From: an uncultured Clostridia bacterium | GTDB taxonomy: Bacteria > Bacillota > Clostridia > Christensenellales > CAG-917 | NCBI GenBank assembly: GCA_949283145.1 | Contig: CASDRL010000022.1 | Span: 1 to 62,543 of the forward strand | Reading direction: 5' to 3' | DNA: 62,543 nucleotides | Part shown: piece after piece, positions 1 to 62,543 of the stretch | Layout: the number at the start of each line of letters is the position of its first letter | How positions within the stretch are numbered: position 1 is the stretch's first letter | Notes under the pieces: model-generated | What the model saw: only the letters and a program-made list of their open reading frames with translations | Databases searched by the model: none | Told to the model about the DNA's origin: nothing | Position numbers and translations under genes: made by a program

Positions 1-399
1 AGCGCGGGAGCCTCGCCGAGAGTTTTTTGACGAGGTTAAAGCGAGCACGATTTGTGGGGGAAAGGAGCCGCAGGCTTTGATGCGGGCACCTTGCGCCCAT
101 GCAAGGTGTCGCGAACTTTGCCTTGCGGCGACGCAACGCAGGCAATAGTATACATATTGGCAAGTTTCGGCTGTGCAAAAGCGCCGAAAAGAATTGCTCC
201 GAGGCTGGTTCGTATTATTCCTGTCTGGCATGCAACATCTCGTGTTCGCCGGTTTTTTGGCGGATTGTTCGTTGCGGTTTTTTAATATCGCCTTTCAAAA
301 TGATTTTTTTCCGGCAACGGGATGCAAGGCATGTCCTGTTTTGGGTACGTGTGTTTGAGTAAATTTAAAGAAAAACTTGCAAAGGGACGAGTCGAGACC

Positions 400-3300
400 A
401 TGGAAACCATAAATGCGGAGCAGATCAAGGATATATTGCAGGCATATATCGAAGCGGAGGGACACGACGCACGCATTTACCGCGAAAAGAAGATAGGTCA
501 GGCGGTGTGCGATCTGATGGCAGTCACCGACATTCTCACCGGATATGAGATAAAGAGCGACCTCGACAATTTCTCAAGGCTTTCGTCTCAGATAAACGCG
601 TACGATATGTTTTTCAACAAAAATTATATCGTTGCGGGTGCGGGACACGCAAAAGCCGCCGCCGAAAAGGTGCCCGATCATTGGGGAGTGATCTGCATAG
701 ACAGCAATTCGGTCAGCTGTGTGCGCGAGGCACGCGTGAACAGAAACGCGAGGGCAGAGCAACAACTGTCCATGCTTTGGGAAGTGGAACTCAAAAATCT
801 GCTTATAAGGAACAATATGCCCGCATACGCCCTTAAAGGAAGGCAATTCATAATAGACAGGCTTGTGCGGTCGGTGTCTCAGCCCGCACTGTTTCGCCAA
901 ATCGCCGCAGAGCTGAAAACGCGCAACTACGCCCTTTTTTACGGGGATGATGACGGCGGAGGCGAAAATATCTTCGGGAGGGAACTGATAGACAGGCTGT
1001 CCGACGCGATAGGCGACAATTTCACCCTCGACAAATGGATAGAGCTGTTCGGCAGGGCAAAGAGCGTAAGCGAGCGCAAGCACGGTGCGGCTTTAAAGAT
1101 CGAAAAAAGCAGAAAGCCGCATACCATATCCTACAAGGACATAGAAGTGTCGCTGGGCGCGCCGTGGATAAGTGTGGATATAGTAAACGATTTCGTCTAC
1201 CACATCCTGAACTTCGATGACTCCGAAATTTATAGAAAACTCAGCAGTTGGTTGAAGTCGGACCCGTATATCGTAAGCTACGAGGAGGTGACGGGGTGTT
1301 GGCATCTGCGCGAAAAGGATTTTTTCGCATCGGGCAATCCAAACGCCGTTTTAAAGTACGGGACAAAGAGGTATAACGCCCTGCATATCATAGAGGCGAC
1401 TTTAAATCTGCGCGAGATCAGGCTGAAAGACGGCGACGGGAAATATGACGAAAGTGCCACGATCGCCGTGCTCGAAAAGCAGAGGCTCATCTGCGACGAG
1501 TTCAAAGCTTGGGTGTGGAAGGATGAGGACAGGATATGGGAGATAGAGGAGGCGTACAACACCATGTTCGACGGGATCGTCGTCCCGCGCTACGACGGCA
1601 GGGGACTTGCCTTCCCCGATATGTGCAAAGAAATAAAATTGTTTGATCACCAAAAGGACGCGGTGCAAAAGATAATTTCGTCGCCTAACACGCTGCTTGC
1701 CTTCGATGTGGGTGCCGGCAAGACATATATCATGATAGCCGCCGCCATGGAGATGAGGAGGCAGGGGATCTCGCGCAAGAATATGTTTGTCGTGCCCAAC
1801 AATATCGTCGGACAGTGGGCGTTGATGTTCACGACGTTATATCCGTCCGCCAAAGTCCTTGTCATAGAACCTAGGACGTTCAAAAAAGAAATGCGGCACA
1901 AAGTGCTCGAACAGGCGCAGAGCGGCGATTACGACGGCATAATAGTCGCGTACAGCTGCTTTGAGATGATAAATCTTTCGGGGGAGTATATAGCCGCGAG
2001 CCTTGATGAAAAAGTGTCCGTTCTGCGCGGTGCCATCCGCGGGCTTAGGGCTGACGGCAGGTACAGGTGGGGCAGCGTTCCGCTCGAACGCGAAATAAAA
2101 TACATAAATTCGATCATGGGCGAACTCATGGAGGGGGTAAATTCCGCCCTGGGTGAAATTACTTTTGAAAAGCTGGGGATAAATACGCTGTTTGTAGACG
2201 AGGCGCACAATTATAAAAATATACCCATAAGGACCGGTCTTAAAAACCTGCGCGGCATAAACGTGACGGGTTCTAAAAAGTGCCTGGATATGCTCGAAAA
2301 GGTAAAATGCATTCAAAAAGAAAACGGCGGCAGGGGTGTGGTCTTTGCAACGGGCACACCGCTTTGCAATTCCATATCCGACGTGTACGCCATGCAGATG
2401 TATCTTCAGCCAGAAGCCCTTGAAAAGCGCAGGCTGGACAGGTTCGACAATTGGGTAAAGACGTTTGCCCGCCCCGAACAGGTTTGCGAGATAGACGTGA
2501 ACGCCTCCGGCTACCGCTTCGTGCGCAGATTTTCCGAATTTTTCAACTTGCCGGAGCTGAGCAAACTGTTTGCGCAGGTCAGCGTGTTTTTTGCGGCGGA
2601 CGGCGGCGAGCTGCCCGAATTTTCGCAATATAACGACGTTGTGATAGAGCGCAGCGCAGAGCTTAAAGAATATATAGACGACCTCTGCCTCCGCACCGAA
2701 AATATAAGGGCTAAAAAAGTTCCCTCCACGCGGGATAACATGCTCAAGATCACTACGGACGGCAGGAAGGCGGCACTCGACCTCACTTTGGTTGGCAAGC
2801 AACAAAAATATGACGATACGAGCAAAATATTCAATTGTGTGGCTAATGTTCTGCGCATTTACAAGGAGAATGCGGGCTGTACGCAACTTGTGTTCTGCGA
2901 CTATTCAACGCCTAACGGTGCCGATTTCAGTGTGTATCGGGAACTTAAAAATGAGCTCGTTGCGGCAGGGATACCCGAAAAGGAGATAGCGTTTATCCAT
3001 TCGTATACAAGCGAAATATCCAGGCTGAAATTGTATGAGGATTTCAACATCGGAAAGGTGCGCATCATAATAGGCTCAACATTCAAACTCGGTCTGGGCG
3101 CAAACGTGCAAAGAAAGCTCAAAGCCGTTCACCACGTCGATGTTCCGTGGCGTCCTGCCGATATGATCCAGCGCGAGGGCAGGATACTTCGCCGCGGCAA
3201 CGAGAATAAAGAGGTGTTCATATACCGTTACATAATCAATGGCAGTTTCGACGCATATTCGTGGCAGATCCTCGAAACGAAACAGCGTTTCATTTCGCAG

Positions 3301-3990
3301 TTTTTAAGTGGCAGCAGTTACAGCCGCACGGCATCCGACCTTGAAAACAGTGTGCTCACTTATTCCGAAGTCAAGGCACTCGCAGTGTCCGACGCGAGGA
3401 TGAAGCTGCTTGTCGAAAAAGAAAGCGAGGTGCGCAATCTGCGCGTACTGTACATGCAGGAGCTTGAAGCAAGAGAGGAGGCTGCGCGCACCGTTTCGGC
3501 TCTCGAAGAGCGCGTTCCAGCATTGGAAGCCGAATATGATGCTACACTTAAAAACGCCGCATATGTTCTGTCGCTCACAAAAGAGTGCCTTGCCCGTGAA
3601 ATAAGATCGGCGTGCGAAAATATAGCTCGGTGCGACCTGCTCACGCCGCATGACGGTGCGCTTGGCGAAATATGCGGCTTTGCGGTCGACTTGCCCGACA
3701 AGCAGTCGAAAAAGAAGCCTTATCTGCTACTGTCCCGAAACGGAGCGAGTTATATGATGGAGGTGGGCAGGACGGTACAGGGCAATATGCGCAGATTTTC
3801 AAACTTTTTCGCTGCTTTCGGCAAGCAGGCGGATGCAAAGAGGCAGACGCTCGACGAAGAGAAGGCGCGCCTTACCGCTTTAAAACAGCAACTCGCTTCG
3901 CCGCTTGTCTATGACAAAAAACTTGCTGCGGCAAAGACGGAATATGACAGTCTGATCGAAGATATGCGCGAGAATATTTACGCACAGTAG
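400..3990 (+). CDS. sce7726-like PD-(D/E)XK nuclease domain fused to a DarB/COG4646-type SF2 (SNF2-related) helicase
   Basis: N-terminal CDL..GYEIKSDLDNFSRLSSQINAY..HWGV resembles the sce7726 family. Helicase motifs AFDVGAGKT (I), DEAH (II), ATGTP (III), PWRPADMIQREGRILRRGN (VI). ATG 400 preferred over 322. Confidence 0.75.
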   Translation: METINAEQIKDILQAYIEAEGHDARIYREKKIGQAVCDLMAVTDILTGYEIKSDLDNFSRLSSQINAYDMFFNKNYIVAGAGHAKAAAEKVPDHWGVICIDSNSVSCVREARVNRNARAEQQLSMLWEVELKNLLIRNNMPAYALKGRQFIIDRLVRSVSQPALFRQIAAELKTRNYALFYGDDDGGGENIFGRELIDRLSDAIGDNFTLDKWIELFGRAKSVSERKHGAALKIEKSRKPHTISYKDIEVSLGAPWISVDIVNDFVYHILNFDDSEIYRKLSSWLKSDPYIVSYEEVTGCWHLREKDFFASGNPNAVLKYGTKRYNALHIIEATLNLREIRLKDGDGKYDESATIAVLEKQRLICDEFKAWVWKDEDRIWEIEEAYNTMFDGIVVPRYDGRGLAFPDMCKEIKLFDHQKDAVQKIISSPNTLLAFDVGAGKTYIMIAAAMEMRRQGISRKNMFVVPNNIVGQWALMFTTLYPSAKVLVIEPRTFKKEMRHKVLEQAQSGDYDGIIVAYSCFEMINLSGEYIAASLDEKVSVLRGAIRGLRADGRYRWGSVPLEREIKYINSIMGELMEGVNSALGEITFEKLGINTLFVDEAHNYKNIPIRTGLKNLRGINVTGSKKCLDMLEKVKCIQKENGGRGVVFATGTPLCNSISDVYAMQMYLQPEALEKRRLDRFDNWVKTFARPEQVCEIDVNASGYRFVRRFSEFFNLPELSKLFAQVSVFFAADGGELPEFSQYNDVVIERSAELKEYIDDLCLRTENIRAKKVPSTRDNMLKITTDGRKAALDLTLVGKQQKYDDTSKIFNCVANVLRIYKENAGCTQLVFCDYSTPNGADFSVYRELKNELVAAGIPEKEIAFIHSYTSEISRLKLYEDFNIGKVRIIIGSTFKLGLGANVQRKLKAVHHVDVPWRPADMIQREGRILRRGNENKEVFIYRYIINGSFDAYSWQILETKQRFISQFLSGSSYSRTASDLENSVLTYSEVKALAVSDARMKLLVEKESEVRNLRVLYMQELEAREEAARTVSALEERVPALEAEYDATLKNAAYVLSLTKECLAREIRSACENIARCDLLTPHDGALGEICGFAVDLPDKQSKKKPYLLLSRNGASYMMEVGRTVQGNMRRFSNFFAAFGKQADAKRQTLDEEKARLTALKQQLASPLVYDKKLAAAKTEYDSLIEDMRENIYAQ

Positions 3991-4142
3991 ATCCGATGCA
4001 CCTAAAAACACACAAGCCGTTTGGTGTGATGACTGTATACGCCACGCAATGATGCCGCCGCCGGCAAATTTCTTGACAAAACAGTCTCGACATCTGCCGA
4101 AACAAAGCACCGCACCGCCGTATAATGCCCCCTTCCCGGAAC

Positions 4143-4172
4143 GGAAAGCCGCACTGTTTAGTGCGGTTTTCC
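4143..4172. terminator. Hairpin GGAAAGCCGCACT-gttt-AGTGCGGTTTTCC; a near copy lies at about 4763-4785
   Basis: Inverted repeat read directly; lies downstream of the helicase gene. Confidence 0.45.
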
Positions 4173-4614
4173 TGGCGGAGAAAGTGGAGCCTGAATCGAA
4201 CTTAAATGAGGAGTGAAATCGATTTAATGGCGGAAAATGATGGGACGGAGAAGACATTATAAGCGGCGGAGAGAAAAAAATTCGTCGTAAAAAGTGTTGG
4301 ATGTTGACATAAATTCGTTGTAATTTTTGTGTTCTTGTGGTCGGAGGTGGATGTTCGCCATAAGTGTAGGGCATTGAAAGGGTAATGTTTTGGTGAGCGT
4401 TGCATCACATCGCGGACGGCAGGAAAGGGCGAAGGCGTCTTGCGGTGCAAGCCGCCGAACCTGCGCGAATTGAGGAATTGCCCGAAAAGGTAAAATAATA
4501 TCGCAAACGATATATCACGCAATTAGTAGACATTTGCGCGCAATGTTCGCATGCCTTGACCTCCTCCCACCAAGCAAAAACCCAGCCAAACGGCTGGGCT
4601 ATTGCTTGGTGGGA

Positions 4615-4753
4615 GGAGGTGGATTCGAAAGGAGATAGGCGGGTGCTAACGCACCGCCTTCGACGGAATAGCCGTTTTGCCGTTATCTGATCTGCGTGCG
4701 GAGTTCACGCAGAACGGCAAACGGCGTCAGCGTCGGGTAAGAATCCACCTGCC
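4615..4753. mobile_element. Candidate MITE/REP-like unit with tRNA-derived inverted ends
   Basis: Ends GGAGGTGGATTC and GAATCCACCTGCC are near inverted repeats. Internal nested hairpin GCCGTTTTGCCGTT..TCTGCGTG..CACGCAGAACGGCAAACGGC. No ORF. Confidence 0.45.
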
Positions 4754-5015
4754 CAAAACAGAAAACCGCACTATTTAGTGCGGTTAGGAGGTGGATGTTC
4801 GCCATAAGTGCAGGGCATTGAAAAAGGGGAGGGCTTTGGCGGGCGTTGCGTCTCATTGCAGGTGGCAGGAAAGGGCGAAAGCGTCTTGCGGTGTAAGCCG
4901 CCGAACCTGCGCGCATTGTGGAATTGCCCGCAAAAATTAAACAATATGGCAAACGACGCATCACGCGATCGGCATAAATTTGCGCGCATGGTTCGTCCAC
5001 CGTCCCTTCCACAAA

Positions 5016-5052
5016 CAAAAACCTCAACCGAATGGTTCGATTGAGGTTTTTG
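5016..5052 (-). terminator. Rho-independent terminator-like hairpin after tRNA-Tyr
   Basis: CAAAAACCTCAA..TTGAGGTTTTTG inverted repeat immediately 3' of the last tRNA. Confidence 0.7.
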
Positions 5053-5053
5053 T

Positions 5054-5138
<85 letters not shown>

Positions 5139-5139
5139 A

Positions 5140-5215
5140 TGGAGCTGGTGAACGGAATCGAACCATCAACCTGCTGATTACAAATCAGCTGCTCTGCCTA
5201 TTGAGCTACACCAGC
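5140..5215 (-). tRNA. tRNA-Thr(TGT)
   Basis: GCTGGTGTAGCTCAATAGGCAGAGCAGCTGATTTGTAATCAGC..TTCGATTCC..CCA. Confidence 0.97.
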
Positions 5216-5272
5216 GTATTGAGGGTGCTCCGGCTTGAGCGGTGGGGCGCGGTTGCGGGCACCGGCTTTTTG

Positions 5273-5348
5273 TGGTGCCTCGGGGCGGACTTGAACCACC
5301 GACACAGGGATTTTCAGTCCCTTGCTCTACCAACTGAGCTACCGAGGC
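5273..5348 (-). tRNA. tRNA-Phe(GAA)
   Basis: GCCTCGGTAGCTCAGTTGGTAGAGCAAGGGACTGAAAATCCCT..GAGGCACCA. Confidence 0.97.
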
Positions 5349-5396
5349 ATACGGTCTAGGGAAGTGGCAGTGACGGTGTCACTGCCACTCGACCTT

Positions 5397-5473
5397 TGGC
5401 GATCCGGAAGGGACTCGAACCCTCGACCTCCAGCGTGACAGGCTGGCGTACTAACCAACTGTACTACCGGACC
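5397..5473 (-). tRNA. tRNA-Asp(GTC)
   Basis: GGTCCGGTAGTACAGTTGGTTAGTACGCCAGCCTGTCACGCTGG..GATCGCCA. Confidence 0.97.
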
Positions 5474-5480
5474 GTATATT

Positions 5481-5557
5481 TGGTGGGCCTTCACGGACTC
5501 GAACCGCGGACCAATCGGTTATGAGCCGACCGCTCTAACCAACTGAGCTAAAGGCCC
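5481..5557 (-). tRNA. tRNA with CAT anticodon, most likely tRNA-Ile2 (lysidine type)
   Basis: GGGCCTTTAGCTCAGTTGGTTAGAGCGGTCGGCTCATAACCGA..; acceptor and anticodon arms resemble Bacillota tRNA-Ile2 more than Met or fMet. Confidence 0.9.
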
Positions 5558-5588
5558 TCATCCGGGGATATCCCATCGTCACGAGTTT

Positions 5589-5665
5589 TGGTCGGGGTGA
5601 GAAGATTCGAACTTCCGACCCCATGGTCCCAAACCATGTGCGCTACCAAACTGCGCCACACCCCG
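5589..5665 (-). tRNA. tRNA-Pro(TGG)
   Basis: CGGGGTGTGGCGCAGTTTGGTAGCGCACATGGTTTGGGACCATG..CCCCGACCA. Confidence 0.97.
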
Positions 5666-5693
5666 TGAGCCGGGATCAATTCGTGACTATGAC

Positions 5694-5722
5694 AATATAC
5701 AATACGGGCGGAAGAATGTCAA
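5694..5722 (-). promoter_or_regulatory. sigmaA promoter of the tRNA operon
   Basis: TTGACA-17 nt-TATATT on the minus strand, about 30 nt upstream of tRNA-Pro. Confidence 0.75.
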
Positions 5723-5853
5723 CTTTTTTGAGAGGGATTTTGAGAGAATTTATTGACAAAATCAACGACGAACGGAAGCGCGGCGTCAAAACCTGTCAAA
5801 TCACTCGGGCGGAGATGATGTAGCATTGTCGGTGTACGGTCACGGAGGAATGT

Positions 5854-6162
5854 ATGAGCATTGAATGCAGACACGAACGCGGGCGTCTGACCGTCATTTT
5901 CAGCGGAGACATCGACGAATTTGCCTGTCGTACGCTGCGCGGAGAGCTGGACGGCGAGATAGGGCGCCAAGCGCGGGAAGAGGTGGTCTTCGACCTCGGG
6001 AACGTGTCCTTTGTGGACAGCACGGGGCTCGGGCTCATCCTCGGACGATACAAAAAGATAAGCGCGTCGGGCGGAGTGCTCCGTCTGAAAAACGTTCCGC
6101 CTCAGGTGGACAAGGTGCTGCGCATGAGCGGCGTATATTCCGTTGTGGAGAAGGTGAAATGA
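5854..6162 (+). CDS. spoIIAA: Anti-anti-sigma F (STAS domain)
   Basis: FVDSTGLGLILGRYK phosphoacceptor motif; GGAGG RBS; first gene of the spoIIA operon. Confidence 0.95.
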   Translation: MSIECRHERGRLTVIFSGDIDEFACRTLRGELDGEIGRQAREEVVFDLGNVSFVDSTGLGLILGRYKKISASGGVLRLKNVPPQVDKVLRMSGVYSVVEKVK

Positions 6163-6605
6163 TGACGGGCAACCATATGAAAATGCAGATCCCGGCATAC
6201 GGGAAAAACGAAAGTTTCGCGCGCAATGCGGTCGCGGGGTTCGCGGTGGAATGCGAGCCGACCGTGAGCGAACTCAGCGACATCAAAACGGCGGTGAGCG
6301 AGGCGGTGACGAACGCCGTCGTGCACGCCTACGACGAGGAGCGTGAGGAAAATCTCATCGAGATCTGCGCCGACATCGACGACGGCGGGATCCTTACGGT
6401 CAGCGTCAGGGACTTTGGACGAGGGATCGAGGACGTGCCGCGCGCGCTCGAACCCTTTTTCACCACCAAACCCGGCGAGGAGCGCAGCGGCATGGGGTTC
6501 ACCGTCATCGAGACGTTCATGGACGATATGAAGGTGGAGTCCGAGCCCGGGCGCGGCACTACCGTCGTTATGCGCAAAAGGATGGGCGGGAATGCTCGGT
6601 CATGA
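6159..6605 (+). CDS. spoIIAB: Anti-sigma F serine kinase
   Basis: NESFAR, SEAVTNAVVHAY, DFGRGI, ERSGMGFT. ATGA overlap with spoIIAA gives the start at 6159. Confidence 0.95.
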   Translation: MMTGNHMKMQIPAYGKNESFARNAVAGFAVECEPTVSELSDIKTAVSEAVTNAVVHAYDEEREENLIEICADIDDGGILTVSVRDFGRGIEDVPRALEPFFTTKPGEERSGMGFTVIETFMDDMKVESEPGRGTTVVMRKRMGGNARS

Positions 6606-7302
6606 AGAGACGCTGGAGCTGATCAAGCGCGCTCAGGACGGCGAAGAAGAGGCAAAGCAAACGCTGGTGGAGGAAAATCTGCCGCTCATCCGTTCCGTAG
6701 TCAAGCGCTTTAAGGGCAGGCTGGAATACGACGATCTGATGCAGCTCGGCGCAATGGGCTTTCTGAAAGCCGTTGCGGGCTTCGATCCCTCCTTCGGCGT
6801 GCGGTTTTCCACTTATGCCGTGCCCATGATCATGGGCGAGATAAAGCGATTTTTGCGGGATGACGGCGCGGTCAAAGTTTCCAGATGGGCGAAAGTGCTT
6901 GCGGGCAGGATCGCGGCATACACGGACGAAAGGCTGAAAAACAACCTTCCCGAGCCGACCGTCGAGGAGCTTGCCGAAAAATTCGGCTGTGATACGGGCG
7001 ACGTCGTGTTCGCATTGGACACGGGGCGGTTCGTCGTGTCGCTGAACGAGACGGGCGAGGAGGACGGCACGCCGCTCGGAGACAGGTTGGTTGGCGCCGA
7101 AGCGCCTGACGAAGATATTGACGGATTGATGTTGAGAGAGAACATCCGCGCTCTTCCCGAAAGGGAACGCAAGCTCATCATCCTGCGCTATTTCCGCGAC
7201 AAGACGCAGAGCGAAGTCGCGGCGGAACTCGGAGTGTCCCAAGTGCAGGTCAGCAGGCTGGAAAGCAAGATCCTTGCCAAAATACGCGAAAATATGGAGT
7301 GA
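6592..7302 (+). CDS. sigF: Sporulation sigma factor F
   Basis: FSTYAVPMIMGEIKRFLRDDG and TQSEVAAELGVSQVQVSRLE; position after spoIIAB. Confidence 0.93.
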   Translation: MLGHEETLELIKRAQDGEEEAKQTLVEENLPLIRSVVKRFKGRLEYDDLMQLGAMGFLKAVAGFDPSFGVRFSTYAVPMIMGEIKRFLRDDGAVKVSRWAKVLAGRIAAYTDERLKNNLPEPTVEELAEKFGCDTGDVVFALDTGRFVVSLNETGEEDGTPLGDRLVGAEAPDEDIDGLMLRENIRALPERERKLIILRYFRDKTQSEVAAELGVSQVQVSRLESKILAKIRENME

Positions 7303-7573
7303 CGCCGCCGCGCGGCGTCGTTTGACGCGGCGTTTTGCGGAACTCTTTTGATTTTTGTTAATTTTCATCGCAACGCCCCGCATATGTGCGGCGGTCTTGT
7401 TTGAAAGTGCGGTCGTCTCTGAGCGTGCGGGAGCAGGGGGAATATTATCGGCGATTATGTCCACACTTAGTTTGTGGACGTTTTTTTTACGGAAAACAGT
7501 GAGACGAGCGAGATCTTTTACGCCGCCGAAGCGCAGGAAGATCCCGCGCGCCCTGTAAAATGAGGGAAAAAGA

Positions 7574-8011
7574 ATGACGGATAAGGCGGAATACCGCGAG
7601 TATGTAAAAAAGAACGCGCCCGGCTCTCCCATGTGGCGCTCGCTCTTTGCCGCATTCGTTGTGGGCGGGCTCATATGCTGCGTGGGGGAAGGCGTGCATG
7701 ACGCGATAGAAACGCTTTTCCCCGGGCTTTCCGAGGACGCCGTCGGCAGCTGGACGACCGTAGTCATGATCTTTTTCGGCGCGTTTTTCACTGCTGTCGG
7801 ACTGTATGACCGGCTGGGACGCGTCGCGGGCGGCGGTTCCATCATCCCGATCACCGGATTTGCCAATTCCGTGGTATCGCCCGCGCTCGAATACAACCGC
7901 GAAGGCGTTTTTTTCGGAGTGTGCGCGAAAATGTTTGTCATTGCGGGTCCCATCATCGTTTTCGGAGTGGTGTCGGGCATCGTCGTAGGCGTGATAAGCC
8001 TGTTGGTGTGA
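7574..8011 (+). CDS. spoVAC: Stage V sporulation protein AC
   Basis: AFVVGGLIC, PITGFANSVVSPALEY, KMFVIAGPIIVFG. Confidence 0.92.
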   Translation: MTDKAEYREYVKKNAPGSPMWRSLFAAFVVGGLICCVGEGVHDAIETLFPGLSEDAVGSWTTVVMIFFGAFFTAVGLYDRLGRVAGGGSIIPITGFANSVVSPALEYNREGVFFGVCAKMFVIAGPIIVFGVVSGIVVGVISLLV

Positions 8012-8018
8012 GGTCGGG

Positions 8019-9278
8019 ATGAAGGCAGGCAGACAGAGTTTCAAGGCGGAAAAGCCGGTGTATGTGCGCTCGTCTTATACGATCGTCGGACCGAAAGAGG
8101 GGGACGGTGCGTTCGGTCGGATGTTCGATACGGTGCTCGGGGACGACCTTTGGGGAGAAAAGTCCTACGAAAAGGCGGAAAGCAAGATGCACCGCGAAGC
8201 AGTGCGGGGCGCCGTTTGTCTTGCGGGCGTCGGTCTTGAAGGGATAGATCTGATGCTTGCGGGCGACCTGCTGAATGAGATAAGCGCGTCAAGCCTTGCC
8301 ATGCGCTACTTCAAAGTGCCGTTTGCGGGGCTGTATAACGCTTGCTCGACGTTCAGCGAGGCGATTTTGCTCGGCAGCGCGCTCATCGAGGGCGGCGCAG
8401 TGCATACCGTTACATGTTCGACATCCAGTCACTTCGCTTCCGCAGAGAGACAATACCGCTATCCGTTGGAGCTCGGGAACCAACGCACGCCCACTTCGCA
8501 ATGGACGGTGACGGGGGCGGGCTGTACGGTGCTCGGTGACAGGCGTCCGACGGCGGAAGAAGACGAGAAGATGCGAGAGACTTTCGGTGAGCGGATGCGT
8601 GAAATGCGGGAAAGGTTCCTGCGAGACGCCGAAGGCGAGGACGGCGAATGCCGGAGACACGGCGGAAAAGGCGGCGACGGCGACGAAAATCCCTTCTCAA
8701 AAGACGGGATATTGGGAAAATTGAAGAAGAAACTGATCCTGCGCTGCCGTCCCGAGACGCTTGCGGAACCGATGGTGGACGCCTCTTATCGCCGCACGTA
8801 TATCGTAAAGATCACAGGAGGAACGTTCGGGAAAGTGGTGGACTTCGGCATCGACGACGAGAGCAACATGGGCGGCGCGATGGCGCCCGCTGCGGCAGAC
8901 ACGCTGCTTGCTCATTTTGAGGATACCGGCACATCGCCCTCCGACTACGACGCCATATTCACGGGAGACCTGGGCAGATTCGGAAAGGAAGCGTTTGAAT
9001 ATCTGTTGTCTAGGGAAGGAGTAGTGCTCGGAGAAAAACACCGAGACTGCGGTGCGGAATTCTATCTGCCGCGCCAAAAGACCTTTCAGGGCGGATCGGG
9101 AGCGGGGTGCGTGAATGTCGTGTTCAATGCCTACATCGCAAAAGCCCTCGAACGGGGAGAGTTTGGAAGGGTGCTCGTGCTGGCAACGGGGGCACTTCTC
9201 AACAAAGACACGCCGCTGCAAAAGGAGAACATCCCCGGTGTAAGCCACGCTTTCGTTGCCGAAAGTGAGCCTATGTGA
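8019..9278 (+). CDS. spoVAD: Stage V sporulation protein AD (dipicolinate binding) with an ~80-aa insertion
   Basis: GPKEGDG, GDLLN, SSHFASAERQYRYPLE, QWTVTGAG, NMGGAMAPAA, GGSGAGC. Confidence 0.92.
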   Translation: MKAGRQSFKAEKPVYVRSSYTIVGPKEGDGAFGRMFDTVLGDDLWGEKSYEKAESKMHREAVRGAVCLAGVGLEGIDLMLAGDLLNEISASSLAMRYFKVPFAGLYNACSTFSEAILLGSALIEGGAVHTVTCSTSSHFASAERQYRYPLELGNQRTPTSQWTVTGAGCTVLGDRRPTAEEDEKMRETFGERMREMRERFLRDAEGEDGECRRHGGKGGDGDENPFSKDGILGKLKKKLILRCRPETLAEPMVDASYRRTYIVKITGGTFGKVVDFGIDDESNMGGAMAPAAADTLLAHFEDTGTSPSDYDAIFTGDLGRFGKEAFEYLLSREGVVLGEKHRDCGAEFYLPRQKTFQGGSGAGCVNVVFNAYIAKALERGEFGRVLVLATGALLNKDTPLQKENIPGVSHAFVAESEPM

Positions 9279-9407
9279 AAGGGTAGTGCTCTCGAAAACG
9301 CCGAAAAGTATTATACTAAACGGCAAAAATGAGAATAGTTTCGGCGCGCAGAGGCTTGCGCCGCAGCGATTGCGGTGTGTCCGTAAAAGCGCGCAGGAAG
9401 TGAGCAA

Positions 9408-9779
9408 ATGGAAGTTTTTTTGACTTATCTGAAAGTGTTTGCGGTGGGCGGAGCGCTGTGCGCATTCGGTCAGCTGCTCATAAACAAGACCAAAATGTCT
9501 TCCGCACGCATATTGGTGCTTTTTATGCTGCTTGGTCTTGTGCTGGAAGCCGCGGGAGTGTTCGCCTATATAAAAGAGTTCGCCGCGGCGGGCGTCACGG
9601 TGCCCATCACGGGGTTCGGGAGCAGTCTTGCAAAGGGCGCCATCGAGGGCGCGAAGGAGGACGGAGTGCTCGGCGCCGTCGCGGGAGGGCTGAAAGCCGC
9701 CGCCCCCGGCATCTCCGCAGTCATCCTATTCGGATTTTTGTTTTCGCTGATATTCAAATCCCGCAGCAAAAAGACCTGA
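9408..9779 (+). CDS. spoVAE: Stage V sporulation protein AE (AEb)
   Basis: FAVGGALCAFGQLLI, ARILV, VPITGFG; synteny with spoVAC/D. Confidence 0.9.
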   Translation: MEVFLTYLKVFAVGGALCAFGQLLINKTKMSSARILVLFMLLGLVLEAAGVFAYIKEFAAAGVTVPITGFGSSLAKGAIEGAKEDGVLGAVAGGLKAAAPGISAVILFGFLFSLIFKSRSKKT

Positions 9780-9825
9780 CCGCGCACCGAAGCATTTTTT
9801 TGCTCTTTTCGGTCGCGGTCCGTAT

Positions 9826-9854
9826 TTGATTTTTATGCAAAAGCGGGATATAAT
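9826..9854 (+). promoter_or_regulatory. sigmaA-like promoter of the Nudix/HAD pair
   Basis: TTGATT-17 nt-TATAAT. Confidence 0.6.
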
Positions 9855-9898
9855 GTCTGTGTCCGAAGAGAGCATATTTTTTGTCCGAGGAGGTCTCG

Positions 9899-10513
9899 AT
9901 GGATAATTGGTTGAAATGGGCTGTGGAGATCCAGGCAATGGCGCAATCCGGGCTGACATATACCGACAACCCCTACGATAAAGAAAGATATGAACGGCTA
10001 AGGGAGATAGCCGCGGAGATGATCGCGGAAAAATCGGATATACCGCTCGGGAAAGTGAAGGGGCTTTTTTGCGGAGAAACAGGCTATCAAACGCCCAAAT
10101 TGGATACGCGAGCGGCAATTTTTAAAGACGGAAAAATTTTGCTGGTACACGAAAATAACGGGACATGGTCATTGCCGGGCGGTTGGTGTGACGTTTTGGA
10201 GTCCGTGAGGTCAAATACGATCAAGGAAGTGAAGGAAGAAACGGGCTTGGACGTCGAAGCGCTACGGCTGATCGCAGTGCAGGACAGAAACAAACACAAT
10301 GTTCCCTTATACGCTTACGGGGTGTGCAAAGTGTTTGTATTGTGCAAGATCATAGGCGGCAAATTTGTCGAAAACATCGAAACGACGGAGATCGCGTTTT
10401 TCGATGAGGAGGATCTGCCTATGGATCTGGCAAACGAAAAAACGACCAAAGAGCAAATATTAATGTGCTTTAAGGCAATGAAAAACGAAAATTGGCAGCC
10501 GTATTTTGACTGA
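9899..10513 (+). CDS. Nudix hydrolase with Nudix_N N-terminal domain (ADP-ribose pyrophosphatase-like)
   Basis: Nudix box GGWCDVLESVRSNTIKEVKEETGL; AQSGLTY..YDKERY; GAGGAGG RBS before ATG 9899. Confidence 0.88.
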   Translation: MDNWLKWAVEIQAMAQSGLTYTDNPYDKERYERLREIAAEMIAEKSDIPLGKVKGLFCGETGYQTPKLDTRAAIFKDGKILLVHENNGTWSLPGGWCDVLESVRSNTIKEVKEETGLDVEALRLIAVQDRNKHNVPLYAYGVCKVFVLCKIIGGKFVENIETTEIAFFDEEDLPMDLANEKTTKEQILMCFKAMKNENWQPYFD

Positions 10514-11178
10514 TGCGGGACGCGCAAATGAAATATCAAAACGTGATTTTCGATTTGGACGGCACGCTGATAGACACCGACAATGCCGTGTTGAAAACCT
10601 GGGAACGTACTTTGCGGGAATGCAGCTTCGGCTATTCGCAAAACGAGCTGCAAAGGGTATTGGGTGTAACGGAACAAGCAGCGTTGCGGGCTTTGAATAT
10701 CTGCCCCGATGAAAAGTTTTCGAACAAATGGATGCGCAATTACGCCCTGTTCGGGGGAGAAGCGAAGTATTTTGCCGGCGTCGAAGAGATGCTCCTGCGG
10801 TTGAAACGGAGCTGTCATACGGTAGGCGTCGTAACATCGAGATATCGGTCTGAATGTGATCTGTTTTTCACGCATCTGCAATTTGACAAATATTTTGACT
10901 TGGTCGTCTGCGCCGATGACACCGAGCGGCACAAGCCTTTTCCCGCCCCGCTGCAAAAGTATATGTCGCTTTTGAAAACATGTCCGTGCGACTGTATTTA
11001 TATAGGCGATATGCCCACCGACATACGGTGCGCGAAAGCCGCAGAAACGGCGTCCGGTCTTGCCTTATGGGGCAAGAAAAACAAAAATACGACCGGTGAT
11101 GCCGACTATATTTTTTATCATCCCGCGGATGTTTTTGGCAATGCCGGACCTTGCGGGGCGGAGCGGGTCAGGGGGTGA
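10513..11178 (+). CDS. HAD-IA family phosphatase (PpaX/Gph-like)
   Basis: DLDGTL motif I, VTS, HKP, GDMPTD; TGATG coupling with the Nudix gene (alternative start 10528). Confidence 0.85.
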   Translation: MRDAQMKYQNVIFDLDGTLIDTDNAVLKTWERTLRECSFGYSQNELQRVLGVTEQAALRALNICPDEKFSNKWMRNYALFGGEAKYFAGVEEMLLRLKRSCHTVGVVTSRYRSECDLFFTHLQFDKYFDLVVCADDTERHKPFPAPLQKYMSLLKTCPCDCIYIGDMPTDIRCAKAAETASGLALWGKKNKNTTGDADYIFYHPADVFGNAGPCGAERVRG

Positions 11179-11839
11179 GGTCGAGATAGCCGCCGTTTTG
11201 CATGGATCCTCCGAAGTAGAACTCCGGCACTTCACCCACGATGAGATTTTCCGCGACCAACACTTCCGCTTTCACGGTTATTGTGGGCTCGTCGAGGGGA
11301 GTGATGATGTTGATCTCCGCATGTACGTCGATGTAGATCTTGTGCAGGGTCTGGTTGATGCCCGCAGCGGTGAAATAGCTCACAAAGTCGCACAGGGCGG
11401 AGCCTATCGGCATGACGCTGATGGTGACGTCGGGGCCTAGCCCCATCAGGAGCGCGAGTCCCGTGAAAGTGCCGATCGGTATGGATATCTCTTTGAGCCC
11501 CAGTGCGTCCAGGTTGGCTTGGGCGAGCCCCGCGATCTCTCTTGCGATCATATTTATCTCGGGCGAATTCGCCTGCACCATCTCGATGTTGCCTGCGTCG
11601 TCGCGCACGATGGAAAAGAGGTCGTCATATTCCACACCGCCGCCGACTACGGCGGTGACGGCGGTGTTGATCGTCTCGGTGCACATGGCGCGCACCTCGG
11701 CGACCGCGCTCCCCATGACCGTCGGGACGATGTTGTTGCGGAAATAAACGGTGCAGAAGATGAATGCCGCCACGAACAGCGTCAGCGCGACGGCGATGCG
11801 GAAAAATCCCGGTTTGAGTCGTTTTGCACCTTTCTCCAT
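11168..11839 (-). CDS. yunB: Sporulation protein YunB
   Basis: N-terminal TM, then IPIG..GP..MPIG..FTAAGINQTLHKIY..IVGEVPEFY. Start approximate (11839 or 11848). Confidence 0.88.
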   Translation of the reverse strand: MEKGAKRLKPGFFRIAVALTLFVAAFIFCTVYFRNNIVPTVMGSAVAEVRAMCTETINTAVTAVVGGGVEYDDLFSIVRDDAGNIEMVQANSPEINMIAREIAGLAQANLDALGLKEISIPIGTFTGLALLMGLGPDVTISVMPIGSALCDFVSYFTAAGINQTLHKIYIDVHAEINIITPLDEPTITVKAEVLVAENLIVGEVPEFYFGGSMQNGGYLDLTP

Positions 11840-11991
11840 GCCGTACATTATATTCGGGAGCGCGTTCGGGCAACACACGGCGGCGTGATCGTAAGACGGG
11901 CGCGGAGTTTTGCTTTCGGCGAAGAGCAAAGTGCGTTTGCCGCCGAACCGCGAGACCGAAGACGCAAATTTGCGCATTTTCCCCGCTTTTG

Positions 11992-12020
11992 TTGACTGCT
12001 GCGGACAAAATTGATATTAT
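11992..12020 (+). promoter_or_regulatory. sigmaA promoter of pheST with extended -10
   Basis: TTGACT-17 nt-TATTAT preceded by TGn. Confidence 0.6.
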
Positions 12021-12074
12021 AATCAAGTTATATTTCGTGTGCGCTTTATGCGCACGCATGTGTACGGAGTTTAC

Positions 12075-13109
12075 ATGAAAGCACAAATCGAAAATGTCAA
12101 GCAGGCTGCACTTGCCGCCGTCGCCGCGGCGGGCACCGTGCAGGAACTCGGAGAGGTCAGAGTGCGCTTCCTCGGCAAGAGCGGCGAACTGACTTCTCTC
12201 ATGAAAGGATTGGGCGCGCTCTCCAAAGAGGAGCGTCCCGAGATGGGCAAGGTGCTCAATCTCGCCCGCACGGAGATCGAGACGGCTCTCGAACAAAAAC
12301 TCGCCGCTGCGGAAGAGCGCGAAAAACAGGCGCGCCTCAGTGCGGAAGCGGTGGACGTCACGCTGCCCGGCAGAAAACCCGTGCGCGGCACTCTTCATCC
12401 GATCACTCAGGTGAGAGAAGACATAGTGCGCGTCTTCCTCGGCATGGGATTCGAGGTGGCGGAAGGTCCGGAGATCGAGAGCGACCTTTACAATTTCCAG
12501 CTGCTCAACGTCCCCAAGGATCATCCCGCACGCGACATGCAGGACACCTTTTACGTCAACGATTCCTTCGTGCTGCGCACGCACACGTCTCCCATGCAGG
12601 CGCGAATGATGACCACGAGAAAGCCTCCCATCCGTGTCGTCATCCCGGGCAGGGTGTACCGTTCGGACGACGACGCGTCCCACAGCCCCATCTTCCATCA
12701 GATCGAGGGGCTCGCGGTGGACAAATATATCACGATGGGCGACCTCGAAGGCTGTCTCACGGCGTTCGCGCAGCAGATGTTCTCCAAGGACACGGAGATC
12801 CGTCTGCGCCCCTCCTATTTCCCCTTCACGGAGCCTTCCGTCGAAGTGGACGTCACCTGCGCGATATGCGGCGGAAAAGGCTGCAGAGTGTGCAAAGGCA
12901 CAGGCTGGGTGGAGATCCTCGGCGCCGGCATCGTGAATCCTGCGGTGCTCGAAATGTGCGGCATCGACAGCAAGGAATACAGCGGTTTCGCGTTCGGTCT
13001 CGGGCTGGAGCGCATCGCGATGATCAAATACGGCATCCCCAACATCAAGCTCTTCTATGAGAACGATGTCAGGTTCTTGAAACAATTCAACGGGGAGGTG
13101 GAAAAATAA
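12075..13109 (+). CDS. pheS: Phenylalanine-tRNA ligase alpha subunit
   Basis: HPARDMQDTFY, LRTHTSP, FHQIEGL, YFPFTEPS, FAFGLGLER. Confidence 0.98.
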   Translation: MKAQIENVKQAALAAVAAAGTVQELGEVRVRFLGKSGELTSLMKGLGALSKEERPEMGKVLNLARTEIETALEQKLAAAEEREKQARLSAEAVDVTLPGRKPVRGTLHPITQVREDIVRVFLGMGFEVAEGPEIESDLYNFQLLNVPKDHPARDMQDTFYVNDSFVLRTHTSPMQARMMTTRKPPIRVVIPGRVYRSDDDASHSPIFHQIEGLAVDKYITMGDLEGCLTAFAQQMFSKDTEIRLRPSYFPFTEPSVEVDVTCAICGGKGCRVCKGTGWVEILGAGIVNPAVLEMCGIDSKEYSGFAFGLGLERIAMIKYGIPNIKLFYENDVRFLKQFNGEVEK

Positions 13110-15502
13110 TGCTCGCACCAATATCGTGGCTCAAAGATTATGTGGATATCAACGTCACTCCCGAAGAGCTTGCCGCCCGTCTCGTGGCGATCGGCTTTGA
13201 GGTGGAGGGCATAGAATATCAGGCAAAGAAGGCGACTCTCGTCAAGACTTGCAGGATAGTCGCCGTGGAGAAGCATCCCGCGGCGGACAGGCTGCGCGTG
13301 GCTAAGGTCGACATCGGCGGCAAGATCATACAGGTGGTCACAAATGTCCCCGTCGAGGGCGGCGAACTGACCGCGGTGGCTCTTGACGGAGCGAAACTCG
13401 CCGACGGACACGAGATAAAGAAAGGCGCGCTCCGCGGCGTGACTTCGGAAGGCATGCTATGCGGCGCAGAAGAGATCGGTTTCTCCGCCGCGGATATAGA
13501 CGGGCAGAAGGAGGGGGACATCCTGCGTTTCCCGGAGGGCACTCCTCTCGGCGTCGACGCGGCGCCCGCACTCGGGCTCGATGATGTGGTGCTGGACGTT
13601 TCCGTCACCGCCAACCGCCCCGACTGCAACAGCATTTATAAACTTGCAAAGGAAGTCGCCGTCGCACTCGGCACCGAGTGCCGTGAGCCGGAGATCGGCT
13701 ATGAAGCGACGGGCGCGGACGTCGGCGAGGCGGTGAGCGTCGAGGTGAAGAACCGCGAGCTCTGCCCGAGGTATATGGCGGCTTGCGTGAGAGACGTGAA
13801 GATCTTCCCGTCTCCCGCAAAGATGCGTATGCGCCTGAGAGCGGTGAGCATCCGTCCCATCAACAACATCGTTGACATCACCAACTACGTCCTCATCGAG
13901 ATAGGGCAGCCCATGCACGCCTTCGATCTGAGATATCTTGCGGGAGGTAAGATCGTGGTGCGCAATGCGGAAGAGGGCGAGCACATCGTCACCCTCGACG
14001 GCAAGGACAATACGATGACCTCATCAATGCTCGCGATCTGCGACGCGGAAAAGCCCGTTGCGGTCGCCGGCATCATGGGCGGGGAGTACAGCGGCATACA
14101 GGCGGACACTTCCACCATCATATTCGAGTCCGCCAAATTCGCGCGTGACAGCGTGAGACGGACTTCCCGTGCGCTCAACCTGCGTTCGGACAGCTCCGCA
14201 CGCTTTGAGAAAGGCATCGATTTCGCCTCTCAGGAATACGGTCTCGAGCGCGCGCTCACCCTCGTCTATCAGACGGGCAGCGGCGTCATCGGCAAGGGCG
14301 TCATCGATGTCAAAGTGGACTACGAAAAGGTCAGGGACATTCCCTTCACGGTGGAGAAGATAGAGCGCATCCTCGGCTGCGAAGTGCCGGAAGGCGAGCT
14401 TGTCGCCATCCTTTCCCGTCTCGGCATCCCCGTGGACAAAACGGGGGAGGGCGCGTTTGTGGCTCACGTCCCCGACGCCCGTTCGGACATGGACGGCGTG
14501 AACGATATCGCGGAAGAGTTCATCAGAGTGTACGGTTATGCGCACGTCAAGCCCACGCTTTTCGCGCACGCGGCGCTTACGCGCGGCGGCGTGCCCGCGG
14601 ACATCGCCTTCCGCAACAGGGTGAAAAACGAACTTGCGGCGGCAGGACTCAACGAATGCATAACCTATTCCTTCACTTCGCCCGCATTTGCGGACAGGCT
14701 GCGCATCCCCGCGGACAGTCCTTTGAGACAGTGGGTGGAGCTGGTCAATCCTCTCGGCGAGGCGCTCAGCGTCATGCGCACGGTGCTCACGCACAGCATG
14801 CTCGAGGTGCTCGCCTACAATGCGGCGCACTTCAACAAGAGCGCGGCGCTTTTCGAGATCGCAAAGACCTATCATCCCAAGGCGCTGCCGCTTACGGAGC
14901 TCCCCGAAGAAAAGGAAAAGCTCGTCATCGGCATGTACGGTGCGGACGCGGACTATTTTGCGCTGAAAGGCGTGCTTGACGCGCTCTTCGACGCCCTTCA
15001 CACCGAGGCAGATTACAGCCGTTCGACACTCCCGTTCCTGCATCCCGGAAGAGGCGCGGACATCACCGTGAACGGGAAACGGGTCGGCTATCTCGGCGAG
15101 ATCCATCCCGATGTCGCAGAGGAATACGGCGCGGATGTCAGGCTTTACGCGGCGGAGCTCGATCTTGACGCTCTTGCTCCCGAATGCGCCGGAGTCGCGC
15201 GGTTCAAAGAGTTCTCCAAATATCCGCCGGTGGAGCGCGACCTCGCCGTCGTTGTCGCGGAAGGAGTCGCCGCAGGCGATATGGTGAAAGCAGCTAAAAA
15301 CGCGGGCGCAGAGCATATGACCGACGCCGGAGTCTTCGACGTCTACCGCGGAGCTCAGGTCGGCGAAGGGCTGAAGAGCGTCGCTATGAATTTCTCCTTC
15401 GCTTCCGCGGAGCGCACGCTGACCGACGACGAGATCGCCGCTGAAATGGCGCTCATACTCGCAGCGCTTGAAAAGGAGTTCGGAGCCAAGATCCGCGCTT
15501 GA
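13109..15502 (+). CDS. pheT: Phenylalanine-tRNA ligase beta subunit
   Basis: HPAADRL, TANRPDC, PINNIVDITNYV..GQPMHAFD, C-terminal FDX-ACB domain. Confidence 0.97.
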   Translation: MLAPISWLKDYVDINVTPEELAARLVAIGFEVEGIEYQAKKATLVKTCRIVAVEKHPAADRLRVAKVDIGGKIIQVVTNVPVEGGELTAVALDGAKLADGHEIKKGALRGVTSEGMLCGAEEIGFSAADIDGQKEGDILRFPEGTPLGVDAAPALGLDDVVLDVSVTANRPDCNSIYKLAKEVAVALGTECREPEIGYEATGADVGEAVSVEVKNRELCPRYMAACVRDVKIFPSPAKMRMRLRAVSIRPINNIVDITNYVLIEIGQPMHAFDLRYLAGGKIVVRNAEEGEHIVTLDGKDNTMTSSMLAICDAEKPVAVAGIMGGEYSGIQADTSTIIFESAKFARDSVRRTSRALNLRSDSSARFEKGIDFASQEYGLERALTLVYQTGSGVIGKGVIDVKVDYEKVRDIPFTVEKIERILGCEVPEGELVAILSRLGIPVDKTGEGAFVAHVPDARSDMDGVNDIAEEFIRVYGYAHVKPTLFAHAALTRGGVPADIAFRNRVKNELAAAGLNECITYSFTSPAFADRLRIPADSPLRQWVELVNPLGEALSVMRTVLTHSMLEVLAYNAAHFNKSAALFEIAKTYHPKALPLTELPEEKEKLVIGMYGADADYFALKGVLDALFDALHTEADYSRSTLPFLHPGRGADITVNGKRVGYLGEIHPDVAEEYGADVRLYAAELDLDALAPECAGVARFKEFSKYPPVERDLAVVVAEGVAAGDMVKAAKNAGAEHMTDAGVFDVYRGAQVGEGLKSVAMNFSFASAERTLTDDEIAAEMALILAALEKEFGAKIRA

Positions 15503-15550
15503 CGATCGTCGGGGCAGACGCATCCGCGCCTGTCCCGCGGACATGACCGT

Positions 15551-17599
15551 ATGTTTGACGACAAAAATCTGAACACGCTGGAATTCGGGAAGATCCTCGA
15601 AATGCTTGCCGCCCACGCTCAGTCGGAGGGCGGCAAAGCCCTGTCCCGTGCGCTTCGTCCCGCCGTCACGGCGGAAGAAGCCGCGCTTGCCCTCGATATG
15701 ACCGCAGAGGCGGACAGGACTCTTTTCGAGTTTTCCGTCTCGCCGTCTTTTGCGGTGGACGACATCGAGGAGACCGTCGTCAAAGCGGAAAAGGGCGCGG
15801 TGCTGTCCATACCCGAGATACTCCGCGTCGGACGGGCTCTGCGCGCCGCGAGAAGGGTGACGAAGTCCGTCTCTCCCGTTGTCGGCGTGCCGGGGTTGCA
15901 TGCCATGCTCGGCGCGCTCTATTCCGACGACAAGCTGGAAAAGGAGATCTTCGACGCCTTCATTTCCGACACCGAAGTGGCGGACAATGCGACTCCGGAA
16001 CTCAGGGCGATAAGGCTCCGCATAAGGAAACTCGGCGACAGCGTAAAGACCAAATTGCAGCTCTTTGTCACTTCGCCGACCTATCACAAATATTTGCAGG
16101 ACAGCATCGTCACGGTGCGCGGCGACAGATACGTCATCCCCGTCAAGAGCGAGTTCAAAGGCGCGATAAGCGGGCTTGTGCACGATCAGTCCGCTTCGGG
16201 CGCCACGCTCTACATCGAGCCCATGCAGATAGTGGAGCTCAACAACGAGCTGAAAACCGAAAAACTCAACGAACAGGCGGAGATCGAGCGCATCCTGCGC
16301 AATTTTTCCACAGCCGTGAGCGCGCATGCGGACAGGCTGAAAGCAAGCTATGCGACCATCGTCGAGATGGACGCCATCTTCGCCCGCGCACAGCTGGCGC
16401 ACGAGATGAAAGCCGTGCGTCCCGAACTCAACACAGAGGGCGAACTCTCCGTCAAACAGGGGAGACATCCTCTCATTGACGCAAAAAAGGTCGTTCCGCT
16501 CACGCTCGCACTGCGCCCGGAAGAGCGAATGCTGCTCATCACCGGTCCGAACACGGGCGGAAAGACGGTCACCCTCAAAATGACGGGACTCTTTGTTTGC
16601 ATGGCGCTTTCCGGGCTCTATGTGCCGGCAAAGAGCGCGAAGATCCCCGTTGTTGACGGCGTATATTGCGACATCGGGGACGAACAGAGCATAGAACAGA
16701 GCCTCTCCACATTTTCCGCGCACATCAAGAACATCATCGGCATACTCGGGAAGATGACCCCGCAGTCCCTCGTGCTCTTCGACGAGCTAGGCGCGGGCAC
16801 GGACCCGGGCGAAGGCGCGGCGCTTGCGGTCAGCATATCGGACTATGTGATGTCCGCGGGCGCGAAGTTTCTGGTGACATCTCATTTCAACGACCTCAAA
16901 GAATACGCTCTCACCACCCCCGGCGTGGTGGCGGCGTCGATGGAATTCGACACGGCGACATTCCGTCCCACTTTCAAGCTGGTGATGGGCGCCATAGGCA
17001 CGTCCAATGCGCTCGATATAGCGACCACTCTGGGGCTGGATCCCGGCATCGTTGAGAGGGCGAGGGGGAGGATCTCGGCGGAAAAGAGGCAGTTTGACAG
17101 CGTGCTGTCCGCGGCGGAACAGACCAGACGCCGTGCGGAACAGCTGGTCTCGGACGCATCTCTCGACCGCGAAAAGGCGGCAAGCGCTTTGAGAGAAGCG
17201 GAGCAGGAGAAACGCATCATTGTCGAAAAGCGGGAAAAACTTGATGAGAGCATCCGCCGCGAGACAAAGAAACTCATTGAGGACTCCGTCGAAGAGGCGG
17301 ACGAGATCATCGATAAGCTCAAAGAAATGCTCGACAAAGAGACTGTGGAGGACCGCGACATCTTCGAGGCGCGCGCCCTCAAACGCAAGCTCGAGAATCT
17401 TTCGGCTAAATACGATACGGAGAGCGTGGTGGAAGACGTCCCCGATCCCACCCCGCTGCGCCCCGGCGACAATGTCTGGGTGAAGTCGCTGATGAAGCGA
17501 GGACAGCTGAAAGGGATCAATGCCCGCGGCGAGGCGGAAGTGCTGTTCGGCAAACTTGCCGTCAAGGTGAAGGCAGGGGACTATTATAAGGTGAAATGA
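15551..17599 (+). CDS. mutS2: MutS2 (RqcU-like) ATPase lacking the C-terminal Smr domain
   Basis: HDQSASGATLYIEP, GPNTGGKT, DIGDEQSIEQSLSTFS, DELGAGTDP, coiled coil, terminal KOW-like domain. Confidence 0.92.
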   Translation: MFDDKNLNTLEFGKILEMLAAHAQSEGGKALSRALRPAVTAEEAALALDMTAEADRTLFEFSVSPSFAVDDIEETVVKAEKGAVLSIPEILRVGRALRAARRVTKSVSPVVGVPGLHAMLGALYSDDKLEKEIFDAFISDTEVADNATPELRAIRLRIRKLGDSVKTKLQLFVTSPTYHKYLQDSIVTVRGDRYVIPVKSEFKGAISGLVHDQSASGATLYIEPMQIVELNNELKTEKLNEQAEIERILRNFSTAVSAHADRLKASYATIVEMDAIFARAQLAHEMKAVRPELNTEGELSVKQGRHPLIDAKKVVPLTLALRPEERMLLITGPNTGGKTVTLKMTGLFVCMALSGLYVPAKSAKIPVVDGVYCDIGDEQSIEQSLSTFSAHIKNIIGILGKMTPQSLVLFDELGAGTDPGEGAALAVSISDYVMSAGAKFLVTSHFNDLKEYALTTPGVVAASMEFDTATFRPTFKLVMGAIGTSNALDIATTLGLDPGIVERARGRISAEKRQFDSVLSAAEQTRRRAEQLVSDASLDREKAASALREAEQEKRIIVEKREKLDESIRRETKKLIEDSVEEADEIIDKLKEMLDKETVEDRDIFEARALKRKLENLSAKYDTESVVEDVPDPTPLRPGDNVWVKSLMKRGQLKGINARGEAEVLFGKLAVKVKAGDYYKVK

Positions 17600-18102
17600 C
17601 TGAAAGATATGTGCAAAAAGTGGAAGCCGAGCCGCGAAAAGGCGCCCGGCGCGATCAGATCCTCGGGATAGTGCTGCAGCTCATGGGGCTGGGGCTCATC
17701 CCCGTCGCGATTTTCGTGACCGAATGGATGGCATTCGGAGTGGCTGTCGCCTTCGTTTTCGGGATCTGGCTGACCCAGCGTTTTTATTCCTCGCCGAGGG
17801 AATACGAATACGCTTTCACCGGCAGCAAGCTCATAGTCTCGCGCGCCAACATTCTCGGCAGGGGAAGAAAGATGCTGGAGATCGCCCTTGCGGACGTGAG
17901 ATCTTTTACGGGATTTTACGATATGGTGCTGTCCGGTGATTTTCTCGCCGCCGAAAACGTGAACTCAGGCGACGTCAAAGCGATGACTTTTGTCGCCGGC
18001 GGGACCGAATACCGGCTGTTGTTTTCGCCGGACGTCTATCTTACGGAGCTGCTTTCGGAAAAACTCAGGAATAAAGAAAAGTCTGCCACGGAGGCAAAAT
18101 GA
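17596..18102 (+). CDS. Two-TM membrane protein with soluble C-terminal domain (possibly DUF6106-like)
   Basis: Two hydrophobic helices, EYEYAF motif, LLFSPD near the C-terminus; ATGA overlaps on both sides. Confidence 0.7.
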   Translation: MTERYVQKVEAEPRKGARRDQILGIVLQLMGLGLIPVAIFVTEWMAFGVAVAFVFGIWLTQRFYSSPREYEYAFTGSKLIVSRANILGRGRKMLEIALADVRSFTGFYDMVLSGDFLAAENVNSGDVKAMTFVAGGTEYRLLFSPDVYLTELLSEKLRNKEKSATEAK

Positions 18103-19235
18103 TATATCTCGACAACGCCGCAACGACCAGGATGTGCGAGGAATCTCTCGCCGTATTGGATGACGCCAACCGCAACAGGTGGTTCAACGCGTCCGCGCTC
18201 TATAAGGAAGCGAGCGATGAGACCGGGCGAATAAGAGAGGCGAGAGAGGCTCTTTCAGCGGCTCTCCGCGCCGGGGGCGGAGAGTTATATTTCCTCTCCG
18301 GCGGCACCGAGGCGGACAACACCGCACTGCTTTGCACGCGGAAACCCAAGGGCAGCCGCGTCATTGTCGGCGAAGGGGAGCACGATGCGGTCATCAACCC
18401 CGCAAAAGTGCTCAAAGAGCAGGGATATGACGTCGTTTTCGCGCCCATCAGACCCGACGGCGGTGTGGACGAAGAGAAATTTGCCGAGATGCTCACCCCA
18501 AATGTCTCTTTGGTTTCCGTCATGCACGTGAGCAACGAGACGGGGGCGGTGAATGACATCGCAAAACTCGTCAAAATGACAAAGAAAGTCTCTCCCAAAG
18601 CTGCTTTCCACAGTGACGGAGTGCAGGCGTTCGGCAAAGTGAAGGTGGATCTGCGCGCCCTAGGTGTCGATCTTTACACCGTCTCGGGGCACAAGATCGG
18701 AGCGCCGAAGGGCATCGGCGCCCTCTATGTAGCAAAAGGTGCGCCCGTTCGTCCTCTCGTCTACGGCGGAGGGCAGGAGAAAGGGTTTCGCTCCGGCACG
18801 GAGAACGGTCCCGCCATCGAGGCGTTTGCCGCCGCAGCGGAGAGAGCAGTGAGGCTTTTGCAGGAAAACTCTTCTAAAAAACACGATTATATAGAACACT
18901 TGGCGAACGGGCTCGCGGAAGCCGTGCCCGATACGGTGTTCATCACGGACAGGGAGCGCTCGGCGCCTCATATCCTCACCGTCGCATTCTCGGGAGTGCG
19001 CGGAGAGGTGCTGCTGCACGCTCTTGACGCGCGCGGCATCATGGTGGGGGTGGGCTCCGCCTGTTCCTCTCACCGTGAGAGCAGGTTCAAGTCCCTTCTG
19101 GGACTTGACGAGGCTCACCGCGACGGCATCGTGCGGTTCAGCGTGTCGGAAACGAACGACATTGCCGAAGTGCCCGTGGTCGTGCAGGCAATAAAGGAAG
19201 AGACGGAAAAATTGCGCAAATTCGCACGCAAGTGA
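18099..19235 (+). CDS. Cysteine desulfurase (NifZ/IscS-type, ThiI partner)
   Basis: IYLDNAATT, SGGTEADN, HSDGVQA, SGHKIGAPKG, GSACSS. Confidence 0.92.
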   Translation: MIYLDNAATTRMCEESLAVLDDANRNRWFNASALYKEASDETGRIREAREALSAALRAGGGELYFLSGGTEADNTALLCTRKPKGSRVIVGEGEHDAVINPAKVLKEQGYDVVFAPIRPDGGVDEEKFAEMLTPNVSLVSVMHVSNETGAVNDIAKLVKMTKKVSPKAAFHSDGVQAFGKVKVDLRALGVDLYTVSGHKIGAPKGIGALYVAKGAPVRPLVYGGGQEKGFRSGTENGPAIEAFAAAAERAVRLLQENSSKKHDYIEHLANGLAEAVPDTVFITDRERSAPHILTVAFSGVRGEVLLHALDARGIMVGVGSACSSHRESRFKSLLGLDEAHRDGIVRFSVSETNDIAEVPVVVQAIKEETEKLRKFARK

Positions 19236-19310
19236 TCGTGCACGCGTCGATTTTCGGCGGAAGGCGCTGTGATACAGATGTCCGCACGCAACACTAAAAA
19301 CGGAGATATT

Positions 19311-20486
19311 ATGGAAAGAGTCATAGTTATACGTTTCGGCGAGCTATTTTTGAAGGGCAAAAACCGCGATTATTTCGAGTCCATGCTCGTTCGCAACATC
19401 AAATGGGCGCTTGAAGGCGTGGAGCACACTTTCGAGCGTTCTCAGGGCAGATATTTTGTGGAAAATTTCGCCGAAGACGATGAGACGGAGCTCATCGACC
19501 GCCTGAAAAAGGTGTTCGGCATCCATTCCCTGTCCGTTGCGGACAAGGTCGCGGTGCGTGCGGATGAGGATTTTCCCGAGATCCGCGCCTCGCTTGCCGC
19601 CGCCGCTAAGCGCGCCGCGGAGGAAAGAGAGGGCAGGCTCCGCTTCCGCGTCACGGTGAAGCGTGCGGACAAGCGTATCCCTATGACCTCGGCAGAGATA
19701 GCCGCCGCGCTCGGCGGCACGGTGCTTGCGCTCGGCGGGTTCAAAGTGGATCTCACGGAATATGACTGCGACTTCAAGGTGGACATCCGCGAGAACGGGT
19801 GCGCGTTGGTCTACACCGATGTCATCCCCGGCGCGGGCGGGCTGCCCGTCGGCTGTTCCGGGCGGGGAGTGTTGCTCCTTTCCGGCGGCATAGACTCTCC
19901 CGTGGCGGCTTATATGATGGCAAAACGCGGGATGAAACTCTTTGCGGTGCACTTCGCGTCGCCGCCTTACACCTCGGAAAAGGCAAGAGAAAAGGTGGTG
20001 GAGCTCAGAAACATCGTCTCGGGCTATACGGGCAGGATGCGCCTCTTCGTGGTGCCTTTCACCGACATACAGCTCGCCATCCACAAGGATTGTCCCGCCA
20101 ATTTCATGATCACGATCATGCGCCGCTTTATGATGCGCATCGCCTGCCGCATCGCGGAAAGGTTCGAGTGCGGAGCTTTGGTCACCGGTGAGAGCCTGGG
20201 ACAGGTCGCGTCCCAGACGGTGGAGAGCATGACCTGCACGGGCGATACCGCGACTTTGCCCATCTTCCGTCCCCTCATCGGGATGGACAAGGACGAGATC
20301 GTCGCCGTCGCCAAAAAAATCGACACCTTCGAGACGTCCATACAGCCGTATGAGGACTGCTGCACGGTGTTTTTGCCCAAGTCTCCCGTCATCCACCCCT
20401 CTCTCGAAGCGGTGCGCAAGGCGGAAGCAGCCCTCGATGTCGACGATCTCGTGGAGCAGGCTCTTGCCGCAGTAGAAGAGTTTTGA
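19311..20486 (+). CDS. thiI: tRNA 4-thiouridine synthase
   Basis: GELFLKGKNR, THUMP domain, LLSGGIDSPVA, GESLGQVASQT, EDCC. Confidence 0.96.
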   Translation: MERVIVIRFGELFLKGKNRDYFESMLVRNIKWALEGVEHTFERSQGRYFVENFAEDDETELIDRLKKVFGIHSLSVADKVAVRADEDFPEIRASLAAAAKRAAEEREGRLRFRVTVKRADKRIPMTSAEIAAALGGTVLALGGFKVDLTEYDCDFKVDIRENGCALVYTDVIPGAGGLPVGCSGRGVLLLSGGIDSPVAAYMMAKRGMKLFAVHFASPPYTSEKAREKVVELRNIVSGYTGRMRLFVVPFTDIQLAIHKDCPANFMITIMRRFMMRIACRIAERFECGALVTGESLGQVASQTVESMTCTGDTATLPIFRPLIGMDKDEIVAVAKKIDTFETSIQPYEDCCTVFLPKSPVIHPSLEAVRKAEAALDVDDLVEQALAAVEEF

Positions 20487-20533
20487 CAAAGCCGCAGCGG
20501 ATGTGTTTGCGCCGATATTGTTTTAAGTGAGAC

Positions 20534-20560
20534 AAAACGACCGCTTTAGCGGTCGTTTTT
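20534..20560. terminator. Bidirectional terminator between convergent thiI and the PBP gene
   Basis: AAAACGACCGCT-tt-AGCGGTCGTTTT. Confidence 0.8.
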
Positions 20561-20561
20561 A

Positions 20562-23009
20562 TCATTGCACTCGGGAACGGAAAGGCAGGAATGCGGACGG
20601 AAAACAACTTTTTTCCGCGCTGCCGAGCAATTTTTCGCTCTCTTTTGACAGCACTTCGACGGTGTAAGTCACCTTGTCCCCGAATGAGAACGGCGTGTGT
20701 GAGAGTGTGACCGAAAGCGCGGGGAAACGCTCCGTCTCTCTGATTTTTTCCCGCTTCAGGACGGAGACTTCGCCCTTGCCGGCATATGCCGTTGTACCCC
20801 CGCGAATGACGGCGTCTCCGAAGTATCCGCCATTTTTTGCTCTGCCGTATTGCGGCGTCTCGTTTGCTTTTATGAGAGAGCCGCTTTCGCCGTCCAGCAC
20901 CGCTATGCGCCTTTTCCCGAGAGAATCGAGGCAATATATCTCGTATACGAATGGTTCTTCCGCAGTCAGCGAAAGTGTGACGGCGTCTTCCGCCGCAAGC
21001 TCGAAGTCGGGTGCGGCGCCCGCAAAGCGGGATCCCGCCGTATCCGCACGGTGCGCAATGTCGAAAAGCTCTTTGAAGACATATTTTTCGGGGGTGTCGG
21101 GGAGGGCGAGGACGGTCTTGCCGCCGCAGAAAGTGGAGTAAGCGTCCACTTCTTCTTCGGTCACGGAGCGCGGCAGAGCGAAGGGCACCGGTCCGTCGCC
21201 TTTTTGATAGACCGTTTTCCAGATGTTTGCGGCGTGGCGGGCGGGATGTCCGCCGCCGAGTTCCGTCATCTTTTCCGCACCGTGCCATACGGCGAGAGTG
21301 TGTTCGGTGGTATAACTCACGCACCATGCGTCGGTGTTGGCGTCCGCATTGAGCTGCACCGTGCCCGTCTTTGCCGCGATGTCGAACGGCAGTGAGGAGA
21401 GGGCTTTTGCGGTGCCGGTGCGGGCTGTGTCGGCAAGGCAGTCGGTGACGAGAGCCGCCGCGGCAGGCGAGACCGCCGCGCGCGCCGTACAGTTGTTCAC
21501 GGGCAGTTTTTTGTCTTCCTTCACGATCGCGCGCACAAAATGCGGCTTGACGAAGTTGCCTTCTCTCGCGAGGGCGGAATATGCTCCCGCCATTTCTACC
21601 GGGCTCACGCCTTTTGCCGTAGCGCCCAGCGCAAGAGTCAGCGCGGCGTCTTTGTCGGTGACGGGAAGTCCGAATTTTTTGCAGCATTCGGCTCCGCGGT
21701 CTGCCCCTAGATAGGACAGTATCTTGACGGCGACGGTGTTGACGGAATGTTTCAGCGCCTCTCGCGGAGTGATGTCGCCGAGATAGTTCCCGCCGAAGTT
21801 TTCGGGCTGCCATCCGCGGAAGTCTGTCCTTTCGTCGCGTACGGGGGTGGCGAGAGTGATGACTCCTGCGTCCAGTGCGGGCGCATAGACAGCGATCGGT
21901 TTCATCACGGATCCCGCCTGACGGCGCACTTCATAGCCCGTGGTGTTGTAGTAGGCGACTATCTCCCCCGTGGCATTTTCGATGAGCACTGCCTCGCCGT
22001 CGACTTCGGGGGAGGAGTAGACGGCGGGGTTTTCCGTCTCACGGACAAGCGCGGACTGCGCGGAAGGGTCGTAGGCGGTGAGGAGAGTGAGCCCGGAATT
22101 GCTGAGCTCGTATTCCGTGATGCCGAGCAGTTCACACGCCTCTTTTACGGCGGCGGCGACATAGCGCGCGGCGGGGTCGCTCTTTTCCGTTCCTTCCGAT
22201 ACGACGAGCTTTTCCGCTTTGGCTTTGTCGCGTTCCTCTTCCGTCAGGCATCCTTCGCGGTACATCACGTCGAGGACGAGGTCGCGGCGTGCGACGGCGT
22301 TTTCGGGGTGATTTTTCGGGGAATATTCCGCGGGATTTTTGAGTATCCCCGCAAGAGTCGCAGCCTGCGCCGCGGTGAGGTCCTCGGGCTCTTTGCCGAA
22401 ATAGACCCGGCTCGCTTCCTTTATGCCGTAGGCGCCCGAGCCGAAATATATGACGGAAAGGTACATCGAGAGGATCTCGTCCTTCGAATAGTTCTGTTCG
22501 AGCTTGGCGGCGATGGCGATCTCCTTCAGCTTGCGCTCCAGGGTGCGCTCCGCGCTGAGATGCGTGTTTTTGACAAGCTGCTGAGTGATGGTGGAAGCAC
22601 CTTCGACGGTGCGACCCGAGCGGATGTTTTTGATGACGGCGCGCAGCATCCCTTTGGGGTCGTAGCCCTTGTGGGAATAGAACCGCTTGTCTTCGAGCGC
22701 GACGAACGCGTCCGTGACCCGTCGCGGCAGAGAGCCCGGTTCGATATAGTTGTCCGCAGCGTATTCAAGTTCGTTCCCGTGACGGTCGAGTACGACGGGG
22801 AGTGCTGTTGCGGTGGGGAGAAGAGAGGGGTCGAACTCCGCCTTTTCGACGCTTGAACGGAACCACAGCCAGCCGCCCAGCGTCGCCGCGCCGCAGAGCA
22901 CGGCGAGGACGGCAAGGGCGATGAGGACGCCTGCGGCGGTCTTTTTCAAAATTTTCTTCCGTTTGTTTTCCGCGGTCGCGGTCTGCTTTTCGGGCTCTCG
23001 GTTTTTCAT
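20562..23009 (-). CDS. Class A penicillin-binding protein (GT51 transglycosylase plus transpeptidase)
   Basis: EDKRFYSHKG, GASTITQQLVKN, RKLKE; transpeptidase SVMK, SVN, KTGT; N-terminal TM. Confidence 0.93.
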   Translation of the reverse strand: MKNREPEKQTATAENKRKKILKKTAAGVLIALAVLAVLCGAATLGGWLWFRSSVEKAEFDPSLLPTATALPVVLDRHGNELEYAADNYIEPGSLPRRVTDAFVALEDKRFYSHKGYDPKGMLRAVIKNIRSGRTVEGASTITQQLVKNTHLSAERTLERKLKEIAIAAKLEQNYSKDEILSMYLSVIYFGSGAYGIKEASRVYFGKEPEDLTAAQAATLAGILKNPAEYSPKNHPENAVARRDLVLDVMYREGCLTEEERDKAKAEKLVVSEGTEKSDPAARYVAAAVKEACELLGITEYELSNSGLTLLTAYDPSAQSALVRETENPAVYSSPEVDGEAVLIENATGEIVAYYNTTGYEVRRQAGSVMKPIAVYAPALDAGVITLATPVRDERTDFRGWQPENFGGNYLGDITPREALKHSVNTVAVKILSYLGADRGAECCKKFGLPVTDKDAALTLALGATAKGVSPVEMAGAYSALAREGNFVKPHFVRAIVKEDKKLPVNNCTARAAVSPAAAALVTDCLADTARTGTAKALSSLPFDIAAKTGTVQLNADANTDAWCVSYTTEHTLAVWHGAEKMTELGGGHPARHAANIWKTVYQKGDGPVPFALPRSVTEEEVDAYSTFCGGKTVLALPDTPEKYVFKELFDIAHRADTAGSRFAGAAPDFELAAEDAVTLSLTAEEPFVYEIYCLDSLGKRRIAVLDGESGSLIKANETPQYGRAKNGGYFGDAVIRGGTTAYAGKGEVSVLKREKIRETERFPALSVTLSHTPFSFGDKVTYTVEVLSKESEKLLGSAEKSCFPSAFLPFRSRVQ

Positions 23010-23154
23010 CGTGATTTATTATTGTGTTTTCGCCGCTTTTTATGTATAATTATTAGACCGATAAAATTTGCGCACGCACGCATATATGCATGCCCCATGC
23101 GCGCACGGGCGCCCGCGGCAGACGCCGCCGGCGGCAGAGGAAGAACAAGACAAG

Positions 23155-24504
23155 ATGAAGTATAAGATCGTCACATACGGCTGTCAGATGAACGTGCACG
23201 AATCCGAGAAGATAGCGGGGCTCCTCGAAGGGATGGGCGCCGCGGCTTGCAAAGAGGATGAGAGCGCGGATATAGTCGTATTCAACACCTGCTGCATCCG
23301 CGACAATGCGGAGCGCCGCGCCCTCGGCAACATCGGCGTCGTGAAAGGCGAGAAGAAAAAGAATCCGAGTATGGTCATCGCCGTCGTCGGCTGCATGACG
23401 CAGCAGAGCGGGATGGCGGACACGATAAGATCGCGTTATCCCTATGTCGACATCGTCCTCGGCACCCGCAACATATTCGCTCTGCCGGAAGAGATAAAAA
23501 AGGTGCTTGCGGCGCGCGCCGCGATGAAAAAGCGTTCCGACAAGCGCTATCGCGCCTTCGAAACGGACTATGCAGAGGACTATCTCGCCCTCGACGAGGC
23601 GGCGCCCGTTGCCCGCACGAGTTTCCCGAATGCATGGGTCAACATCATTTACGGCTGCAACAATTTCTGCACCTATTGCATAGTGCCGTATGTGAGAGGC
23701 AGGGAACTTTCCCGCCCGATGCCGGCGGTGCTGGACGAGGTGAAAAGAGCGGTCGACGAGGGTTACGGCGAGATAACCTTGCTGGGGCAGAACGTCAACT
23801 CCTACGGGCATGACCTTTCGGGCGGAGAGAGCTTTGAAAAGCTCCTCAGAGAGATAAGCCGGATAGAGGGGAAATTCCGCGTGCGCTTCATGACCTCCCA
23901 CCCCAAGGATCTCACGGACGGCGTGATCGCTGCCATGGCGGAGAGCGGGTGCGTCTGCAACAACATACATCTTCCCGTGCAGTCCGGCTCCGACAAGGTG
24001 CTTCGCGACATGAACCGCCGTTATACGCGCGACCGCTATTTCTCCCTCATCGAAAAATTGCGCGCGGCGATGCCGGACATCGGCATCACGACGGACGTCA
24101 TGGTGGGCTTCCCGACGGAGACGGAGCAGGACTTTAAGGATACGACGGATCTTGTGAAAAGTGTGCGTTTCTCGAATGCGTTCACTTTCATATATTCGCC
24201 GCGGAAGGGCACTCCCGCAGCCGAAATGCCGCAGATCCCGTACGCCGTCAAACGCGCGCGCATAGGCGAACTGATAAAATTGCAGAACACCGTAACAAAG
24301 GAACTTTCCGAAGATTATGTGGGCGGAGTGTACGAAGTGCTTACCGAAGACGTTTCGCCGAAACACCCCGGGATGCTGTGCGGCAGGACCGAAAGCGGCA
24401 GGCTCGCCACCTTCCCCGGGACGCCCGATAAGATCGGCAGGTTTGTAAACGTGAGGATCACGGAGGCGCGCTCGGCGTCACTGTTCGGCATTGCGGAGGA
24501 ATGA
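23155..24504 (+). CDS. miaB: tRNA methylthiotransferase
   Basis: TYGCQMN, NTCCIR, GCNNFCTYCIVPYVRG radical SAM motif, C-terminal TRAM domain. Confidence 0.96.
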   Translation: MKYKIVTYGCQMNVHESEKIAGLLEGMGAAACKEDESADIVVFNTCCIRDNAERRALGNIGVVKGEKKKNPSMVIAVVGCMTQQSGMADTIRSRYPYVDIVLGTRNIFALPEEIKKVLAARAAMKKRSDKRYRAFETDYAEDYLALDEAAPVARTSFPNAWVNIIYGCNNFCTYCIVPYVRGRELSRPMPAVLDEVKRAVDEGYGEITLLGQNVNSYGHDLSGGESFEKLLREISRIEGKFRVRFMTSHPKDLTDGVIAAMAESGCVCNNIHLPVQSGSDKVLRDMNRRYTRDRYFSLIEKLRAAMPDIGITTDVMVGFPTETEQDFKDTTDLVKSVRFSNAFTFIYSPRKGTPAAEMPQIPYAVKRARIGELIKLQNTVTKELSEDYVGGVYEVLTEDVSPKHPGMLCGRTESGRLATFPGTPDKIGRFVNVRITEARSASLFGIAEE

Positions 24505-27140
24505 TGGAAATAGACGTAAAGAAACTTTCACCGATGATGCAGCGCTATTTCGAGATAAAGGCAAATTATCCCGACAGTTTGCTGTTTTTCAGGCTCGGCG
24601 ACTTTTACGAGATGTTTTTCGAAGACGCGGAGACGGCGTCCCGCGTGCTCGACCTCACCCTCACGGGGCGCGACTGCGGGCTGAAAGACCGCCGTGCACC
24701 CATGTGCGGCGTGCCTTATCACGCGGTGGACAACTACATCCGCCGTCTCATCGACGCGGGATACAGGGTCGCGATCTGCGAGCAGCTCACCGATCCCGCG
24801 ACTTCAAAAGGGATGTTGGAGCGCGACGTCGTGAGGGTGGTCACTCCCGGCACCGTGATGGAAGAGGAGATCCTCGACGAAAAAGTCACCAATTATCTCG
24901 CCTCGGTGTGCCTTTGCGGCGACGCTTTCGGGCTGGCGTGGACGGACATCAGCACGGGGGAATTCTGCCTTTACGAATATGAAGGCGAGGACTGGGCGAC
25001 CAGGCTCTCCGACGTGCTGTCCTCCGCAAAACCGTCGGAATTCGTGTGCAACGAGGAGTTCGAGTCCGCATGGCGCAATGTCCCGTACTTTTCTTTCACG
25101 GATGCCAAACCGCGCTGCTGGCACGGGTTTGCCTACAATCTCCGCACGGCGGAAAAGAGACTTTGCGAAACTTTGGGCGTAGCGTCTCTTGCCGCATTCG
25201 AAGTCGAGGACAAGAAATACGCGGTGTCCGCAGCAGGCGGACTGCTGGAATATCTTTTGCAGACGCAGAAGCGCACGCTCGCGCAGATCGGCAGCGTCAC
25301 ATATCTGCATGATAAGTCCTTCATGCTGCTCGACGCGGCAACGCGGCGCAATCTCGAACTCACCGCCCGCGCCCGTGACGGCAAAAAGACGGGCTCTCTC
25401 ATAGGCGTGCTCGACAGGACGCGCACCGCAATGGGCGCGCGCACTTTGAGGGCGTGGCTCGAAAGACCTCTGAGGGACGAAAAAGCCATCAACGCCCGTC
25501 TTAATGCGGTGGAAACGTTGGTCGAAGACAGAGAGGCGCGCGAGAGCATCATCGAATCGTTGGGCGATGTCCGCGACCTGGAAAGGCTTGCGGGGCGGGT
25601 GGCGTACGGATCCGCAACGCCCGGGACGCTCATTGCGGTCTCTGACACGTTGAATGTGCTCCCCGCGCTCAAAAAGGCGGTTTCCGAGCTCAAAGATCCG
25701 CTCATAAAGCGCATCGCCGCAGACATCAGACCTTTGCCGCAGCTTGCGTCGGAGCTCGACCGCGCGCTGGAACGCAGCGCCCGCAAACTGGAAAAGGACG
25801 GCACCGGCGGCTATATCATCGCCCGTGGCTACGACAAAACTCTCGATTCGCTGCGGGACGTCAAGACCACGGCGCAGGAGTGGCTGACCAACCTCGAAGC
25901 CCGGGAGCGCGAAGCGACGGGGATACGCGGGCTCAAAGTCAAATATAACAAGGTGTTCGGCTACTACATCGAGGTGACGAATTCCTTCCTCGACAAGGTC
26001 CCGTACCGCTATCAGCGCAAGCAGACTCTTGTCGGTGCGGAAAGATTCATCACGGAAGAGCTGAAAGAGATCGAAACGCGCATTCTCACCGCGCACGAAG
26101 AGGCGGCGGCGCTCGAAAACAGGCTTTTCGACGAACTGAGGTCCAAGACTTTTCAGGAGCTTGCCTCTTTGCAAAAGACCGCGCGCGCCATCGCCGCACT
26201 GGATGTGCTGTGTTCATTCGCGGCGGTGGCGGTGCGTTCGGGCTATGTCAAGCCCGTCATCGGAGCGAAGGTGAAAGCCATCGACATAAAGGACGGCAGA
26301 CATCCCGTCGTCGAAACGCTGATGGAGCACGGCGCATATGTCCCCAACGATACGCTCCTTGACAGCGGCGACAACCGCACCGTCATCCTTACGGGGCCCA
26401 ATATGGCGGGGAAGAGCACTTATATGCGGCAGGTCGCCCTCATCACGCTCATGGCGCACATAGGCTCATTCGTGCCCGCAAAAAGCGCGGAGATCACTTT
26501 GACGGACAGGATCTTCACCCGCATAGGCGCAAGCGACGATCTTTCCGGCGGACAGTCCACGTTCATGGTGGAGATGATCGAAGTCGCCACCATCCTTAAC
26601 TACGCCACTTCCTCTTCGCTGCTCATATTGGATGAGATCGGACGGGGAACATCTACTTACGACGGGCTGAGTATCGCGTGGGCGGTGCTGGAATACATCA
26701 CATCCGCGATCCGCGCAAAGACGCTGTTTGCCACTCATTTCCACGAGCTCACGGACGCGGAGAGCTTCGGCGGAGTGAAAAACTACCGCGTCCTCGTCAG
26801 CGAGACGAAGGACAGGATCGTGTTCCTGCACAAGATAGCCAGAGGCAGCGCGTCCAGAAGTTTCGGCGTGGAAGTCGCGTCGCTCGCAGGCGTCAAAAAG
26901 AGCGTGATCGAACGCGCGCGCGGGATCATGGCGGAGCTTGAGAAGCGCGCCGCGGACCGCGATTCCAACAGTATGCTGCTGGCGTCGTCGGGCGGCAACC
27001 GCGAGGTCAGGCAGACCAGCCTTTTCGACAGAGAGGATTCCGAAGTGGAAAAGGAACTCAGAGAAATAGACGTCGAGAATCTGACGCCGCTGCAGGCGCT
27101 CACCGTTCTCAATGACCTCAAAAAGAAACTGGAAGATTGA
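24501..27140 (+). CDS. mutS: DNA mismatch repair protein MutS
   Basis: FRLGDFYEMF, GPNMAGKSTYMRQ, STFMVEM, DEIGRGTST. Confidence 0.98.
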   Translation: MMEIDVKKLSPMMQRYFEIKANYPDSLLFFRLGDFYEMFFEDAETASRVLDLTLTGRDCGLKDRRAPMCGVPYHAVDNYIRRLIDAGYRVAICEQLTDPATSKGMLERDVVRVVTPGTVMEEEILDEKVTNYLASVCLCGDAFGLAWTDISTGEFCLYEYEGEDWATRLSDVLSSAKPSEFVCNEEFESAWRNVPYFSFTDAKPRCWHGFAYNLRTAEKRLCETLGVASLAAFEVEDKKYAVSAAGGLLEYLLQTQKRTLAQIGSVTYLHDKSFMLLDAATRRNLELTARARDGKKTGSLIGVLDRTRTAMGARTLRAWLERPLRDEKAINARLNAVETLVEDREARESIIESLGDVRDLERLAGRVAYGSATPGTLIAVSDTLNVLPALKKAVSELKDPLIKRIAADIRPLPQLASELDRALERSARKLEKDGTGGYIIARGYDKTLDSLRDVKTTAQEWLTNLEAREREATGIRGLKVKYNKVFGYYIEVTNSFLDKVPYRYQRKQTLVGAERFITEELKEIETRILTAHEEAAALENRLFDELRSKTFQELASLQKTARAIAALDVLCSFAAVAVRSGYVKPVIGAKVKAIDIKDGRHPVVETLMEHGAYVPNDTLLDSGDNRTVILTGPNMAGKSTYMRQVALITLMAHIGSFVPAKSAEITLTDRIFTRIGASDDLSGGQSTFMVEMIEVATILNYATSSSLLILDEIGRGTSTYDGLSIAWAVLEYITSAIRAKTLFATHFHELTDAESFGGVKNYRVLVSETKDRIVFLHKIARGSASRSFGVEVASLAGVKKSVIERARGIMAELEKRAADRDSNSMLLASSGGNREVRQTSLFDREDSEVEKELREIDVENLTPLQALTVLNDLKKKLED

Positions 27141-27143
27141 GCT

Positions 27144-29075
27144 ATGGGCAGAATAAATATTTTGCAGCCGGGAGTTTTCAATATGATATCGGCGGGCGAA
27201 GTCGTGGAGCGCCCCGCCTCCGTCGTAAAGGAACTCGTGGAAAACAGCATTGACGCCGGCGCGACGGAGATATCCGTCGTGATAGAAGAGGGCGGTATCC
27301 GCCGCATCACTGTCAGCGATAACGGCACCGGAGTGCTTTCCGACGACATGCGCGCAGCGTTCCTTCCGCACGCGACGAGCAAACTCGCCGAGATAGTCGA
27401 CCTCGACACAGTCTCGACGCTCGGTTTCCGCGGCGAGGCGCTCGCGAGCATCGCCTCCGTGAGCGAAGTCACCATGATCTCTCACGCGGACGGCGCGCCC
27501 GCGGCGAACAGGATCGTGCTGAGCGCGGGAAAAGTGACCGAAGAGTGCGTGGACAGCCGCGCAAAAGGCACTTCCGTCACCGTTGAGAATCTCTTTTTCA
27601 ACACCCCCGCGCGCCTCAAATTCCTGAAAAAACCTTCCGTCGAACAGGGATATATCGTGGATGCGGTGGAGAAGATCGTATTGTCCGATCCCTCCCTCAG
27701 GATCTCGCTCAGCAACGAAAAGGGCGTGCTTTTGGAGCATGCTGGCGGCGATCTCGCGTCCGCGATGGCTGCGGTATATCCCGCCTTGGATATGAAGCGC
27801 TTTTTAAAGGTGGACAGGCTGTCTTCAAGCGGCGTCAGAGTCCGCGGCTATATCTCCGAAGTGGATAACACCGCGCCCACCAGGTCTCGCCAGACGGTGA
27901 TCGTCAACGGCAGACCCGTAAGCGTGGACACCGTCTCCGCCGCCGTGGATAAAGCGTATCGGGATTATCTCGTCAAACGCACTTATCCGATGTATGTGCT
28001 GGACATCCTCGTGCCGTTCGAAGACGTTGACGTCAATGTGCATCCCGCCAAAGCCGAAGTGCGTTTCCGCAACAAAAACGCCGTTTTCGGCGCCGTGTTC
28101 AGAGCCGTCGAAGAGGCGCTTAAAAGCTCTTTTTCCGAGCGCGAACACGCTTTTGAGCCTGCGGATAACTCGGATGCCGCCCCCATTGGGGATCCCGTCC
28201 GTTATGAGCAGACGGCAATGGATACCGCGGCTATGTATCCCTTTGAAGAAGAAGGCAGCGTTTCGCCGTACGGCACGGTCGTCGGTGTGAGCCGCGGCAG
28301 CGGGCGCGATGTTCCGTTCGACATCAGCTCCCTCCGGAATGCCGGAGCCGTCCGCGCGGGCTGGGCGCACGATCAGGTGTCCGACAGCAGCATTTCGCCT
28401 TATGCGACGGACGGCGCGGTGACGAGGGATATATATTCCGGGGCTGTCGCGAGCGAAATTGACGAGGATTTAGCGAATAGTTCTAACGGCAGGTTCCGTC
28501 TTTTCGACGGCACCATCGTCGGACAGATATTTGACACCTATCTCATTGTCGAACGCGCAAACGTGGTCTACATCATAGATCAGCATGCCGCACACGAACG
28601 CATCCTGTATGACAAGCTAATGAAACAGCTCGATCCGGAATATGCCCAAACATTGCTCATCCCGCACAAGCTGCGTCTCTCGGGCGAGGAAGGGGAATAT
28701 TTCGAAAAGGTGATGCCCGCGCTCAACGGAATGGGGTTCGTCATCGAAAAGAAAAGCAGCAGTTTCATCGTGTACGCCGTGCCCGAGCTCGTGGTCAGGA
28801 TGGACTTCGAGCGATTTTTGTCCGAACTGTTCTTGCACATGTTGGACGACGGCGAACTCAAACTTTCCGACCTCGTCAAAGAGAACGTTTGCAGGGACGC
28901 GTGCCGAGCTGCGATCAAAGGCGGAGAACATCTCTCCAAAATTCAGATCGAACAGGTGCTCTCAAACTTTATAGATGAAAAAGGCGTATTGCCGCAAAAG
29001 TGTCCGCACGGGCGCCCCGCCGTCGTTGCGCTCACTCGGCGCGATCTTGAGAAAATGTTTTTGAGGATCGTGTAG
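27144..29075 (+). CDS. mutL: DNA mismatch repair endonuclease MutL
   Basis: AGEVVERPASVVKELVENSIDAG, GFRGEALAS, DQHAAHERI, ACR, CPHGRP. Confidence 0.98.
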   Translation: MGRINILQPGVFNMISAGEVVERPASVVKELVENSIDAGATEISVVIEEGGIRRITVSDNGTGVLSDDMRAAFLPHATSKLAEIVDLDTVSTLGFRGEALASIASVSEVTMISHADGAPAANRIVLSAGKVTEECVDSRAKGTSVTVENLFFNTPARLKFLKKPSVEQGYIVDAVEKIVLSDPSLRISLSNEKGVLLEHAGGDLASAMAAVYPALDMKRFLKVDRLSSSGVRVRGYISEVDNTAPTRSRQTVIVNGRPVSVDTVSAAVDKAYRDYLVKRTYPMYVLDILVPFEDVDVNVHPAKAEVRFRNKNAVFGAVFRAVEEALKSSFSEREHAFEPADNSDAAPIGDPVRYEQTAMDTAAMYPFEEEGSVSPYGTVVGVSRGSGRDVPFDISSLRNAGAVRAGWAHDQVSDSSISPYATDGAVTRDIYSGAVASEIDEDLANSSNGRFRLFDGTIVGQIFDTYLIVERANVVYIIDQHAAHERILYDKLMKQLDPEYAQTLLIPHKLRLSGEEGEYFEKVMPALNGMGFVIEKKSSSFIVYAVPELVVRMDFERFLSELFLHMLDDGELKLSDLVKENVCRDACRAAIKGGEHLSKIQIEQVLSNFIDEKGVLPQKCPHGRPAVVALTRRDLEKMFLRIV

Positions 29076-29077
29076 GC

Positions 29078-30064
29078 ATGGGCGGCGAAAGAGAAAAATA
29101 TCCGTTCGGAGCGCCGAATGCGGTGTTCGTTATGGGACCCACGGCGTCAGGAAAGTCAGAGTTTGCGTTCCGCATCGCAAAACGCTTCGGCGGCGAGATA
29201 ATTTCTGCCGACAGCATGCAGATATACCGCGGGCTCGACATCGGCACCGCCAAAGAACCCGAGTCCCGCCGCGCGGAAGTGCCGCATTCCATGATCGACA
29301 TAGTCGGCCCCGCCGAAGAATATTCCGTCGCGCGGTTTCGCGACGAAGCGACAGAGGCGGGCAAAAAAGCTCTTCTTGAAGGCAGACTTCCCGTTTTTGT
29401 CGGCGGAACGGGACTATATTTCGAGAGTCTGTTTTATCCTCTGAGTTTCGGCAGCGCGATGAAGGATCCGCAGCTCAGGAAGGAACTCGAAGACGAGCTT
29501 GCGCGTACGGGTGCCGAAGCCATGCACCGCAAACTCGCCGCCGCGGACCCGTCTGCCGCCGCGCGTCTGCACCCCAACGACACAAAACGCGTCATTCGCG
29601 CTCTGGAGATATCTCTGTCGGGTGCCGCCGTCAACAGAGCCGAAACGGGAACGGAAGTCCCGGATGTTATCGCGCTGAAATTCGAGCCGAGAGACAGAGC
29701 CGCACTGTATGCGCGCATCAACTGCCGCGTCGAAGAGATGATGAAGGCGGGGCTCAAAAACGAGATCGCGCGGATAAGTCCCGATCCCGAATGGCAGAGC
29801 ATGCAGGCGATAGGTTACAAGGAATTTATGGTATATTCCGCGCGCATACGCGACGGCAAGCTGCCGCTGACAGACGAGGAACTCGCCGCGACTGCCGAAC
29901 TCATCAAAAAACATACGCGCAATTACGCCAAACGACAATTGACGTGGTTCCGCCGCTACGCTTTTGCCGCAAGTTTCGATGTCGGTGACTTTGACGCCGC
30001 GGAGGAATACGTTGCAAAGCGTCTTGCGGAAAGCGGACGGCGGAATGCCGCCCGGACAGATTAA
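29078..30064 (+). CDS. miaA: tRNA dimethylallyltransferase
   Basis: GPTASGKS, DSMQIYRGLDIGTAK, GGTGLY, TRNYAKRQLTWF. Confidence 0.97.
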   Translation: MGGEREKYPFGAPNAVFVMGPTASGKSEFAFRIAKRFGGEIISADSMQIYRGLDIGTAKEPESRRAEVPHSMIDIVGPAEEYSVARFRDEATEAGKKALLEGRLPVFVGGTGLYFESLFYPLSFGSAMKDPQLRKELEDELARTGAEAMHRKLAAADPSAAARLHPNDTKRVIRALEISLSGAAVNRAETGTEVPDVIALKFEPRDRAALYARINCRVEEMMKAGLKNEIARISPDPEWQSMQAIGYKEFMVYSARIRDGKLPLTDEELAATAELIKKHTRNYAKRQLTWFRRYAFAASFDVGDFDAAEEYVAKRLAESGRRNAARTD

Positions 30065-30142
30065 GGCTTTCAAACAAAAGTTAATTGTGTCCGGAACAAG
30101 AACTATCGAAAACAAGGAATTTTAGAATACTTCGGTGTAAAT

Positions 30143-31387
30143 ATGAGAAAAGATGCCGCAGAAAAACTTGTAAACGAATGCATTGCGGAATTAAAGCCCG
30201 AGTTCGACCGCATCGGCGCCGTAGCCTTGCACAATCAGGAAAAAGTGCTCAACGCTTTTCGCAACAACGCCGTCCAGGCACGGCATTTTTCGGGGAGCAC
30301 GGGTTACGGCTATGACGACGCGGGGCGGGACACTCTTTCGCAAGTCTTTGCAGACGCCTTAGGCGCCGAAAGCGCCGTAGTCTCGCCGATGATCACTGCG
30401 GGAACGCAGGCGCTCGCGCTCATGCTTTTCGGAGTGCTGCGTCCCGGCGATCTGTTGGTCTCCGTTTCGGGCAAACCGTACGACACTCTTGCCGATGTCA
30501 TTTCCGGTGAAAATTGCGGCTCATTGAAGGAATTCGGCATAGATTTTGAGCAGATCGAGCTCAAATTCGACGGTTTGACGCCCGTATTCGACTATTTTGC
30601 CATCGAAAAACTGCTGACGGAGCACAAAGTCAAGGCGATTTTCGCAGGCCGCAGCCGCGGCTATGAATGGCGCAGCGCCGTATCCGTGGAACAGATAGGC
30701 GAAATGATCGCTTTTGTCAAGCGGATCAGCCCCGAAACGCTGGTTTTGGTGGACAATTGTTACGGCGAATTCGTGGAAAAGATCGAGCCCACCGATGTCG
30801 GAGCGGATCTTATAGCGGGCTCGCTCATCAAAAACATCGGCGGCGGCATCGCGCCCACAGGCGGCTATATCGCCGGCAAAAAAGAGCTTGTTGAGCTCGT
30901 CGGAAAGCGCCTTACCGCGCCTTCGCTCGGTACGGAAGTCGGATCCTACGACGCTGGTTACACCAGGTTTTATCAAGGACTTTTCCTTGCGCCGCAAGTC
31001 ACCGAAAACGCACTGAAAAGCGCATTTTTGTTCGCCAAAGCTTACGAAAAACTCGGGTTCGACACGCTCCCGAAAGCGGGGATGCCTGCCTATGACATTG
31101 TCACCAGCATACGCATGAACGGCGCAAAGCATCTCACGGATTTCTGCGAGGCGATCCAAAGCGTGTCGCCCGTGGACAGCAACGTCATTCCCGTACCGTG
31201 GGCGATGCCGGGCTATCAGCACGACGTCATCATGGCTGCGGGTGCTTTTGTTCAAGGGGCGTCCATCGAACTCAGCGCCGACGCGCCGATCAAAGAGCCG
31301 TACATCGTCTATGTGCAAGGAGCTTTGACATTTGAGCACGCGCAGATCGCCGTGCGCGAAACATTGCAGCGCGTGATCCCGGATTGA
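30143..31387 (+). CDS. ynbB: YnbB / aluminium-resistance (methionine gamma-lyase-like) PLP enzyme
   Basis: STGYGYDDAGRD, GKPYDTL, DNCYGEFVE, GSLIKN.GG, MAAGAFVQGASIELSAD. Confidence 0.88.
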   Translation: MRKDAAEKLVNECIAELKPEFDRIGAVALHNQEKVLNAFRNNAVQARHFSGSTGYGYDDAGRDTLSQVFADALGAESAVVSPMITAGTQALALMLFGVLRPGDLLVSVSGKPYDTLADVISGENCGSLKEFGIDFEQIELKFDGLTPVFDYFAIEKLLTEHKVKAIFAGRSRGYEWRSAVSVEQIGEMIAFVKRISPETLVLVDNCYGEFVEKIEPTDVGADLIAGSLIKNIGGGIAPTGGYIAGKKELVELVGKRLTAPSLGTEVGSYDAGYTRFYQGLFLAPQVTENALKSAFLFAKAYEKLGFDTLPKAGMPAYDIVTSIRMNGAKHLTDFCEAIQSVSPVDSNVIPVPWAMPGYQHDVIMAAGAFVQGASIELSADAPIKEPYIVYVQGALTFEHAQIAVRETLQRVIPD

Positions 31388-31523
31388 CGGCTAATTGGCG
31401 GCGAACGAACGATTTGCGGCGAGAAGTATTACATATGCGGCGAATCGCGCCCGTAATGAGACAGGCAATCGCGCAGTTTAATGACCGAACGATCGACGGA
31501 TGAGCAAACGGATGACCGGCGCA

Positions 31524-31618
31524 CGAACAACCGGATGATCGCGGCATAATATTTATCTGCGCGCCGAACAACCGAATGACCGCGGCATAATATTTATAAT
31601 TGCCTGCGCCGAACAGCC
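31524..31618. repeat. Short imperfect tandem repeat (41-45-bp unit, about 2.2 copies)
   Basis: CGAACAACCG(G/A)ATGA(T/C)CGCGGCATAATATTTAT at 31524 and 31565; partial third copy at 31610. Confidence 0.8.
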
Positions 31619-32034
31619 TAATAACAAATTACAGGTCGTCGAAAATTCAGAATTTCGTAAAGGATGGTTAACTCTACCGAAAAAGTCGCATTTTACCGCT
31701 TTCTATTCGCAAAAGTTGAGTTTTGCGAATAGATTAATAGGCTCTCTGCCCTCAAATTTTTTGAAAATTTTCAGAAAGTTTTCGGTTTATGAAGCGGTGA
31801 TATGGGGCGAGATCCGACTATCGGGATGAACCGGAGCGGATGTCGGCGAAGAAGATCCGGCTTGCGGGGCGGGCGTAAAGGAGAATGTGCGGAGCACCGC
31901 CGAATCCCCGGGGATATAATGTGTAGTAAAAGCACAACAAACCGTCTTCCCTGTGCTCTATTATGTCCGACAGCCGTTTTTTTATATCGTTCGGATGCGA
32001 TCAAAGGATGTTCCACTCGTTTTCAAAAAGCGGC

Positions 32035-32063
32035 TTTACAATGCGGGCTTGTGATAGTATACT
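32035..32063 (+). promoter_or_regulatory. sigmaA promoter predicted to give a leaderless XRE mRNA
   Basis: TTTACA-17 nt-TATACT, then 6 nt to ATG 32070; no SD sequence. Confidence 0.6.
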
Positions 32064-32069
32064 TATTTC

Positions 32070-32294
32070 ATGGGCTTAGGGGCTAGGATAAAGGAACTCA
32101 GGATAATGAGTGCTCTGACACAAGCGCAGCTTGCAGAAAAGGTCGGCGTGAACACCAGCGCGGTTTCTCTTTGGGAAAATGACATAAACGAACCCAAAGC
32201 AAGCTATGTGGCGCGTCTTGCGATAGTATTCGACGTGTCGTCCGATTATCTGCTAGGGATCGAGGACGAGGCAGGCAGCAGGATAAGGCCGTAG
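32070..32294 (+). CDS. Small XRE/Cro-C1 family HTH regulator
   Basis: RIKELR..LTQAQLAEKVGVNTSAVSLWEN..EP..FDVSSDYLLG. Confidence 0.9.
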   Translation: MGLGARIKELRIMSALTQAQLAEKVGVNTSAVSLWENDINEPKASYVARLAIVFDVSSDYLLGIEDEAGSRIRP

Positions 32295-32373
32295 CGCGGG
32301 ATCCGCCTGCGGTGTCGGCGCTGCTCTGCCGCGATTTCTGCGATCAACGGTGCAAATCGGGTCGCTTTTATTG

Positions 32374-32401
32374 AAAATAACGGCAAAATGCCGTTATTTT
32401 T
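32374..32401. terminator. Bidirectional terminator-like hairpin
   Basis: AAAATAACGGCA-aaa-TGCCGTTATTTT between convergent genes. Confidence 0.7.
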
Positions 32402-32491
32402 GATGTTTTAGCAATACGCCACCCTATCTACACCGAATTTATCGTGTGCAAACGATTTTCCGTCCGAACCGCGGCATTCGCCTTAATATGG

Positions 32492-33391
32492 TCACTTTCG
32501 GTTGCGGACGGCTCCGTCTGCGGCCGACATCCATACATCCCGCATTTCGGCTGCGTCTTCCGCCTGAGTGCCTGCCGACTCCGAGAGGATGTGCGGCGTG
32601 AGCCCGTATTTAACGATGACTTCGGCAAAAGGTTCGAACTCGGGGCCGTAAACGTCGTCTGCAAACGTGAGGTGTCTTATCTCCCCTTTTGCGCCGTACT
32701 GTATTTTGGAGAAATGCACCTGCATATTTTTCGTCTTTTCTTCGCCGATGCCGTCGAGGAGTTTCTTGACGATGAGCTCAAAATCCTCCGTCGTTTTCAG
32801 ACTGCCGCCGTAGAGGGCGTTGATGTGCCCGAAATCCACGCAGGGATAGACATTACGTCCCATTTGGCACAATTCGACGATCTCTTCCACGGTACCGATC
32901 TGCGCCTGTTTGCCCATGGTCTCCGGACAGACGATGAGATTGTCGTAGGCGGATTCTTCCGCGATGAGTTCGAGTGCGCGCCCGAACGCCTCTTTTGTGC
33001 GGGCGAACGCCGCCTCGCGGGTGTCCTTCCCCTGCGCACCGGCGTGGAACACGCAGCGCTCTCCGCCGAAACTTTTCAGCACTTTGAGGGATGACAGCAG
33101 ATAATTCACAGAATTCTCCGCTTTTTCGGGTTCGGGAGAGGCAAAATTGATGAAATACGGCGCATGGACGCTCATTTCAATTCCGTATTCGTCGCACACG
33201 GCACCGATCGCCGCCGCGGTCGCGGTGGACACACGCACTCCTCTGCCGAAGGAATATTCAAAGATATCCAGCCCTTTTGCGGCGAGCCATGCGGGCATAT
33301 CCGCCGTGGCGGTGTGCCCTTCCGCGGCAAAACTTTCGGAGTGACCGGAAGGTCCGAAGAGCGGGCGGATTCCCGAAAACTTATTTTTCAT
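32492..33391 (-). CDS. nfo: Endonuclease IV-like TIM-barrel AP endonuclease
   Basis: SVHAPYFINF, VFHAG, PETMGK, CVDFGH, HFS, HL, SES metal-ligand pattern. Confidence 0.8.
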   Translation of the reverse strand: MKNKFSGIRPLFGPSGHSESFAAEGHTATADMPAWLAAKGLDIFEYSFGRGVRVSTATAAAIGAVCDEYGIEMSVHAPYFINFASPEPEKAENSVNYLLSSLKVLKSFGGERCVFHAGAQGKDTREAAFARTKEAFGRALELIAEESAYDNLIVCPETMGKQAQIGTVEEIVELCQMGRNVYPCVDFGHINALYGGSLKTTEDFELIVKKLLDGIGEEKTKNMQVHFSKIQYGAKGEIRHLTFADDVYGPEFEPFAEVIVKYGLTPHILSESAGTQAEDAAEMRDVWMSAADGAVRNRK

Positions 33392-34307
33392 CATTTGCCT
33401 CCGCAAAAATTTCTCTTATGTGTGCGACATCGCGCCCGAGCTGCTCCGCGAGCCCATCCGCCGAGCCGAAGTCGCTTATCCCGCGCAGTCTTTCATAGAA
33501 CGAGAGTTTTATTTTCTTTCCGTAGATGTCGCCGTCAAAATCGAGTATGAAGGTCTCCACGGACGGTTTCCCGTCCCCGAAAGTGGGTTTTGTGCCCACG
33601 TTTGTACCCCCGAGGAAGGTCTTTCCCGCGACGGTGACTTTGGTGGCGTAGACGCCGGGAGCCGGCATACAGCGGCTGTCGTCAAAGGGGATGTTTGCGG
33701 TGGGATAGCCGAAAGTGGCTCCCCTGCCGTGCGCGTGCGACACCTTGCCGAGCATGAAATATGGTTCGGAAAGCAGCGCGTTGACGCGCGCGATGTCCCC
33801 TGCCGAAAGAGCCTCCTTGACCGCCGTAGACGAGATTTTTTGTTTCTCGCCGTCGATGAAAAGAAGGGGCAGCACCTTGACATCGGCGCCGTATGAGCCG
33901 AAATCTTCGGCGAGGGTCGAGGCGTCTCCGGCTCTGTTTAAGCCGTATGTATAATCCTCGCCCGCGCGAACAGCCCGGATGTCCAGCGAGTCGCGGAGGA
34001 TATCCGCAAAGCGCTCCCGTGAGAGTGCGGCGAACCGCGAGTCGAACTCGGCCGAGACTATGACGTCGACGCCGAGACCGCGAAGCGCCTCTGCCCTTTC
34101 TTCAAATGTGTAGATGCGGGAACGTTTCCCGACGAATGCGCCGGGGTCGTTTGAAAAGGTGAAGACTGCACATTCACCGCCGTAACTTTCGGCGTGATCG
34201 CGTGCAGACGCAATAACTTCGGCATGTCCGCGATGCACGCAGTCGAAAAAACCGAGCGCGAGCGCGAGCGGAGCGTCATATTTTTCGCCGAAATTTATCT
34301 TTTTCAT
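33381..34307 (-). CDS. ribF: Bifunctional riboflavin kinase/FAD synthetase
   Basis: LGFFDCVHRGH, ISST, GYPTAN, NVGTKPTF, VETFILDF. Confidence 0.95.
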   Translation of the reverse strand: MKKINFGEKYDAPLALALGFFDCVHRGHAEVIASARDHAESYGGECAVFTFSNDPGAFVGKRSRIYTFEERAEALRGLGVDVIVSAEFDSRFAALSRERFADILRDSLDIRAVRAGEDYTYGLNRAGDASTLAEDFGSYGADVKVLPLLFIDGEKQKISSTAVKEALSAGDIARVNALLSEPYFMLGKVSHAHGRGATFGYPTANIPFDDSRCMPAPGVYATKVTVAGKTFLGGTNVGTKPTFGDGKPSVETFILDFDGDIYGKKIKLSFYERLRGISDFGSADGLAEQLGRDVAHIREIFAEANDEK

Positions 34308-35194
34308 AGTCTCACCTTGAGTCTCATCCCTCTTTCGTCCGCCTGTCCCAGTCCGAGCAGTCTGCCGCCTTCGGAAAACACGGCGGCGTGCTCGCCTGCC
34401 TCGGATGCGGACGGCACCGGGACGCCGTTCGAGATCATTCTCTCCTCTTTTTCGCCGAGAACGAGACGGGGAAGCCCGTCAAGTGCTCGTTCGGCGGGGA
34501 TGATTTGTTTCTCCGGCGCGGCTCTGAACTCCTCGAGCGTCACAGCGTCTTCGAGAGTGAAGATCCCGGAACGGGTGCGTTTTAATGCGGACATGTATGC
34601 GCATGTGCCGAGCTCTGCCGCGATGTCGCGCGCTAGCGAACGGATGTATGTTCCGCCTCCGCATACGACGGAAAGTGTGAATTCATCCCCTTCCGCTGCG
34701 ATAAGGTGTATGTCGTCGATGTGAACACGGCGTGCAGTGAGTTCCACTTCAACGCCCTTGCGCGCGAGGTCGTATGCCCTTCTGCCGCCCACGGATTTTG
34801 CGGAATAAGCGGGCGGGACCTGCATTATGTCCCCTACGAACATTTTTGCCGCCGCCGCGACCTCGTCCGCATCCGGGACTCTCCCCGTCTCCTCCGAAAA
34901 ATGCCCTCCGCGGTCGAGTGTATCCGTCGTTTTCCCGAAAGTGAAACGCGCGATGTATTCCTTTGTCTTGAACGCGAGGAAATCGAACAGTGCGGTGGCT
35001 TTGCCGAGCGCAACGGGCAGGACGCCTTCCGCAAGCGGATCCAGAGTGCCGAGGTGCCCCGTCTTCTGTCTGCCGCCTATCACGCGCGATAAAACGCCGC
35101 GGACAATGCACACGGCGTCGGAAGAGGTCATCCCTTCTGGCTTTGCGAGGTCGACGAACCCCGTGACGGAATGGGGAGAAGAAGAGCGCGGCAT
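34304..35194 (-). CDS. truB: tRNA pseudouridine(55) synthase
   Basis: KPEGMTS, GHLGTLDPLAEGVL, QVPPAYSA, GTYIRSLARD. Confidence 0.96.
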   Translation of the reverse strand: MPRSSSPHSVTGFVDLAKPEGMTSSDAVCIVRGVLSRVIGGRQKTGHLGTLDPLAEGVLPVALGKATALFDFLAFKTKEYIARFTFGKTTDTLDRGGHFSEETGRVPDADEVAAAAKMFVGDIMQVPPAYSAKSVGGRRAYDLARKGVEVELTARRVHIDDIHLIAAEGDEFTLSVVCGGGTYIRSLARDIAAELGTCAYMSALKRTRSGIFTLEDAVTLEEFRAAPEKQIIPAERALDGLPRLVLGEKEERMISNGVPVPSASEAGEHAAVFSEGGRLLGLGQADERGMRLKVRL

Positions 35195-36147
35195 TACATT
35201 CTGTCCCTTGCGGCTTTCAGGAGTTTGTCGACGACGTCCTCATAAAAACCGCTGAGTCTGCACCCTGCGGCGCGGCTGTGTCCGCCCCCGCCGAATGCCG
35301 ACGCGATGTCGCTCGCATCCGCTTTGCCTTTGGTGCGGATGCTGATCTTGAAGTTCTTGTCCGCGGCTTCCGAGACCGCGAAGGCGACTTCCACGCCGTC
35401 CACATCGATAGCGGAGGCGATGATCCCCTCCGTATCCGCAGGCTCGGTGCCCGTCGCTTCGAAGTCCGCCGCGAGGAATGTGATGACCGCGATACTGCCG
35501 CCGTCGAAGAACCTGCACTTTGAAAGCACGCGGTTTTTGAGTGCAAAGACGGAGGGAGTTATCTTTCTGTACACGCGGTAGATGATGTCTGCGGAGTCGA
35601 TGCCGAACTCCATAAGTCTGCGCGCGATGTCATGGGTGCGCTCGGTGGTGGAAGGATATTGGAAGCAGCCGGAATCCGCCACGATGCCCGCGAATATGAG
35701 CTCCGCCGACGTCTTGTCGATGAGTCCCATGCCGTCGAGGAGAAGATAAATTATTTCCGCGCAAGCCGCGGCATCGGCTTCGACATGATCGATCTGAGCG
35801 AATTTTTCGTGAGACTTGTGATGGTCGATCGCTGCGCGCTTTTTGGCGGAGAGGAACATCTTTCCCGCGCCGCCGAGGCGGGAAAGATCGCTGCAATCCA
35901 CCGCAAGAGCCGCTTCGTACACTTTTTTGCCGGGGAGAACAAAATCCTCCGCACCCTTCATAAAACGGTATTTTTCGGGCACGGGTGAGTCGCATACGGG
36001 CACCGCCTTTTTGCCGAGACCGCGCAGCGCCGAGCACACGGCAAGAGCGCAGGCGATCGCGTCACCGTCGGGATTGGTGTGACAGCATACGGCGATGTCG
36101 GTCGCGCTTCTCAGCATATCGGCGATCTTTTGCAGTCTTTCGTTCAT
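35194..36147 (-). CDS. nrnA: DHH/DHHA1 oligoribonuclease / pAp phosphatase
   Basis: HTNPDGDA, IDHH, DSGCF, GGGGHSRAAG; true start at ATG 36147. Confidence 0.9.
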   Translation of the reverse strand: MNERLQKIADMLRSATDIAVCCHTNPDGDAIACALAVCSALRGLGKKAVPVCDSPVPEKYRFMKGAEDFVLPGKKVYEAALAVDCSDLSRLGGAGKMFLSAKKRAAIDHHKSHEKFAQIDHVEADAAACAEIIYLLLDGMGLIDKTSAELIFAGIVADSGCFQYPSTTERTHDIARRLMEFGIDSADIIYRVYRKITPSVFALKNRVLSKCRFFDGGSIAVITFLAADFEATGTEPADTEGIIASAIDVDGVEVAFAVSEAADKNFKISIRTKGKADASDIASAFGGGGHSRAAGCRLSGFYEDVVDKLLKAARDRM

Positions 36148-36518
36148 CACTCTTCGTTGCCTGTTTCCGGCGGGATGTCTATCGTGCGCAGCAGCCCGTC
36201 GATCTTCATGCCGTAATCCACGCTGGTGTCCAGCTGAAAGTCGAGATCGGGCAGCAGGCGTATCTCGACGAGATCCTTCAGCCTGTTGCGTATGAAATGT
36301 TTGGAGCGGCGCACCGTTTCCAGCACTTCCGCCCTGTCCTCTTCGCTTTTGGAATAGACGGAAAGCCACACTTTCGCGAACTTCAGATCGGGCGTCGTGG
36401 TGACTTTGGTCACGCTTACGATGCCTTTACTAAGGCGCGGATCCTTGACGTCATGCGCGATGACCGCCGCGATCTGCTTTTGCAGCTCGGAATTGACGCG
36501 TTCCATCCTAATCTTCAT
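36147..36518 (-). CDS. rbfA: Ribosome-binding factor A
   Basis: VKDPRL, TPDLKFAKV, PDLDFQLD; located after infB. Confidence 0.95.
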   Translation of the reverse strand: MKIRMERVNSELQKQIAAVIAHDVKDPRLSKGIVSVTKVTTTPDLKFAKVWLSVYSKSEEDRAEVLETVRRSKHFIRNRLKDLVEIRLLPDLDFQLDTSVDYGMKIDGLLRTIDIPPETGNEE

Positions 36519-39258
36519 TGATCTGCTCCATAACGAACGCTTCGATGACGTCGCCCACTTTGATGTCCTGATAGTTCAGGAGCATGATGCCGCAATCGAA
36601 GTTCTTTGCCATCTCTTTGACGTCGTCCTTTCCGTGGCGGAGAGACGCGATCTCGGTCGTGACCTGTACCGCGCCGTTTCTGAGCAGACGCGCTTTCGCT
36701 CCGCGCTGGATCTTGCCGTCCGTGACATGGCAGCCCGCGATGATGCCGACTCCCGTGATCTTGAACAGCTCTCTGACTTCCGCACTGCCCAGGACATTTT
36801 CGCGGAATTTGGGTTCAAGCAGACCTTTGACCGCCTTCTCGATATCTTCGATGGCGTTGTAGATGATGTCGTAGAAGCGGATGTCGATGTGCTTCTGCGC
36901 GGCGAGCGCCTTGGCGTTGGCATCGGGGCGCACGTTGAAGCCGATGATGATGGCTTTTGCGGTGTCCGCAAGTGTGACGTCGCTCTCCTTGATGGCGCCG
37001 ACGGCTCCGTGGATGATGTCGATGTCCACTTCGTCGTTGCCGAGTTTGGAAAGGGACTGTTTGACCGCTTCGAGAGAGCCCTGCACATCCGCCTTGATGA
37101 TGAGCTTGACGGATTTGAGCTCGCCCTTCTTGATCTTGTCGAAAAGATCGTTGAGGGACACCGCGCCGGATTCTTCGCCCTGCGCCGCGAGTTTGAGCCT
37201 GCGCTCCTCCGCGAGTTCTCTCGCGAATTTCTCATCCGCGACCACGTCGATGATGTCGCCGGCTTCGGGCACTTCGTCCCAACCGGTGACGGAGACGGGG
37301 GTGGAAGGACCCGCCTTCTTCACCTTTCTGCCCTTGTCGTCCACCATGGCGCGGATCTTGCCCGTGGATGTGCCAGCAACGACGTTGTCGCCGATGCGCA
37401 GCGTGCCGGTCTGCACGAGGATGGTCGCCACTTTGCCCACGCCCTTGTCCAGGCGGGCTTCGATGATGGTGCCGCGTGCGGGACGGTCGGGATTGGCTTT
37501 GAGTTCTCTGATCTCCGCCATGATGAGGATGTTTTCAAGAAGGCTCTCGACGCCCTCGCCCGTCTTTGCGGAGACGCGCACCACGGGAGTCTCGCCGCCC
37601 CACTCCTCGGGGAGAAGGTCGTAGTTGGTGAGCTGCTGCAGGACCTGATCGGGGTTGGCGCCCTGCTTGTCTATCTTGTTGATGGCGACGATGATGGGCA
37701 CTTCCGCCTGCTTGGCGTGGTTGATCGCCTCGATGGTCTGAGGCATGATGCCGTCGTCCGCCGCGACGACGAGCACCGCGATGTCCGTCACCTGCGCGCC
37801 GCGCGCTCTCATAGAGGTGAACGCTTCGTGGCCCGGGGTGTCCAGGAAGGTGATGGGCGAGCCTTTCAGCGACACGGTATAAGCGCCGATATGCTGGGTT
37901 ATGCCGCCCGCTTCGCCGCCCGCGACGTTGGCTTTGCGGATGTAGTCCAGAAGGGATGTCTTGCCGTGGTCGACGTGACCCATGATCGTGACGACGGGAG
38001 GGCGCGGTCTGAGTTTCGCGGTGTCCTCGTCGTCGATGACGAGCTTGGCGGAAAGAGTCTCTTCCAGAGTGACTTCGGGCTTGAGCTCGAGGGTGATGGG
38101 ACGGTTTTTTGTGATCTCGCCCACGACGAGTTCCGCCGTCGCGAAATCCACGCTTTCGTTGATGGTCTTGATGATGCCGAGCATGAAGAGCGTCTTGATG
38201 ATCTCGGACGCGGGGATGCCCGTCTTCTCGCTGAGCACTTTGACCGGCACCGGATCGGTGGTGATGATCGCATGCTCGATGACCGTCGCCTGTCCGCCGC
38301 CCGAGGCTTTGGACTTGGACTTGAAGACGCGAACTCTCGGATCTTCGTCGTCGAGCACCATCTTGCTGTCATCCACGATATAGCCCTTTTTCATAAGGGC
38401 GCGTTTGTTCATACTTCCGCGGTCGTCAAAACGCTGTCCGCCGGAAGATTTGCCTGCGTTCTTGTTTTTCTGCGTGGAAGCCTTTCCGGTGGGCATGGTT
38501 GCCGCCTTTTGCAGATTGGCTGCCATGGTGTCGCGCCGCATACCTGCGCCGGGACCCGCAGGACGCATCCCCTGAGGTCTGTCGCCCTGGGGACGCGGAG
38601 ACCTTCCGCCCGTATATCCGCCCTCGAACACGCGGGTCTTGATGGCGGGCTTTGTGGCTGCGGGCTGCACGAATATGCGTCTGACCTCTCCGTTGGGGAG
38701 GATCTCCTGCACGATATTGGGGTTGGAAGTGGGGATGATCTTCCTCTCCTGCTTTTCCTCTTTTCCCGCGGGAGCGGATCTCTTCCCCGCGGGCTTTTCC
38801 GCGGGGGCTTCGGCGGGCTTTTCGCTTGTTGCCGTCTCCTCTGCGGGGATCTTTTCTTCGACGGGCTCCGCGGTCTCCTTCTCTTCGGCGGCGGGGACCT
38901 CTTCGGGCGCCGCTTCTTCGTGGACTTCTTCGGAAGCCTGAGGCTCCTCTGCCGCAGTCTCTTCCGCCCGGACTTCCTCTTTGTCCTCGGGAGCTTCCTG
39001 CACGGGAGTTTCGGCGGGAGTTTCGATGACTTCCGCCTTTTCCGCGGCGGTCTCATCCGCTCTGCGCTCCTCTTCGAGCCTCTTCGCTTCTTCCTCGGCA
39101 AAGAGCGCCGCTCTGCGTGCCCTGACCGTAGCGAGAAGTGCCGCGGCCTTTGCTTTTTCCGCGGAAATGAAGGACATCAGCTCGGAGAGTTTGCCCGTCT
39201 TGTATGCGCCGAGTTGTTTCACGGCGTCTTGTGTGGATTCTTTTTTGACTTCGCTCAT
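36508..39258 (-). CDS. infB: Translation initiation factor IF-2
   Basis: [34 protein letters not shown]; long Glu/Ala/Pro-rich N-terminus. Confidence 0.98.
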
Positions 39259-39260
39259 AG

Positions 39261-39542
39261 CTACCTCGTAAGGTTTATGATCGCCGCCGCGAGTGAACTG
39301 TCCGTGACGGCTATGGCTTTAACATTGTCGCGGTGAGTCGCCGCCGCGAGGTCTTCCACCTCGAAGAGCGGGATGTCGCCGCAGATCCGTTTCAGTTCCC
39401 GAAGGAACTTTTCGGGTGCGCCCGAGTCCGCAAGGACGACGAGCGCCTTTCCGCGCTTTTCCGCAATGCGGTCGGCACCGTACAGCACCGAGCCTTTACG
39501 CTGTGCGAACCCGACATAAGGGGCGATGTCAGATGCTTTCAC
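39261..39542 (-). CDS. ylxQ: L7Ae-family RNA-binding protein (YlxQ-like)
   Basis: GFAQRKG..LYG, short length, located between ylxR and infB. Confidence 0.75.
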   Translation of the reverse strand: MKASDIAPYVGFAQRKGSVLYGADRIAEKRGKALVVLADSGAPEKFLRELKRICGDIPLFEVEDLAAATHRDNVKAIAVTDSSLAAAIINLTR

Positions 39543-39786
39543 GGAGCGCCTCCGTCACATCTTCGGGCACAGCGCATTTGAACGCCGCATTGAGTGCCTT
39601 TTTCTTTTCGGCGAGCGCGATGCACTCCTTGGTGCGGTGCAGCCACACTCCTCTGCCGTCCGCCTTGCCGGTCGGATCCACGAATATCCTGCCGTCCTTT
39701 GCGCGGCAGATGCGGATCATCTCGGACTTTTCGGCGTGTTCGCGGCAGGCGGCGCACCTGCGCACTCCGGGAGGATTATTCGGCAT
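39529..39786 (-). CDS. ylxR: YlxR (RnpM) RNA-binding protein
   Basis: RRCAACR..K.EMIRI..DPTGKADGRGVW. Confidence 0.9.
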   Translation of the reverse strand: MPNNPPGVRRCAACREHAEKSEMIRICRAKDGRIFVDPTGKADGRGVWLHRTKECIALAEKKKALNAAFKCAVPEDVTEALRESI

Positions 39787-40861
39787 CCGCCGCCTCCTCT
39801 TCCGCCGCGCCTTCCGCCGCCATCACGGAGGAATAGGGTTTGACGTCTATCTTCCAGCCGGTGAGTTTTGCGGCGAGCCTTGCGTTCTGACCGTTCCTGC
39901 CGATGGCGAGGCTGAGTTTTTCGTCGGGGACGACGACGCGCGCGGTCTTTTCCTCCTCGTTGATGGAGACCATGAGGACCTGCGCGGGGCTCAGCGCTCT
40001 TGCGATATATTCGATGGCGTCGGAGCACCACTCGATGACATCCACTTTCTCACCCGCGAGTTCGCCGACCACCGCATTGACGCGCACGCCTTTGTTGCCG
40101 ATGCAGGCGCCCACCGCGTCTACGTTGGGATCTTCGGAATATACCGCGAGTTTCGTGCGGAAACCGCCTTCGCGGACAATGCCCGCGATCTTGACGAGAC
40201 CCGCCTTGATCTCCGGCACTTCCATCTCGAAAAGTTTGCGGACGAAACCTGCCGAACTTCTGGACACCACGACTTGGGGGCCGTTCCTGCCCTCGCGGAT
40301 CTTTTTGATGAACACTTTGATGACGTCGCCGACATTGTAGGTCTCGGTGGGGATCTGATCGCTCTGCGCCATCACGCCTTCCATCTGCGAGCCGCTGATC
40401 TCGACATAGACGGTCGGCCCCTCTTTGCGGCGCACGACCGCATTGACGAGCTCGCCCTGGCGTTCGGTCATCTCGTTGCGCACGAATTCTTTCTTCGCGT
40501 CGTTGAGTTTCTGCATGATGACCTGTTTCGCCGTCTGTGCCGCGATCCTCGAGAACTCCTTGGGGGTGATGTCTTCGATGACGATGTCGCCGATCTTGTA
40601 GGTGGATTTGATCTCGCGCGCCTCTTCGAGAGAGATCTGCTGATCGGGGTCTTCCACCTCTTCCACGACGATGCGGTGAGCATAGACGTTGACGGTCTGC
40701 CTCTCCTCGTTGAAGCGGACCGCGATGGGCTTGCTCTCGCCGTATTCTTTCTTGTAAGCGGCGGCGATGCCGGATTCCAGCGCGTCTACGAGCACTTCTC
40801 TGGAGATTATTTTCTCTTTGGCGAACTCTTCGAGCGCCTGAAAGAATTCTCTGTTGATCAT
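39776..40861 (-). CDS. nusA: Transcription factor NusA
   Basis: RIAAQTAKQVI, S1 and KH domains, DAVGACIG, LAIGRNGQNARLAAKLTGWKID. Confidence 0.98.
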   Translation of the reverse strand: MINREFFQALEEFAKEKIISREVLVDALESGIAAAYKKEYGESKPIAVRFNEERQTVNVYAHRIVVEEVEDPDQQISLEEAREIKSTYKIGDIVIEDITPKEFSRIAAQTAKQVIMQKLNDAKKEFVRNEMTERQGELVNAVVRRKEGPTVYVEISGSQMEGVMAQSDQIPTETYNVGDVIKVFIKKIREGRNGPQVVVSRSSAGFVRKLFEMEVPEIKAGLVKIAGIVREGGFRTKLAVYSEDPNVDAVGACIGNKGVRVNAVVGELAGEKVDVIEWCSDAIEYIARALSPAQVLMVSINEEEKTARVVVPDEKLSLAIGRNGQNARLAAKLTGWKIDVKPYSSVMAAEGAAEEEAADAE

Positions 40862-40870
40862 GGTTTCCTC

Positions 40871-41356
40871 CTAAAACCCGATGTACGGTTGCACCTTGGT
40901 TTTGTTATTTCTGTTGATGGTTTTTTCTTTTTCGTATTTGCCGCCGGTGAGGACCGTAAAAGTCTCCGCCGTGTAGCTCGTGAGTGTGCCGCGCACGGTC
41001 TCTGCGGGCATGATCGCCTCTATCTCGGTGCCGAGAGCGCGTCTGAAATCGTCATCGGTGACGATGGGACGGTCCAGCCCCGAGGAGGAAACGTTGAGGA
41101 TGTAGTACGCGGGGAAAAGATCTTCCGCGGCGTCAAGTGCGTCGGAGACCGCGCCGTGCACCTTCTCGCAGTCGTCGAGGGTGACTTCGTCGGCGTGCCA
41201 GATGAACACGGTCAGGTTGAACTTGCCGTATTCCTTGGTGTAGCGCACCTCGACTATCTCATATCCCGCGTCCAGCGCTTCCACCGCGTCGGAGACGAGT
41301 TTTTCGATCTTGCCGCGCGCGTCTTCGGACAGCGCGGAGCGGGCGTCTTTTGCCAT
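40871..41356 (-). CDS. rimP: Ribosome maturation factor RimP
   Basis: TLDDCEKV, YILNVSSSGLDRP; first gene of the nusA operon. Confidence 0.92.
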   Translation of the reverse strand: MAKDARSALSEDARGKIEKLVSDAVEALDAGYEIVEVRYTKEYGKFNLTVFIWHADEVTLDDCEKVHGAVSDALDAAEDLFPAYYILNVSSSGLDRPIVTDDDFRRALGTEIEAIMPAETVRGTLTSYTAETFTVLTGGKYEKEKTINRNNKTKVQPYIGF

Positions 41357-41374
41357 ATCCTTCTCCTAAAACAA

Positions 41375-41396
41375 AGAGTGAGCGGCTGCTCACTCT
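41375..41396 (-). promoter_or_regulatory. rimP/nusA leader hairpin (attenuator-like)
   Basis: AGAGTGAGC-agcc-GCTCACTCT followed by TTGTTTT just before the rimP RBS; resembles the GAGTG..CACTC hairpin seen upstream of rimP in Bacillota. Confidence 0.6.
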
Positions 41397-41537
41397 CAGT
41401 AGAATCTACTTAAAGCATATATAAATTATCACATAAGAAAAATATATGCAAGCGTTTTCACCCCCGATTTGCAAGAATTTTGCGCGGAATTTTTACTTCC
41501 GCAGCGATATAACGCCGAAATTCGGGGCGAAGCGCGG

Positions 41538-43121
41538 TCAGATGCGCTCGGCGATGATGTTCAGAAGTTCCGCCGTGGCGAACACGTCTCCCATCGCGCG
41601 GTGTGCGTTGATGTGCGTGATGCCGAACATTTTTGTGAGCGCTTCGAGCCCCACATGGCGGGCTTCCGGAATGTATTTCCGCGCCAAAATGATGGTGTCT
41701 TCTAGTTCGTTGTCAAAGACGTATCCTGCCGCGGAAGCGTACTTGTTGAGCAGCGGGAAATCGTAGGAAGAGATGTTGTGCCCCACGAGCACCGCGCCGC
41801 GCGTGAATTTGAAGAAATCGGGCAGCACTTCCGCGAAAGTGGGCATGCCGTGCACCATGGCGTCGTTGATGGAGGTCTTTTCGGCGACTTCGTCCGGGAT
41901 GTGGCACTTCGGATCCAGAAGTGACGTGAAAGTCTCCGTTATCCTGCCGTCCACGATCTTCGCCGCGCCTATCTCGATGGGCTCTATCGTCGCGATGTCC
42001 AGCCCCGTTGCCTCGAAATCGAAGACGACAAAGGTTTTTCCCCGCAAAAATTCCGGGGTCTTTTTCTCGCCGTCGCTCTCAAAGAGGTCTTTTTTGCCGC
42101 GTTCGTCCTTGAAGGGCTGCGGTTTGAGCACGGTATAGCGTGCCGGAACGGGTTTTGAAGGCGCGGCTTGGACGGATGAAAAATCGATCTTAGCGCGGAA
42201 GACCGCATTCACCGCAAAGCTCGGCGCGCCGTTATAGGAGGATATCGTCACCTTGCCCGCGCAGATGACCTCATCCTTTTCCGCAAGGGCGTCGAATGCG
42301 TCCGCGTCCTCGGGGCGCGGGAAACAGACGCAGTCCATCCTGCCGGTGGTGTCGTCGAGGAAAAACCGCACAAGCGGCAGCTCTTCGGGGCCGTTCTTCG
42401 GATCGTCCGGCGTATATTTTTTGTTCTTGTAGGTGCGCTTGGTGACGCCGGTTATCCTGCCGCACAGAACCAGATTGTCGGCTGCGCCTTTGACATCGCC
42501 GATGTATGCCGGCATTTTTGCAATGCCCGCGATCTTACCGCGCGCATACACCTTATCCCCCGTTTCCGCCGAAATGAGCCGTGTGGACGGATCGCGCACG
42601 ACGACGGTGTCGGAAAAATCGTCGAAAGCAGGCGCGGGGGTCGCGCCCGTATCTTTGAGATTCACCGAGACCCGCTGATTGAAGTTGTTGTCCAAAAACG
42701 CCGCGAGATCCTTGGGGATGTCCGAACCCTGAAGCATGAGGAAGAGCGCGCTTTCGAGCGCAAGCGTGACAGAAATGTCGGTTTCGCTCACGGAGATGAG
42801 CAATGTTTCGGGCGAAAGCGCGCGGAAGACCAGATTGTTGTGCGCGTTGAAATATTCCGAAACTTTGTTGCGCACGGTCCCGTCGTCGGCATAAGTCCTT
42901 ATGTATTCCGCGTGCACGGGGATGCCGGGGAAAATGCCCGCTAGAGCGTCGTCAACGCGCTTTTTCATATCGGCGTCGAACGCTCGTGCGGACTATGCCG
43001 AGATGAGAAAACGCACCGTGAGCGTGCCGATATCCTTTTGGAAAGCGGCGGATTTGAATTTGAGCATGGGGAAAGCCCCGTTTGTGACCGCTTCGAATTC
43101 TTCCGTAAATTTGTTCTGCAC
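41538..43121 (-). CDS. PolC-derived protein (N-terminal domain, OB fold, DEDDh 3'-5' exonuclease; no PHP or polymerase) with an in-frame TAG at codon 43
   Basis: GGAGG RBS and GTG at 43121 are in frame with ORF 41538..42968; TAG at 42993-42995. OB-like LVLCGRI..FFLDDTTG..VCF. Exonuclease motifs FDFEATGL, GHN..YD, HRAMGD. Sits between ispG and rimP. Confidence 0.8.
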
Positions 43122-43253
43122 TTTGTTCCTCCGTTTGCGTTCCGCATCCGCATTTTACCGCCCGCGTCCCGCGTTTTGCCTCTGTTTGCTTGCTTTCCGC
43201 GTCATGTGCCGCTCTGTCGGGCAGGGCGGACTTCTCCCGCTTTTACGGGCAAA

Positions 43254-44330
43254 CTACTCTATATTTTTATGATTTTTAGAATACTCTGCAATGTAGTCGT
43301 CGAGGAGAGCCATGAAATAAGGCATAAGCATTTCGCTCCTCACCGTCGCCGCTATCTCGCCGTCTCGCATGATGACGGACTTCTCTTTTCCGCCCGCGAT
43401 GCCGAGATCGCTGTTCCTGCCCTCTCCGATCCCGTTGAGAGGACACCCCATCACCGCGATCTTCAACGGCAGTCTGACATGCGCGGTGGCGCGTTCCACT
43501 GCGGAAGCCAGCCCTTCGACGTCTATCTCCGTGCGCGCGCATGTCGGGCAGGACACCACTTCGACGCAATCCGTTTTCAGCCCCAATGATTTAAGGAGAG
43601 TCTTTCCCGCCAACACCTCTTCTACGGGCGGAGCGGAGAGGGAGACCCGGATGGTGTCGCCTATCCCCTCTTGCAGCAGCGTTCCGATGCCGAGCGCGGA
43701 CTTGACGAGCCCGCTCCTCAGTGTACCCGCTTCCGTCACGCCGAGGTGCAGCGGATAATCGCATACGGCGGCAAGTGCCCTGTTTGCCCGGATCATAGTG
43801 TGCACGTCCGAGGCCTTGATGGCGATGACGATGTCCCTCATCCCGCAGCTTTCAAAGACGTTTGCGCATTCGAGCGCACTCTCTTTCAGCGCTTCGCTCT
43901 CCTCCATACCGTCGAATTTCGGGTCGAGCGATCCGCCGTTCACGCCTACGCGCACGGGCACGCCCGCGTCGGACATCCTGCGCGCAAGCTCTTTTATCTC
44001 GGCAAAATCCCTCATGTTGCCGGGGTTCATACGGATCTTTTTCGCACCGGCATCCAGAGCGAGATGCGCGAGTTTGTAGCTGTAATGTATGTCGGCGATG
44101 AGAGGGAGCCCGCAGCGCTTTGCGATCACGCCGAACGCTTCCGCCGACGCCTCGTCGGGGACGGCAAGGCGGATGAGATCGCATCCCGCGTCCGCGAGTT
44201 CCGCGATCTGACGCAGACTGCCTTCAATGTCGGTGGTGCGCGTGTTGAGCATGGACTGCACCGTTATCGGCGCGCCGCCGCCTATCTTTACTTTCCCGAT
44301 CCTGACCTGACGTGTTTTTCTTCTTTCCAT
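43254..44330 (-). CDS. ispG: HMBPP synthase
   Basis: VQSMLNT, ADIHY, RMNPGN, PLHLGVTEAG, GIGDTIRVSL, CPTCAR, MGC. Confidence 0.97.
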   Translation of the reverse strand: MERRKTRQVRIGKVKIGGGAPITVQSMLNTRTTDIEGSLRQIAELADAGCDLIRLAVPDEASAEAFGVIAKRCGLPLIADIHYSYKLAHLALDAGAKKIRMNPGNMRDFAEIKELARRMSDAGVPVRVGVNGGSLDPKFDGMEESEALKESALECANVFESCGMRDIVIAIKASDVHTMIRANRALAAVCDYPLHLGVTEAGTLRSGLVKSALGIGTLLQEGIGDTIRVSLSAPPVEEVLAGKTLLKSLGLKTDCVEVVSCPTCARTEIDVEGLASAVERATAHVRLPLKIAVMGCPLNGIGEGRNSDLGIAGGKEKSVIMRDGEIAATVRSEMLMPYFMALLDDYIAEYSKNHKNIE

Positions 44331-44428
44331 TTTCTTACACCGTACTTTCGCATTTGTGCCCGTACTATTTCATTATAGCTCTTTCGGCTCCCGTTTTTGT
44401 CACATTAGTGGCGAGACTCCGAAAATTT

Positions 44429-45628
44429 TCAGTTTCGCACCAAATGGAAGATGTCCAGGAACACCGCAAGGAGCAATATCAATATCATCCCGACGGCGTG
44501 TATGACCGCTTCCACTTTCCGCGGCACCGGCTTTCGGAAGATCATTTCGATGAGCGTGAACAGCATCCGCGAGCCGTCCAATGACGGGATGGGCAGCAGA
44601 TTCATGACTGCGAGGTTCGCGGAGATGATCGCCACCACATAGAGGAAGGATCCGAACCCCGATGCGCTGATGTTTGCAATGGTGGTGATCACCGTGATGG
44701 TGCCGCCTGCGGCTTCCAGCCCCACCTGCCCCGTCAGCAGCGCGCCGATCGAGGCAAGGATCTTGAACACGATGAAGAAACTGAAACCGAAGGAGCGCCC
44801 GAGTGAGCGGAAAAACCCCAGTTTTACGCTTTCCACGCCGTAGACGATGCCGACGCCCGTCTTTTCTGCGGACTCCCCGTCTTCGAGATATTCCTCTCCG
44901 AGGGTATAGCTGCCGACCGTCGCGGTGACGGTCATCGCCTTGCCGTTGCGCAGGATCTTATATTTCGTGCCCGTCTTGACGTCTTCGAATGCGTTCGCGA
45001 CGTCGTCCTGCGTCATTATATTGACCTGCAGCCCGTCTTTTGCGAGGATCACGTCTCCGGGGAGGAAAACGTTGCTTTCGCCGTTCACGTCGTACACTGC
45101 GGACACCACGGGAAGGATCTGCCCGTATGCGGTGAAATATATCGTGATGATGAATATGGCGCTGAGGAAGTTGAAAAGCGCGCCCGAAAACAGCACGATG
45201 AGCCGTTTCCAGGGTTTCTGGCGGTTGAACGGTATGCCATCGTCCGCTTTTGTGCGGTCAGTCTCCCGCGCGTCTGCCCCTGCGGACGCCGCCGCGGCAC
45301 ACGCGGCTCCGCCCCGCGTATACACAAGCTCCATATCGCTTGCGCTCAGTCCCCCGTCCTCGTCCTCACCGCGGAAGGCGCAGAAACCGCCCAGCGGCAA
45401 GATGCGCACGGTGAAGAGTTCTCCCGTCTTTTTGTTGCGCTTTTTGATGATGGGCGGTCCGAACCCTATGGCGAATTCGTCGATGCGGAAACCTAGCAGT
45501 TTGCCTGCGAAATAGTGCCCCGATTCGTGCACTACGATCATGAACATGAGGGCGACCAATGCCAGCAGGATGAAACCGATGTAGGTGAACACTTCACCGG
45601 CAGTGGTGGACGACAGGGTCAGCAGCAC
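44429..45628 (-). CDS. rseP: Site-2 (M50) intramembrane metalloprotease
   Basis: HESGH, FAIGFGP, PLGGFC, NLLPIPSLDG; follows dxr. Confidence 0.92.
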   Translation of the reverse strand: MLLTLSSTTAGEVFTYIGFILLALVALMFMIVVHESGHYFAGKLLGFRIDEFAIGFGPPIIKKRNKKTGELFTVRILPLGGFCAFRGEDEDGGLSASDMELVYTRGGAACAAAASAGADARETDRTKADDGIPFNRQKPWKRLIVLFSGALFNFLSAIFIITIYFTAYGQILPVVSAVYDVNGESNVFLPGDVILAKDGLQVNIMTQDDVANAFEDVKTGTKYKILRNGKAMTVTATVGSYTLGEEYLEDGESAEKTGVGIVYGVESVKLGFFRSLGRSFGFSFFIVFKILASIGALLTGQVGLEAAGGTITVITTIANISASGFGSFLYVVAIISANLAVMNLLPIPSLDGSRMLFTLIEMIFRKPVPRKVEAVIHAVGMILILLLAVFLDIFHLVRN

Positions 45629-45629
45629 T

Positions 45630-46796
45630 TCATTTTACTCCTACGGAATAAGTGTATTTGCGAGCTTCTGCGTCTATGCCGATGATATCCTCCAATGCGA
45701 CATCGCCGACCTTTGCGAACTTTTTCTCCACTTTGTCCAGCACGGCGGCTATGTCCGTAAATTTGATCGTTCCCGCAAGGAATGCGTCCACGAGCACCTC
45801 ATCCGCCGCAGAGACCGCGATACAGGCGCCCTCGCCAGCTTTTGCGGCGCGCATCGCGACGCCGAGGCAGGGATAACGCTCGAGATCGGGGGCGTCGAAT
45901 TCGAGACTTGCGAGTTTGGCAAGGTCGAGTTCGGGCAGCGTTCCGACGGCTTTTGCGGGATAAAAGAGAGCCGTTTCGATCGCGAGAGCCATGTCGGGGA
46001 CGCTCATGAGTGCCTTGACGCTGCCGTCGCGGAACTCCACCATCCCGTGGATCACGCTTTCGCGGTGCATGACCACCTTCACTCTGTCGGCGTCCACGGA
46101 AAACAGCTTCATTGCCTCTATGACTTCCAGCCCTTTGTTGAAGAGGGTCGCGGAATCTATGGTCACCTTTTTGCCCATGCTCCATACGGGATGACTAAGG
46201 GCCTCGCGCGCCGTGACCTTAGAGAGACGCTCCAAAGGCATATCGCGCAACGCGCCGCCGCTTGCCGTGAGTATGACGCTGCGCACGCTGCCGGGGTCCT
46301 CCCCTTTCAGACATTCCATAATGGCGGAGTGCTCGGTGTCGAGGGGCAGGATCCTGCCGCCGTACTTCTTTTCCAGGGCTTTGAGATGCCTGCCCGCGCA
46401 GACTATGGTCTCCTTGTTTGCGATGGCGAGAGTGCCGCCGCGTTTCAAAACGGCAACGGCTGCCCACAGACCCGCTATCCCGCTCACCGCGGAGACCGTG
46501 ATGTCCGCGGGATAATCGGCGAGTTCTTCAAGACTCCCGAGGCATTTCGCCGCGAATTTGTCATCGTCGAGAAAGTCGAACAGGCTGCTCTGGATCTCCA
46601 CGCCGCCCGCCGGATAATAGTAGTGTTTGGGTGAATATTTGTCGATCTGCTCCCGCAGGAGTTTTTCGTTGGTGAATGCCGAAAGTCCGACCACTTTGAA
46701 GCGGTCAGGGTGACGGTCGACTGCGGCAAGCACCTGCCTGCCTACGGATCCCGTGCTGCCGAGCACGGTCAGCGTAACGTGTTTCTTTTCGCTCAT
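45630..46796 (-). CDS. dxr: 1-deoxy-D-xylulose 5-phosphate reductoisomerase
   Basis: LGSTGSVG, ANKE, PLDTEHSAI, TASGG, HPVWSMGKKVTIDSAT. Confidence 0.97.
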   Translation of the reverse strand: MSEKKHVTLTVLGSTGSVGRQVLAAVDRHPDRFKVVGLSAFTNEKLLREQIDKYSPKHYYYPAGGVEIQSSLFDFLDDDKFAAKCLGSLEELADYPADITVSAVSGIAGLWAAVAVLKRGGTLAIANKETIVCAGRHLKALEKKYGGRILPLDTEHSAIMECLKGEDPGSVRSVILTASGGALRDMPLERLSKVTAREALSHPVWSMGKKVTIDSATLFNKGLEVIEAMKLFSVDADRVKVVMHRESVIHGMVEFRDGSVKALMSVPDMALAIETALFYPAKAVGTLPELDLAKLASLEFDAPDLERYPCLGVAMRAAKAGEGACIAVSAADEVLVDAFLAGTIKFTDIAAVLDKVEKKFAKVGDVALEDIIGIDAEARKYTYSVGVK

Positions 46797-46827
46797 TTTG
46801 TCTCCGTACCTGCGGGGTGCGCGGTGC

Positions 46828-47724
46828 TCAGAACACGGACATTCCCTGCGCCCCGTATATTATCGTGAAGAACACGAGGAGCACGATGATCCCCGCGATT
46901 ATGCTGTCGAAGCGGTCCATGATGCCGCCGTGTCCCGGGAAGATGCTGCCGAAATCTTTGACGCCGAGAGCACGTTTTATTCGGGATGCGGCGAGGTCGC
47001 CGAGCTGTCCAGCCAGCGCTCCGACAAGACCGATCGCGAGATATATCAAGGCGGATTTCCACGTCGCGTCGGTGAACGGGATATATCCGGCGTCCGGGAA
47101 GGGCTCGAACTGCTCGAAGAGCAGGAACATTACGACAGCCACCAGCATGCCCCCGAACAGCCCTCCGACAAAGCCTGCGACCGTCTTTTTGGGACTGATC
47201 GAAGGACACAGTTTTTTGCCGCCTATCATACTGCCGAACCAATAGGCGAAAGTGTCGGCGCCTACGGGCAGGAATATGGCGAAGGGAATGGCGTACACCG
47301 CGGAATAGCGTTGTACGAGCATCCATGCGAGCGAGATGAGCAGCCCCGGATATACCGCCACGAACACCGTCGCGAAAAGATCCTTGGCGGTGTTGCGTTC
47401 GGGATCAGCAAAAGTGAAGATGACGAGCGCGATGAACACGCTGACCGAAAAGCTGATCAGGATGCCGAGGAACCCCTGCCTCGTGAAATGCTCCATGAGG
47501 TACATCACGGGATAGGACGTGAGGAGAAATACTGCGAGCGGGACGCGGAAGAGCTTGAAACCCGCTTGCTGCATGCAGAAATACATCTCCCTCATCGCTC
47601 CCGCAAGCAGGATCCATATGAAGAGATCGAGGAAAATGTTGCCGTGCTTGACGAAATAACTCAATGCGAAGAGCCCGATGAGCAAAGCTATGAGGCATAT
47701 TGCCGTTACAGTGCGTTTTAGCAT
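46828..47724 (-). CDS. cdsA: Phosphatidate cytidylyltransferase
   Basis: Multi-TM; DTFAY, ISPKKT, GDL..S.IKR..GVKDFG.IFPGHGGIMDRFDS. Confidence 0.95.
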   Translation of the reverse strand: MLKRTVTAICLIALLIGLFALSYFVKHGNIFLDLFIWILLAGAMREMYFCMQQAGFKLFRVPLAVFLLTSYPVMYLMEHFTRQGFLGILISFSVSVFIALVIFTFADPERNTAKDLFATVFVAVYPGLLISLAWMLVQRYSAVYAIPFAIFLPVGADTFAYWFGSMIGGKKLCPSISPKKTVAGFVGGLFGGMLVAVVMFLLFEQFEPFPDAGYIPFTDATWKSALIYLAIGLVGALAGQLGDLAASRIKRALGVKDFGSIFPGHGGIMDRFDSIIAGIIVLLVFFTIIYGAQGMSVF

Positions 47725-47735
47725 AACCGATCAGT

Positions 47736-48389
47736 TCATGCGCCGAATTTGCGCGTGCGCGCGGCAAAATCGCCGAACGCGGCGTCGACGTCTTCCGCCG
47801 TCATATCCGGCCAGAGTTTGTCGACGAAGAGAAGTTCCGAATAGGCGGCTTCATAAAGCATGAAGCCCGAAAGCCGCTTCTCCCCTCCGCTCCTTACGAT
47901 GAGATCGGGAGCGGGCAGCCCCCGTGTCGAAAGCGCCTTTTCGAAACTTTCGCGGTCTATCTCCCCTTGTTTTGCGGCGGTGCGCGCCGCATTTACGATA
48001 TCTTCCCTTCCGCTGTAACCCAGGGCTATGACAAGCTGCATCCCGCCGTTTGCGGCGGTGCGTGCCGCAAGATTTTCCGCCTCATTCCCGACGTCTGCGG
48101 GAATGCGTGAAAGATCGCCGATGAAACGGACTTTCATGTCTCCGTCATATGACGAACACCACTCTTTTACGACGGAGAAAATGGCGGCGGTCTCCTCTGC
48201 GGGACGCGCGAAATTCTCCGCGGAAAACGCGTACACCGTTGCGGTATCCGCGCCGAGCTCCTCTGTGCGGCGGAGCACCGTTAGCATCGCTTTCAGCCCC
48301 TCGGCATATCCGGCGGTGCGCGGCAGACCGCGTCTTTCCGCCCATCTGCCGTTGCCGTCCATGATGTAGGCTACGTGGCGCGGGATCAT
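47736..48389 (-). CDS. uppS: Undecaprenyl diphosphate synthase
   Basis: HVAYIMDGNGRWA, YAFSAENF.R, PDLIVRSGGEKRLSGF. Confidence 0.95.
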   Translation of the reverse strand: MIPRHVAYIMDGNGRWAERRGLPRTAGYAEGLKAMLTVLRRTEELGADTATVYAFSAENFARPAEETAAIFSVVKEWCSSYDGDMKVRFIGDLSRIPADVGNEAENLAARTAANGGMQLVIALGYSGREDIVNAARTAAKQGEIDRESFEKALSTRGLPAPDLIVRSGGEKRLSGFMLYEAAYSELLFVDKLWPDMTAEDVDAAFGDFAARTRKFGA

Positions 48390-48964
48390 CAGACGGAGAG
48401 GATCTCCTGCTCCTTGTCCTTGGTGAGCTTGTCCACGTCGTCGATCTCGGAAGAGAGCGCCTTATCCACGTCCGCGGTGAAGTCTTTGAGGTCGTCCTCG
48501 GTGATCTCGGAGTCCTTTTCCAGCTTTTTCAGCGCGTCTATGGCGTCGCGGCGCGCGTTTCTGAGCACGACCTTGGTGCTTTCCGCATTGGTCTTGAGCT
48601 CCTTGACGAGGGCTTTTCTGCGCTCTTCGGTGAGCTCCGGGAAAATGAGACGGATGACATTGCCGTCATTGTTGGGCGTGATGCCGATGTTGGCGGCAAG
48701 GATGGCTTTTTCGACGTTTTTGAGCGCGCTCTTATCCCACACGGAGATGACGAGAAGACGCGCTTCGGGCACCGTGATGTTCGCCATATTATTGATGGGG
48801 GTCGGGGTGCCGTAATAGTCCACCATGATCTTGTCGAGGATATGCGGATTGGCGCGGCCTGCGCGCATGCTCTTCATTTCGGTGGAAAAATTGTGCACCG
48901 TCTTGGTGAATTTTTCCTTCATTTCTTCGAAGATGAGATCGACGGAGTCGATTCCGTATGCCAT
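48389..48964 (-). CDS. frr: Ribosome recycling factor
   Basis: RAGRANP..LD..VDYYG, PELTEERRK, RNARRDA; GGAGG RBS before ATG 48964. Confidence 0.97.
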   Translation of the reverse strand: MAYGIDSVDLIFEEMKEKFTKTVHNFSTEMKSMRAGRANPHILDKIMVDYYGTPTPINNMANITVPEARLLVISVWDKSALKNVEKAILAANIGITPNNDGNVIRLIFPELTEERRKALVKELKTNAESTKVVLRNARRDAIDALKKLEKDSEITEDDLKDFTADVDKALSSEIDDVDKLTKDKEQEILSV

Positions 48965-49098
48965 AATTTGCCTCCTGACACTTTTTTTATGATTATACCA
49001 AACGCGCGCGCATAAAGCAACACGAAAATGAAAGGAACGCACATATAAGTGCGTTCCGCGTCTCTTTTGATGAGGCTTGCTCGGCTTTGCCTGCGGGG

Positions 49099-49812
49099 CT
49101 ACTTGCCGATGTATGTGCCGATCTTCTCTCCCGTGATCGCGCGGCGGATGCTGCCCTCCTCGTTGAGGCTGAACGCGATGATCGGGATCTCGTTGTCCAT
49201 GCACATGGTGATCGCGGTGGTGTCCATCGCTTTCAAGCCTTTGGAGATGACCTGCATATAGGTCAGCGTCTCGAATTTCACGGCGTCGGGGTTCAGTTTG
49301 GGATCGCTGTCATAGACTCCGTCCACGTTTTTGGCAAGCAGCAGCGCGTTTGCGCCGATCTCCGCGGCGCGGAGAGCCGCGCCCGTATCCGTGGAAAAAT
49401 AGGGATTGCCCGTGCCGCAGGCGAAGATGACGATCCTGCCCTTTTCGAGGTGGCGGAGAGCTTTCCTCAGGATATACGGTTCCGCCACTTTGGTGACGGT
49501 GAGCGCCGTCTGCACTCTGACCTCCGCTCCTTTGCGTTCGATGCAGTCCTGCAAAGCGAGCGCATTGATGATGGTTGCAAGCATGCCCATATGGTCGGCG
49601 GTGCTGCGGTTCATCTCCTCGTCGGCTTGCCTGCCTCTCCAGAAATTGCCGCCGCCGATGACCACGCCCACCTGCGCGCCCATGTTCCTGACTTCGACGA
49701 TCTGTTCCGAAACCTTTGAAAGTTTGTTGTGATCGATGCCGGCGCCGTTCTCGCACGCGAGCGCTTCGCCCGAGATCTTGATGACTACACGGTCGTATTT
49801 GAGTTTTGCCAT
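49099..49812 (-). CDS. pyrH: UMP kinase
   Basis: KISGEAL, GGGNFWRG, GTGNPYFSTD, DGVYDSDP. Confidence 0.97.
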   Translation of the reverse strand: MAKLKYDRVVIKISGEALACENGAGIDHNKLSKVSEQIVEVRNMGAQVGVVIGGGNFWRGRQADEEMNRSTADHMGMLATIINALALQDCIERKGAEVRVQTALTVTKVAEPYILRKALRHLEKGRIVIFACGTGNPYFSTDTGAALRAAEIGANALLLAKNVDGVYDSDPKLNPDAVKFETLTYMQVISKGLKAMDTTAITMCMDNEIPIIAFSLNEEGSIRRAITGEKIGTYIGK

Positions 49813-49840
49813 AACGTTCTTCCTTTGCTTTGCGCTGAGA

Positions 49841-49867
49841 AAAAAGGAACGCTTACGCGTTCCTTTT
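49841..49867 (-). terminator. Rho-independent terminator after tsf
   Basis: AAAAGGAACGC-gtaa-GCGTTCCTTTTT on the minus strand. Confidence 0.75.
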
Positions 49868-49872
49868 CGGTC

Positions 49873-50535
49873 TTACTTGTTGAGCCCTGCCTGAGCCATG
49901 ACTTCTTCTGCGAAATTATCTTCGCGTTTTTGCAGCCCTTCGCCCATCTGGTAACGGACGAAACGTCTGACCGTGATCTTCTCGCCGATGGAAGCGATCG
50001 CTTCCGTCACGAGCTGGCTGATGGTCTTGGAGCTGTCGCGGACATACACCTGTTCCATCAGGCAGACGTCCTTGTAGTATTTCTGGATCCTGCCGTCGAC
50101 CATCTTGTGGATGATCGCATCGGGCTTGGGATTGGGCTCGTTCTTCGCCTGGGCGATGAGGATCTCTCTCTCCTTCTCGAGCTCGGCTGCGGGAACTTCT
50201 TCCTTGGTGACGTAGGTGGGGGCTGCGGCGGCGATGTGCATCGCGATGTTGTGCACGAGCTCCTTGAAGACGGGGCTCATCGCGACAAAGTCGGTCTCAC
50301 AGTTGACTTCGAGCAGCACGCCGATCTTGCCGTTCATGTGGATGTAGCTGTCCACGATGCCCTGAGAGGCGATCCTGCCCTGCTTCTTCGCGGCGGAGGC
50401 AATGCCTTTCTCGCGGAGATAGTCGATCGCTTTCTCCATGTCGCCGTCGGTCTCGACGAGAGCCTTCTTGCAGTCCATCATGCCAACGCCGGTGCGCTGA
50501 CGGAGTTCCATAACGTCTTTGCTGGTAAATGCCAT
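49873..50535 (-). CDS. tsf: Elongation factor Ts (short form)
   Basis: [26 protein letters not shown]. Confidence 0.97.
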
Positions 50536-50602
50536 AATTTATCTCCTGAAAATTCCGTATCAAAATCCGGAAATGCGTGCGCACGCGGCGCACGCTCCAT
50601 CC

Positions 50603-51451
50603 TTACTCTTCTTCCTTCTCTTTCTCGGCGATCGCTTTCTCGAGAGCTTCTTCGGGAGTGAGCGCCACTTCCTCTGCCGCGGTCTCCGCCGTGACAACGG
50701 GCTCTTCCGCCTTTTCCTCGACGACGGGAGCCTCTGCGGGAGCGGCTTCCTTAGCGCCGCCGAAAGACTCGCCCTGGCGTCCTTCGATCACCGCGTCGGC
50801 GATGATGGAGGCAAAGAGCTGAATGGCGCGGATGGCGTCGTCGTTGCCGGGAATGACGTAATCGACGAGGTCGGGATCGCAGTTGGTGTCAACGACCGCG
50901 ACGATGGGGATGTTGAGCTTGCGCGCTTCTCTCACCGCGTTCTCCTCACGCTTGAGGTCCACGACGAAGAGGCATCCGGGAAGGGAGCGCATATTCTTGA
51001 TGCCGCCCAGGTTCTGTTCCAGCTTGTCGCGCTCGGCTTTGAGCTTGAGCACTTCCTTTTTGGGGAGCAGCTCGAACTCGCCGATGAGCTCCATCTGGTT
51101 GATCTTGTTGAGCCTGTCGATGCGGGTGCGGATGGTCTTGAAGTTGGTGAGCGTGCCGCCCAGCCATCTCTGATTGATGTAGTACATGTCGCAGCGCTCG
51201 GCTTCGCTCTTGATCGCGTCCTGAGCCTGCTTCTTGGTGCCGACGAAGAGCACGGACTTTCCTTCCGCGGAGATGTTCTTCACGAACTGGTACGCCGCTT
51301 CCACATGATCGACGGAGATCTGAAGGTCGATGATGTGAATGTCGTTCCTCGTCGCGTAGATGTACTTGGACATCTTGGGGTTCCAGCGCTTGGTCTGATG
51401 ACCGAAGTGCACGCCTGCTTCCAGCAGGGCTTTCATTGTTGTGACTGCCAT
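50603..51451 (-). CDS. rpsB: 30S ribosomal protein S2
   Basis: [44 protein letters not shown]. Confidence 0.98.
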
Positions 51452-51454
51452 ATC

Positions 51455-51545
51455 AGTCCTCCTTTTTTGTTTTTACCTCCCCCGACATCGTCGCTGCGGC
51501 TACCTTGCGGAACGACCGCCGCTCCGCCGGGGTGTGCGGTGCATT
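51455..51545 (-). promoter_or_regulatory. Structured rpsB 5' leader (candidate S2 autoregulatory element)
   Basis: GC-rich leader CACACCCCGG..CGGGGGAGG with an internal GCGG..CCGC stem, between the promoter and the rpsB RBS. Confidence 0.55.
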
Positions 51546-51549
51546 TGCG

Positions 51550-51578
51550 ATTATATTATATAAAAAAAATTTTTGCAA
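51550..51578 (-). promoter_or_regulatory. sigmaA promoter of rpsB-tsf
   Basis: TTGCAA-17 nt-TATAAT on the minus strand. Confidence 0.75.
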
Positions 51579-51662
51579 GAAAAAAGCAACAAAATTTCCG
51601 CGCATTTTTGCGGATATCATACGGCGCCCGGCGCCTTTTGCCGCACCGGACGCCGCACAGGG

Positions 51663-51977
51663 TCAGTTTTCTTCCGCGTCGTCGAGAGCTTCCATTTCCT
51701 TCATGAACTCGTCGAACACCTTTTGCAGAAGATCTTCGTCCTCGATGGCAACGAAAATGTCGCCGTCGTCGCCCTCTTGCACCTCGTAGATGAGAACTTC
51801 GTCCTCCTCGATGTCGGGGAGTTTTTCCACGGGTTTGAGCACGACGAACCACTTGTCGTCGACATCCAGCGTCGCGAGATGATAAAAGTCCTCGTCGACG
51901 TCGCGTTCCTCGTTGTAGAGGGTTATGATGTCGTCGCCTTCGTCCATATTGTTCTGGTCTTCAAAAAAGTCTGCCAT
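51663..51977 (-). CDS. DUF1292 family acidic protein
   Basis: IITLYNEE..F..LATL..FVVL.P..IEDE..KVFDEF; follows ruvX. Confidence 0.8.
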   Translation of the reverse strand: MADFFEDQNNMDEGDDIITLYNEERDVDEDFYHLATLDVDDKWFVVLKPVEKLPDIEEDEVLIYEVQEGDDGDIFVAIEDEDLLQKVFDEFMKEMEALDDAEEN

Positions 51978-52021
51978 GATTGCTCCTTTCGGGCATTGCG
52001 CCCTGTGGTTGTGATTAGATT

Positions 52022-52453
52022 TTAACCTCTTCCGCCCTTTCCGTCAAGGTAGGATTGCAAAATGATGGTCGCCGCCACTTTGTCGATGACTTTTTTCCTC
52101 TTGTCCCGCCTTACGTCCGCGCCGATGAGCATGCGCTCGGCAGATACGGTGGTCAGCCGCTCGTCCACATAGATCACGGCAAGCCCGCTCCTTTCCGCCA
52201 AAGCATCACCAAATGCGCGGGTGATCTCGGCGCGCGGTCCTTCCGTCCCGTCCATATTGCGCGGAAGTCCGACGACGAAGGCGTCCGCGTCCTCGCGCTT
52301 TGCGTATTCCGTGAAATATTCTATATCGGCGGCGATGTCGTCCTTTTTGCGGATGTATGTCTCCCGCGGATTGGCGCAGATGCCCATAAGATCGCTCACC
52401 GCCACTCCTATCCTGACGTCGCCGATGTCCAGCCCTATCTTCCGTTTCGGCAT
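52022..52453 (-). CDS. ruvX: YqgF/RuvX pre-16S rRNA nuclease
   Basis: GLDIGDVRIGVAVSD, VGLPRNMDG, DERLTT, DKVAA.IILQ.YLD. Confidence 0.95.
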   Translation of the reverse strand: MPKRKIGLDIGDVRIGVAVSDLMGICANPRETYIRKKDDIAADIEYFTEYAKREDADAFVVGLPRNMDGTEGPRAEITRAFGDALAERSGLAVIYVDERLTTVSAERMLIGADVRRDKRKKVIDKVAATIILQSYLDGKGGRG

Positions 52454-52461
52454 ATATCCTC

Positions 52462-54192
52462 CTATTTCAAAAATCCGTTCTTCCGCATTTGCGGCGCTGT
52501 TTTCGTCTCCCGCACCGCTCGTCTTTCCCCTATGCTGTCAAAAAGAGGCACGCCCTTTTCGTACAAAATGTACAAACCTGCGGCGGCAACTGCGGCAGAG
52601 ACCGCTATGATGAGACACCAGTAAAGCGCGAGCACTCCGCTTCTGCCCATCGCGTCTTCCAGCCCCGCCATGAATACGCCCGCAACGACAAACGCAACAG
52701 CGGGGATGATGCAAAGCATCATCGGGATGAGCGCCGCGGCTCCGCCGCCCGCACCCGCTCTCATATCCGACTGCGTCTTCCAGTGCACGTTGCCCTTCTT
52801 TATGTCGAAATAGATGTGCAGCGCGCTCGTCCCCGTGCAGAACAGCACCGAAACGATCACGATGGCGAAAGCGGAGCCGATGTCGATGCGGTAAAGCGCC
52901 GCGGCAAGCACGAATATCACCGCAAGAGACGCGCCCGCGGTCAGCAGCGAGAACGCCAGTTTTGCACTGACGGACGTCTTGGGCGGCACGGGCAGGAATT
53001 TGGAGATGAAAAAGGACTCTCCTTCCCTCGAATATGCGGTCATCGCCGCCATATTGGTGCCGCAGAGGAAAATGACGGGATAGATGAGCACGATGCCGCG
53101 CATCATCATCTCGGAAGCGAATTCGCTCATCGTCCTGTCGCCGTCTCCCCTGATGAAGAAATACATCACAGCCATAACTATCGGCGCCAGCACCACGTTG
53201 GAGAACATGCCCATTGCGGCGGACGGGTCGCGCATCACGGAAAGAAAATCTTTTTTGATCAGCGCGGTGAAAATGTTGTTTTGCTTGCCCGCGCCCTTTG
53301 CAGAGCTCTCTTCCGCGGGAGACTCGACGCGTCCCGACGTGATCCTGCGATAAAACAGCATCGCGAAAAGTACTGTCGCGGCGCCTATCGCCGCCCAGAT
53401 CGCCGCGCCGATGCCGAAGTTGACCGCGGCATCTATCCCGAGACACATCGAGATGAGTACGGAGTTCGGGTACATCACTTCGGAGAGCAGCCTAAGTCCT
53501 TCGAGGGCGCTCTCCGAGACGATCGTGCCGTTTTGTCCGAATCCTTCCGTGTTCACGAAAAACACGAGCACCATATACGCTGCCATCAGGATGACGTAAA
53601 ACAGCAATGAAAGCACGGTCTTGACCACCGCCCTGCCTTTCAGGTGCGAGCCGATCCAGATCACGGGCATGGAAAAAAGCACAATTATGAAGATGGGGAG
53701 CATGGGCGCCGCCAGAACGATGACCGCGATGAGCGGGAAAAACCCGTAGAACATCGGGTTGCCGAATGCCGAGTACGTCACCGACACCGTGAGCACGGAC
53801 GGGATGAGCAACACCGCGGCGATCTTGAGCGCGGACACGTAAACTATGAGCAGTTTCGCGAAAAAGACGGAGACCGGGCGCAGCGGCAGTGCGGAGAGAA
53901 AAGCCGCGTCTTCCGCCGAATAGAGAGTGCCCAGCACCGTGGGAAGTGTCATGAACAGGATGAAAAGCTGCACCGCCGACAGTATGGCGTTGAGCAGCGT
54001 CATCGCGGAATAGCGGGTCGTAAGTTCCGCGGATACGAACCCGAGCATGACGCAGATGACCGCCACCATTGGCAGAAGCGAGAGCGTCATCACCGTCTGG
54101 CTCGTAAGTTTCCGTTTGCCGCCGTTGCTCTCTTTCGACACGGCGTAACGGTTTTTATAGAGCACGCGGAAAATCAACAGAAAATCCTTCAT
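52462..54192 (-). CDS. ABC-2 type exporter permease (many TM helices)
   Basis: Two hydrophobic halves; L.ALPL and SREG..F..K.LP motifs; coupled to the ABC ATPase. Confidence 0.85.
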   Translation of the reverse strand: MKDFLLIFRVLYKNRYAVSKESNGGKRKLTSQTVMTLSLLPMVAVICVMLGFVSAELTTRYSAMTLLNAILSAVQLFILFMTLPTVLGTLYSAEDAAFLSALPLRPVSVFFAKLLIVYVSALKIAAVLLIPSVLTVSVTYSAFGNPMFYGFFPLIAVIVLAAPMLPIFIIVLFSMPVIWIGSHLKGRAVVKTVLSLLFYVILMAAYMVLVFFVNTEGFGQNGTIVSESALEGLRLLSEVMYPNSVLISMCLGIDAAVNFGIGAAIWAAIGAATVLFAMLFYRRITSGRVESPAEESSAKGAGKQNNIFTALIKKDFLSVMRDPSAAMGMFSNVVLAPIVMAVMYFFIRGDGDRTMSEFASEMMMRGIVLIYPVIFLCGTNMAAMTAYSREGESFFISKFLPVPPKTSVSAKLAFSLLTAGASLAVIFVLAAALYRIDIGSAFAIVIVSVLFCTGTSALHIYFDIKKGNVHWKTQSDMRAGAGGGAAALIPMMLCIIPAVAFVVAGVFMAGLEDAMGRSGVLALYWCLIIAVSAAVAAAGLYILYEKGVPLFDSIGERRAVRETKTAPQMRKNGFLK

Positions 54193-54962
54193 TCCGCGCC
54201 GTTGTCCTCCGCATTTGTCTCGCCCGATGGGAGCGCTTCCGCGCTGTCCGTAAGTTTGAGGAAAAGTTCTTCCAGCGATTCGTTGAGTCCGGTGGTTTTG
54301 AGCTGGGCGATCGTACAGTCGGCAAGCAGCTTCCCACCGTCAATTATGCCAACGCGGTCGCACACCTTTTCCACAACATCCAGCACATGGGAGCTGAAAA
54401 AGACGCAATTTCCTCTGTCGGCATGTTCCCGCATAAGTTTTTTGAGATTGTACGAGGACTTGGGGTCAAGGCCGGTCATGGGTTCGTCCAGGATCCACAC
54501 CTTCGGCTCGTGGATGAGTGCGCCGATGATATTCAGCTTCTGCTTCATTCCGTGCGAATAGGATTTGATCTGCTTATTCACGGCGTCTTCGAGCGAAAAG
54601 AGGGCGAGATACTCTTCCATCCGCGCGCTGCGCTCCGCATAAGGAACGCCGAACACGTCGCAGACGAAATTGAGAAATTCCCTCCCGGTGAGCCCTTCAT
54701 AGAGGATATGGTCGTCGGAAACGTAGCCGATGAGCCTCTTTGCCGCAAGCGGATCGTCCTTCAGATCGACTCCGCAGATGGTGACCGAGCCGCTCTCGAA
54801 ACCGACGATGCCCGTGATGCATTTGATGGTGGTGGATTTTCCCGCCCCGTTCGGTCCGATGAAACCGTAGATCTCCCCCTCGCCGATGTTGAGGGAGAGC
54901 TCTTCGACGGAGGGACGCAGGTTCCCCGTATAAGTCTTCGTGAGTCTGTTTACATTCAGCAT
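54189..54962 (-). CDS. ABC transporter ATP-binding protein (EcsA/CcmA-like)
   Basis: GPNGAGKST, YSHGMKQ, ILDEPMTGLDP, SSH. Confidence 0.93.
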   Translation of the reverse strand: MLNVNRLTKTYTGNLRPSVEELSLNIGEGEIYGFIGPNGAGKSTTIKCITGIVGFESGSVTICGVDLKDDPLAAKRLIGYVSDDHILYEGLTGREFLNFVCDVFGVPYAERSARMEEYLALFSLEDAVNKQIKSYSHGMKQKLNIIGALIHEPKVWILDEPMTGLDPKSSYNLKKLMREHADRGNCVFFSSHVLDVVEKVCDRVGIIDGGKLLADCTIAQLKTTGLNESLEELFLKLTDSAEALPSGETNAEDNGAE

Positions 54963-55117
54963 AGTGTTCACAAACGGCGACACAGTGCAAACAAAAGCTG
55001 CGCTGCGCCTGCATTTCAAATCATATCAGAGAAATCGATGGCTGTAAACAAAATACGATGCGTTAATACCCGCCGTTCGGGCGCGTTTTTAGTTGCGGGA
55101 TCGCTCGTTCTCACGGG

Positions 55118-56512
55118 TCAGAACGATTTGTCAACGCCGGTGTCCGCGCCTGCAACGATATGCAACGGAATGTCGCCGAGCGTCACGGCGGGCACGCCCG
55201 ACATCACTGTCCCGTTCACGGTGAGAGGGGGCGCCCCGCGCACTATCTCGATCTCGTGCACCGTGCCCGAGTGCTCGATCGCACAGCGCACGCTCACTAT
55301 CCCCTCGGGAAGAGCGCGGCAGACGGAAAGGGAATCGCCGTCCACTCTCACGCCGAAATCCGCGAGAACATTTCTGGTTTTCGGCATAAAACTACTCTTG
55401 ATTTTTGCCTTTTTGATAATACTTTTCTTCTTCCCGCCAAAGAAAAGCTGCATCATTTCGGGGGATGAAAGCGCTCTGGCGAGCAATGTAAGGTCTCCTT
55501 TTGCCGTTGTCGAGACGACACTTCCTTTCCCTGCCGTGAAACGCAGCGTGCGGAGAGGCGGGAGCATGCCGTAGCCGCCGTAATCGCGCAGGCGCAGCGC
55601 GTATGCGTATTCGTCAAGATTTTCCGCGCCGCTCAGTTCACCCAGTTTTTTCATGAACGCCGCCCGCGTGTCGGGAGCAGCCGAAACATAGGCGTCAAAC
55701 TCCCGGAGAACGGACACGGGGGCGTAATAAGAGGAAAAATCGAAGATCTCTATGTTGTCGATGGCGTCGATGACATTACCAAGATAAAAGGCGGTCTCGT
55801 CTGCGAGCGCCAGATAGCCGTCGCGGAATTTCGTGATGTCGTAGCCCAGTTCTTCCGCACAAAAGCGGGAGAAGATCACTCCCCGCATGGCTTTGTATGT
55901 CTTGAAGAGCGTCGCAAGGCGCGGATGCTTTGCCGCGTGCCCGGCGGCTCTCATAACTTTTTCCGTCTTTGTGATGCGGGCGCAGAGAAAAGCCAGTTTT
56001 TCGAACAGTACGAACCGGAACGCCTTCTCCATCTGCTCTATCTCGGAGAATGTGAGCGTATGCACGGCGTTGAAAGCGCCGATGGCCGTCTCCGCTCTGT
56101 CCGCGCAGAAGATGTAGCGCGAATTTTCCAGCACCAGCCGCGCCAGAGTGACGGCGCGCGCCTCGCCCTTTGCGTACGGAAGGTCGCCGAGTGCGGAAAA
56201 ATCCTCTTTCGCAAGTTTTTCAAGATCCTCTTTTCTTTCGCGCAATATGCCCCGCAGCCGTTCGAGAGCTCCGTCGTCGGCAGGACGGACGCAATGTGAA
56301 AGTGCGCGCATCACCGCCCTTTTCATCGCCGCCGTATCAGGCTCTTTCCCTCCGTCCGAAGGCATGCCGAGGTTTTCGGCACATTCACGGGCGCGAGCTG
56401 CAAGCCCCTCCTCTTTGAGAGCCGCGGTGAACCGCTCGCGCATTGCGGGGCGCGTCAGCAAATAGATGATGACAAAAAGCGCGGTCACACCTCCCGCGAT
56501 CGCATATTCCAT
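55118..56512 (-). CDS. Membrane-anchored hypothetical protein; possible deleted derivative of cyclic beta-1,2-glucan synthase (Cgs/NdvB)
   Basis: N-terminal TM. LP..ARAVTLAR..LTFSEI..FRFVLFEKL resembles the Cgs N-terminal region; the C-terminal FGVRVDGDSLSV..LP..HEIEI..VNG resembles the GH94 terminal beta domain. Confidence 0.5.
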   Translation of the reverse strand: MEYAIAGGVTALFVIIYLLTRPAMRERFTAALKEEGLAARARECAENLGMPSDGGKEPDTAAMKRAVMRALSHCVRPADDGALERLRGILRERKEDLEKLAKEDFSALGDLPYAKGEARAVTLARLVLENSRYIFCADRAETAIGAFNAVHTLTFSEIEQMEKAFRFVLFEKLAFLCARITKTEKVMRAAGHAAKHPRLATLFKTYKAMRGVIFSRFCAEELGYDITKFRDGYLALADETAFYLGNVIDAIDNIEIFDFSSYYAPVSVLREFDAYVSAAPDTRAAFMKKLGELSGAENLDEYAYALRLRDYGGYGMLPPLRTLRFTAGKGSVVSTTAKGDLTLLARALSSPEMMQLFFGGKKKSIIKKAKIKSSFMPKTRNVLADFGVRVDGDSLSVCRALPEGIVSVRCAIEHSGTVHEIEIVRGAPPLTVNGTVMSGVPAVTLGDIPLHIVAGADTGVDKSF

Positions 56513-56626
56513 ACCCCGATCATTCCCGTTTTGCCGCGATTTATTCCCGTGCACGACGTTGAACTACGTATGTTTTCCTGCTTTTATTGTAGTTTAGGCG
56601 TATGTCGGGCTATTTCGGGAAGACAG

Positions 56627-56651
56627 AAAAAACGCGCCTCTTGCGGCGCGT
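56627..56651 (-). terminator. rnpB terminator
   Basis: ACGCGCC-gcaaga-GGCGCGT followed by a T run on the minus strand. Confidence 0.8.
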
Positions 56652-56661
56652 CTTTCCGTGT

Positions 56662-56976
56662 GCGAGCATAGTCTGTAAGCCGAGTTCTGTCTTGGACGAC
56701 GATCTATCTCGGCCGCATGTTGCCATACGGCTCTAGCGAACGGGAGCTTGCGGGCAGCATTTCACGCTCCTTTCTTGCATCGGGTGGGGTTTACACCGCG
56801 CCTCGTCGCCGATTTGCGGGTGAGCTCTTACCTCGCCTTTCCATCCTTACCCTTGCGGGCGGTTTTTTTCTGTTGCACTTTCCTTGAAGTCGCCTTCACA
56901 GGCAGTTGACCTGCACCCTTGCCCTGTGATGCTCGGACTTTCCTCACGTTTCCGTGCCGTCGCCCGGCTATCTCGC
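56662..56976 (-). ncRNA. rnpB: RNase P RNA, type A (compact, ~315 nt)
   Basis: GAGGAAAGTCCGAGC, GAAAGTGCAACAGA, GGTAAGAGC, GTAAACCCCACCCG, ACAGAACTCGGCTTA; termini GCGAG/CTCGC pair. Confidence 0.96.
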
Positions 56977-57069
56977 GCAATAATTTAAGCACAGATCGAG
57001 CGGATTAGCAAGCATTTTCGCATTATTCCGGTCGGCACACATGTCCGACGCGTAACGGCTTGACTGTAT

Positions 57070-58779
57070 TTACGCTCTCTTGGCGGAATCTTCGACCGAA
57101 CGCTTGTATTCCTCCGCCCACTTTTTCATCTCGCGGGCGTGCGGCACCGCGTGCGCGGAGTAATCGTTGCCGCCGATGAGACGCGCAACTTCATCCGTGT
57201 CGTCATTGAGAAGCACGAGGCGGGTGAGCGTCTTGCCGCCTTCCACTCTCTTTTCTATCAGGAAATGGCTGTCCGCCATTGCCGCAAGCGAAGGCATATG
57301 CGTGATGGCGATGACTTGCCGCGAACGCGAGATGTTGCACATTTTTTCCGCAACGACTGCGGAAATATGCCCGGAGATGCCGGTGTCTATCTCGTCGAAC
57401 ACCATGGTGCCGATGCCGTCTATGCCTGCGACTATATTTTTGAGCGCGAGCATGAAGCGGGACATTTCACCGCCGGAAATGATCTTTGCGAGCGGTTTGA
57501 GCGGTTCGCCGACATTGGGCGAGATGAGGAATTCCACCCTGTCGCCGCCGCTTGCCCCGACATTGTCCGCCGAGTAGTCGCTCTCGATGTTCACTTTGAA
57601 TGTGGTGCCGCCCATCCCGAGATCGCCGAGTTCTTTCGTTATGGCGCCCTCGAACTCCTGTGCCGCTTTTTTGCGCAATGCGCCGAGTTTTTCCGCGGCG
57701 GCGGTGAGCTCTTTCCCTTTTGCCAAGATCGCGCGTTCCAGCTCTTCGACTCTCTCGGACGCATTTGCGAGAGTGTCCGCTTCCGCTACGGCTTTCTCGT
57801 AGAATTCCGTCATTGCGGCATAACTGCCGCCGTACTTGCGCTGCAGATTGCGCACCGTTTCCAGCCGCTCTTCCACGGCATCGGCGCTTTTGGCGTCGAA
57901 ATCGAATTCGCGCATCATATCGCCGATCGTCTCGCCGATGTCTTCTATCTCCGTCTTGGCGGCGTCCAGCCTGTCGCAAAGAGGTTCTATGCCTCCGTCG
58001 AATGAGGAGATGGTGTGGAGGCTCGCCGCCGCGGCTTTCAGATTGCCGCCGACGGACGCTCCGTCATATCCTTCAAGTGCGCTCCTTGCGGAAGAGAGCG
58101 CGGAAAGGATCTTTTCCGTGTTCCGGATGCGTTTGCGCTTTTCGAGGAGCTCTTCCTCTTCCCCTTCCTCGATGCCCGCACGCTCGATCTCTTCGATCTG
58201 AAATCTCAGCACATCCAGCCGTCTCGCCCTCTCGCTCTCGTCGCCGAAACGGGAAAATTCCGCTTTCAACGCGCGGTATTCTTCGTGGAGCTCTCCGACT
58301 TCATCACGTGCGGAAAGTATATCTTTGCCGCCTATGCCGTCCAGCATACCTTCGTGATTGGCGGGTTTGATGAGGGATTGGTGTTCGTGCTGTCCGTGGA
58401 TGTCCACCAAAAGTTCCGTGAGCCCTTTGAGCACGGAAAGCGTGGTCACTCTGCCGTTGATGCGGCACTCGTTTTTTCCGTCCGCGCTCATTTTGCGGCG
58501 GATGACAAGGACCTCTTCGGGCTCTATGCCCACATCTTCGAGATAAGCTTCGACTGCGGGCGTGAGATAATCCTCAAAGACCGCCTCGACCGCGGCGTGA
58601 TCGGTGCCGTAGCGTATGAGACTGCGGTCCGCGCGCTCGCCGAGGACGAACCCGAGGGAATCGATGATGAGAGATTTGCCCGCGCCTGTCTCACCGCTCA
58701 GGATATTTAGCTTGTCTCCGAGCTCGAATTCCACCCTGTCGATGAGCGCGATGTTCTGCACCGAAACCGATCTGATCAT
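57070..58779 (-). CDS. recN: DNA repair protein RecN
   Basis: GETGAGKS, IHGQHEHQ, ISGGEMSRFMLALK, FDEIDTGISG, ITH. Confidence 0.97.
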   Translation of the reverse strand: MIRSVSVQNIALIDRVEFELGDKLNILSGETGAGKSLIIDSLGFVLGERADRSLIRYGTDHAAVEAVFEDYLTPAVEAYLEDVGIEPEEVLVIRRKMSADGKNECRINGRVTTLSVLKGLTELLVDIHGQHEHQSLIKPANHEGMLDGIGGKDILSARDEVGELHEEYRALKAEFSRFGDESERARRLDVLRFQIEEIERAGIEEGEEEELLEKRKRIRNTEKILSALSSARSALEGYDGASVGGNLKAAAASLHTISSFDGGIEPLCDRLDAAKTEIEDIGETIGDMMREFDFDAKSADAVEERLETVRNLQRKYGGSYAAMTEFYEKAVAEADTLANASERVEELERAILAKGKELTAAAEKLGALRKKAAQEFEGAITKELGDLGMGGTTFKVNIESDYSADNVGASGGDRVEFLISPNVGEPLKPLAKIISGGEMSRFMLALKNIVAGIDGIGTMVFDEIDTGISGHISAVVAEKMCNISRSRQVIAITHMPSLAAMADSHFLIEKRVEGGKTLTRLVLLNDDTDEVARLIGGNDYSAHAVPHAREMKKWAEEYKRSVEDSAKRA

Positions 58780-59234
58780 GGCCGCAGGATCTCCTCCAAT
58801 TTAGCGGCGACTTCTTCGGCGTGGACTGCGGTGTCCACTGCGGCAAAGATGGTATTGTCGCCTGCGATGACGCCGAGGACTCCGTTGAGTTCCAGTCTGT
58901 CGATCGTCTCCGCGGCTGCGTTTGCGGAGCCCGTTTCCGTCTTGATGACAACGATGTTTTCGGCAACTTTGATGGAAACGACGGTGTTGCGGAACACGCT
59001 GAGAAAGCGCTCGGACCTGGCGTCTTTGGGCTGCTGCACCTGATAGCGGTATTTCTTGCCGTCCGGGGACAGCACCTTGACCAGCCCGAGGTCGCGGATG
59101 TCACGGGAGACCGTCGCCTGAGTGACGGAAAATCCGTCCTCAAAAAGGCGGGAAACAAGCTCTTCCTGTGTGTCTACGTCGTATCTGGAAATGATCTCTA
59201 CGATCCTTCTCTGACGTGCGTTCTTGCCTGTCAT
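58776..59234 (-). CDS. argR: Arginine repressor
   Basis: TQEELV..VTQATVSRDIRDL, KTETGSA, G.IAGDNTIF. Confidence 0.96.
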   Translation of the reverse strand: MTGKNARQRRIVEIISRYDVDTQEELVSRLFEDGFSVTQATVSRDIRDLGLVKVLSPDGKKYRYQVQQPKDARSERFLSVFRNTVVSIKVAENIVVIKTETGSANAAAETIDRLELNGVLGVIAGDNTIFAAVDTAVHAEEVAAKLEEILRP

Positions 59235-60046
59235 TGCGTCACCTCCGCGGACTGCGCCGAGCCCCATCTGTTCATTTTGTCAAGCAGTCTTGCGTAAAAA
59301 TCCTTTCCTCCCGCATCGACGAAAGGCGCGGTGAGCGGCGAACGCTTCACTTTGACCGACGCGCGCGAAGACAGCGTGCCCGAAGCCGTTCCGTCCACGA
59401 TGATGCCCGCGCCTTCGCCGCCTATGATGTCGAGCTCTATCGAGGCGTCTGCGCCCACAACGAGAGGACGGGAATGCAGGGTGTGCGGACAGACCGGGTT
59501 GACGACAAGCGCGCTGAGATCGGGAGCAAGCACGGGGCCGCCCGCGGAAAGCGAATAAGCCGTGGAGCCCGTGGGCGTCGCGACGATGACGCCGTCGCTG
59601 CGGTACGCGTCCGAAAACTGCCCGTTCACCCTGAGTTCTATGCTCACGGGACGGGTGGACGCGCTCTTCACCACGATATCGTTGAGTGCGAGATAACTCT
59701 TGCCGTCCGCAGTGCACTCGATGAGCATCCTGCGCGCCACGCTCTCGCATACGAGCGCGGCGGCAAGCGTTTTGACGTCCACTTGTGCGTCGAATTGCGT
59801 AAGGAAACCGAGATTGCCGATGTTGACGCCGACGAGAGGAACGTCCGCACGCGCGGCACGGACGGCGGCTTCCAGCATGGTGCCGTCTCCGCCGAAAGCG
59901 AGCAAGCGGTCGAACCCCGCGGGGATCTCGCGCCCCTGCGGGATCTCGGTCAGCAAGAAACCGCTCTCCGAAGAGAGATCGTGCAAAAGTTTGCTGCGGA
60001 CGGGATGTCCCGTCAAAGACGATTTGGTGTAAACTGCTATCCTCAT
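59231..60046 (-). CDS. ppnK: NAD kinase
   Basis: GGDGTML, GNLGFL, ALND, DG..ATPTGSTAYSLSAGGP. Confidence 0.95.
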   Translation of the reverse strand: MRIAVYTKSSLTGHPVRSKLLHDLSSESGFLLTEIPQGREIPAGFDRLLAFGGDGTMLEAAVRAARADVPLVGVNIGNLGFLTQFDAQVDVKTLAAALVCESVARRMLIECTADGKSYLALNDIVVKSASTRPVSIELRVNGQFSDAYRSDGVIVATPTGSTAYSLSAGGPVLAPDLSALVVNPVCPHTLHSRPLVVGADASIELDIIGGEGAGIIVDGTASGTLSSRASVKVKRSPLTAPFVDAGGKDFYARLLDKMNRWGSAQSAEVTQ

Positions 60047-60199
60047 AATCCAATATCCGATCGGATTATGATTATACATTGCCGAACGCATAAATTCAAG
60101 CGTTAAAGCATATTATCCTGATATTTTTGTATGAAAACGAATAATATAATTTTTTCGGACGTTTTTTATGCACGATTTTGAGACGAAGTGCATAAGCGT

Positions 60200-60213
60200 T
60201 GCATAATTATGAA
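60200..60213. promoter_or_regulatory. Candidate ARG box upstream of ppnK-argR-recN
   Basis: TGCATAATTATGAA matches TGMATWWWWATKCA at 13 of 14 positions, in an AT-rich spacer with further TGCAT half-sites. Confidence 0.45.
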
Positions 60214-60268
60214 TGCATATTTTACGGCAGAGATGTGCGGAGCCGCAAAACCGACGGCGGGAAAGCGG

Positions 60269-60979
60269 TCACTTTTCGAGAAGCAAAAGATATTCCCTGT
60301 TTTTGTCCTCGTACATCACGGGGGACGGCGCGGAACCGAGCACTTTGAAGCCCGCCGTTTCGGCAGCCGCCGCCACCTTTTCCACCGCCTTTTTCCTCTC
60401 CTTTTCCGAAAGGACGATGCCTTTCTTTGAAAGGGCGCTTTTCCCCGCTTCAAACTGCGGTTTTACGAGTACGACCGCCCTTCCGCCCTCTTTCAGGACG
60501 CCGAAAAACGCGGGAAGCACTAGGGTCAGGGAAATAAAACTGAGATCTGCGGAAAGAAAGTCTTTGTCCGCGGTGGGCGGGAGTTCTCTGGCATTCGCTT
60601 TGAGGAATGTCACGCGGCTGTCGGAAAGGATATTCTCGGGCAGAGCGCACTCCCCTACATCAACGGCAAGCACGCTCTTTGCGCCCTTTCTCAGCATGAG
60701 ATCGGTAAAACCGCCGTTGGAGCAGCCTATATCGGCGCAATCCGCTCCCGAAAGGTCGAGGGAAAAGACGCGGAGAGCTTCCGCGAGTTTATATGCGCCC
60801 TGCGAGGCGTAGCCTTCATCTTCAAGGATGCGCGCGGTCTTGCAGTCTTCCGGGACGTCGAAAGAGGGCTTTTTCACCACTCTGCCGTCCACTTCGACCA
60901 GCCCGCGCAAAATGAGATTTTCCGCATAAGTGCGGGAACGAAGGGAAAATTCGCGCTGCAAAAAAACATCAAGCCTCAT
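60269..60979 (-). CDS. tlyA: TlyA family rRNA methyltransferase
   Basis: S4 domain MRLD, YASQGAYKL, DIGCSNGGFTD, DLSFISL, LVKPQFEAG, NREYL. Confidence 0.94.
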   Translation of the reverse strand: MRLDVFLQREFSLRSRTYAENLILRGLVEVDGRVVKKPSFDVPEDCKTARILEDEGYASQGAYKLAEALRVFSLDLSGADCADIGCSNGGFTDLMLRKGAKSVLAVDVGECALPENILSDSRVTFLKANARELPPTADKDFLSADLSFISLTLVLPAFFGVLKEGGRAVVLVKPQFEAGKSALSKKGIVLSEKERKKAVEKVAAAAETAGFKVLGSAPSPVMYEDKNREYLLLLEK

Positions 60980-61895
60980 CGTTTTGAGAGGAAGATGCTG
61001 CGCCTTCTACGGGATCGGCGGCGTTTTCATTTGCGCTTTCGCTCTCTTCCGTGGCGGGCGCGTTTTCGCGCATCAGTTCCGCGTCCGACGTGTCCGCAGC
61101 GGGGACGGAGGCGGCTGCCGCATTAGCGCGCGCAGAGGTCTCTTTGCCCTTCACCGCTTTGTCGGCGCCGGATTTGGGCGCTGCCCCGTTCTCTTTTGAG
61201 GCGAGAGCCTGATATTTCTTCTTTTTCTCGACCTGACGACGGCGTCTCCTGCGCTCCTCGGGATGGAAGATGGCGATGATCTTCGCCACAAACATCACAA
61301 ACTCCTTGGATTTGGAGATGGCGATGTTTTTGAGGAAGGCTTTGCCGCCGACCATGACTGCGGAGATGAGCGCCGACACGCCGATGGACAGCCATTGCTG
61401 CCAGCTTTCATCCAGGTTGTCGGTGATGGCGATGACGATGACCGTACCGCAGGAACCGGAGATGATGCTGATGATGTCGCCGATGACGTCGTTGCAGACG
61501 TTGGAGACCTTCTCGTTGTTCTTGACCAGCCACATCGCGGTCTTGGCGCCGTACTCTTTTTTGGACGCCATGGAGACTATCGGCGTGATGTCGCAGGAAG
61601 TGACGGACACGCCGATGCCGTCCGCGATGATGCCCGCGAGCACGATGAAGAACAGCAGCACTACCGTGATCGCGATGTTGCCCGCCGAGGACGTGATCTC
61701 AGTCAGATAGCTGATGAATGCGGAAAGAAAGAGGGTGACGATCGTGATCTTGATCGCCCAATAATTGTGCTTTTTCTTATGTTTTTTCTGGTTTTTTTGA
61801 CGGGACGGAACGGCGCCGTTATCTGCCGGCTTTTGAGAAATTTCGTCGGAAACGTCCTGTGCGCCCTCCGACGGGGCGGAGATGTTCTCTTCCAA
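60969..61895 (-). CDS. oapA: OLE-associated protein A (DUF21/CNNM-like membrane protein) with terminal extensions
   Basis: Directly downstream of OLE RNA; GIIADGIG, SMASKK..GAK, N..KVSNVCNDVIGDI, VGGKA; AGGAG RBS and TTG start at 61895. Confidence 0.85.
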   Translation of the reverse strand: MEENISAPSEGAQDVSDEISQKPADNGAVPSRQKNQKKHKKKHNYWAIKITIVTLFLSAFISYLTEITSSAGNIAITVVLLFFIVLAGIIADGIGVSVTSCDITPIVSMASKKEYGAKTAMWLVKNNEKVSNVCNDVIGDIISIISGSCGTVIVIAITDNLDESWQQWLSIGVSALISAVMVGGKAFLKNIAISKSKEFVMFVAKIIAIFHPEERRRRRRQVEKKKKYQALASKENGAAPKSGADKAVKGKETSARANAAAASVPAADTSDAELMRENAPATEESESANENAADPVEGAASSSQNDEA

Positions 61896-61964
61896 AGCAA
61901 ACTCCTTGCGCGGACGCCTAGGCGTCCGATGTATATGTGCGGCATGAGCCGTGATCTGCGCTTT

Positions 61965-62543
61965 TGCTGGCAACAGCCTGAGTAAACCTTGCGCCATCAG
62001 GTTCGGTAGGCTTTCCCCCTGCGGAAACTCGCCGTCGCCGTACGAGGGGTTTCCCATTACTCCGCAAGATGCAGGGTCTCCCGCTGCACAACCGAATCGC
62101 CACTTAGAGCACACTATAATCCCCAAGCTGCCTCGTGAGAACAGTCTAGAAGATTTCCTTGGCAATTTTCGTCCGCCCTTATCTTTTTTTGCAGACAACA
62201 TTTCGAGAGGCGATCGCCCATCGGCATCGGCCGGATGTCTCGGGGCGTGGATCCTCTGTCCCTGAAAGTCCACTCAAAGCAGGCTACACTGCACACAGCA
62301 CTTGCGCACCGCATAGCAGGTTTAACCCCGGTCAGTAGGCGCTGCGCCCACCGATTCGGGTCTCCGCGACGATCGGGTCGAGTTTCGCATGCCGTTGCAA
62401 AGCGCCCGAAAGTCTTAACTCCCAGCAACAGCCCCGGTTTGGGCAACCAAAGCCATCACCAGAAACTTCATCGATATGCCCTTTGGCGATATTTTACCCC
62501 CGCCTTCGGGTCGGCGAAAACTGACTAGAATACTGCGCCAGCA
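61965..62543 (-). ncRNA. ole: OLE RNA (ornate, large, extremophilic); 5' end at or just beyond the window edge
   Basis: Minus strand has GCAGTATTCTAGTCAG, GAAGGCGGG, AAAGGGCATATCGATGAAG, GCTGGGAGTTAAG, GCAGTGTAGCCTGC.TTGAGTG, GGGGATTA.AGTGTG..CTAAGTGG. TGCTGGC/GCCAGCA termini pair; oapA-tlyA-argR-recN context. Confidence 0.88.

Follow-up and report, generated by a model that had tools for sequence, protein, structure and literature searches.

A DarB-type DNA motor headed by an sce7726-type nuclease domain: a candidate single-gene defence protein of gut Clostridia

The window, a 62,543-nt stretch of DNA from an uncultured Clostridia bacterium, carries near its left end a gene for a 1196-aa protein in which an N-terminal domain modelled as an sce7726/cII-type nuclease is fused to a DarB-type motor. 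The best reading of this gene, to which we assign a probability of about 0.5, is that it encodes a single-gene, ATP-driven translocating nuclease defending against incoming DNA. The family is already catalogued in databases; it is large and conserved, and so far it has merely been annotated automatically.

The fusion gene and its domains

The reading frame extends over 322..3990 (+) in the ORF list, and translation from the ATG at position 400 gives 1196 aa. This start is supported by the 1196-aa homologues (e.g., P0003), since they open with identical residues. The GC content of the gene is 0.505 vs. 0.572 for the window from position 5700 to its end, and its GC3 is 0.62 vs. 0.74–0.76 for pheS, pheT and mutS2, in agreement with an earlier note on this DNA that described the gene as less GC-biased than the housekeeping genes. 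A scan of positions 1–5200 for promoters and terminators gave counts not above those in shuffled sequences, so nothing was concluded from it except the positions of hairpins.

Table 1. Features of the fusion gene and of the adjacent region (positions in the window)
Feature	Position	Strand	Basis
sce7726-nuclease/DarB-type SNF2 motor fusion gene (stop codon 3988-3990)	400..3990	+	ORF list, translation, homologues
sce7726/cII-type PD-(D/E)XK nuclease domain (predicted), aa 1-180	400..939	+	NCBIfam, AlphaFold model, Foldseek, hhalign, conservation
Variable linker, aa 181-239	940..1116	+	Low pLDDT; gapped, variable alignment
Pre-helicase region common to DarB-type proteins, aa 240-410	1117..1629	+	tblastn, PHROG
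SWI2/SNF2-type two-lobe ATPase core, aa 411-985	1630..3354	+	Pfam, motif conservation, Foldseek
Long C-terminal helix, then a small beta domain and helices, as in DarB-type proteins, aa 986-1196	3355..3987	+	Full model, PHROG
Second copy of ~446-bp tandem unit (first copy 4787-5083)	4343..4636		Repeats D1, D6; two-copy alignment
Exact 24-nt copy of the tRNA-Tyr 3' end (cf. 5053-5076)	4606..4629		Repeat families D2, D4, D7
tRNA-Tyr (GTA), last of the six-tRNA cluster 5054-5665	5054..5138	-	ARAGORN, Rfam

The N-terminal domain was recognized by the NCBIfam model sce7726_fam (NF033832; E 5.6e-37, 127.4 bits, cut-off 70), with aa 7–176 of the fusion covering positions 4–183 of the 184 in the model; the PADLOC model 'cll' also matched, over aa 38–173 (E 1.6e-15). 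All the motifs named in the earlier note are present in the translation: D38, E50-I51-K52, R60-L61..Q64..A67-Y68 and W95-G96-V97. In the family alignment (n = 121), D38 is kept in 119 sequences and E50, K52, Q64 and Y68 in 120 each, the exceptions being gaps or single substitutions, and D38, E50 and K52, together with Q64 and Y68, are the putative catalytic residues. The AlphaFold model of the domain has a pLDDT of 81 (mostly 85–98 across aa 11–170). When aa 1–180 were compared with the PDB by Foldseek, 3dnx, which we take to be a member of the MmcB family, came first (E 1.3e-5), followed by NucS/EndoMS, SfsA, XisH and Bax1, with 2vld and 5gke at E 4e-3 to 1e-2; in BFVD, the matches were phage 'MmcB-like DNA repair' proteins at E about 1e-6. 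A profile search of the PDB sequences with this domain gave at best a chance-level match to HmuY (E 0.25). Taken together, aa 1–180 model as a PD-(D/E)XK (restriction-endonuclease) fold with an intact D..ExK site, and the sce7726-type N-terminus proposed earlier is upheld by the family model, the motifs and the fold. As the earlier note stated, sce7726 proteins are usually small (mostly 80–260 aa among the best 150 of 5298 representatives); this stand-alone form is not kept here, the domain being the head of a much longer protein.

The linker that follows has a pLDDT below 50 over aa 180–208 in the domain model and over aa 176–237 in the full model, and matches to DarB-like proteins (tblastn, PHROG) start at aa 206–240. 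The PHROG family phrog_10089 ('DarB-like antirestriction') matches the fusion across aa 240–1193 with E 3.3e-199, and the matches to plasmid proteins extend to aa 1176–1187. Pfam reported SNF2-rel_dom (41.2 bits, cut-off 24.9), Helicase_C (43.9 bits, cut-off 23.5) and ResIII above its cut-off. The ATPase motifs, namely Walker A (G438-K441-T442), DEAH (600–603), TGT (651–653) and motif VI (Q924-R925..G927-R928), have their residues unchanged in 120–121 of the 121 sequences. The full-length AlphaFold model (pLDDT 72, pTM 0.49) served solely to show the fold of the motor and the secondary structure of the C-terminus, and not for domain packing; aa 897–997 fall below 50 in it, although they are the most conserved part of the helicase, while from aa 1001 on the pLDDT is 73–89. 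With this model, Foldseek gave E values of about 1e-10 for ISWI, Snf2 and SMARCAD1, ZorD (8qy7) was ranked 19th, and a full-length profile run against the PDB sequences gave one weak SNF2 match (5hzr, E 3.8e-4). Judged by its sequence, aa 240–1193 is a complete DarB-clade SWI2/SNF2-type motor with intact ATPase motifs, just as the earlier note had it in assigning the remainder of the protein to DarB-type SF2 helicases. Its statement that the methylase is missing was also borne out: neither Pfam nor NCBIfam reported a methyltransferase family in the fusion at E ≤ 1, and the space ahead of aa 240 is occupied by the sce7726 domain and the linker. Relatives carry a precomputed PF28554, named DUF8437 in the Atlas; the local Pfam copy reported none on the fusion, where DUF8437 would fall on aa 240–410, as judged by position only.

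Downstream, 1064 nt separate the stop codon of the fusion from the tRNA-Tyr gene, so that the tRNA-Tyr neighbourhood noticed earlier is real, although 'just downstream of a tRNA' was a loose description of it. In the window, no gene was seen between the fusion and the tRNA cluster, and the tRNA-Tyr marks the edge of a low-GC segment in the GC profile; only 400 nt of the window precede the fusion gene, and the left side of the segment lies outside it. The 24-nt repeat looks like an attachment-site repeat, but the pair that it forms with the tRNA end does not bracket the fusion gene, since the copy sits between the gene and the tRNA. The copies of the tandem unit correspond over 173 nt at 81% identity (D1) and 37 nt at 97% (D6), with a spacing of 444–447 nt; the unit could be the remnant of an integrated element's end, or an RNA of unassigned type. 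For this unit, Rfam gave nothing meaningful at E ≤ 0.1, and over positions 1–6500 Rfam reported the six tRNAs and chance-level matches to microRNA, Y RNA-like and plastid 3'-UTR families below the gathering scores. The tRNA-Tyr-linked island proposed in the earlier note is plausible, but its left end, and any integrase, would be located beyond the window. Adjacency to a tRNA as a trait of the family was rejected: a tRNA was found in the fetched DNA at only 2 of the 44 full-length loci of relatives, L008, where a tRNA-Asn lies ~620 nt past the stop codon in the same geometry as in the window, and L026, where a tRNA-Thr lies ~6 kb from the fusion.

Relatives and their variable gene neighbourhoods, in which no protein partner is conserved

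In one genome scan, 543 relatives were confirmed. Of the 80 loci kept, 44 contain the fusion in full length, and almost all of these are from Clostridia of the gut or rumen. Among the matches listed, 120 homologues of 1128–1222 aa showed 50–97% identity at 93–100% coverage. The fusion is therefore widespread, and the earlier caution that no other genome might have it did not hold. As to whether the family had already been described, it is catalogued under NCBI and Pfam names ('sce7726 family protein'; DUF8437 + Helicase_dom), but a literature search with the family name, PF26915, PF28554, PF28555, DUF8437 and DUF8438 found no functional study of it; papers mentioning 'DarB-like' are mostly phage-genome and virome studies, judged by their titles.

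The neighbouring genes were called crudely, as greedy longest ORFs. Across the 80 loci no conserved protein partner was found: the most widely shared neighbour family is a WYL regulator, present at 27 loci, and no other family occurs at more, which fits the single-gene character suggested in the earlier note. The sce7725/RES adjacency given there for sce7726 genes does not apply here: the 68 non-redundant proteins encoded directly beside the 44 full-length fusions included no match to an sce7725 model (E ≤ 1e-5). A WYL-WCX regulator accompanies 17 of the 44 full-length fusions, within 5 kb at 14 and directly adjacent at 7. WYL regulators are described as co-localizing with defence systems (PMC9122601, PMC11662680).

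To the loci themselves we applied PADLOC, which covered 17 of the 20 Pfam-annotated ones (L004, L017 and L051 were left out) and received 146 of 265 neighbour proteins, housekeeping-looking ones having been dropped. Within ±7 genes of the fusion, a non-WYL match at E ≤ 1e-8 occurred in 12/17 loci and a specific defence match at E ≤ 1e-30 in 8/17, both being raw counts without formal statistics. The matches at this stricter level were ThsB with PDC-M50A, a retron RT (two loci), PDC-S02, two AbiE pairs, PDC-S26 (two loci), a fused PARIS AriAB and GmrSD/HEC-06. As a control, 103 ORFs of the core genome in the window (57 kb) were compared: five matched at E ≤ 1e-8 and two at E ≤ 1e-30, both generic (a DEDDh exonuclease, and a cysteine desulfurase with a match to SspA/DndA). 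By Pfam, TIR proteins adjoin the fusion at L057 and L062, and AbiH occurs at L001.

Possible functions of the fusion protein

In the reading that we prefer, the protein would be a stand-alone effector against phage or plasmid DNA that comes into the cell. The motor and its DarB-type flanks (aa 240–410 and 986–1193) would load onto foreign DNA and track along the duplex, while the nuclease would stand in for the DarB-type adenine methylase, such that the DNA would be cut rather than marked. The WYL repressor neighbouring about a third of the relatives probably holds expression low until DNA damage or infection, and self-DNA may be spared, as we would guess, because the protein needs free ends or something peculiar to DNA that has just come in. 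By analogy, kinship with cII of the satellite phage P4 lends support to a defensive role, cII being the one tested relative of the sce7726 domain and a member of a defence locus. The placement of the fusion at L004, L051 and L062, alone amid housekeeping genes, likewise favours defence, since a counter-defence gene would be of little use there. The defence genes and WYL regulators near the relatives point the same way, with the generic matches in the core-genome control as a counterweight.

The protein might instead work as DarB does, in counter-defence or in the establishment of a mobile element. It would then act on the incoming DNA of that element, on defence complexes of the host or on host DNA so that the element survives restriction, with the nuclease replacing the methylase as the active head. 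Beyond the membership of aa 240–1193 in the PHROG antirestriction family, this agrees with the plasmid relatives: the best of them (34–37% identity) are the C-terminal halves of proteins of 1972 and 2016 aa that ride mobilizable or conjugative plasmids, and in Listeria pLIS21 a MobP2 relaxase gene precedes the relative by a few genes. For the polyvalent proteins that phages and conjugative elements encode, the methylase-helicase dyad and many other heads have been described (PMC5512222). Recombinase, conjugation, ParB or replication-type genes occur within 10 kb at 15 of the 44 full-length loci; many copies therefore ride mobile elements, which makes a role in counter-defence or in replication also natural. 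However, the fusion of the sce7726 head with the motor was not found in the 50,697 phage and 72,556 plasmid records searched: no match, in 147 phage and 2091 plasmid records, reached the nuclease domain, the best beginning at aa 159–243, and the DarB-like-annotated proteins found by tblastn in the phage collection (28–31% identity) aligned from aa 159/240 to aa 1096/1166. Nor was any conjugation or virion gene found as a conserved neighbour in the loci, and the single copies amid housekeeping genes, the defence locus of P4 cII and the WYL repressors typical of defence loci all speak against this explanation, which we consider rather unlikely. Should it hold nonetheless, the range of heads known on DarB-type motors would become wider.

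The replication-type neighbours raise another alternative, in which the protein serves an integrated element in replication, recombination or repair, processing its intermediates as MmcB-like or NucS-like nucleases do in repair. It would suit the structural neighbours of the N-terminal domain (NucS/EndoMS and the phage 'MmcB-like DNA repair protein') and the recurrent presence of PolC-like polymerase pieces, DnaB C-terminal-like ATPases, a DEDDh exonuclease, NinI-like phosphoesterases and a SpoVK-like AAA ATPase, for which a phage clamp-loader family gave a match as well. At L006, the PolC-like, DnaB_C, fusion and WYL genes follow one another in this order on one strand with gaps of 15–71 nt, and the fusion begins where a PolC-like gene ends, or very shortly after it, at L054 and L076. 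Such neighbours occur at only 11 of the 44 loci, however, and in variable order; SNF2-type motors are described as moving on duplex DNA without unwinding it (PMC5512222), and defence genes often lie at the same loci. This role seems to us more unlikely still.

That the gene is merely what decay has left of a longer polyvalent protein, and has no function itself, is very improbable: although some relatives are truncated (e.g., L023, 924 aa; L030, 908 aa; L047, 463 aa) or split into two ORFs (e.g., L024), the listed homologues all keep to the narrow size range given above, the residues of the catalytic site and of the ATPase motifs hardly vary, and an sce7726 head was found in none of 462 candidates of 2094–5000 aa, which is weak evidence.

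Returning to defence by a translocating nuclease, we tentatively propose a more specific and more doubtful version of it. A DarB-type motor that had evolved to ride entering DNA may have been re-armed in gut Clostridia with a cII/sce7726 nuclease, giving a methylase-free, single-protein restriction machine that would destroy entering phage or plasmid DNA, discriminate by ends or entry state and not by a sequence mark, and represent a new single-gene defence family. If this is true, the defence family is present at hundreds of loci across species-representative genomes, and the fusion offers the first mechanistic handle on the role of the sce7726/cII domain. As a defence gene, it would be a compact, easily tested one-protein system from Clostridia of gut and rumen, a group in which immune repertoires have been little studied. 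It would also be a concrete example of one motor employed for attack as well as for defence where mobile elements and hosts are in conflict, and would suggest that cII of the P4 gop-beta-cII locus is a nuclease.

Comparison with known systems

The closest resemblance is to the DarB-type polyvalent proteins (archetype, phage P1 DarB; phrog_10089). Their match to aa 240–1193 runs end to end, with 28–37% identity over ~900–980 residues to phage and plasmid members, the flanks of the ATPase core included, and the motor is likewise of the SWI2/SNF2 type. The fusion differs from them in lacking an adenine methylase or other polyvalent head, with the nuclease in the methylase position, in its size (1196 aa vs. 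1972–2016 aa for the plasmid proteins inspected) and in that the full fusion was not found among the phage or plasmid records searched. A missing methylase does not by itself set the fusion apart, since methylase-less motors of ~980–1140 aa exist (Atlas clusters). The nearest characterized kin of the motor are counter-defence proteins of phages and plasmids, an observation that weighs against a defensive role.

P4 is horizontally acquired DNA integrated beside a tRNA, and the fusion gene also lies on apparently acquired DNA near a tRNA. The P4 cII protein, named 'sce7726 family protein' in RefSeq, scores 151 bits with sce7726_fam vs. 127 for the fusion (cut-off 70), and hhalign aligned it with the fusion domain at 96.8% probability, the 140 aligned columns taking in the D and EIKSD..RL..Q motifs. 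In contrast to the fusion, cII is a stand-alone protein of 264 aa without a motor, encoded beside gop and beta. Neither of these two was seen in the window, and neither P4 protein matched an NCBIfam model (E ≤ 1e-5) that could serve for neighbour screening. The gop-beta-cII locus guards against lambda and P1 (PMC9122126); gop and beta are treated there as the likely toxin-antitoxin pair, which is a point against the defence reading.

With the MmcB-like (3DNX-type) and NucS/EndoMS nucleases, the likeness is at the level of the fold, concerns aa 1–180 alone and comes without a sequence-level match. Identification of the fusion as a DISARM, Zorya, Dpd or BREX BrxH helicase was rejected, as the matches were far below the cut-offs and confined to the ATPase lobes and the partner genes are not conserved; those to DrmD (52 bits vs. 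a cut-off of 610) and ZorD (24.5 bits vs. 1500) were partial and weak. ZorD, DrmD and HsdR act with partner subunits, whereas the relatives of the fusion have no conserved one. What Zorya ZorD, DISARM DrmD and HsdR share with the fusion is their logic, an ATP-driven DNA motor combined with a nuclease of the restriction-endonuclease fold: ZorD is described in PADLOC as 'SWI2/SNF2 helicase, Mrr-like nuclease' and its structure 8qy7 matches the fusion model, and in HsdR the N-terminal nuclease precedes the motor, in the same order as in the fusion.

Domain architecture of the fusion protein

Translation of the open reading frame from the ATG at 400 gives a protein of 1196 aa. We accepted this start because close homologues of the same length share the initial residues, and their N-terminal agreement supports the coordinates 400-3990 proposed in the earlier note. 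The sce7726 N-terminus, the DarB-type helicase and the absence of a methylase, which had all been read from the sequence alone, were confirmed by profile searches. The NCBIfam sce7726 family model matched aa 7-176 over model positions 4-183 of 184 (E 5.6e-37; 127.4 bits vs. a cut-off of 70), phrog_10089 ('DarB-like antirestriction') of PHROGs matched aa 240-1193 (E 3.3e-199), and Pfam revealed no methyltransferase at E ≤ 1 in the 1196-aa protein. Another PHROGs family of unknown function, phrog_984, matched aa 2-142 (E 3.2e-20).

The nuclease head (aa 1-232) was modelled with an input alignment of 53 translations from the window and the loci of relatives (mean pLDDT 81, pTM 0.73). The model comprises a beta-sheet/helix core (aa 6-110), followed by helices as far as aa 173, with disorder at aa 180-208. 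Its top PDB match in Foldseek was 3dnx (E 1.3e-5), followed by NucS/EndoMS, SfsA, XisH and Bax1, all of the restriction-endonuclease fold; among the predicted viral structures, the head matched a Lactobacillus phage 521B protein (E 5e-13) and several phage entries named 'MmcB-like DNA repair protein'. In the model, the second strand carries D38 and the third E50-I51-K52, and E29, D38, E50, K52, Q64 and Y68 are each conserved in 119-120 of the 121 family members. The predicted nuclease site of the fusion protein is intact.

The cII protein of phage P4 (264 aa; locus L083, NC_001609, 1746-2540) bears the RefSeq name 'sce7726 family protein', scores 151 bits with the sce7726 family model, and aligns with the nuclease domain of the fusion in hhalign with a probability of 96.8%, catalytic motifs included. 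The PADLOC model 'cll', which is presumably P4 cII judging by the system's naming in defence-finding tools, matches aa 38-173 of the fusion protein. No NCBIfam model matched the P4 beta and gop proteins at E ≤ 1e-5. Rousset et al. (PMC9122126) describe protection against lambda and P1 by gop-beta-cII and consider that gop and beta probably form a toxin-antitoxin pair.

As for the motor, the residues of Walker A, DEAH, TGT and motif VI show little or no variation across the 121 sequences; at the level of sequence, the SNF2-type motor is intact and the DarB-type flanking regions around it are present. The full-length model is only moderately confident (pLDDT 72, pTM 0.49); in Foldseek, the motor part of this model found ISWI, Snf2 and SMARCAD1 at E of about 1e-10, with the Zorya protein ZorD at rank 19. 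When phage and plasmid records were searched by tblastn, 147 of 50,697 and 2091 of 72,556, respectively, gave matches, the best of which extend from aa 159-243 to aa 1017-1192 at 28-38% identity. The annotation 'DarB-like antirestriction' is carried, for example, by matches in Agrobacterium phage Atu_ph08, Sinorhizobium phage PBC5 and Burkholderia phages DC1 and BcepIL02. In the two plasmids inspected, the matching part is the C-terminal half of a 1972-aa or 2016-aa protein, and in Listeria pLIS21 a MobP2 relaxase gene is followed a few genes later by the DarB-type gene. The ESM Atlas holds motors of about 980-1140 aa without a methylase as well as methylase-bearing ones.

Relatives and their neighbourhoods

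Of the 7999 candidates scored in the word-indexed protein search, 952 matched at E ≤ 1e-3. The 120 matches listed are all of 1128-1222 aa, with 50-97% identity and 93-100% coverage, and the named homologues among them are called 'sce7726 family protein' and come from Clostridia or Oscillospiraceae assemblies; the ESM Atlas gives the same name to the family's own cluster. The genome scan, performed with a 300-residue N-terminal alignment as a query, gave at least 599 matching stretches, at least 543 of them confirmed, and 80 loci were kept. Nearly all of these relatives are from gut or rumen Clostridia, the exceptions being one assembly each labelled Gastranaerophilaceae, Bacteroidales and actinobacterium. 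By crude ORF calls, 44 of the 80 loci carry the full-length fusion (≥1150 aa), so that it is not restricted to a single genome, a possibility that the earlier note had left for checking; in about 10 the sce7726 gene truly stands alone and encodes about 180 aa, and the rest are ended by contig edges or broken. Among 1.84 billion representatives, a profile search identified 5298 proteins with an sce7726 domain (E ≤ 1e-3). The best 150 are mostly of 80-260 aa, with P0129 (1197 aa) as the only full-length fusion among them, and the fusion is therefore a compact side branch, limited in its lineages, of a large family made up of small proteins.

Six of the stand-alone loci (L066, L068, L073, L074, L075 and L078) form a Ruminococcus albus-type subset with a conserved housekeeping context, in which sce7726 stands in a row with ABC ATPase, CbiQ, TruA, DUF5711, CvpA-like and ClpB/ClpC-like ATPase genes. 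The fusion, in contrast, is found in variable settings, and the R. albus-group genes may function in the cell's own physiology rather than in conflict.

Clustering of 1035 ORFs from the 80 loci shows that the fusion gene lacks a conserved partner. The sole common family is a WYL + WCX regulator (27 of 80 loci), which is present in 17 of the 44 full-length loci, within 5 kb in 14 and adjacent in 7. An adjacent WYL gene occurs, for example, in L001, L008, L016, L019 and L064. Other recurrent neighbours are BspA-type LRR proteins (14 of 80 loci), NinI-like phosphoesterases (11), a 345-aa unknown protein (10), DnaB C-terminal-like ATPases (9) and PolC-like pieces (4 and 4), along with DUF2779, SpoVK-like AAA, DEDDh exonuclease, ADP-ribosylglycohydrolase, serine recombinases, PcfJ and FtsK; virion genes are absent from the recurrent clusters of the 80 loci. 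Mobile-element genes lie near 15 of the 44 full-length copies.

A loose module of PolC-like polymerase pieces, a DnaB C-terminal-like ATPase, NinI-like phosphoesterases and a WYL regulator recurs around the fusion. Its genes, often closely spaced on a single strand, may serve the replication of an undescribed family of integrated elements in gut Clostridia, or belong to a larger system.

PADLOC was applied to 146 of 265 neighbours within ±7 genes in 17 loci; L004, L017 and L051, where the neighbours are ordinary metabolic or housekeeping genes, were left out. Non-WYL matches at E ≤ 1e-8 were found in 12 of the 17 loci, and specific matches at E ≤ 1e-30 in 8. As a control, PADLOC was also run on 103 ORFs (≥150 aa) of the 57-kb core of the window; five of them had matches at E ≤ 1e-8, all generic (cysteine desulfurase, DEDDh exonuclease, ABC-/SMC-type ATPases and one partial MzaA). 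In this descriptive comparison with control ORFs, the defence signal beside the fusion genes is real for specific genes. The two reverse transcriptase matches (E 1e-116 to 1e-127) come from unrelated loci. In L033, the region 2790-8679 upstream of the fusion encodes a trypsin-like protease, an FHA + E2-like protein, a ThiF-type E1, a YukD ubiquitin-like protein and zinc-ribbon proteins, and resembles a cluster for defence by ubiquitin-like conjugation; downstream of the fusion gene there is an SbcCD-like pair.

Genomic setting of the fusion gene

Up to about position 5050 the window has a GC content of 0.50-0.51, compared with 0.572 in its remainder, and the GC3 of the fusion gene is 0.62 vs. 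0.74-0.76 in pheS, pheT and mutS2, in agreement with the lower GC relative to housekeeping genes perceived at first reading. The fusion gene has been acquired horizontally. Past the tRNA cluster lie sporulation and housekeeping genes for SpoVAD, YunB, PheS/T, MutS2, ThiI and a penicillin-binding protein.

The interval between the fusion gene and tRNA-Tyr holds no convincing gene, the ORFs there being short and overlapping. Each copy of the tandem unit found in it contains the tRNA-Tyr 3′ end (4606-4629 and 5053-5076 are identical over 24 nt), and a block of about 210 nt is 81-97% identical between the copies; Rfam gave no meaningful match to the unit. It looks like the result of repeated integration at tRNA-Tyr, and could represent remnants of integrated-element ends or two copies of a small RNA co-transcribed with the tRNAs. 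However, the 24-nt repeat pair spans only about 420 bp and leaves the fusion gene outside. The tRNA-Tyr island suggested in the earlier note is plausible but not closed, because an additional repeat, like any integrase, would fall to the left of the window.

Two long near-perfect hairpins (5005-5063 and 4559-4620; arms of 28-29 nt, 89-93% complementary) pair the tRNA-Tyr 3′ end or its copy with the sequence immediately downstream, and the weak Rfam microRNA matches at 4559-4620 correspond to the hairpin there. At another locus, L008, the geometry of the window recurs, with the stop codon of the fusion gene followed after about 620 nt by a tRNA-Asn gene (8931-9006, minus strand); this locus also has a divergent WYL gene, 98 nt upstream of the fusion.

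Features of the fusion gene, its surroundings in the window and the loci of relatives (L-numbers)
Feature	Location	Strand	Remark
ORF of the fusion gene	window 322-3990	+	ORF list
ResIII	aa 412-496		Pfam, above cut-off
SNF2-rel_dom	aa 417-607		Pfam, above cut-off
Helicase_C	aa 821-933		Pfam, above cut-off
Tandem unit of about 446 bp, two copies	window 4128-5083		between fusion gene and tRNA-Tyr, 3′ of tRNA-Tyr
Terminator-like hairpins, one per unit copy	window 4785-4764 and 4166-4149	-	
Six tRNA genes	window 5054-5665	-	tRNA-Tyr closest to fusion gene
Retron-type RT, RT_Ec107-like	L007 8021-9082		PADLOC; two ORFs upstream of fusion
Retron-type RT, RT_Ec107-like	L061 14237-15160		PADLOC; directly downstream of fusion
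ThsB + PDC-M50A	L001		PADLOC, E ≤ 1e-30
PDC-S02	L026		PADLOC, E ≤ 1e-30
GmrSD/HEC-06	L037		PADLOC, E ≤ 1e-30
Two AbiE pairs	L038		PADLOC, E ≤ 1e-30
PDC-S26	L054, L076		PADLOC, E ≤ 1e-30
Fused PARIS AriAB	L076		PADLOC, E ≤ 1e-30
PolC/DnaB_C/NinI/WYL module	L006 6416-14741; L054 7681-13612; L076 6977-13612		
PolC/DnaB_C/NinI/WYL module	L041, L050		directly after fusion

Possible function and known systems

We consider the fusion to be a defence gene with a probability of about 0.5. The motor would load onto foreign DNA and then translocate, the sce7726 head would cut this DNA, and in one third of the cases expression might be controlled by WYL repressors. A DarB-like counter-defence role, which fits the kinship of the motor and the nearby mobile-element genes, seems less likely. 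Processing of DNA for an integrated element accords with the same two observations and is a still more doubtful explanation.

Both domains are known already, and the fusion is auto-named in databases. It is in this sense only that it could pass for an already described family, the other outcome envisaged in the earlier note: a literature search (sce7726, DarB-like, Pfam numbers, COG4646, DUF8437/DUF8438), which covered few subscription journals, found no paper describing or testing the fusion.

According to the polyvalent-protein paper (PMC5512222), P1 DarB is the archetype of a methylase-helicase dyad, and SNF2-type motors translocate on duplex DNA. In the fusion protein, the sce7726 domain occupies the place of the DarB-type methylase. 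ZorD and HsdR follow a similar nuclease-motor logic, whereas the fusion is a single chain without a methylase.

Follow-up and report, generated by a model that had tools for sequence, protein, structure and literature searches.

A PolC remnant without polymerase domains at the polC locus of uncultured Clostridia, a candidate second proofreader for DnaE1

The gene at the polC locus

The stretch of DNA analysed here (the window, 62,543 nucleotides of contig CASDRL010000022.1 from an uncultured Clostridia bacterium) carries a gene at 41538..43121 on the minus strand. It lies between ispG (43254..44330, minus strand) and rimP (40871..41356, minus strand), which are the upstream and downstream synteny anchors of the polC slot; nusA (39776-40861) comes after rimP. 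Translation begins at a GTG codon at 43121 and runs for 527 codons to a TGA stop at 41538-41540. A preliminary description, made from the letters alone, had placed the gene between these flanks with about 180 bp left before rimP, and both points are borne out: 181 bp separate the end of the gene from the start of rimP at 41356. It had also recognized the polC locus upstream of rimP-nusA, and the order ispG-PolC-rimP/nusA is indeed seen in sister families. The same order, with the short gene in the place of polC, is found wherever a short-form locus extends over both flanks. The gene is a positional orthologue of polC.

Its predicted product is a PolC-derived protein, here called the short form, with an N-terminal domain (NTD), an OB fold, a linker and an exonuclease (Exo) in that order. 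The gene is genuine. The frame of 527 codons given in the preliminary description has the extent and the start seen in relatives. The position of the start codon is common to 25 full-length relatives from 6 families (M/V-x-NKFTEEF), whose proteins are 507-589 aa long. What did not stand is that the window has this frame open: an in-frame TAG occupies codon 43 (42993..42995, minus strand), and because of it the window's list of open reading frames gives just 476 aa from an ATG at 42968.

The database names of these proteins are generic ('exonuclease domain-containing protein' and similar) for all 117 clusters at 90% identity in the family. All members that we have seen come from metagenome-assembled or uncultured genomes. 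The records are labelled Clostridia, Christensenellaceae and the like, and they span a large clade of uncultured gut Clostridia.

Domains kept and domains lost

The N-terminal domain, residues 1-160 (42642..43121, minus strand), has two KH-like alpha/beta subdomains at about 1-77 and 78-159. A PolC-like N-terminal region had been proposed, and profile-profile comparison by hhalign with the NTD of 10 PolCs from sister families agrees (probability 96.4, E 1.4e-9, 152 columns). The expected Pfam picture was obtained in part. OB and RNase_T are present and PHP and polymerase domains absent, but the models for the PolC NI and NII regions are unlisted in 26/26 members; the homology of the NTD is shown by the profile-profile alignment to PolCs from within the order. 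The closest intact relative is 82% identical, and an AF2 model of its homologous region has a pLDDT of 92.6. The fold of the domain matches DnaA domain I, tau (5fku_E 519-593) and DciA with Z of 6.6-7.6. These are middling matches; Z in the NTD-only search reached up to 8.2, within a range that the tool calls common. In the part of PMC12926913 available, the NI and NII regions of PolC are called related to tau domain V, and according to the available part of PMC12592400 the NTD is not resolved in 9QPC and 9QRN, both structures of PolC. A profile of the NTD, run against 1.84 billion representatives, matched 449 clusters at 50% identity; the 150 matches listed are all of 589 aa or less and are short forms or fragments.

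The OB-fold domain, residues about 180-312 (42186..42584, minus strand), corresponds to the OB domain of PolC. The family carries an insert in it (NKKYTPDDPKNGPEELP). The preliminary claim of an OB-fold segment holds: Pfam tRNA_anti-codon matches all 26 family members (best E 3.5e-11), the window protein itself at 25.4 bits, under the cut-off of 27. The domain aligns column by column between short forms and sister PolCs, and it superposes on the OB of E. faecium PolC, as part of a structural model in which residues 188..527 superpose on 9qpc_A 217..590 (OB and Exo).

The DEDDh 3'-5' exonuclease domain (Pfam RNase_T) occupies residues 361-527 (41541..42041, minus strand). Pfam finds it at residues 314-469 of the 476-aa frame with E 8e-33, and TIGR00573 (dnaq), whose cut-off is 71.5, gives 75.4 bits. 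The motifs that had been described as intact, VFDFEATG, GHNISSYDF and AHRAMGD, are all in the translation. The catalytic residues, all on the minus strand, are D368 (42018-42020), E370 (42012-42014), D454 (41760-41762), H507 (41601-41603) and D512 (41586-41588), and the five are invariant in sets of 26/26, 98/98 and 99/99 sequences. In structure comparison by VIA the exonuclease reaches Z of 22-25 against the exonucleases of DinG and PolC and against E. coli epsilon; the top match is the DinG exonuclease (Z 24.6), with epsilon structures at Z 22. Fold searches with the whole model (Foldseek, VIA) are dominated by this domain.

Nothing of PolC follows the exonuclease. As had been described, the frame closes directly past Exo III: the modelled helix 509-526, the last of the exonuclease, forms the C-terminus and the TGA comes after it. 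It had further been noted that both PHP halves and the catalytic core are missing. This agrees with the lack of any PHP or Pol3 Pfam match in the 26 members, in which PF07733 (core and fingers) has no Pfam match either. In a residue-level alignment, a linker of 48 residues, 313-360 (42042..42185, minus strand), takes the place of the first PHP half (PHP-N) of the 10 sister PolCs, and PHP-C is absent. The full-length PolC models NF001688 and TIGR01405 score far below their cut-offs (about 117.6-117.7 bits against 873 and 104.6 against 1043), and of the 1445 positions in the PolC model just 419-589 find a counterpart in the short form. Thus a PolC of about 1,400 aa with the layout NTD-OB-PHP[Exo]-polymerase has been reduced, at the ispG-polC-rimP-nusA locus, to 527 aa. 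The NTD, the OB fold and the DEDDh exonuclease were retained; PHP-N, now a linker, and all that lay past Exo III were lost.

Distribution of the short form and of PolC

The genome to which the window belongs has one DnaE (1,188 aa). A search for a full polC, which the preliminary description had suggested, found just this DnaE and the exonuclease with the PolC model. A search for dnaQ gave the short form as the sole PF00929 (RNase_T-type) match in the genome. In one genome of 81 contigs that is 95% complete such an absence is no proof, and it is the pattern across the clade that carries the absence of polC. In 30 of 41 related genomes the short form occurs with exactly one full DnaE and no match of PolC size, which is the outcome of the profile of short form against PolC loss that had been suggested as a check; the remaining 11 have PolC and DnaE. 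In these 41 genomes the short form and PolC are mutually exclusive, and the short form is clade-wide and not sporadic.

A wider sample of the order (151 genomes at least 90% complete, from 38 families) has 74 genomes over the PolC cut-off, one more with PolC in pieces and 76 without PolC. Loss is uniform within families: not one of the 38 sampled is mixed, and 17 are without PolC. Across the class, PolC is present in 111 of the 121 genomes sampled.

Could the missing half of PolC be encoded elsewhere, so that the short form is the NTD-OB-Exo part of a split PolC, with PHP and polymerase on a separate gene? The preliminary description had offered this as its alternative. Precedent for domain rearrangement exists in other Clostridia, which have PolCs without the Exo insert (our class sample; PMC3919608, in the part available), and contig C75 of the genome carries a frame of 366 aa with bits of Pol III alpha. 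That frame, however, holds palm and finger fragments only, matches DnaE and 0/10 PolCs, and is found in just 4 of the 41 genomes. None of the 30 short-form genomes contains PF07733 in full a second time, and the search with the PolC model yields nothing in the genome except DnaE and the exonuclease. With no PolC polymerase half found in the genome, we reject a split PolC, for the genomes searched, as very improbable.

In a tree of the shared domains, one branch divides short forms from PolCs (bootstrap/SH-aLRT 100/100), and in the DnaE tree one branch (SH-aLRT 100) divides the same two sets of genomes. A single origin of the short form is consistent with these data; the trees are unrooted, and DnaE may have changed its rate after the loss of PolC.

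The stop codon and selection

The TAG at codon 43 has to be weighed against the column in which it stands. Among 25 relatives this column holds Tyr in 9 and Phe in 5, with varied residues in the others, and the five closest relatives all have Tyr. At plus-strand position 42993, contigs from 4/4 public runs have A instead of C, which gives TAT (Tyr). Contigs, in which a minor variant can go unseen, were compared here; they come from four runs that belong to four studies, and one of the runs may be the source of the window DNA. Since all four runs read TAT and relatives mostly have Tyr or Phe, the TAG looks like an error; most likely it is an assembly or consensus error, or else a rare variant. 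The TAT reading accounts for the codon without any recoding of TAG.

Relaxed selection is another sign of decay, and it is not seen. Nei-Gojobori dN/dS for the whole gene is 0.10-0.17 in 9 pairs, and in the same pairs 0.11-0.27 for the NTD, 0.05-0.16 for the OB fold and 0.05-0.12 for Exo; the ratios are rough because dS is 0.7-2.2, near saturation. For the 42 codons upstream of the TAG it is 0.06-0.26.

These results bear on the simplest alternative, that the gene is a decaying polC pseudogene produced by random truncation and now also interrupted at codon 43. More than 60% of the ancestral protein is gone, and the window does have its in-frame TAG. But that position reads TAT in all four runs, the codons before it are still under constraint, 25 relatives spread over 6 families keep the same architecture in an uninterrupted frame, the catalytic residues are invariant, and the loss is family-consistent across 17 families. 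We reject this alternative too, and would give it hardly any weight. Except for what is probably an assembly error, the reduced gene is intact, and purifying selection acts on every domain. Uniform architecture, invariant catalytic residues and purifying selection speak for the selective retention that the preliminary description had preferred to random decay. Three things that it said would count against its reading were not found: an N-terminal half with no PolC homology, a polC elsewhere together with a sporadic short form, and relaxed selection.

DnaE and a candidate clamp-binding motif

Which polymerase would such a protein serve? The single full-length Pol III alpha of the clade is of the DnaE1 type with a complete PHP metal site, and the DNA of the clade is apparently copied by it. 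The PHP pattern HHDHEHCDH is present in 26/26 DnaEs, including that of the window genome, and all nine ligands are those of Taq DnaE (the count leaves out row L185 of genome G001, an antisense frame with a branch length of 10 in the DnaE tree). At residue 939 of DnaE there is QLSLF, a canonical internal clamp motif. Because DnaE keeps an intact PHP site, the short form would be a second proofreader and not the sole one.

The linker between OB and Exo has a conserved segment, KPxPxxYxxVxPxPY, in the consensus of 98 and of 99 sequences. It also has a short motif with the consensus QxSLF(D/E), which resembles a beta-clamp-binding motif and is our candidate for one. Gln stands at position 1 in 70 of the 99 sequences, S, D, T or N at position 3 in 92, L, F, I, M or V at position 4 in 98, and F, L, I or V at position 5 in 88; the strict pattern Q..L[FLM] is found in 42. 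The window protein has a local form without Gln at position 1, KKDLF, at residues 343-347 (42081..42095, minus strand). Residues 341-350 around it have a pLDDT of 56 and form a loop between well-folded parts. A complex of the genome's own beta-clamp dimer with residues 255-476 of the 476-aa frame (linker and Exo), predicted from alignments of both partners and without controls, scored 0.25 and 0.13 against a mark of 0.32, which speaks neither for clamp binding nor against it. In epsilon, the clamp motif stands after the exonuclease.

A possible role at the replication fork

What the protein binds and does we infer from these features. The short form is the polC remnant of a lineage that has abandoned PolC as a polymerase: an ancestral PolC was shorn of its polymerase, with NTD, OB and Exo kept in place. 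We think it rather probable that this remnant serves as a clamp-tethered second proofreader for DnaE1. On this proposal both strands would now be replicated by DnaE1. The remnant would act at the fork as an exonuclease in its own right, which proofreads or edits primer ends in the 3'-5' direction beside the PHP domain of DnaE. The QxSLF-type motif in the flexible linker between OB and Exo would hold it there by occupying the beta dimer's second pocket. Binding of single-stranded DNA by the OB fold may add to this tether, and so may the KH-like NTD, as a protein-docking module of the tau domain V or DnaA domain I kind.

A DnaQ-type proofreader is not obviously needed here, because the PHP site of DnaE is already complete. 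The same intact site can be read in favour of a different role, in which the exonuclease repairs DNA or trims its 3' ends elsewhere than at the fork, for example on single-stranded DNA bound by the OB fold. Proteins that process single-stranded DNA ends are generically built from an OB fold and a DEDDh exonuclease, and the exonuclease resembles the DinG-fused family and the one named 'DEDD exonuclease domain-containing' no less than PolC (NF005906 at 125 bits, the PolC model at 118). Yet the protein descends from the replicase itself, has replicase NTD and OB domains under purifying selection, remains in the polC slot, contains a peptide like a clamp motif and is the sole DnaQ-type exonuclease found in the genome. 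For these reasons we consider a role away from the fork unlikely.

It could also be that the essential part is architectural: the NTD and OB would organize the replisome, for example as a bridge to DnaX, DnaE or the helicase, with a secondary part for the exonuclease. Both domains are kept in the 25 full-length relatives, the NTD profile matches 449 clusters with dN/dS of 0.11-0.27 for the domain, and its fold is like that of docking modules in replication proteins (tau domain V, DnaA domain I, DciA; Z 6.6-7.6). These fold matches are weak, though, and Exo is the best conserved domain (dN/dS 0.05-0.12), with catalytic residues invariant in 98/98 sequences, which a purely structural role would not require. 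We regard this explanation as quite improbable.

It is conceivable, and we put it forward tentatively, that the short form represents a living intermediate in the passage from a PolC + DnaE1 replisome to one with DnaE1 only, in which the polymerase of PolC was deleted and the NTD-OB docking module and Exo were kept as a new accessory subunit that rides on the clamp beside DnaE1. If so, the NTD and OB do something in PolC that does not depend on polymerization, and stand-alone DnaQ-type proofreaders can arise from PolC.

Implications

The replicase surveys, in their available parts, distinguish three systems (DnaE1 alone, PolC + DnaE1, PolC + DnaE3) and mention a few Clostridia with DnaE1 only; the same parts do not describe the fate of polC in these. 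In the literature searched we found no description of a PolC without polymerase. In about half of the genomes sampled from this order of gut Clostridia (76 of 151, 17 of 38 families) the conserved NTD-OB-Exo protein has taken the place of PolC. The short form is a natural dissection of PolC that separates NTD and OB from polymerization. For clostridial DnaE1 it supplies a candidate for an accessory proofreader. It also gives an example of a step on the route that has been proposed 'towards single DnaE1 by losing PolC'.

There may be a practical side as well. PolC-directed antibiotics such as ibezapolstat target the polymerase pocket of PolC. Because that pocket is absent from commensals with the short form, these may be spared by such drugs.

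Comparison with known systems

Compared with E. faecium PolC (PDB 9QPC), the short form has the same locus, ispG-X-rimP-nusA, and homologous NTD, OB and Exo domains in the same order. It differs in being without PHP, palm, thumb and fingers, HhH and the C-terminal QLSLF, at 527 against about 1,400 aa. It cannot be a polymerase.

Like DnaQ (epsilon) of the E. coli type, it is a stand-alone DEDDh exonuclease in a genome whose sole replicase is DnaE1, and a candidate clamp motif lies next to its catalytic domain. Unlike epsilon, it has no C-terminal tail to bind the PHP domain of alpha, it has the NTD and OB of PolC in front, and its motif stands before the exonuclease and not after it. Its putative partner DnaE keeps the PHP site, unlike DnaE1 of alpha-, beta- and gamma-proteobacteria as given in the available part of PMC3919608. 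Clostridial DnaE1, according to that part, has the properties expected of a replicase that is sufficient by itself, and a conserved patch that is its putative binding site for epsilon.

Another rearrangement of domain sets in Clostridia that have DnaE1 is PolC without the Exo insert, 6% of PolCs, from Clostridia and Negativicutes, according to the available part of PMC3919608. It is the reciprocal case: there the polymerase was kept and the exonuclease lost, and in the short form the reverse took place.

In its proposed working, the short form has its closest analogue in mycobacteria. There a non-canonical DnaQ bound to the clamp co-proofreads with the PHP domain of DnaE1, as the available part of PMC11348249 describes, and in both cases DnaE1 has a complete PHP site. 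The short form is of different origin from the mycobacterial protein, and unlike it has an architecture that includes the NTD and OB of PolC.

The gene and its reading frame

The short form, as we call the PolC-derived protein studied here, is encoded on the minus strand from a GTG at 43121 to a TGA at 41538-41540, between ispG (43254-44330) and rimP (40871-41356, followed by nusA, ylxR, an L7Ae-like gene and infB). Its frame ends 181 bp from rimP, which agrees with the gap of about 180 bp in the preliminary description. That description was also right about the extent of the frame and its motifs (VFDFEATG, GHNISSYDF and AHRAMGD), but the frame is not open in the window. Codon 43 is TAG (minus strand, 42995-42993), and because of it a mechanical ORF call yields only 476 amino acids, from an ATG at 42968. 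The short forms of relatives share the start position (M/V-x-NKFTEEF) and in the TAG column have Tyr (9/25), Phe (5/25) or various other residues. Logan contigs from four runs of four studies, one run possibly being the source of the assembly, were compared over 41400-43300. In all four there is A for C at plus-strand position 42993, giving TAT (Tyr), and in the possible source run this is the sole difference from the window. The TAG at 42993-42995 is probably an assembly error (C for A on the plus strand) or a rare variant, the contigs being compatible with a minor allele. The gene is one of 527 codons.

In the gap from the exonuclease gene to the rimP start, a 10-pair hairpin is followed by a T-run (41374-41397, minus strand); it could act as a terminator for the former or, for the rimP-nusA-infB operon, as a leader element. 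Over the window (1-62543) the cumulative GC skew climbs to about 36-40 kb and then drops; AT skew is largely positive in the first 20 kb and largely negative beyond about 32 kb.

Domain anatomy

The short form is a PolC derivative that cannot polymerise. It retains the N-terminal domain (NTD) of PolC, an OB fold and an exonuclease with a full set of catalytic residues. Pfam finds RNase_T with an E-value of 8e-33, and D368, E370, D454, H507 and D512 are invariant in sets of 26, 98 and 99 sequences. The OB fold reaches 25.4 bits in the window protein, slightly below the cut-off, and is matched in 26/26 family members (best E 3.5e-11). The Pfam models for the PolC N-terminus are listed for none of these 26. 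When a profile of the NTD (the first 177 or so residues of 98 family members) was set against the N-terminal parts of 10 sister-family PolCs, it matched over 152 columns and both subdomains with a probability of 96.4 and E 1.4e-9. The NCBIfam models for PolC match the exonuclease only (positions 419-586 of 1445, 117.7 bits vs a cut-off of 873), while the 'dnaq' domain model TIGR00573 is passed (75.4 bits vs 71.5). In a residue-level alignment with the same 10 PolCs, the OB folds and the exonucleases align, a 48-residue linker replaces the first PHP half of PolC (KRVELHxHT...ITDHGVVQAFP...GxEGY), and the short forms end where PolC runs on into the second. The PolC-like N-terminal region, OB segment, intact DEDDh exonuclease and missing PHP halves of the preliminary description are all borne out.

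The closest intact relative, 82% identical, was modelled with AlphaFold2 from a 98-sequence alignment (mean pLDDT 88.2). In this model, residues 188..527 align to 217..590, the OB and exonuclease parts, of E. faecium PolC (9qpc_A). Taken by itself, the exonuclease has Z of 22-25 to its DinG-fused, PolC and epsilon counterparts. Modelled alone, the NTD (pLDDT 92.6) forms a pair of similar alpha/beta units. A fold search with it gave middling matches, with scores that the search tool terms common: ApbC (8.2), DnaA domain I (7.6 and 7.1), tau residues 519-593 (5fku_E, 6.9) and DciA (6.6). They agree with the statement of a 2026 survey that NI and NII of PolC are 'related to domain V of tau' (PMC12926913).

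The linker carries a conserved peptide with the consensus QxSLF(D/E), KKDLF in the window. Among 99 sequences, position 1 is Q in 70, position 3 is S, D, T or N in 92, and positions 4 and 5 are hydrophobic in 98 and 88, respectively. In the model it lies in the sole low-confidence stretch between folded parts (pLDDT 56). By its sequence it resembles the clamp-binding motif QL[SD]LF, for which it is a candidate. Sister PolCs have such a motif at the C-terminus or within about five residues of it, a region absent from the short form.

Conservation and distribution

Nei-Gojobori dN/dS for nine within-genus pairs, approximate at a dS of 0.7-2.2, lies in the purifying range for the whole gene (0.10-0.17), as the preliminary description would lead one to expect. 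By part, the ratios are 0.11-0.27 for the NTD, 0.06-0.26 for the 42 codons upstream of the TAG, 0.05-0.16 for the OB fold and 0.05-0.12 for the exonuclease.

Among 41 genomes (40 relatives and the window's own), 30 encode the short form in uninterrupted open frames. They comprise all 25 genomes of the window's family, its own among them, and five genomes that each represent a different other family of the order. Where no contig end truncates the frame, it spans 484-593 aa; the trimmed proteins have 507-589 aa. Of the other 11 genomes, which have DnaE together with split PolC-type matches to the Pol III alpha model, ten have the exonuclease match within frames of 1416-1474 aa, and one, 51% complete, has PolC-type polymerase matches. 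The order ispG-short form-rimP-nusA holds in short-form loci that reach both sides, and ispG-PolC-rimP/nusA holds in sister families.

The order was sampled with 151 genomes from 38 families, each with a completeness of 90% or more. PolC scores above its cut-off in 74 of them, and in one further genome it is broken up at contig ends. The remaining 76 do not pass; among the matches listed they have an exonuclease segment (frames mostly about 500-580 aa) and a DnaE polymerase segment. No sampled family is mixed (17 without PolC, 21 with). Of 121 genomes sampled across the class, 111 pass, and five of the ten that fail belong to Christensenellales. The short form is clade-wide and PolC presence is consistent by family, the profile that conversion of PolC had suggested. 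Used by itself, the NTD profile matches 449 clusters (50% identity), and the 150 listed are all of at most 589 aa. Public names of these proteins are generic. Related-locus records, from animal and human guts, are titled Clostridia MAGs, Christensenella/Christensenellaceae, Candidatus Coproplasma, Candidatus Scatosoma and Subdoligranulum sp. CAG:314. Five loci labelled Lachnospiraceae (L107, L108, L110, L113, L115) have tblastn matches to residues 165-520 or 261-526, spanning part of the OB fold plus the exonuclease.

For the domains that both have in common, an unrooted tree of 25 short forms and 10 PolCs (524 columns) parts the two by one branch with support 100/100. In an unrooted DnaE tree of 27 genomes, in which one short-form row is a mis-picked frame, one branch (SH-aLRT 100) parts the 10 PolC-bearing from the 17 short-form genomes. 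Rates may have shifted after PolC loss, which affects the reading of both trees; they are consistent with a single conversion of PolC to the short form.

Different arrangements occur elsewhere in the class. In some 18 genomes of Clostridia the PolC frame has about 1200-1360 aa (e.g. G192:C63:15194-18874), and its match to the model, among the rows listed, begins near position 600. In two, G192 and G226, a second match in the same frame covers positions 17/22-408, so that the exonuclease insert is missing; a DnaQ-like frame of 279 aa lies apart from it in G192 (C20:4497-4997). PolC without Exo was previously described from Clostridia and Negativicutes (PMC3919608). G238 and G265 (family f73, genus g163, 96% complete, outside the order) have neither a PolC match at E<=1e-60 nor the short form, and may represent a further lineage that does without PolC by some other means.

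The replicase of short-form genomes

The preliminary description allowed for a split PolC, whose polymerase half would be encoded elsewhere. A 366-aa frame in the window's genome (contig C75:19342-20439, plus strand; L008:1180-2277) does contain Pol III alpha fragments, covering palm positions 9-92 of 260 and finger positions 113-163 of 166. Its similarity is to DnaE rather than PolC, and just 4/41 genomes have such a frame (364-375 aa in G007, G011 and G013). The frame is ruled out as a PolC half. The Pol III alpha model has a single full match in every one of the 30 short-form genomes, in frames of 957-1283 aa, and this is DnaE. For the genomes searched, the split is rejected, and DnaE1 is their sole replicase in the short-form set.

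The window genome's DnaE (contig C29, 1,188 aa) has an internal QLSLF at residue 939, and its nine PHP metal ligands are all identical to those of Taq DnaE in an alignment; the pattern HHDHEHCDH is found in 26/26 DnaEs, from short-form and PolC-bearing genomes alike. DnaN and full-length DnaX are present. A search for dnaQ, which the preliminary description had proposed, found the short form as the sole RNase_T-family match in this 1.72-Mb, 95%-complete genome. Stop-to-stop DnaE frames (L161-L186) measure 1160-1206 aa in 10 PolC-bearing genomes and 1160-1283 aa in short-form genomes, so some have extra length.

Possible function and relation to known systems

The reading of the short form as a PolC remnant is well supported. 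It stands with the original observation, apart from the stop at codon 43, probably an artefact; the split gene does not. As for function, the short form would most likely work at the fork by editing 3' ends, which would make it a second proofreader in addition to the PHP domain of DnaE. In E. coli, alpha and epsilon share one clamp dimer. Given the linker motif and the QLSLF of DnaE, a clamp dimer could likewise hold both DnaE and the short form, and the two would then share it. Proofreading with such tethering is a plausible mechanism. Clostridial DnaE1 has been described as having all properties of a self-sufficient replicase and a conserved putative epsilon-binding patch (PMC3919608).

Three polymerase combinations are listed for bacteria in the 2026 survey, with stand-alone DnaQs assigned only to Proteobacteria, Actinobacteria and Treponema; that survey drew on complete genomes, and truncated sequences were removed ahead of its trees (PMC12926913). 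In the literature searched, we found no description of a polymerase-less PolC kept as NTD-OB-Exo. The short form is a DnaQ-family exonuclease of PolC descent; the family is known, though this architecture seems to be undescribed. The nearest functional precedent for its proposed role is the non-canonical mycobacterial DnaQ, which is reported to bind the clamp and to proofread jointly with the PHP domain (PMC11348249).
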